Below, one piece after another: positions 1 through 10,737 of a stretch of DNA of 10,737 nt (position 1 is the first letter of the stretch; each line of letters starts with the position of its first letter). The position numbers and the translations under genes were made by a program. The stretch covers positions 1 through 10,737 of the forward strand of contig CAZUFC010000203.1 in the NCBI GenBank assembly GCA_964619725.1. The letters run 5' to 3'. This stretch comes from an uncultured bacterium (GTDB taxonomy: Bacteria; CSSED10-310; CAZUFC01). The notes beneath the pieces are model-generated. The model did not search any database. It saw only the letters and a list, made by a program, of their open reading frames with translations, and was not told where the DNA came from.

Positions 1-558
1 CCCACGATTCCTCCCACCGACACGCCGACCCTGACGCCGACCTTATCCCCCACCGAAACCGCCACCCTGACGCCGACTCTCTCTCCCACGGCAACATTGA
101 GTCCTACCGTCACCCTGACTCCCACTCATACTCTGTCGCCTACCGAATCTCCCACTTCGACGCCGACCGACAGCCCTACCTGTTCGCCCACGAGCGAACC
201 CACCGGTACGCCGACCGTCTCGCCCACGCATACTCTTTCACCCACAATCTCGCCCACTGCAACGCCGACAGACAGCCCTACCCATTCGCCCACGACAGAA
301 CCCACCGGGACGCCGACCGTCTCGCCGACGCATACTCTTTCGCCCACCGCCTCGACCACTGCAACGCCGACGAGCAGTCCTACCTCTTCGCCCACGACAG
401 AACCCTCCGATACGCCGACCTCCGGCCCCACGGCATCTCCTACGACTACTCCGACGCCTGCTCCCGTTCCTGCGCTGTCGGGAATCGGATTGACGGCGCT
501 GATCATGCTCTTCGGAATCATGCTTGCCAAAAAGCAATGTCGCATCAAGGAGCTGCTG
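1..558 (+). CDS. C-terminal part of a 5'-truncated surface protein: Pro/Thr/Ser-rich stalk followed by an IPTL-CTERM-like sorting/anchor segment. It has no stop codon and runs in frame into the next protein.
   Basis: Frame +1 is open from base 1 (PTIPPTDTPTLTPTLSPTETA...), so the TTG 'start' at 97 is a window artefact. The PT-rich tract to about 465 is followed by VPALSGIGLTALIMLFGIMLAKKQCRIK (466-549): [IV]PxLSxxGL motif, hydrophobic helix, basic tail. Confidence 0.75.
121..423 (+). repeat. Three tandem 102-bp (34-aa) intragenic repeats encoding the PT stalk
   Basis: Units start at 121, 223 and 325: PTHTLSPTESPTSTPTDSPTCSPTSEPTGTPTVS / PTHTLSPTISPTATPTDSPTHSPTTEPTGTPTVS / PTHTLSPTASTTATPTSSPTSSPTTEPSDTPTS. 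A shorter 36-bp duplication (accctgacgccgac at 28 and 64) lies upstream. Confidence 0.92.
547..552 (+). promoter_or_regulatory. Shine-Dalgarno site (AAGGAG) for an internal start at ATG 559/562
   Basis: AAGGAG-ctgctg-ATGATGAAAAAA: 6 or 9 nt spacing, directly ahead of a signal peptide. Confidence 0.75.
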
Positions 559-3500
559 ATGATGAAAAAATTTTTATCCCTCTTTTTAATGCTCGCAATA
601 CCGCTTTTACTGGCCTCCGGGGCAGCGGATGTCGCTTACGCTCAAACCGATTATTACGTCGATCAGTTGAACGGAGACGACGGAAACGACGGCCTGGCCT
701 GGGGAACGGCCAAGGCTTCAGTTCAAGCCGCGGTTGATATAGTCTCCCCACCAGCCTTAATTCACGTTGCGGAAGGGACCTACACGGAAAATGTAACCGT
801 CGGGGCCGACGATATTGCGATGATGGGCGGTTATCCCGAAGGCGGAGGCGCTCGTGATCCCGAAAGTTATATCAGCATAATCGACGGAAACGCTTCTGGC
901 GCCGCTCTGACCGTATCTAATTCCGTAAATTTTGAAGTCGACGGATTCACGATCAGAAACGGTTCAACCGCTTACGGAGGAGGTATTTCCCTCGATTCCT
1001 GCTCTTCCTGCGTTATCAGCAATTGCATCATAGAACAAAACGAAGCAGCGACAGCAGGAGCCGGCATAGCATGCTTGCAATCTTCCGTTACTCTGGAAAA
1101 CAACACTATCCAAAACAATACCGGAGCAGGCGCTGACCAAGGCGGCGGGATATTCGTATCCGAAAGCGACTTGACTGTGACGGCGAACATCATTCAGGAC
1201 AACAAAGTCACCGCTTCATCGGCCTTCGGAGGCGGATTGAGCATAGATTCCTACAGCATCGTCCTGATGAACGAAAATGAATTATTGAATAACTATTCAG
1301 TCGCTGACGGATCGCATGATACTCATTCAAGGGGCGGAGGCATTTATTGCCTGGGAGACTTGACGGTTACTGATTGTCTTTTCAGCGGCAATGAAGCCCA
1401 GTCGACTTTCAACGGGGGTTATAACGGCAATTTGCAGAAATATTCATACGGCGGAGCCGTTTTCTGCGGCGATGGAGGAATTGTCGTCTCCTCCGAAAAC
1501 GACTATTCCACAAACCAGGCATACGCATACATCATAAATACCTCCTCAAGCCGCAGAGCATACGCTTACAGTTACGGAGGCGCTTTGTATTGCGATGCCG
1601 ACGGATATATGGAGTCTGTCGGTGATTCCCTGCATGAAAACATCGCTTATGCCTACGGACAGGATACTGCTTCCAGCGGTCGGGGTTACGGCTATTCCTA
1701 CGGCGGCGCTCTTTATCTGGCTGACGGTTCTTCTGCATTGATCAGGGCAGGAGTCACAGTCGAAAATAATTCAGCGACTGCGCAGGGGTCCGGTTCCGGT
1801 TCTCGTGATTATGCCTATGTCTACGGCGGAGGAATATGCACGTGGGGTGCGACCGCCGACGTGACGATAGACGGTATCACGCTCAAAACCAATCATTTGA
1901 GCGCTACGCCAAACAACACCTCTCTCGGCGAAGGCATTTACGTCCGCGAAACGCCGCTCAATTTGTTCAATTCTTTCATCCACGATATTGAAAATGAAGC
2001 GGTTTATCTCTATTCCAGCGATGCTCAGATCATCCATTGTACCATTGTATACAACGACGGGTACGGCATTTACGCGGACGGAGGCATTCCCCTGGTCAGA
2101 AACTGCATCCTCTGGGGAAACAATGACGATCTGTATGGGCTCAGCGCAGAATATTCCGATATTCAAAGCGGAGATGCCGGACCGGGAAATCTCGATCCGC
2201 CATGCCCACCCATGTTCGCTGGAAACGGCGACTATCACATCCTGCCCGGATCATGCTGTATAGACCGCGGCTATCCTCTGGATATCCCAGACCATGATTT
2301 CGACGGCGATTACCGCCCTTACGCCTTCGGCATACCCGATATCGGCGCGGACGAAACCTCTTACGACAATCCTTCTCCTACTCCTTACGCGACTCCTTTC
2401 GGAACGCCATCTCCTGTTCCTACGCCGGCCAATGACTACTATGTCGATGGAGAACTCGGACAGGATTACAACGACGGTTTGAGCTGGAGCACGGCGAAAG
2501 AAACTCTGGGCGCAGCGTTGGCGGCGGCTGCAGCGAATGGAGGCGGCGCTGTTCACGTCGCAGCCTGGACCTATCATGAAAAAATCAATGCTTTCGATAA
2601 CCTGAGGTTATACGGCGGTTATCCAGCAGGCGGCGGACCCAGGGACCCTTCCGTCAACATTACGGTCATCGATGCCGATAATGAGGACACGCCGGTAAGA
2701 ATCGGCGCAGTATCAAACGTAGTCGTCGACGGTTTCGTCATCACCGGCGGAACCAGCGAATACGGCGGCGGAATTTACATAGGACATGCAAAACAGGTCG
2801 TCATCAACGGCAATACAATCACCCAAAACACAGCCGTTCACAACCCCGCGACGAACAATCTTGCTAGAGGCGGCGGAATTTACGCCATGGGAACCGATAT
2901 CCGGATCAGCGCCAACAAGATATCTTACAATGCGGTTACAGGAAGCGATGCATTAGGCGGAGGCATCTACTGTCCCAACGGCTACGATATAGTCATCAGC
3001 GGCAACACGCTGTCCTATAACACGTGCGAATACGCGGGCGGCGGATGCGCAATCACGAATCAGGATTCCCCTGTCGAAATTTACGATAATGTCTTTGAAT
3101 GGAACGAAGCGACAGGCGCAGAAGGTCGGGGCGGCGGCCTGTTCGTAGACGCCGGGGCAGAAGTCTCGGTTACGGACAATGAATTCAGGGACAACCGTGC
3201 CTCAAATTCCAACAACGTCAACTCAACGGTCAGCGGCGGCGGAATATATTGCGCAGGGCAAGCCGGCATCTCTGGGAACCTGTTCCTTAGAAACCAGAGC
3301 TACAATTACTTCAACTCCAGTTACGGAGACCACGCCTATCAATACGCATACGGCGGAGCATTGTTCTGTGCATCCGGAGGCATCCTTGAATCTTCGCTTA
3401 ATACATACCTTGAAAACCAGGCTTACAGTCACTCGGAAAACACAAGTTCGAGTCGCCGCGGATATGCTTACGGTTACGGAGCCGCAGCCTACTGCGACAG

Positions 3501-6500
3501 CGGCGGGAAACTGGTGATGTCCAACGACTCCATGATAGAAAACCTCTCTTACGCCTACGGAAAAGATACGGCAAGCAGCGGCCGGGGCTATGCCTATGCT
3601 CGCGGCGGAGCGCTTTATTGCACTGATGAGTCAGAAGTGACGATCGGCATCGGCAGCATCATCGAACACAATCTATGTCATGCCGAGGCATACGGCAGCA
3701 CCAGGAGGGCTTATACCTACGGCGGCGGCATTTATGTCACCGGAGCGGCTGCCAGTGTGCTTCTGGATGGATTGACGGTACGTAACAATTCCTTGTATGC
3801 TTCGCCCAACAACGCCTCCATCGGACACGGAATATACGTCAATTCCACCGCTGTGCAACTCTTCAATTCCTTTATTGTAGAGAATCCCGGTACAGGACTT
3901 TACCTGGAGGATTCCGATTCTTATATCGTGAACAACACTGTCGCGTACAATCTTAATAATGGAATCTACGGAGCCGGCGGAAGCGCGCCGCTCATCCGAA
4001 ACTGCATTCTTTGGGGCCATCCCGACGATCTGGTGAACGTAACCGCAACCTACAGCGACATACAGGGCGCTGACCCCGGCGAAGGCAACCTGGACCCGCC
4101 CTGTAATCCCGTTTTTATCGGAAACGGCGATTACCATCTGACAGAATACTCCTGCTGCATCGACAGAGGCAGCTTCGAAGGACACCTGGACCATGACGTG
4201 GACGGCGAACAAAGACCCTACGCTTTTGGAGTCCCTGATATCGGCGCTGATGAAGTTCCGGGAACTAATCCCACGCCGACGCCTTACGTCACTCCTTTCG
4301 GAACGCCTACCGTCGGTCCCAGCCCTACTCCTTCCATGGATTTCTACGTGGATGCGACAAACGGCGATGACGAAAATGACGGCCTTTCCTGGGGTTCAGC
4401 TAAAGCATCCATAAGCGCTTCGGTTAATCTGGCTGAAAGCGCCGGCGGCGGAAATGTTCACGTCGCCGAAGGACACTATACCGAAAACATCTTCTGCGTC
4501 AGCTACCTGACTCTTCTCGGAGGCTATCCCGAAGGCGGCGGGACACGCGATCCCGAGACGCATCTGACCGTTATCGACGGCGCTCACAGAGACACCGTTG
4601 TGAGAATACCCAGGGTCATCAACGTCACGATAGACGGGTTTATGATCGTAAACGGCAGAGGCGACTACGGCGGCGGATTCTATGTCGGACGGGCGCAGGA
4701 TATTCTCATCAGCAATAACCGGATTGAAAACAATTACTGCGTTGACGTGCCCTCTTCCCGCAACCTGGCCCTGGGCGGCGGTCTTTACATCCACGGCAAC
4801 AATATTCGCCTGATCGACAACACGATCATTGACAACTTCGTTGAAGGCGAGGAAGTGCTGGGCGGCGGCATCTATTGCGGCGGAGGCAGTAAAATACTGC
4901 TGGACGGCAATACGATCAGTTTCAACTATTCGGAAAATATAGGCGGCGGAATCTACGTAGCCGATTCAGAAAGTCCGGTAACCATGACCGGCAACCTCTT
5001 TGAAGGAAACATTGCAGAAAGCTCCAACGCAAAAGGAGGGGCTGTCTTTGTCGATTCCCCCGCATCAGTAGCGCTCGAAAACAACGATTTCATCAGCAAC
5101 AGCGTCGTATCTTCAAATATTGCCGATACGACGATGATGGGCGGAGCCGTCTATTGCTCAGGCGAAGCAGAGATAACCTCGAATCTGTTCCGGAACAATG
5201 AAAGCTACAACTACTATAACGGCAGCTATGGAAATTACCTCTATCAGTATTCTTACGGCGGAGCGCTCTACTGCGCAGAAGGCTGTTTGGTCAATTCTTC
5301 CGATAATGAATTCATCGAAAACAGCGTCCATGCTCATGCGGAAAACACTTCCAGCAGCCGGCGAGGCTATGCCTACGGTTACGGAGCGGCAATCTATTGC
5401 GATCAGGGTTCCAACCTCCAAATCCATAACGACATCTTAGCAAACAACATAGCCTATACTTACGCCAAAGATACGGCATCCAACGGACGCGGCTATGCCT
5501 ATTCTTACGGAGCCGCACTCTACTGCGATGACGGCGGCGCATTGACCGTCGGACGGGGAACGCTAATTGAAGAAAACCTCTGCGAGGCTTACAGTTACGC
5601 CAACAGCACCCGCAGCGCCTATGTCCGGGGCGGCGGACTCTACATAAACGGATCGAATGCCGATGTGCACATCAACAGCCTCATGCTGCGCTCAAACCAG
5701 ATGTACGCCGAACCAAACAGCGGGGCCGACGGATACGGACTCTACGTCAATTCAACGCCGCTGACGCTTTACAACACTTTTATAGTAGATCACCCCGGCA
5801 CAGCGATATACTTGAACAGCGCAGCCCCGACCATAGTCAACAATACCATCGCCGGCAACAGCGGATACGGAATATACGGCTCCTCAAGCGGCTCTGCCTT
5901 CATAAGAAACTGCCTCCTTTGGAACAACGACTACGATCTCAACGGACTGAATGCGGACTACAGCAATATTCAAAGCGGAACGACAGGCGAAGGTAACCTG
6001 ACGCCGCCCTGCAATCCCTCCTTTGTCGGAGACGGCGATTATCATCTACGACATTCCTCCTGTTGCATAGACAGAGGTACCAATAACTATGCGCCTATGG
6101 ATGATTTCGATGGAGATTACAGGCCTTTCGGTATGGGCAGAAACGATATTGGGGCAGACGAAACGAGTTATACGAACCCCACGCCTCCTCCCAGCGTGAC
6201 GCCTTATACTCCCACGCCCACAGGTTCTCCGACGCCGACGCCTGCATCCGAATATTATGTTGACCTGGTAAACGGCGATGACGAAAATGACGGACTGAGC
6301 TGGGCCACTGCCAAGGCGAGCATCACTGCAGCTTTGAATTCAGCGGTTTCGGGCGGTTTCATACGCACTGCAGAAGGAGAGTACAAAGAAAATATCCAGT
6401 TGTTGAGCGATATCACCCTGCTGGGCGGATACCCTTCAGGCGGCGGCGCAAGAGACCCGTCAGCCAATACGACGATAATCAACGGCAGGCATGACGATGC

Positions 6501-9159
6501 CGCCGTCATAATCAACAACGCTTCCAATACGACGATAGACGGTTTTGTGATCATCAACGGAAGGCAATACTACGGCGGAGGCATCTCATGTTACTCTTCC
6601 CGCCATGTCATCCTGCAAGACTGCATCATTGAATCCAATACAGCCGGTGAAAACGGCAACCTGGCCAGCGGCGGCGGAGCGTTCTTTGCTCATTGTTACG
6701 ATGTGCGGATAACAGGCAGCACGTTTCTGAACAACCAGGTCGTTGAAACGTCCGAAGGATACGGAGGAGCTTTGTACATCCATTCCTGCGGCCTGATGTC
6801 GGTCGATTCCTGTTCATTCGAATCGAACGCGGCGCCTTTCGCCGGAGGAGCAATAGCCTGCTTCGACGTCGACGATACGATTGTCATAAGCGATAATGAA
6901 TTCACAAAAAACCTGGCTTCCGGCAGCGGCACATCAGCGTCCATCCTGGGCGGCGCCGTATACTGCGCGGATGACGCATCGCCTGTCATATCTTCCAACA
7001 CGTTCACGGAAAATACCGCAGCCGTGACAGGCAGAGAAGCTATGGCTAAAGGCGGCGCCTTATTCCTGGACGGAGAGTCTCTTCTTTTCGAGAATAAATT
7101 CCTGGAAAATGAATCACATGCTGAAATTAATACATCCTACGGAAATAACCTGTACGTCTACTCCTACGGCGGCGCTCTTTTCGCCGGAGAAAACAGCGAC
7201 CTGACGGTCGATTCCAACTTTTTCCGTGACAATATCGCATACTCCTATTGTGAAAATACATCCGGCTCAAGGCGCGCTTACGCCTATTCCCACGGCGGCG
7301 GTATCTTTTGCGCCGCCGGCTCACAGACGGAAATCAGCATGTCCACCTTCCTCGAAAATACCGCCTACGCTTCCGCAAGAGAACAAGCCAGTTCGGGTCA
7401 TGCTTACGCTTACACCTATGGGGGAGCCGTTTACGTCGATGCCGATGCAAACGCGCTCATTCACGAATCAGCGCTCATAACCGACAATAAAGGCGAATCA
7501 TACGCATCAGGCAATTATAGGCAGCGGGGCTACTCCTACGGCGGAGGCGTTTATATCGCCGACGGAGCCGCAGACGTCACCGTTCACAGAGCGCTGATCG
7601 ACAACAACGATGCCTGGGGCAGTCCTGATCACTTCACCGTCGGCGACGGAATTTATATAAACTCCAACGACCCGGTGAGAGTTGTCGACTGTTTCATCAC
7701 CAATAACCAGGGTTACGGCATCTATTGTAATTCTTCGGGAGAAAACGTTAAAATCTATCACGACACCATAGCGGACAACACGAATTACGGAATATACAGA
7801 AATTCCGGCTCCCTGGAAATAACCAACTGCATTGTCTGGAACCATAACGACGACCTGTATGGAGTCGATGCCGTTCATTGCGCCCTCAGCGACGGCGATG
7901 CCGGAGAGGGCAACATCTCGGACGATCCCCAATTCGTAGGCAACAACGACTACCACATCCATGAAACCTCCCCATGCGTCAACGCCGGCACTTTCGTCAT
8001 GGAATTCGACCTCACCGACCAGGACTACGACGGACACGACAGGCCACTGGAAGGCGAATTCGACATAGGCGCTGATGAATTCTCAGGAGAACCCATCCTC
8101 AACCTGACAGTATTCGTAGACGGAATATATTCATCAGGCTCACAATTACCCGCACCGGTTGACATAGAACTGAGACAGGGCAGCTCTCCCGGCACAGCCG
8201 TCCACGTTTACGCCCGCATAGAAGACGTCCCTCTTGATGCGAACGGCAACACCGGCGATATGACCTTGACGGGTTACCAGGGCGGAGACTTTTACCTCTT
8301 CGTAGACCACAAGAACCATCTAAGCGTGATCACCCAGGAAAGACTGCACTTCACATACGTAGGCAAAACCACGGTAAACCTGTCTGACGAAACCAGTCCG
8401 AATTATAAAAAAGCATACGGATTCGAACCCATGAGCCCGGAAGCCGATGACATGCTGGCCATAAGAGGCGGAGACGCTGACGCTGACGGAGTAGTTAACG
8501 CCTCAGGCGACTTCGTAAAATGGCTCGTCGCCAACGGCAGCGTCCCCGCAGACCCCAACTGGGACGACCAGTGCGATTTTAATGACGACAATGTGGTTAA
8601 TTCCGCAGACTACTCCATATGGCTCAACCAGAACGGCAGAATCTCCTTCGTCCCGGACATCAACGATAAATCCGGCGCCGGAGAATATGAACTGAACATG
8701 AATGAATTGGAACTGAAAATAACGGAATACAGCGAATTGAACAACCAGGCTTTCATTACGGTAGAACTGATACTGAACGCGGAAACACCCGGAAAAATCC
8801 AGGCCGTAGATGCATTGATCGCCTACAATGAACAATACCTGGGACAACCAGTAAAAGAAAAAGATTACCTGCACCAGAACACAACCGATTTCTCAAGGGA
8901 AAACAATTACGACTGCAACGGAACAGCCTATCACTACAGCCGCGGCGCCATGCCAAATCAGGAAGGTTATAATGTCCGGAACGGAGAAAACAAGTTAATG
9001 AAACTGATCTTCCCCGTAAAAACGGTCCACCTGCAAAGCCTGACCGGCGTTAAAACGCCGCTCGGTCTAGTCCCCGGCATTACGGGTATTTCCCTGGAGG
9101 AACAGGAATCTCCGGAAATAATGAGAAACGTAGAAAAGGGGATCGATTGTTTAAGGTAA
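559..9159 (+). CDS. Large secreted multi-module right-handed parallel beta-helix protein (2866 aa from ATG 559) with a C-terminal dockerin-like region; probable adhesin or surface protein
   Basis: Signal peptide MMKKFLSLFLMLAIPLLLASGAADVAYA|QTD (AxA site, predicted cleavage after nt 642). Four homologous modules begin (D/E)(Y/F)YVDxxxGxDxNDGLxWxxAK, contain many GG(G/A)(I/L/V)(Y/F) and FxxN repeats, and end DYHxxxxSxCxxxG...DxDGxxRP...DIGADE. Stop TAA at 9157-9159. Confidence 0.88.
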   Translation: MMKKFLSLFLMLAIPLLLASGAADVAYAQTDYYVDQLNGDDGNDGLAWGTAKASVQAAVDIVSPPALIHVAEGTYTENVTVGADDIAMMGGYPEGGGARDPESYISIIDGNASGAALTVSNSVNFEVDGFTIRNGSTAYGGGISLDSCSSCVISNCIIEQNEAATAGAGIACLQSSVTLENNTIQNNTGAGADQGGGIFVSESDLTVTANIIQDNKVTASSAFGGGLSIDSYSIVLMNENELLNNYSVADGSHDTHSRGGGIYCLGDLTVTDCLFSGNEAQSTFNGGYNGNLQKYSYGGAVFCGDGGIVVSSENDYSTNQAYAYIINTSSSRRAYAYSYGGALYCDADGYMESVGDSLHENIAYAYGQDTASSGRGYGYSYGGALYLADGSSALIRAGVTVENNSATAQGSGSGSRDYAYVYGGGICTWGATADVTIDGITLKTNHLSATPNNTSLGEGIYVRETPLNLFNSFIHDIENEAVYLYSSDAQIIHCTIVYNDGYGIYADGGIPLVRNCILWGNNDDLYGLSAEYSDIQSGDAGPGNLDPPCPPMFAGNGDYHILPGSCCIDRGYPLDIPDHDFDGDYRPYAFGIPDIGADETSYDNPSPTPYATPFGTPSPVPTPANDYYVDGELGQDYNDGLSWSTAKETLGAALAAAAANGGGAVHVAAWTYHEKINAFDNLRLYGGYPAGGGPRDPSVNITVIDADNEDTPVRIGAVSNVVVDGFVITGGTSEYGGGIYIGHAKQVVINGNTITQNTAVHNPATNNLARGGGIYAMGTDIRISANKISYNAVTGSDALGGGIYCPNGYDIVISGNTLSYNTCEYAGGGCAITNQDSPVEIYDNVFEWNEATGAEGRGGGLFVDAGAEVSVTDNEFRDNRASNSNNVNSTVSGGGIYCAGQAGISGNLFLRNQSYNYFNSSYGDHAYQYAYGGALFCASGGILESSLNTYLENQAYSHSENTSSSRRGYAYGYGAAAYCDSGGKLVMSNDSMIENLSYAYGKDTASSGRGYAYARGGALYCTDESEVTIGIGSIIEHNLCHAEAYGSTRRAYTYGGGIYVTGAAASVLLDGLTVRNNSLYASPNNASIGHGIYVNSTAVQLFNSFIVENPGTGLYLEDSDSYIVNNTVAYNLNNGIYGAGGSAPLIRNCILWGHPDDLVNVTATYSDIQGADPGEGNLDPPCNPVFIGNGDYHLTEYSCCIDRGSFEGHLDHDVDGEQRPYAFGVPDIGADEVPGTNPTPTPYVTPFGTPTVGPSPTPSMDFYVDATNGDDENDGLSWGSAKASISASVNLAESAGGGNVHVAEGHYTENIFCVSYLTLLGGYPEGGGTRDPETHLTVIDGAHRDTVVRIPRVINVTIDGFMIVNGRGDYGGGFYVGRAQDILISNNRIENNYCVDVPSSRNLALGGGLYIHGNNIRLIDNTIIDNFVEGEEVLGGGIYCGGGSKILLDGNTISFNYSENIGGGIYVADSESPVTMTGNLFEGNIAESSNAKGGAVFVDSPASVALENNDFISNSVVSSNIADTTMMGGAVYCSGEAEITSNLFRNNESYNYYNGSYGNYLYQYSYGGALYCAEGCLVNSSDNEFIENSVHAHAENTSSSRRGYAYGYGAAIYCDQGSNLQIHNDILANNIAYTYAKDTASNGRGYAYSYGAALYCDDGGALTVGRGTLIEENLCEAYSYANSTRSAYVRGGGLYINGSNADVHINSLMLRSNQMYAEPNSGADGYGLYVNSTPLTLYNTFIVDHPGTAIYLNSAAPTIVNNTIAGNSGYGIYGSSSGSAFIRNCLLWNNDYDLNGLNADYSNIQSGTTGEGNLTPPCNPSFVGDGDYHLRHSSCCIDRGTNNYAPMDDFDGDYRPFGMGRNDIGADETSYTNPTPPPSVTPYTPTPTGSPTPTPASEYYVDLVNGDDENDGLSWATAKASITAALNSAVSGGFIRTAEGEYKENIQLLSDITLLGGYPSGGGARDPSANTTIINGRHDDAAVIINNASNTTIDGFVIINGRQYYGGGISCYSSRHVILQDCIIESNTAGENGNLASGGGAFFAHCYDVRITGSTFLNNQVVETSEGYGGALYIHSCGLMSVDSCSFESNAAPFAGGAIACFDVDDTIVISDNEFTKNLASGSGTSASILGGAVYCADDASPVISSNTFTENTAAVTGREAMAKGGALFLDGESLLFENKFLENESHAEINTSYGNNLYVYSYGGALFAGENSDLTVDSNFFRDNIAYSYCENTSGSRRAYAYSHGGGIFCAAGSQTEISMSTFLENTAYASAREQASSGHAYAYTYGGAVYVDADANALIHESALITDNKGESYASGNYRQRGYSYGGGVYIADGAADVTVHRALIDNNDAWGSPDHFTVGDGIYINSNDPVRVVDCFITNNQGYGIYCNSSGENVKIYHDTIADNTNYGIYRNSGSLEITNCIVWNHNDDLYGVDAVHCALSDGDAGEGNISDDPQFVGNNDYHIHETSPCVNAGTFVMEFDLTDQDYDGHDRPLEGEFDIGADEFSGEPILNLTVFVDGIYSSGSQLPAPVDIELRQGSSPGTAVHVYARIEDVPLDANGNTGDMTLTGYQGGDFYLFVDHKNHLSVITQERLHFTYVGKTTVNLSDETSPNYKKAYGFEPMSPEADDMLAIRGGDADADGVVNASGDFVKWLVANGSVPADPNWDDQCDFNDDNVVNSADYSIWLNQNGRISFVPDINDKSGAGEYELNMNELELKITEYSELNNQAFITVELILNAETPGKIQAVDALIAYNEQYLGQPVKEKDYLHQNTTDFSRENNYDCNGTAYHYSRGAMPNQEGYNVRNGENKLMKLIFPVKTVHLQSLTGVKTPLGLVPGITGISLEEQESPEIMRNVEKGIDCLR
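649..2355 (+). repeat. Beta-helix module 1 (569 aa)
   Basis: DYYVDQLNGDDGNDGLAWGTAK ... IHVAEGTYTE ... GGYP ... DIGADE; followed by a PT linker (NPSPTPYATPFGTPSPVPTP). Confidence 0.85.
2434..4254 (+). repeat. Beta-helix module 2 (607 aa)
   Basis: DYYVDGELGQDYNDGLSWSTAK ... DIGADE; followed by the linker NPTPTPYVTPFGTPTVGPSPTPS. Confidence 0.85.
4339..6162 (+). repeat. Beta-helix module 3 (608 aa)
   Basis: DFYVDATNGDDENDGLSWGSAK ... DIGADE; followed by the linker NPTPPPSVTPYTPTPTGSPTPTPAS. Confidence 0.85.
6250..8079 (+). repeat. Beta-helix module 4 (610 aa)
   Basis: EYYVDLVNGDDENDGLSWATAK ... DIGADE; no PT linker follows it. Confidence 0.85.
8470..8637 (+). other. Dockerin-like domain (duplicated Ca-binding loop-helix) within the large CDS
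   Basis: GDADADGVVNASGDFVKWL ... CDFNDDNVVNSADYSIWL: two DxN/DxDxxVNxxD loops, each followed by an amphipathic helix. Confidence 0.72.
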
Positions 9160-9176
9160 AATAAAATTGTCGAGAT

Positions 9177-9205
9177 AAAAAAGGGGGGAGTGATATCCCC
9201 CTTAT
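9177..9205. terminator. Intrinsic terminator-like hairpin between the convergent genes; better U-tract on the minus strand
   Basis: Stem GGGGGA (9184-9189) / TCCCCC (9196-9201) with loop GTGATA. The A6 run at 9177-9182 gives U6 on the minus strand; only TTAT follows on the plus strand. It starts 18 nt after the TAA stop. Confidence 0.6.
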
Positions 9206-9412
9206 AAAACTGAACCTTACTCACAATTGTCTGTTTGACGAATTCACCGCTGCTTGTTTCATCCAGAGCCATTTATTTCGACATCGGGGTCGGGATCGGG
9301 AGCGGAATACGTAATTGGGCATTGATCAAAAGCGCACATTTCGAGATTACAATTCGGCGCTGAATTGATTCGGATTATTCCCGAACTGCTATTCCTCCCA
9401 TTAAGCAGCCGA

Positions 9413-9578
9413 AAAGGGGAATTTACTGCGCTCCTTCAGAGCTTTCATTTTTTCTTGTCTGACCCAGGGTTGCGCTCCGCTTCGCTTCGCTTAACCCTGG
9501 GCTTTCGTACACCGCTCCTTCGGAGCTTAAGAGGTTTTTAGATCAATCCAAATTGTAAGACCCATTTGATCAGTCCCA
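9413..9578 (+). repeat. Composite REP/MITE-like element, left (long) copy
   Basis: Direct repeats CGCTCCTTCAGAGCTT (9429-9444) and CGCTCCTTCGGAGCTT (9513-9528, hairpin GCTCC-TTC-GGAGC) flank a 9-bp stem CCCAGGGTT (9463-9471) / AACCCTGGG (9493-9501). Both outer flanks recur in inverted orientation at 10575-10656. Confidence 0.8.
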
Positions 9579-9668
9579 AAAAATCAGCCGGCGGTTGGGG
9601 ATAGTCTTTTTATTTTGTCTTACTTTGCTTTGCCCTTATCCGTCAGGGGCGGCAGAAAAATCTTCGGA

Positions 9669-9691
9669 AAGCGGCAGGATGCCGCTTCTAC
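9669..9691 (-). repeat. GTAG-type REP palindrome (single copy)
   Basis: The minus strand reads GTAG-AAGCGGCA-TCC-TGCCGCTT: a GTAG tetranucleotide abutting a perfect 8-bp stem with a 3-nt loop. Confidence 0.7.
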
Positions 9692-9794
9692 ATTTGCTTC
9701 GTTCTTTCATGTTGGTTTTCAGAATGAATTTAGTGTTTTTTTTCATTTATCTTTACATAGCAATTAATGTCCTGCCCCACCAAGTCGAAACGTA

Positions 9795-10445
9795 TCAATC
9801 CTCTTTTCGACATAAAATTCGATAAGCTCTGATAACGTCGGACGGAAACGGTTCGTATAAAATATCGCCCTTCTTTGCATACAATTCTATACGCTTAATT
9901 TCACCCAGCAGCGTTCTCATAAATGGAATGCCCTTCGACTCAAAAAGCTCTTTTTCCTTTTCAAAACCGGTAACCGGCGGAGCATTAAACACTTTAATTT
10001 CCGGCAAATGCTTGCGGAACGTCAGGTTCACTCGCCGTTGCCGGTAGGCATTTGCCGTCAGTATCGCGGTCTTGACGTTTTTATGCTTTTTCATTGCATT
10101 CAGGATTTTTTTCACCTTAATGACGTTTTCCAGCGTATTCTTTGATTCCTTCTCGATTACTACTTTTTCATCAGGAATCTCGGGAAACTTCCTTTTTAAT
10201 TCCTCCTGAAAAGCTATAGCCTCTTCTTTTCCAAGGTCTCCAGTGCCGGCGCCGATACCGCCTGTAAAAATTATGCACTCCGTCTTCCCCTCCTGCAAAA
10301 GCTCACCGCACCGCCTGGGAACCTTTAAATCAAAATGACCGAATCCTATCACTGCGTCTGAACGACATATTTTTTCTGACCTTTCATAAAGATAATTGAA
10401 TATCACTTTTGCCGAACTGTTTTCATCATTTCTGGAAATACTCAC
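9795..10445 (-). CDS. YdcF / DUF218 (ElyC/SanA/YdcF) family protein, 216 aa from the probable GTG start
   Basis: Motifs DAVIGFG, IIFTGGIG, EEAIAF, VVIEKESKNTLENV and ILTANAYRQRRV fit the DUF218 pattern. AAGGAGG (complement of 10455-10461) lies 9 nt before GTG at 10445, whereas ATG 10553 has no SD. Stop TGA at 9795-9797. Confidence 0.85.
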   Translation of the reverse strand: MSISRNDENSSAKVIFNYLYERSEKICRSDAVIGFGHFDLKVPRRCGELLQEGKTECIIFTGGIGAGTGDLGKEEAIAFQEELKRKFPEIPDEKVVIEKESKNTLENVIKVKKILNAMKKHKNVKTAILTANAYRQRRVNLTFRKHLPEIKVFNAPPVTGFEKEKELFESKGIPFMRTLLGEIKRIELYAKKGDILYEPFPSDVIRAYRILCRKED

Positions 10446-10454
10446 TGGTCTGCC

Positions 10455-10461
10455 CCTCCTT
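10455..10461 (-). promoter_or_regulatory. Shine-Dalgarno AAGGAGG for the DUF218 gene
   Basis: Minus strand: AAGGAGG-ggcagacca-GTG agt att tcc. Confidence 0.75.
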
Positions 10462-10574
10462 GTAATAAAATCAGCATAAAAAAATGTGCTGTTTGCAGCG
10501 CTCTCAAATCCCTCCATCAGTCGGCATGCACAATAGGATAAGCTTCTTTTCATTAATTTTCAATATATCGATTA

Positions 10575-10656
10575 TGGGACTGATCAAACGGGAATTACAA
10601 TTTGGATCGATCCAAAAATCTCTTAAGCTCCGAAGGAACGCAGTAAATTACCGTTT
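10575..10656 (-). repeat. REP/MITE-like element, right (short, inverted) copy
   Basis: 10575-10640 is the reverse complement of 9513-9578 with 7 mismatches in 66 and no gaps. 10641-10656 is the reverse complement of 9413-9428 at 14/16. Confidence 0.85.
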
Positions 10657-10737
10657 CTGCGCTTTCGAGTGAGTCCGGTCAGTTAGCCCGCATTTCTCAT
10701 ACAAAACCTGTTACGAGCGTCCATATCCCCGCACCTT

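Follow-up and report, generated by a model that had tools for sequence, protein, structure and literature searches.

In bacteria, each exported protein nearly always has its own gene and its own signal peptide. The stretch of DNA analysed here (10,737 nucleotides, the window) raises the question of whether one reading frame can encode two exported proteins, the first closed by a membrane anchor and the second opened by a signal peptide. The first-pass annotation had proposed such a polyprotein, with optional initiation at an internal start codon. We favour this reading with moderate confidence: positions 451 to 645 would encode a genuine in-frame hairpin, a sorting signal followed by a signal peptide, joining two exported proteins in a Sec-threaded chain that is cut by an exosortase and by signal peptidase I (SPase I), the internal start being optional.

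The open frame and its junction

Frame 1 is stop-free from base 1 to the TAA at 9157–9159 (3,052 codons by translation). It encodes, in this order and on the forward strand, a PT-rich stalk, a PxPVPA..G motif, a hydrophobic helix, a basic loop, a signal peptide ending in AYA↓Q, and a beta-helix protein. The translation across the junction (...PTPAPVPALSGIGLTALIMLFGIMLAKKQCRIKELLMMKKFLSLFLMLAIPLLLASGAADVAYAQTDYYVD...) is one uninterrupted frame. The window is the complete contig C203, and the upstream protein therefore lacks its N-terminal part here, its signal peptide and folded domain falling outside. The stalk (1–450) is 5'-truncated by the contig end and matched the Pfam PT repeat with 21.3 bits, under the cut-off of 26.2.

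The sorting-signal motif PTPAPVPALSG (451–483, PxP[VI]P[AST]...G) precedes helix 1, IGLTALIMLFGIMLA (484–528), which we read as N-out/C-in. The loop KKQCRIKELLMMKK (529–570), with six Lys/Arg and one Glu, is predicted to be cytoplasmic. The tripartite layout of a sorting signal is thus present (PAPVPALSG, IGLTALIMLFGIMLA, KK..R.K), and it is not C-terminal, being followed by 2,875 further residues in frame. A Shine-Dalgarno-like AAGGAG (547–552) lies within the loop, with a spacer of 6 nt to ATG 559; a further ATG stands at 562. These two in-frame codons (559–564) are where the beta-helix protein originally started, as indicated by the sequence and by the stand-alone paralogs. Helix 2 has the features of a signal peptide: an MMKK n-region, the h-region FLSLFLMLAIPLLLASGAA, and a c-region, DVAYA, with small residues at -3 and -1 (h- and c-regions at 571–642). 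SPase I is predicted to cut between 642 and 643. Upon re-translation, the letters were identical to those that the first-pass annotation had relied upon (no stop codon, AAGGAG before ATG 559). The coherent topology it had described, i.e., anchor, loop and signal, agrees with the Kyte-Doolittle profile (15-residue window), in which peaks of 2.49 (helix 1) and 2.65 (helix 2) are separated by a charged trough of -0.72.

The mature protein and its stop (643–9159) were delimited from Pfam, NCBIfam and the module starts. The protein matched Beta_helix (PF13229) with 215.7 bits (cut-off 25.9), NosD with 83.4 bits, and choice_anch_Q (NF041518) with 70.7 bits in four stretches (cut-off 25). It has four right-handed beta-helix modules of about 640 aa each, starting near 643, 2431, 4333 and 6247, and a tail of about 500 aa whose C-terminus has no sorting signal or anchor. 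We rejected a dockerin or cohesin identity for this tail: no Pfam family matched 7900–9156 at E ≤ 0.01. With the predicted cut after AYA the mature part has 2,838 aa, in line with the released protein of about 2,840 aa that had been foreseen.

A missing stop codon could also be an error in the data, an option that the first-pass annotation had kept. We compared the junction with independent DNA, the Logan contigs of two runs (X1 and X2, the latter a second sample of the same study). The X1 contig covers 225–658 and the X2 contig 513–903, both with 0 differences. A further run (X3) gave no contig over the stretch, and the runs listed for it include no RNA run. No indels are listed in these contigs across the junction, and the read-level check that had been suggested, run here on the contigs of two samples, gave exact matches with neither stop nor indel. 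The paralogous contig C171 keeps the same frame open with different bases. Hence, the open junction is not a sequencing error. We consider it very improbable that the locus is an artefact of assembly or sequencing, in which unrelated sequences were joined at the PT repeat or a stop is hidden by a wrongly called base or an indel. The source is a metagenome bin of 344 contigs with 6.5% contamination, and C203 and C171 break at the identical base within a repeat, which would fit such an artefact. Yet, a single X1 unitig carries both the repeat and the sorting signal, the repeat stops about 90 nt ahead of the junction, and the junction itself is spanned in both samples. Seven other contig ends of the genome (C1, C54, C70, C74, C104, C156 and C192) run out within PT-coding repeats. 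In the search for the upstream partner, none of these ends was assigned to C203, and the first 15 bases of C203 were shared by no contig of the genome except C171.

The bases around the junction also admit a programmed +1 frameshift at the CCAAAAAGC run, by which the upstream protein would end at the TGA at 557–559, coupled through TGATG to ATG 559. Three TGA codons of the +1 frame (557–565) do overlap both ATGs, and a run of five A lies at 529–533. However, C171 has the same arrangement with AAGAAG where C203 has AAAAAG, and thus lacks the run, and KKQCRIKELL, which is read in frame 0, is more typical as a basic tail. This explanation is hardly credible.

The sorting signal and the exosortase

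We built a profile of the sorting domain from 43 C-terminal examples of this genome and searched the genome with a threshold of 12 bits. There were 180 matches, of which 173 end 0–26 residues before the stop. The domain of C203 scored 36.3 bits, and the first 10 residues of its loop (KKQCRIKELL) have the usual length of the basic tail in the 173 ordinary signals. The upstream, PT-stalked protein therefore ends in the standard sorting signal of the genome: motif, short helix, and Lys/Arg cluster. The first-pass annotation had advised scanning for internal motifs followed by a signal-peptide-like segment, and six of the seven non-terminal matches have this arrangement (C203, C171, C64, C10, C155 and C226), with a second hydrophobic stretch with a small-x-small end 5–14 residues on. 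The association of anchor and signal peptide is more than chance. The seventh match (C59) was discarded as a joint, since it spans the membrane several times and appears to be a spurious match.

The anchor had been described as being of the IPTL-CTERM type. The layout of motif, helix and basic cluster agrees with this description; the curated model does not, as TIGR04174 gave no match in 400–558 at E ≤ 10. Scanned over the whole genome, this model had nine matches at E ≤ 1, none of them at C203, and two of the nine passed the 20.5-bit cut-off (22.2 and 20.8 bits). The anchor thus shares its organisation with the IPTL-CTERM signals that go with exosortase H (TIGR04177), whereas its motif is PxPVPA..G instead of IPTL and is internal. 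A predicted IPTL-CTERM has been reported for an S-layer protein of Methylomirabilis (PMC8671808).

The genome (G000) has one exosortase gene, on C134 (TIGR04178, 65.7 bits, cut-off 23). Its best bacterial match is XrtH (TIGR04177), with 76.6 bits. Unlike the curated XrtH, it stays under the cut-off of this family (86) and scores about equally with archaeosortase B (78.2 bits, cut-off 150). An XrtH-like gene was found in all 14 genomes of the phylum, and two of these pass the XrtH cut-off. By these sequence comparisons, the anchor of C203 belongs to a sorting domain of this lineage that is related to IPTL-CTERM and would be the substrate of the XrtH-like exosortase. Such an enzyme is expected to cut on the anchor side, which is at odds with the suggestion that the upstream protein is simply left anchored. 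The score of the exosortase relative to the XrtH cut-off, and the position of the C203 anchor under every curated cut-off, count against the polyprotein.

There is a curated precedent for an internal sorting signal, the NCBIfam family midcut-by-XrtH (NF033207). To judge from its profile alignment, this family also has an exosortase-type sorting signal within the protein and a second hydrophobic segment behind it. The genomes studied here carry XrtH-like genes. The profile spans both helices in a protein of another genome, G006:C9 (31.6 bits, positions 26–124), and in C171 (18.3 bits, positions 28–94); on the anchor of the window it scored 17.8 bits against a cut-off of 45. The G006:C9 match was the best one over the 14 phylum genomes, none of which passes the cut-off. 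Midcut-by-XrtH proteins are small (the profile has 175 positions), whereas the cargo here is large and independent, up to 2,838 aa, and the hairpin of C203 still carries an internal Shine-Dalgarno sequence and ATG. A literature search on exosortases gave no paper on midcut-by-XrtH among the matches listed, nor one in which XrtH is treated as an exosortase, with single mentions of IPTL-CTERM and of exosortase H; a search on exosortase and polyprotein gave nothing relevant, and a preprint on myxosortase does not mention internal signals.

Paralogs and the age of the junction

The first-pass annotation had asked whether the frame stays open in relatives. It does in C171, a paralog with 78.4% overall nucleotide identity to C203 over 9,083 aligned columns. 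Between the two, helix 1 has conservative changes only (M>L, L>F, G>C, A>V), and the AAGGAG and the ATG are retained in both junctions, the former being identical. The proportion of synonymous differences among codons for identical residues is 0–0.08 over codons 1–80, 0.14–0.20 over codons 81–240, which include the junction, and about 0.40 overall. Since divergence is low there, the two junctions are not independent and their open frame has been little tested by time.

Seven of the nine paralogs (C93, C215, C81, C19, C42, C106 and C216) stand alone. They start at the aligned Met, and all seven have in-frame stops 5–32 codons upstream and an SD-like AGGAGG, GGAGG or AAGGAG a few nucleotides before the ATG. 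Their N-terminal signal peptides align with helix 2 and end in A/G↓Q-[ST]-DYYVD or a close variant. By homology, these alignments indicate that helix 2 is a true signal peptide. The survival of the SD and ATG within the junctions, together with the stand-alone state of the other paralogs, makes the fusion in C203 and C171 look young. A same-strand neighbour with a sorting signal lies upstream in two of the five stand-alone paralogs with enough sequence (C19 and C106, not C93, C81 or C42), too few to call a conserved upstream gene pair.

We found the C203-type junction in this genome only, the nearest genomes compared being of the same phylum. A phmmer search of 1.84 billion representative sequences gave 443 matches, and in the best 150 of these no best stretch reaches the anchor. 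A word search with the junction gave 52 matches, of which none has the anchor and none covers more than 68% of the region.

These observations bear on a plainer account, in which a stop loss or deletion produced a young, selectively neutral fusion, with the beta-helix protein made from the SD and ATG 559 and the read-through product tolerated or degraded. The intact start signals shared by C203 and C171, the seven stand-alone paralogs and the restricted distribution among the matches just described all fit it, as does the much lower divergence of the C203/C171 junction compared with the gene body. Since the 10-residue KKQCRIKELL is as long as a normal tail, losing a stop next to the ATG would also be a small step. 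However, ribosomes finishing the upstream gene must read 2,866 more codons, a heavy cost if the product is useless; substitutions in both helices are all conservative; and the joint has been long-lived in three other families in which internal initiation is unlikely (see below). We regard a neutral fusion as rather unlikely. That most paralogs stand alone, and that internal initiation alone could supply the beta-helix protein, count against the polyprotein all the same.

The joint in other families and its possible processing

Comparison with other genomes of the candidate phylum indicates that unrelated protein families have kept the joint of anchor and signal peptide. The first is represented by a 1,460-aa protein on a 178-kb contig (G006:C9). 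It consists of a signal peptide, PKD-type repeats, the motif IPIPTL..G, a helix, RVCRNRIRIR, a signal-peptide-like segment ending in GFA↓QT, a beta-helix, and its own C-terminal sorting signal. A protein of another genus (G012:C104) keeps the joint without a stop and with 59% identity across it. Seven public proteins of this type span the whole 251-aa junction region, at 53–63% identity, and all seven keep the motif, the helix, the basic loop, the second helix and the small-x-A↓Q site. In four of the seven, no Met occurs from the end of helix 1 up to the site where cleavage is predicted. The second half also stands alone, in G003:C83 and G008:C115, where it starts with MRRIIAIGIL...HA↓QT, aligned to the internal signal peptide.

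In the second family (G000:C64) the hairpin separates an LTD domain from Phosphodiest and BNR_2 domains. A protein of another taxonomic family (G007:C15) keeps this joint at 44% identity, without a stop and without a Met before helix 2; a word search with the C64 junction returned the query itself as sole match. The third family comprises small CarboxypepD_reg proteins with the hairpin after a short N-terminal piece (C10, C155, C226, G012:C315 and G012:C301), and resembles midcut-by-XrtH. An HMM of the junction searched over the 14 genomes had full-length stop-free matches only in its own four seeds, and this count is therefore circular. These hairpins drift except at the motif (PxP[VI]P..G or IPIPTL..G) and the small-x-small site, which are conserved, and helix 1 spans only 13–15 residues after the Gly, like C-terminal sorting signals.

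The conservation of the joint in unrelated families, including orthologs with no Met before the cleavage site, and the alignment of helix 2 with seven stand-alone signal peptides lend weight to the polyprotein with optional internal initiation. On the best reading, the junction of C203 and C171 is a recent instance of an arrangement that would be older, and obligatory, elsewhere among the proteins of the phylum. More tentatively, and with somewhat less than even confidence, we propose that this phylum uses a portable two-helix cassette, which would place two exported proteins on each Sec-threaded chain and, after cuts by exosortase and SPase I, deliver an anchored and a released partner 1:1 at the same translocon; C203 and C171 would then record the birth of a cassette from adjacent genes.

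The hairpin might instead remain uncut on one or both sides, serving as a two-helix inner-membrane anchor with both large domains outside as one protein. Such a topology is just as coherent if nothing is cleaved. The LTD and phosphodiesterase halves of G003:C35 and G008:C13 work as one chain with a hydrophilic linker between them, so cutting is not required for a protein of the C64 type. Still, the exosortase motif and the small-x-small site are kept amid a drifting hairpin, the stand-alone relatives have cleavable N-terminal signal peptides to which helix 2 aligns, and helix 1 is as short as in sorting signals that are cleaved. An uncut hairpin is therefore improbable in our view.

If C203 encodes a polyprotein, a ribosome translating the upstream gene would read on into the beta-helix protein. 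Helix 1 would stop Sec transfer, N-out and C-in, and the basic loop would remain cytoplasmic. Helix 2 would then act as an internal signal peptide, N-in and C-out, and restart export. SPase I would cut after AYA and free the 2,838-aa protein, while the single XrtH-like exosortase would cut the upstream protein at the PVPA motif for attachment to the surface. The leftover hairpin peptide, of about 55 residues, would be degraded. With the AAGGAG and ATG still in place, initiation at 559 could also yield the beta-helix protein by itself.

Parts of this scheme have parallels elsewhere. Around 1991, Thony-Meyer and colleagues reportedly described in Bradyrhizobium the FbcH precursor of cytochromes b and c1, in which one ORF gives two proteins. 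FbcH also has an internal signal peptide after a membrane helix and a cut by signal peptidase. The first of its two products is integral to the membrane and no sortase-type enzyme is known to take part, whereas in C203 the first product is itself exported and has a predicted cleavable sorting signal. In the flavivirus prM-E and bunyavirus M segment polyproteins, the C-terminal anchor of an ectodomain is followed immediately by the next signal sequence, and signal peptidase makes the cut. They share the hairpin topology seen here, but these are viral genes acting at the eukaryotic ER and no second, exosortase-like cut is known.

If the hairpins are cut as predicted, they would provide a general route to two exported proteins per chain, and exosortases would act on internal signals of large cargo, beyond one small curated family. 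The cassette would be compact (about 65 residues) and could be tested with reporters. Gene callers are inconsistent at such joints, and the two predicted products are hidden either way. The first-pass annotation had expected callers to merge both proteins; the public call for the C203 contig starts instead at Met174, inside the anchor helix. The public annotation of G006 treats the entire 1,460-aa chain as one beta-helix protein.

The open junction and its second copy

Contig C203 (10,737 bases), which the window covers completely, comes from a metagenome bin of 9.17 Mb in 344 contigs (90.9% complete, 6.5% contaminated). On translation, its forward frame 1 has no stop from base 1 to the TAA at 9157-9159 (3,052 codons). 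A Pro/Thr stalk (1-450) is followed by a PTPAPVPALSG motif (451-483), a hydrophobic helix of 15 residues (helix 1, 484-528), the loop KKQCRIKELLMMKK (529-570) and a FLSLFLMLAIPLLLASGAADVAYA segment (571-642) containing helix 2, directly before QTDYYVD, the first residues (from 643) of a 2,838-aa protein. The latter contains four beta-helix modules: it scores 215.7 bits with Pfam Beta_helix and, in 4 stretches, 70.7 bits with NCBIfam choice-of-anchor Q. The loop region also contains AAGGAG (547-552) and ATG codons at 559 and 562. The first-pass annotation had described this open junction, the anchor, the second signal peptide and the AAGGAG/ATG pair, and all these details were right. As one version of a stop loss it had also offered a sequencing error, and that version is now ruled out. 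Window 225-658 was matched with 0 differences by a Logan contig of run X1, possibly the source sample, and window 513-903, also with 0 differences, by a contig of run X2, from a different sample in the same study; there is no indel in these alignments and no stop or indel across 529-558. A second copy of the gene in this genome (C171) also carries the junction, likewise in frame, with AAGAAG replacing AAAAAG and conservative changes in both helices. The exact matches and the same-frame junction written with different bases exclude a sequencing error or hidden 1-nt indel, and an artefact is very improbable.

Three TGA codons lie in the +1 frame within CTGATGATGA (557-565) and overlap both ATGs, which would be the classical TGATG layout of a coupled pair were the upstream frame one base off. 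A +1 frameshift onto these codons is extremely improbable, as the A-run is absent from C171.

Across 9,083 aligned columns the two copies share 78.4% identity, against 96.5% in the first 317 bases (window 1-317 versus C171 15444-15128). Synonymous differences among identical residues are 0-0.08 in codons 1-80 and 0.14-0.20 in codons 81-240, which include the junction, versus 0.40 overall, and both contigs break at the same base. Hence, the copies are not independent witnesses of the open junction. Their 5' region seems to have been homogenised or shared recently: the near-identity of the stalk (versus 78% in the gene body) and the common contig end suggest either gene conversion or an upstream sequence common to both that assembly failed to resolve. 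Seven contig ends in this genome break within PT-coding repeats.

Origin of the helices and sorting signals of the genome

The second half of the window's frame belongs to a set of at least nine paralogs in the genome (~2,900 aa, four-module beta-helix). Seven of them (on C93, C215, C81, C19, C42, C106 and C216) are ordinary genes, each with in-frame stops 5-32 codons upstream and an SD-like AGGAGG, GGAGG or AAGGAG a few nucleotides before the ATG. Their N-terminal signal peptides align with window residues 187-214, and helix 2 is thus, by homology, a predicted signal peptide. In the loop, “KE” is the former ribosome-binding site, translated. The C-termini of these beta-helix paralogs all lack a sorting signal. 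At the junction, two hydropathy peaks (2.49 and 2.65) lie either side of a charged trough; that they form a two-helix anchor left uncut is improbable, given the alignment of helix 2 with signal peptides. The public protein entry starts at Met174 (520-522), within the anchor helix, and spans 2,879 aa; gene callers were expected to merge the two proteins, and this call neither merges nor cleanly splits them.

C-terminal sorting signals form a very large family in this genome. A strict pattern had 39 matches, of which 35 end 28-39 residues past the motif start. Our HMM of the sorting domain was built from 43 C-terminal examples chosen with this pattern; the invariant Pro and Gly columns in it follow from that choice. 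It gave 180 matches at ≥12 bits, 173 of them ending 0-26 residues before the stop, and scored the window anchor at 36.3 bits. The first-pass annotation had compared this anchor with IPTL-CTERM-type signals; only two signals in the whole genome pass that curated model, and the anchor is not among them. The sole exosortase gene, on C134, scores 76.6 bits for XrtH (cut-off 86) and 78.2 bits for archaeosortase B, and would serve some 180 sorting signals. An XrtH-like gene was found in all 14 genomes of the phylum examined, twice above the cut-off.

The joint in other protein families

Our HMM had seven internal matches in the genome. One looks false; behind each of the other six comes a second hydrophobic segment with a small-x-small ending. 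The protein on C64 consists of a signal peptide, LTD, PEPVPAAGKAG, a helix, KSTRR, VSIINLILFSISATVAHSVKA|EF, Phosphodiest and BNR_2. Its homologue in another taxonomic family (G007:C15, 44% identity) keeps the joint with no stop, and with no Met from the basic loop to helix 2. In G003:C35 and G008:C13 a hydrophilic stretch joins the LTD and phosphodiesterase halves instead. One taxonomic family has this protein with the linker and two others have it with the hairpin, which has therefore been gained or lost within one protein.

The 1,460-aa chain of G006:C9, encoded on a 178-kb contig, has a first signal peptide, PKD-type repeats, IPIPTL..G, a helix, RVCRNRIRIR, a signal-peptide-like segment (GFA|QT) and a beta-helix, and ends in a C-terminal sorting signal of its own. 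All these features are kept in G012:C104 (59% identity across the joint). In a collection of 5.8 billion proteins, all seven that span the whole junction region (53-63% identity) retain every feature of the joint: motif, helix, basic loop, second helix and a small-x-A|Q site. The hairpin sequence drifts among these seven, and in four of them Met is absent from the stretch that runs from the end of helix 1 to the predicted cleavage site. G003:C83 and G008:C115 have the second half by itself, starting with an N-terminal signal peptide that aligns with the internal one of G006:C9.

Small CarboxypepD_reg proteins carry the hairpin behind a short N-terminal piece (C10, 17419-18741; C155, 14853-16145; C226, 1477-1920; G012:C315; G012:C301). 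It sits inside the CarboxypepD_reg-like domain, past its first strands, and the downstream parts vary, e.g., fibrinogen-like GGGWT (C10) or FGE-sulfatase (G012:C315).

Predicted processing and related systems

The window thus combines one open frame, a genome-standard sorting signal, a basic loop and a homologous signal peptide, in a genome with an XrtH-like exosortase. Helix 1 would stop transfer, the loop would stay inside and helix 2 would restart export. Signal peptidase I would cut after AYA and the exosortase at the motif, so that the upstream protein would end up anchored and the 2,838-aa protein free, with a small hairpin left over; the kept SD/ATG would permit independent synthesis too. 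We tentatively favour such a cut, two-product polyprotein for C203, and consider it probable for the class, represented by the G006:C9 family. A young, neutral stop-loss, in which internal initiation alone matters, is a less likely possibility for C203; other families contain long-lived joints of this design, and some of those joints have no internal start.

Among known systems the NCBIfam family “midcut-by-XrtH”, on which our literature search found no paper, comes closest. Its profile spans both helices of the joints, always under the cut-off (best 31.6 versus 45 bits). Next come IPTL-CTERM with XrtH, the FbcH cytochrome b/c1 polyprotein and, by analogy, viral envelope polyproteins. The window scores outside both curated families, midcut-by-XrtH and IPTL-CTERM, yet its joint is predicted to work like them. 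The novelty is that the hairpin is placed between cargo proteins that are large and independent, that it recurs in several protein families of a single candidate phylum, and that one copy still displays its two-gene origin.

Downstream of the gene, a GC-rich DNA hairpin (GGGGGA...TCCCCC, 9184-9201), 25 nt 3' of the stop codon, has a terminator-like score on the minus strand only. A dispersed ~180-nt repeat (9401-9585 and 10572-10656; 44 BLAST rows genome-wide) also adjoins the C42 paralog and the C10 hairpin gene, and could be a MITE-like element. Inverted arms of 74 nt (9508-9581 and 10572-10645, 86% complementary) enclose a minus-strand DUF218 gene (9795-10553).
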